Assembly (NCBI GenBank): GCA_000004985.1
Contig: GG739252.1
Reading direction: 5' to 3' (one strand)
Source: Naegleria gruberi
Taxonomy: Eukaryota
DNA: 2,689 nucleotides
The notes beneath the pieces are model-generated. The model saw nothing but the letters and a program-made list of their open reading frames with translations. It did not search any database and had not been told where the DNA came from. Each line of letters opens with the position of its first letter. Within the stretch, counting starts at the first letter, position 1. Shown here in pieces: positions 1-2,689 of the stretch. Made by a program: the position numbers and the translations under genes.

Positions 1-15
1 TCTATTAGCAAAAAA

Positions 16-337
16 ATGTTCAAGTCTTCCAATCTCAAACTCTTCAAAAATTCTTCTTCCATTCTCCGTTCTTCATCATCGTCATCACCAATTATTAATA
101 ATAATAATATTAATAATTTTAAAAAATATTCAACAACAGCAACAACAATGGAATGGATTCCAGTTTCTAAGGACGGTCAAGTCAAGAAGAGAATTATTAC
201 TCAAGGTTCAGGTGCTGAACTCCCACCACACGGATCAAAGGTCTCTGTTCACTACACTGGTACTTTGACTAATGGAAAGAAGTTTGATTCTTCTGTTGAT
301 AGAGGCACTCCATTCTCCTTCAACTTGGGTCTCGGAC
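16..337 (+). CDS. FKBP-type peptidyl-prolyl cis-trans isomerase, exon 1. It starts at ATG 16 and ends in phase 1 after ...FSFNLGLG plus a split codon C|AG. An alternative start is ATG 148 (MEWIPVSK...).
   Basis: Translation contains the FKBP12 core: [32 protein letters not shown]. This matches yeast FPR1 ([31 protein letters not shown]) and human FKBP12. The ORF-track stop at 343-345 (ATG TAG) lies inside a GTATGT 5' splice site at 338-343. The start lies in an A-rich context, aaaaaaATGt. Confidence 0.85.
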
Positions 338-500
338 GTATGTAGTATTTATTATTGTGTTGTTTAACAGGCTAACTGTGTTTGTATTTGTATTATGATA
401 TTATACAAATATTATTATGATATTGGATTTTGTTGATTTATTATTGAATTCAATAATAACGTCGTTTGATTATAATATTTTACTGGCTTAACAACAATAG
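338..500 (+). other. Spliceosomal intron of the FKBP gene, 163 nt, GTATGT...AATAG.
   Basis: 5' splice site GTATGT at 338-343. The only AG between 377 and 500 is at 499-500. Removing this interval fuses ...NLGLG to Q-VIRGWDLGV, restoring the conserved FKBP motif LGxGQVI(K/R)GWD. Branchpoint-like CTAAC is at 372-376 and a TACTGGCTTAAC-like stretch at 481-492. Confidence 0.85.
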
Positions 501-664
501 AGGTTATTAGAGGTTGGGATTTGGGCGTCAAGACCATGAAGAAGGGTGAAAAGGCTATTCTTGAAATTCCATCAGAGTACGCATATGGCTCTCAAGAAAT
601 TCCAAAGTTAATCCCTGCCAATTCTACTTTGATCTTTGAAGTTGAATTGTTGTCATGGAAGTAA
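501..664 (+). CDS. FKBP-type peptidyl-prolyl cis-trans isomerase, exon 2, with stop TAA at 662-664. The full product is 161 aa from ATG 16, or 117 aa from ATG 148.
   Basis: Translation (Q)VIRGWDLGVKTMKKGEKAILEIPSEYAYGSQEIPKLIPANSTLIFEVELLSWK*. It aligns to the FKBP12 C-terminal half (VIRGWEEGV...YAYG...IPP.ATLVFDVELL). Codon usage is yeast-like (TTG, AAG, GGT, CCA). Confidence 0.85.
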
Positions 665-680
665 ATCTACGAAATTATTA

Positions 681-712
681 TTTTAATTAAATTATAAATT
701 TTAATTAAATTA
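681..712 (+). repeat. Direct repeat of TTTTAATTAAATTA (681-694 and 699-712). Each copy holds the perfect palindrome TTTAATTAAA. It lies in the 3' flank of the FKBP gene and is a likely 3'-end formation or AT-rich element.
   Basis: Two identical 14-mers 18 bp apart, read directly from the sequence. TATAAATT at 693-700 sits between them. Located 17-50 nt after the TAA stop. Confidence 0.5.
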
Positions 713-778
713 AAATCTATTCAATTTTTTACAATTCAACTCATCTATTGAAACTTTGACAATATTTTAATCTACAAA

Positions 779-803
779 ATTTGAACATGTTGAGATTTGA
801 ACA
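779..803 (+). promoter_or_regulatory. Direct repeat ATTTGAACA (779-787 and 795-803). It belongs to a cluster of TGAACA motifs in the intergenic region upstream of gene 2.
   Basis: TGAACA occurs at 782-787, 798-803, 875-880 and 946-951 on +, and as GTGAACA on the - strand at 912-918. Five copies fall within about 170 bp of intergenic DNA. Confidence 0.3.
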
Positions 804-963
804 GAGCTCTGAATGAGATTTTCAATTCTCAATATTCTGAAAGATTTCTTTAGTATTGCTACAAAGATCTAGAATGAACATCACCAGGTCTAACAAGTTT
901 AATACAGTTCCTGTTCACGAGCTGTATGTCTTATTATCGAGATAGTGAACATTACGATCCACA

Positions 964-1011
964 GTTCGTATCGTTCGTATCTTTGTATCGTTTGTACCAT
1001 AGTACATGGTA
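964..1011 (+). repeat. Degenerate tandem 9-bp repeat GTTCGTATC x4 (964-972, 973-981, 982-989, 990-998), followed by inverted repeat TACCAT-AGTAC-ATGGTA (995-1011). It is a putative promoter element of gene 2, about 60-100 bp upstream of its ATG.
   Basis: Two perfect copies and two degenerate copies (TTTGTATC, GTTTGTACC), read directly. The 6-bp inverted arms flank a 5-bp spacer. Confidence 0.45.
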
Positions 1012-1038
1012 AAAAGTCAACAGTATTTGAAGGATTTT

Positions 1039-1060
1039 AAAAAACGAAACCTTAAAAAAA
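1039..1060 (+). promoter_or_regulatory. Poly(dA) tracts (A6 at 1039-1044, A7 at 1054-1060) immediately upstream of the gene 2 ATG. This is an A-rich yeast-type start context and a likely nucleosome-excluding leader element.
   Basis: Read directly from the sequence. A-rich tracts before the ATG are typical of Saccharomycotina start contexts. Confidence 0.35.
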
Positions 1061-1066
1061 CAAACA

Positions 1067-1298
1067 ATGAGTAGTCTTTCAAAGTTTTTAAAGGAACCAA
1101 CCACTGTGTATGGTGGACTAAAGGCCAATGATTTAAAGCAAGAACCTCATTATTCTTTTTTTGATGGGGAGAACAAATTCCTTGTTCGTGAAATCGAATC
1201 TCAAAAATTAGTTCCCTTAAAAACGAAACTCTTGTTTGAGAAGGCAGGTAGTTATGAATTTTACACTGTAGAGCATGGATTCATTCCTGTTGAAATGG
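1067..1298 (+). CDS. Hypothetical protein (gene 2), exon 1. It starts at ATG 1067 in the context aaaaaaacaaacaATGa and ends in phase 1 (G|AT split codon).
   Basis: The 79-aa ORF ends at a TAA (1304-1306) that overlaps a GTACGT donor at 1299-1304. The downstream ORF has no ATG near its start, so it must be joined. Codon usage is yeast-like. Confidence 0.7.
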
Positions 1299-1361
1299 GT
1301 ACGTAATTAATCAGTTGGTTTATTAATATTTGGAAAGATTGTAAGCAATTCAAAGTTTCAG
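1299..1361 (+). other. Spliceosomal intron of gene 2, 63 nt, GTACGT...TTTCAG. It is in-frame in length but contains an in-frame TAA.
   Basis: Donor GTACGT at 1299-1304. Acceptor TTTCAG ends at 1361. The length of 63 (3x21) keeps both ORF-track pieces in the same frame (coordinates congruent to 2 mod 3). The alternative donor GTAATT at 1303 breaks the frame. Confidence 0.65.
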
Positions 1362-2071
1362 ATTTGTTACTATTAAACCTTGGTAAAAAGAAGAAGGTCT
1401 ATGAACAAGAATATTATGGAGAAATTTATGATAAGAACGCAAGAATCATTGAAGAGAAACGTTTCTTTCAAGATGATCAAACAGAGCCTTACTTTGGAGG
1501 AAAGGTAGTTGTTGGTATTAAGTCATATTTCGGTAAAATGTTAAGAACAGATAATTCACACAAGAAGCTATTTACCTTTAACAATAAGCCATTGAAAGAA
1601 AAGAAAGAGTTGGTGAAAACTTCCTTGCCTATTGCATCTTTGAAGGAATCTGAACATTCCAAAATTGGTAAGATTTCAATACAATATTATCCATTAACAA
1701 TCAAAGTTACAAGAATATTTCTACGAAATTTCCCTCTCCTTGAAACTTTTGAGATAAACGAAAGAAATAATTTGATTGAATATCTTCATCAAATGGTGGG
1801 CCTTTACATGGCAGATGGAAACTCACGAAAATTCCAAATATTCCTTAATGCAAAAAACGAAAAGGAATTGACGGATTTTCTTATTGAAAAGATGAAACTA
1901 ATCTCTGGAGATTCATTTGGAATCAAGGAACAAATAATTTTTAGAGATTCCGTTCATAATTCTATTTCTTTTGCCAATCAAATTGATTTAACTGAGGATA
2001 CAAAGCAAGATTTGGAAGAAGGTGGATTTTTCGAATCTAATTCTAACATTGTCGCATTGAAATCATTGTAA
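1362..2071 (+). CDS. Hypothetical protein (gene 2), exon 2. It reaches TAA at 2069-2071. The spliced product is about 313 aa. It is a Lys/Glu-rich protein with no domain I can name from sequence alone.
   Basis: The 235-aa open frame begins at a non-ATG codon (TTG) right after the acceptor. It is continuous with exon 1 once the 63-nt intron is removed. The stop TAA overlaps a consensus GTAAGT at 2068-2073 (see findings). Confidence 0.65.
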
Positions 2072-2263
2072 GTAATTTTGTTAACATTATTAATTTTGGA
2101 ATTTTGTAAGTAATAATTTCAACAAGGTCTTACTAGAATTGGAAATTGTAAATGGAACCTCCAAAGTTTACTCCAATATATACAACGCCTCTAATTGGTG
2201 TCTTTCACATGTTTACAAGTTTTTCGAGGGTTCAATTCAGGGAGATGGTTGTTGTAGACCTAA

Positions 2264-2689
2264 CAAGATGAACATCAGATTCACCCACAAATGTATTGTT
2301 TTAAGGTTCCAGATATCACATTCCCTAATGCTAATGGTCAACTCATTCAAAACACAAATCAAGACGTATTTGGAACAAGATACTTTTATGACACCAATAG
2401 ATTTGTAATCAAAGAATTCAATTCATCCATTGACTGTTTCAATGATAGTGTTAAGGTATTGAAAACTATTCATCAAGCAGATGGTACAAATTTGGACAAT
2501 AGTATTAACAAAACAATTAATACTTCACACAAATCCGTTTATGGCACTTCCATCATTCCTAAAAGAAAATTAGAAAAAGAATATGATTCCAATAAGACTA
2601 GGAAGTTTACTGAAGGAAAGATCCATGAATATTTAAGTAAATATACAGTCATTGAAAAGAAGAGCAGATATCATTGTGGTGAATGTGAT
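2264..2689 (+). CDS. 3'-partial ORF (gene 3, or a downstream exon of gene 2) in frame 2. It is open from 2264 to the window end. The first ATG is at 2291. It ends with ...SRYHCGECD, which looks like the start of a C2H2 zinc finger.
   Basis: 142 stop-free codons in AT-rich DNA, with yeast-like codon choice (AGA, GGT, CCA, CAA, TTG). The translation ...MYCFKVPDITFPNANGQLIQNTNQDVFGTRYFYDTNRFVIKEFNSS...KEYDSNKTRKFTEGKIHEYLSKYTVIEKKSRYHCGECD is protein-like. The Y-x-C-x-x-C pattern at the very end fits a C2H2 finger N-terminus. Confidence 0.55.

What the first reader, a model, noticed from the sequence alone, without database searches (positions are those of the whole stretch)
2060..2300. Unresolved junction: the gene 2 stop codon overlaps a consensus GTAAGT, a second GTAAGT and a CTAAC-14nt-CAG follow, and the same reading frame reopens for more than 140 codons
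The gene 2 stop TAA (2069-2071) is embedded in a perfect GTAAGT (2068-2073). A second GTAAGT lies at 2106-2111. ACCTAAC (branchpoint-like CTAAC, 2260-2264) is followed 14 nt later by CAG at 2276-2278. This is textbook yeast intron geometry for 2106..2278. Frame 2, the same frame as gene 2, is then open from 2264 to the window end. Phase arithmetic argues against a simple join. From donor 2068 only the acceptors at 2135-2136, 2165-2166 and 2243-2244 (which hit stops at 2192-2194 or 2255-2257) and those at 2378-2379 and 2399-2400 (which would discard 39-46 good codons) keep the frame. Donor 2106 with acceptor 2278 changes frame, and the exon before it is closed in every frame. Possible explanations are these. 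(a) Two genes only about 220 bp apart, with gene 3 starting at ATG 2291 and possibly a 5'-UTR intron. (b) A single gene with a splicing pattern, or a sequence error or indel near 2040-2110, that I cannot reconstruct. (c) Alternative splicing that toggles between a short isoform ending at 2071 and a zinc-finger-bearing long isoform.
Basis: partly seen in the sequence, partly recalled or inferred. Interest (0 to 1): 0.6.

Follow-up and report, generated by a model that had tools for sequence, protein, structure and literature searches.

The report
Missed short intron in decayed Naegleria gene
The "stop codon" of gene 2 sits in the start of a missed 43-base intron, and the open frame downstream is the stranded tail of the same gene, cut off by an internal deletion that shifts the frame; this is mainly an annotation fix in the amoeba Naegleria gruberi, with a possible nuclease-like gene family as a side lead.

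Summary
The window is a complete 2689-bp Naegleria gruberi contig, not yeast.

A 724-aa N. gruberi paralogue, P0003 (XP_002671538.1), is collinear with three window pieces:
- Gene 2, frame 2, to 2023.
- 2121-2300, frame 3, including YKFFEGSIQGDG.
- 2288-2605, frame 2.

So the two ORFs are remnants of one gene. Donor GTAAGT at 2068 joined to the AG at 2109-2110, which lies inside the second GTAAGT, gives a 43-nt intron. It links frame 2 to frame 3 without a stop and restores collinearity with the paralogue.

The proposed intron 2106-2278 is refuted because it would remove homologous coding sequence.

At about 2250-2290 the window lacks the paralogue's residues 546-621 and shifts from frame 3 to frame 2. 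No plausible intron bridges this gap. The copy therefore carries a deletion with a frameshift, or an assembly error. The predicted spliced product is 419 aa and ends at TAA 2406-2408.

The family carries two LAGLIDADG-like motifs and weak intein-like blocks, but no profile or structure test reached significance.

Overall this is an ordinary annotation and pseudogene case, with a speculative lead on the gene family.

The parts
1067..1298 (+). Exon 1 of the gene (frame 2), starting at ATG 1067. It contains a Hint block-A-like stretch, SFFDGENKFLVREIES, at 1154-1201.
   Evidence: Matches the annotated protein P0001 = XP_002668165.1 / NAEGRDRAFT_76925. Homologous to P0003 from residue 190 onward. 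The block-A reading is by inspection only.
1299..1337 (+). Intron 1, 39 nt (GTACGT...AAAG). It contains the in-frame TAA at 1304-1306.
   Evidence: Implied by comparing P0001 with the window. GC is 0.22-0.26. It is a gene-model prediction; no cDNA was available.
1338..2067 (+). Exon 2 (frame 2). It includes the first LAGLIDADG-like motif, MVGLYMADGNS, at 1793-1825, followed by NAKNEKELT.
   Evidence: tblastn of P0003 residues 172-464 against window 1013-2023 in frame 2, linked E 3e-32. The motif aligns with LLGAYLADGDG of P0003 and with LLGLWIGDG of PI-SceI (E 0.13).
2068..2110 (+). Intron 2, 43 nt, missed by the annotation. The donor is GTAAGT 2068-2073, which holds the 'stop' TAA 2069-2071. 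The acceptor AG is 2109-2110, inside the second GTAAGT.
   Evidence: It is the only consensus-donor GT..AG pair that joins frame 2 to frame 3 without a stop and keeps all homologous residues. It leaves 18 aa between alignment anchors, against 16 in P0003; the unspliced sequence would leave about 32. It has the lowest GC of 1200-2500, at 0.15-0.175.
2111..2255 (+). Exon 3, ancestral part (frame 3). It includes the second LAGLIDADG-like motif, VYKFFEGSIQGDG, at 2211-2249.
   Evidence: P0003 residues 481-545 match window 2121-2300 in frame 3 at 37% identity and 45 bits. The codon-usage score favours frame 3 here: +5.3, against -16.5 and -10.8 for the other frames.
2250..2290 (+). Deletion and frameshift scar. 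P0003 residues 546-621, the core of the second half-domain, have no counterpart here, and coding homology jumps from frame 3 to frame 2. The CTAAC 2260-2264 and CAG 2276-2278 lie inside it.
   Evidence: tblastn HSP ends are at 2300 (frame 3) and 2288 (frame 2), and the alignment gap is visible. No GT..AG intron of 25 nt or more retains MYCFK. By direct reading of the sequence, the only GT..AG pairs within the scar are 14-31 nt, and there is no GC dinucleotide for a GC-AG donor.
2256..2408 (+). Frame-3 read-through tail of the spliced mRNA, mostly out of the ancestral frame, ending at TAA 2406-2408. The predicted product is 419 aa.
   Evidence: Translation of exons 1067-1298, 1338-2067 and 2111-2408. 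A 47-codon off-frame open run is within what is seen elsewhere in this gene, where the longest is 43.
2288..2689 (+). Stranded 3' part of the ancestral gene (frame 2). It begins QMYCFK, with ATG at 2291. It has a Hint block-F/G-like stretch, ITFPNANGQLIQN, at 2315-2353. It runs off the contig end with HCGECD at 2672-2689.
   Evidence: P0003 residues 622-722 match window 2288-2605 in frame 2, E 8e-7. The frame is open for 142 codons, P about 6e-6 by chance. No annotated protein and no k-mer homologue were found.
2066..2124 (+). Direct repeat of 21 nt (2066-2086 and 2104-2124, 81% identity, spacing 38). It explains why GTAAGT occurs twice.
   Evidence: the repeat finder family D2.

Best explanation
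The window is one small Naegleria gruberi contig. It carries an FKBP gene and a single gene of a Naegleria-specific family whose fuller members are XP_002671538.1 (724 aa) and XP_002679634.1 (558 aa).

The annotated stop of gene 2, TAA 2069-2071, is not the end of the gene. It lies in the 5' splice site of a 43-nt GT-AG intron, 2068-2110. The acceptor AG is the AG inside the second GTAAGT. After splicing, the reading frame continues in frame 3 through a second LAGLIDADG-like motif at 2211-2249.

At about 2250-2290 this copy has lost roughly 76 codons relative to its paralogues, and the frame slips from 3 to 2. The spliced mRNA therefore reads out of frame to TAA 2406-2408, giving a 419-aa product. 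The long frame-2 ORF from 2264 (ATG 2291) to the contig end is the orphaned 3' part of the same ancestral gene.

Shown: collinear homology of the three pieces to one protein, the frame arithmetic, and the absence of any bridging intron. Inferred: that the 43-nt intron is actually spliced, that the deletion is real rather than an assembly artefact, and that the family is a highly diverged intein/HO-like LAGLIDADG nuclease. On that last reading, the window copy, which lacks most of its second half-domain, could not be an active enzyme.
For: Identity of the contig: P0001 is 'predicted protein [Naegleria gruberi]', and its longest contig is 2689 bp.

Paralogues were found by a full HMMER scan and a follow-up search.

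tblastn of P0003 against the window gave three collinear HSPs:
- Residues 172-464 to window 1013-2023, frame 2.
- Residues 481-545 to window 2121-2300, frame 3. These two are linked at E 3e-32.
- Residues 622-722 to window 2288-2605, frame 2, E 8e-7.
A MAFFT alignment shows the same picture.

Intron 2068-2110:
- It is the only consensus-donor join without a stop.
- It leaves 18 aa between anchors, against 16 in P0003.
- It coincides with the GC minimum.
- The same gene already has a modelled 39-nt intron of similar sequence.
- Codon usage supports frame 3 for 2111-2262.

No intron can bridge frame 3 to frame 2 while keeping MYCFK.

LAGLIDADG reading:
- The motif positions are among the best-conserved blocks between paralogues that are 33% identical.
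- hhalign pairs motif 1 with PI-SceI 207-232 and motif 2 with PI-SceI 299-376.
- A chained alignment with PI-SceI reaches z=2.4, with 5 of 300 shuffles as good.
- The PI-SceI sequence used was verified as 100% identical to 1DFA/1VDE.
Against: - No transcript evidence for either short intron could be obtained.
- A 43-nt intron length was not verified for N. gruberi from the literature. The only support is a predicted range of 9-95 bp in the related Acrasis kona (PMC11589745).
- The downstream frame-2 ORF is intact for 142 codons. That is unexpected for an old pseudogene. It fits a recent deletion, an assembly or cloning artefact in this tiny Sanger contig, or independent use of that ORF.
- The LAGLIDADG/intein assignment is not statistically established. 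Pfam, NCBIfam, PHROGs and PDB sequence searches give nothing. hhalign reaches only E=0.13. AlphaFold models have pLDDT of about 35, and the fold search on them is meaningless.
Confidence: 0.7

Rival explanations
1. Assembly, cloning or sequencing artefact. The genome holds an intact gene, and the missing codons (about 76) and the frame slip at about 2250-2290 arose in this 2.7-kb Sanger scaffold. In that case the true gene is a single long ORF with two short introns.
For: The contig is only 2689 bp and is the sole record of this gene. All three coding segments are otherwise free of stops, and the downstream frame is open for 142 codons (P about 6e-6 by chance). That is easier to explain if the gene is really intact.
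Against: A clean loss of about 230 bases is not a typical read error. No second copy or allele of this gene exists among the annotated proteins: the cluster has 1 member, and the 1.84-billion-protein scan found only P0001 and P0002. The paralogue P0002 also lacks blocks, so decay seems common in this family.
Confidence: 0.18
2. Two separately expressed genes. Gene 2 ends at 2071 or at 2408, and the downstream ORF is translated on its own from ATG 2291, as a split-gene remnant that has kept a function.
For: The ATG at 2291 sits exactly where the downstream homology starts. The ORF is intact for at least 133 codons and runs past the paralogue's C-terminus to a CxxC-containing end.
Against: The Met is ancestral, since P0003 also has KKMYCFKK, so it is not evidence of a new start. 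The pieces are collinear fragments of one protein. There is no annotated model and no homologue for the downstream ORF alone. Only about 40 nt separate it from the upstream coding sequence, which leaves no room for a terminator and a promoter.
Confidence: 0.08
3. A yeast-type intron at 2106-2278 (GTAAGT...CTAAC...CAG), or regulated alternative splicing, links gene 2 to a zinc-finger-bearing long isoform.
For: The three motifs are present at the stated coordinates.
Against: This intron would remove 2121-2255, which is homologous coding sequence and includes the most conserved motif of the family. The organism is Naegleria, not a yeast. Two GTAAGT copies is within chance. The junction RNA shows no special structure, z=+1.77.
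Confidence: 0.02

Closest known systems
Naegleria gruberi predicted proteins XP_002671538.1 (NAEGRDRAFT_73307, 724 aa) and XP_002679634.1 (NAEGRDRAFT_47624, 558 aa)
   Same: True homologues. They show about 26-37% identity in collinear blocks covering the N-terminal domain, both LAGLIDADG-like motifs (G.Y.ADG and YKFFEGS.QGDG) and the MYCFK...FP..NG...QN block.
   Different: They carry N-terminal Myb repeats (PF00249 and PF13921). The window copy lacks these, and no Myb remnant is found upstream. They retain the roughly 76 aa after motif 2 that the window has lost. The window copy extends further at its C-terminus. P0002 itself lacks three blocks that are present in P0003.
PI-SceI (VDE, the VMA1 intein; PDB 1VDE/1DFA/1LWS) and its standalone yeast relatives HO and WHO
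   Same: The block order inferred for the Naegleria family matches: an N-terminal Hint-like block, two LAGLIDADG motifs each ending in a conserved Asp-Gly, a helix ending ...LGL after motif 2, and a C-terminal ...F..NG..VQN that aligns with ...FLLANQVVVHN at the very end of PI-SceI. Like HO and WHO, it would be a standalone intein-like protein fused to a DNA-binding module, with copies at various stages of decay (PMC7282813).
   Different: No significant sequence or profile match was obtained: hhalign E 0.13, no Pfam Hom_end, Hom_end_hint or LAGLIDADG hit, and chain alignment p about 0.02. The TxxH splicing block and the His of the terminal His-Asn are absent. The fused DNA-binding module is Myb at the N-terminus, not a C-terminal zinc finger. 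The neighbouring gene is FKBP, not FBA1, and no duplicated target fragment was seen. The host is a heterolobosean amoeba and the gene has spliceosomal introns.
Gene models truncated at an unrecognised short spliceosomal intron whose GTAA donor supplies a false stop codon
   Same: The TAA of the annotated stop is the TAA of GTAAGT. Removing 43 nt restores a reading frame that homology supports.
   Different: In this case the restored frame soon meets a second, real lesion (deletion plus frameshift), so correcting the model does not give an intact protein.

Membership tests
Spliceosomal GT-AG intron (2068-2110) | GT...AG boundaries with a consensus 5' splice site | tested here: met
   GTAAGT at 2068-2073 and AG at 2109-2110. 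The other two introns in the window begin GTATGT and GTACGT.
Spliceosomal GT-AG intron (2068-2110) | Removal restores an open frame that is collinear with homologous proteins | tested here: met
   Joins frame 2 to frame 3 without a stop. Between alignment anchors there are 18 aa in the window and 16 aa in P0003; unspliced, there would be about 32.
Spliceosomal GT-AG intron (2068-2110) | Composition distinct from the flanking exons | tested here: met
   GC is 0.15-0.19, the minimum of 1200-2500.
Spliceosomal GT-AG intron (2068-2110) | Spliced junction seen in cDNA or RNA-seq, and length within the species' intron range | not testable with these tools
   No N. gruberi transcript or genome data could be reached. 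Indirect support only: a modelled 39-nt intron in the same gene, and a predicted 9-95 bp range in Acrasis kona (PMC11589745).
LAGLIDADG homing endonuclease, double-motif type | Two LAGLIDADG motifs about 100-130 aa apart, each ending in a conserved acidic residue followed by Gly | tested here: met
   By inspection and alignment. P0003 has LLGAYLADGDG and LYKFFEGSVQGDG. The window has MVGLYMADGNS (1793-1825) and VYKFFEGSIQGDG (2211-2249). hhalign pairs each motif with the matching PI-SceI motif.
LAGLIDADG homing endonuclease, double-motif type | Significant match to a LAGLIDADG profile (Pfam LAGLIDADG_1/2/3, Hom_end) or to a solved LAGLIDADG sequence | tested here: not met
   No hit even at E<=10 in Pfam, NCBIfam, PHROGs or PDB sequences. 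hhalign against PI-SceI gave E=0.13.
LAGLIDADG homing endonuclease, double-motif type | Alpha-beta-beta-alpha-beta-beta-alpha fold in each half | tested here: inconclusive
   The AlphaFold2 models have mean pLDDT 35.7 and 35.4. The order of secondary-structure elements is compatible, but the models are unusable, and Foldseek returned noise.
LAGLIDADG homing endonuclease, double-motif type | A complete second half-domain, needed for an active monomer, in the window copy | tested here: not met
   About 76 residues after motif 2 (P0003 546-621) are absent from the window, and the frame shifts.
Intein / HO / WHO-like (Hint domain enclosing a LAGLIDADG nuclease) | Hint blocks A, B, F and G in the right order around the nuclease | tested here: inconclusive
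   Motif-level only: S(Y/F)..G(D/E).(E/K)F.VRE near the N-terminus and (S/T)FP..NG.(I/L)(V/I)QN near the C-terminus. The chained alignment with PI-SceI ends exactly at the intein's last residue, with z=2.4 and 5 of 300 shuffles as good. The window copy alone is not significant.
Intein / HO / WHO-like (Hint domain enclosing a LAGLIDADG nuclease) | Protein-splicing residues: Cys/Ser1, block B TxxH, terminal His-Asn followed by Cys/Ser/Thr | tested here: not met
   By inspection. A Ser is possible at position 1. No TxxH block was recognised. The terminal pair is Gln-Asn, not His-Asn, and is followed by Val in P0003 and Thr in the window. Homology continues on both sides of the putative intein boundaries, so there are no independent exteins.
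Intein / HO / WHO-like (Hint domain enclosing a LAGLIDADG nuclease) | C-terminal zinc finger with several CxxC motifs (defines HO and WHO) and location beside the target gene with a duplicated target fragment (WHO) | tested here: not met
   Only one CxxC (HCGEC, 2672-2689) is visible before the contig ends. The paralogues carry N-terminal Myb domains instead. The neighbouring gene is FKBP, and no duplicated fragment was found. Definitions are from PMC7282813.
Pseudogene / degenerate paralogue | A disabling lesion relative to intact relatives | tested here: met
   A 76-codon gap plus a frame 3 to frame 2 shift at about 2250-2290, with no bridging intron.
Pseudogene / degenerate paralogue | The lesion is present in the genome and is not an assembly artefact | not testable with these tools
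   No independent N. gruberi sequence of this locus could be retrieved.

The most novel reading that the evidence does not exclude
Naegleria gruberi harbours a lineage-restricted family of standalone, intein-derived (Hint plus double LAGLIDADG) endonuclease-like genes. These genes have acquired spliceosomal introns, are fused to different DNA-binding modules (N-terminal Myb repeats in XP_002671538.1, possibly a C-terminal Cys-rich module in the window copy), and exist as copies at different stages of decay. That would be a non-fungal counterpart of the yeast HO/WHO elements, either selfish or domesticated.
Probability: 0.3. Interest if true: 0.65.

Novelty: new member of a known kind. Interest (0 to 1): 0.33.

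Why it matters
In practical terms, the annotated protein XP_002668165.1 (NAEGRDRAFT_76925) is truncated at a false stop inside a 5' splice site. The locus is better described as one gene, probably a decayed one. This is a concrete example of how introns of about 40 nt that begin GTAA can mislead both gene callers and human readers.

In biological terms, it exposes a small family of unannotated "predicted proteins" seen only in N. gruberi in the data searched. They have two LAGLIDADG-like motifs and intein-like block order, and some are fused to Myb DNA-binding domains. [quoted passage not shown] If the LAGLIDADG/intein reading is confirmed, this family would be a comparable standalone fusion of an intein-like nuclease to a DNA-binding module, found outside fungi. 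That would open a question about selfish or domesticated nucleases in heteroloboseans. The present evidence for this is weak.

Tried and rejected
1. Third intron to return from frame 3 to frame 2. All GT..AG pairs were enumerated.
- 2405-2448 (44 nt, GTAATC..ATAG) was attractive because its GTAA again holds the frame-3 stop. It was rejected because 2405-2448 encodes IKEFNS..., homologous to IREMDN of P0003 in frame 2, and because its GC of 0.30 is exon-like.
- 2366-2400 was rejected for the same kind of reason.

2. Programmed -1 frameshifting. No X XXY YYZ slippery site lies in 2264-2290 (read directly from the sequence), and there is no structure.

3. Codon-usage scoring to choose between frames 2 and 3 for 2264-2404 had too little power: +4.2 against -1.0.

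4. A Myb remnant upstream of ATG 1067. The best alignment score of 32 is within the shuffle range, mean 29.3 and maximum 41.

5. Homologue searches.
- The downstream ORF alone found nothing.
- The 1.84-billion-protein scan with P0001 found only P0002.
- Viral and metagenome scans, including a degenerate YKFFEGSxQGDG DNA pattern, found nothing.

6. Genomic DNA of the paralogues or independent copies of the locus are not on record.

7. Family assignment by Pfam, NCBIfam, PHROGs, PDB sequence, AlphaFold2 (two runs) and Foldseek was negative or unusable in every case. Global hhalign was uninformative.

8. The similarity between introns 1 and 2 (shared TTATTAAT.TTTGGA) is not significant: 166 of 2000 shuffles scored as well.

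9. The literature search for N. gruberi intron lengths was unsuccessful.

10. Rfam found no RNA family.
Full report
**What the window is.** A protein search with the gene 2 product returned one protein, P0001. It is labelled 'predicted protein [Naegleria gruberi]', 321 aa, 98% identical over the whole query, and recorded on a contig of exactly 2689 bp. Its accessions are XP_002668165.1, NAEGRDRAFT_76925 and D2W682. So the window is a complete small scaffold of the heterolobosean amoeba N. gruberi (31% GC), not a yeast. Gene 1 is an FKBP (Pfam FKBP_C, E 7e-11) with a 163-nt GTATGT...TAG intron at 338-500. The annotated gene 2 model uses exons 1067-1298 and 1338-2071 with a 39-nt intron.

**Checking the observation.**
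- TAA 2069-2071 lies inside GTAAGT 2068-2073.
- A second GTAAGT is at 2106-2111.
- CTAAC is at 2260-2264 and CAG at 2276-2278.
- Frame 2 is open from 2264 to the end, 142 codons.

Two GTAAGT copies in the window is not more than chance: the expected count is 1.07, and 59 of 200 shuffles had at least 2. They occur twice because a 21-nt stretch is directly repeated at 2066-2086 and 2104-2124 with 81% identity. The 142-codon open frame is far beyond chance in this A+T-rich DNA, with P about 6e-6.

**Relatives settle the one-gene question.** The k-mer search found no relatives of gene 2 other than itself, and none for the downstream ORF. A full HMMER scan of 1.84 billion representative proteins with P0001 found one relative, P0002 (E 6.6e-6). 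A search with P0002 then found P0003. Both are N. gruberi 'predicted proteins' on large contigs: XP_002679634.1 (558 aa) and XP_002671538.1 (724 aa). Both have N-terminal Myb repeats.

tblastn of P0003 against the window gives three collinear matches:
- Residues 172-464 to window 1013-2023 in frame 2.
- Residues 481-545 to window 2121-2300 in frame 3. These first two are linked at E 3e-32.
- Residues 622-722 to window 2288-2605 in frame 2, E 8e-7.

A MAFFT alignment shows the same picture. Gene 2, the frame-3 stretch and the downstream ORF are therefore pieces of one ancestral gene.

**The first junction is a missed 43-nt intron.** I enumerated every GT..AG pair that joins frame 2 before 2112 to frame 3 before motif 2 without a stop. 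There are four. Only one has a consensus donor and keeps all homologous residues: donor GTAAGT at 2068 with the AG at 2109-2110, which is the AG inside the second GTAAGT. The evidence for it:
- Removing 2068-2110 leaves 18 residues between the alignment anchors, where P0003 has 16. Unspliced, there would be about 32 codons and a frame change.
- The 43 nt have a GC of 0.19, and the 40-nt windows across them are the GC minimum of the whole 1200-2500 region.
- Codon usage favours frame 3 for 2111-2262.
- The annotated 39-nt intron 1 has a similar build, although the similarity is not significant beyond composition.

I could not confirm from the literature that introns of about 40 nt are normal in N. 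gruberi. The related Acrasis kona is reported with predicted introns of 9-95 bp (PMC11589745). No transcript data were reachable.

It would delete 2121-2255, which is 37% identical to P0003 and contains the family's most conserved motif.

**The second junction is a lesion, not an intron.** After ...GDG (2249) the frame-3 homology fades. The frame-2 homology starts at QMYCFK (2288/2291). P0003 residues 546-621 have no counterpart anywhere in the window. Every GT..AG intron of 25 nt or more that converts frame 3 to frame 2 has its acceptor at 2312 or later, so it removes homologous frame-2 coding sequence. Reading the scar sequence directly, the only GT..AG pairs inside it are 14-31 nt, there is no GC-AG option, there is no slippery site for frameshifting, and the RNA is not structured.

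The spliced mRNA should therefore run on in frame 3 to TAA 2406-2408, giving a 419-aa product whose last 40 or so residues are out of the ancestral frame. A 44-nt GT..AG pair at 2405-2448 would restore frame 2. I rejected it as an intron because it is homologous coding sequence in frame 2 and has exon-like GC.

The window copy has thus lost most of what would be the second half-domain and is frame-shifted. The remaining puzzle is that the stranded frame-2 ORF is still intact for 142 codons. This fits a recent deletion, an artefact in this tiny Sanger scaffold, or independent use of that ORF. I cannot separate these possibilities with the available tools.

**What the gene family may be.** The paralogues share conserved blocks that I read as follows:
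- An N-terminal Hint-like block: S(Y/F)..G..(E/K)F.VRE.
- LAGLIDADG motif 1: LLGAYLADGDG in P0003 and MVGLYMADGNS in the window, followed by NAKNE.ELT.
- LAGLIDADG motif 2: (L/V)YKFFEGS(V/I)QGDG.
- A C-terminal block: MYCFK....FP..NG...QN.

I used PI-SceI as the comparator and confirmed my copy of its sequence to be 100% identical to PDB 1DFA/1VDE. hhalign pairs family motif 1 with PI-SceI 207-232 and family motif 2 with PI-SceI 299-376. A gap-tolerant chained alignment places the family's ...MIVQN on the intein's final ...VVVHN, with z=2.4 and 5 of 300 shuffles scoring as well.

This is suggestive only. hhalign reaches E=0.13. Pfam, NCBIfam, PHROGs and PDB sequence searches find nothing apart from the Myb domains. 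Two AlphaFold2 runs gave pLDDT of about 35, and Foldseek on such a model is noise. The splicing residues (TxxH, and the His of the terminal His-Asn) are not present, and homology runs on past both putative intein ends. If the family is intein-derived, it is therefore a standalone, non-splicing form, as HO and WHO are in yeasts (PMC7282813). No relatives were found in viral or metagenome collections.

**Verdict.** Mechanistically:
- The 'stop' at 2069-2071 is the TAA of a 5' splice site.
- The second GTAAGT supplies the acceptor.
- The CTAAC...CAG motifs are chance features inside a deletion scar.
- The reopening of frame 2 is the orphaned tail of the same gene.

My confidences are about 0.95 that the pieces come from one ancestral gene, about 0.8 that 2068-2110 is a spliced intron, about 0.7 that the deletion is genomic rather than an artefact, and about 0.5 that the family is a diverged LAGLIDADG or intein-like nuclease. 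As a finding it is largely ordinary: a gene-model error plus a decaying paralogue. The family itself is a modestly interesting lead.

Noticed in passing
window 16-337 + 501-664 (+): FKBP-type prolyl isomerase gene with a 163-nt GTATGT...AATAG intron. It has a 44-residue Ser/Asn-rich N-terminal extension before an internal Met (MEWIPV...), which may be a targeting peptide or an over-extended start. My spliced 161-aa model is not in the protein collection as an exact sequence, so the deposited model, if there is one, differs.
   Followed up: partly
window 2066-2086 and 2104-2124: A 21-nt direct repeat (81% identity, 38 nt apart) places nearly the same sequence, TTGTAAGTAAT, at both ends of the 43-nt intron. 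This recalls models of intron origin by local duplication, but the spacing of 38 does not equal the intron length of 43.
   Followed up: no
window 2405-2448: The frame-3 stop TAA 2406-2408 again sits inside a GTAA (GTAATC). A 44-nt GT..AG pair here would put the reading back into frame 2 through to the contig end. It was rejected as an intron on homology and GC, but the coincidence is unexplained. This is the third time in this gene that a stop is embedded in GTA(A/C).
   Followed up: partly
P0002 versus P0003 (alignment A1): The two large-contig paralogues are about 95% identical where aligned. P0002 lacks three whole blocks: one Myb repeat, the block holding LAGLIDADG-like motif 1, and the 40 aa before motif 2. 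Either P0002's gene model splices out degenerate sequence, or this copy is also partly deleted. Copies of the family may be decaying in different places.
   Followed up: no
window 665-1066 and 2606-2689: The window copy has no Myb domain and no detectable Myb remnant upstream. It does continue about 28 residues past the point where P0003 ends, finishing with SRYHCGECD at the contig edge. The DNA-binding or accessory modules attached to this family seem to differ between copies.
   Followed up: partly
window 1299-1337 versus 2068-2110: The two short introns share GTA.GTAATT...TTATTAAT.TTTGGA...AAG. The similarity is not significant against composition-matched shuffles (166 of 2000).
   Followed up: yes
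window 2153-2165 and 2299-2311: A 13-nt inverted repeat (85% complementary) brackets motif 2 and the deletion scar. It is probably chance, and no link to the deletion was tested.
   Followed up: no
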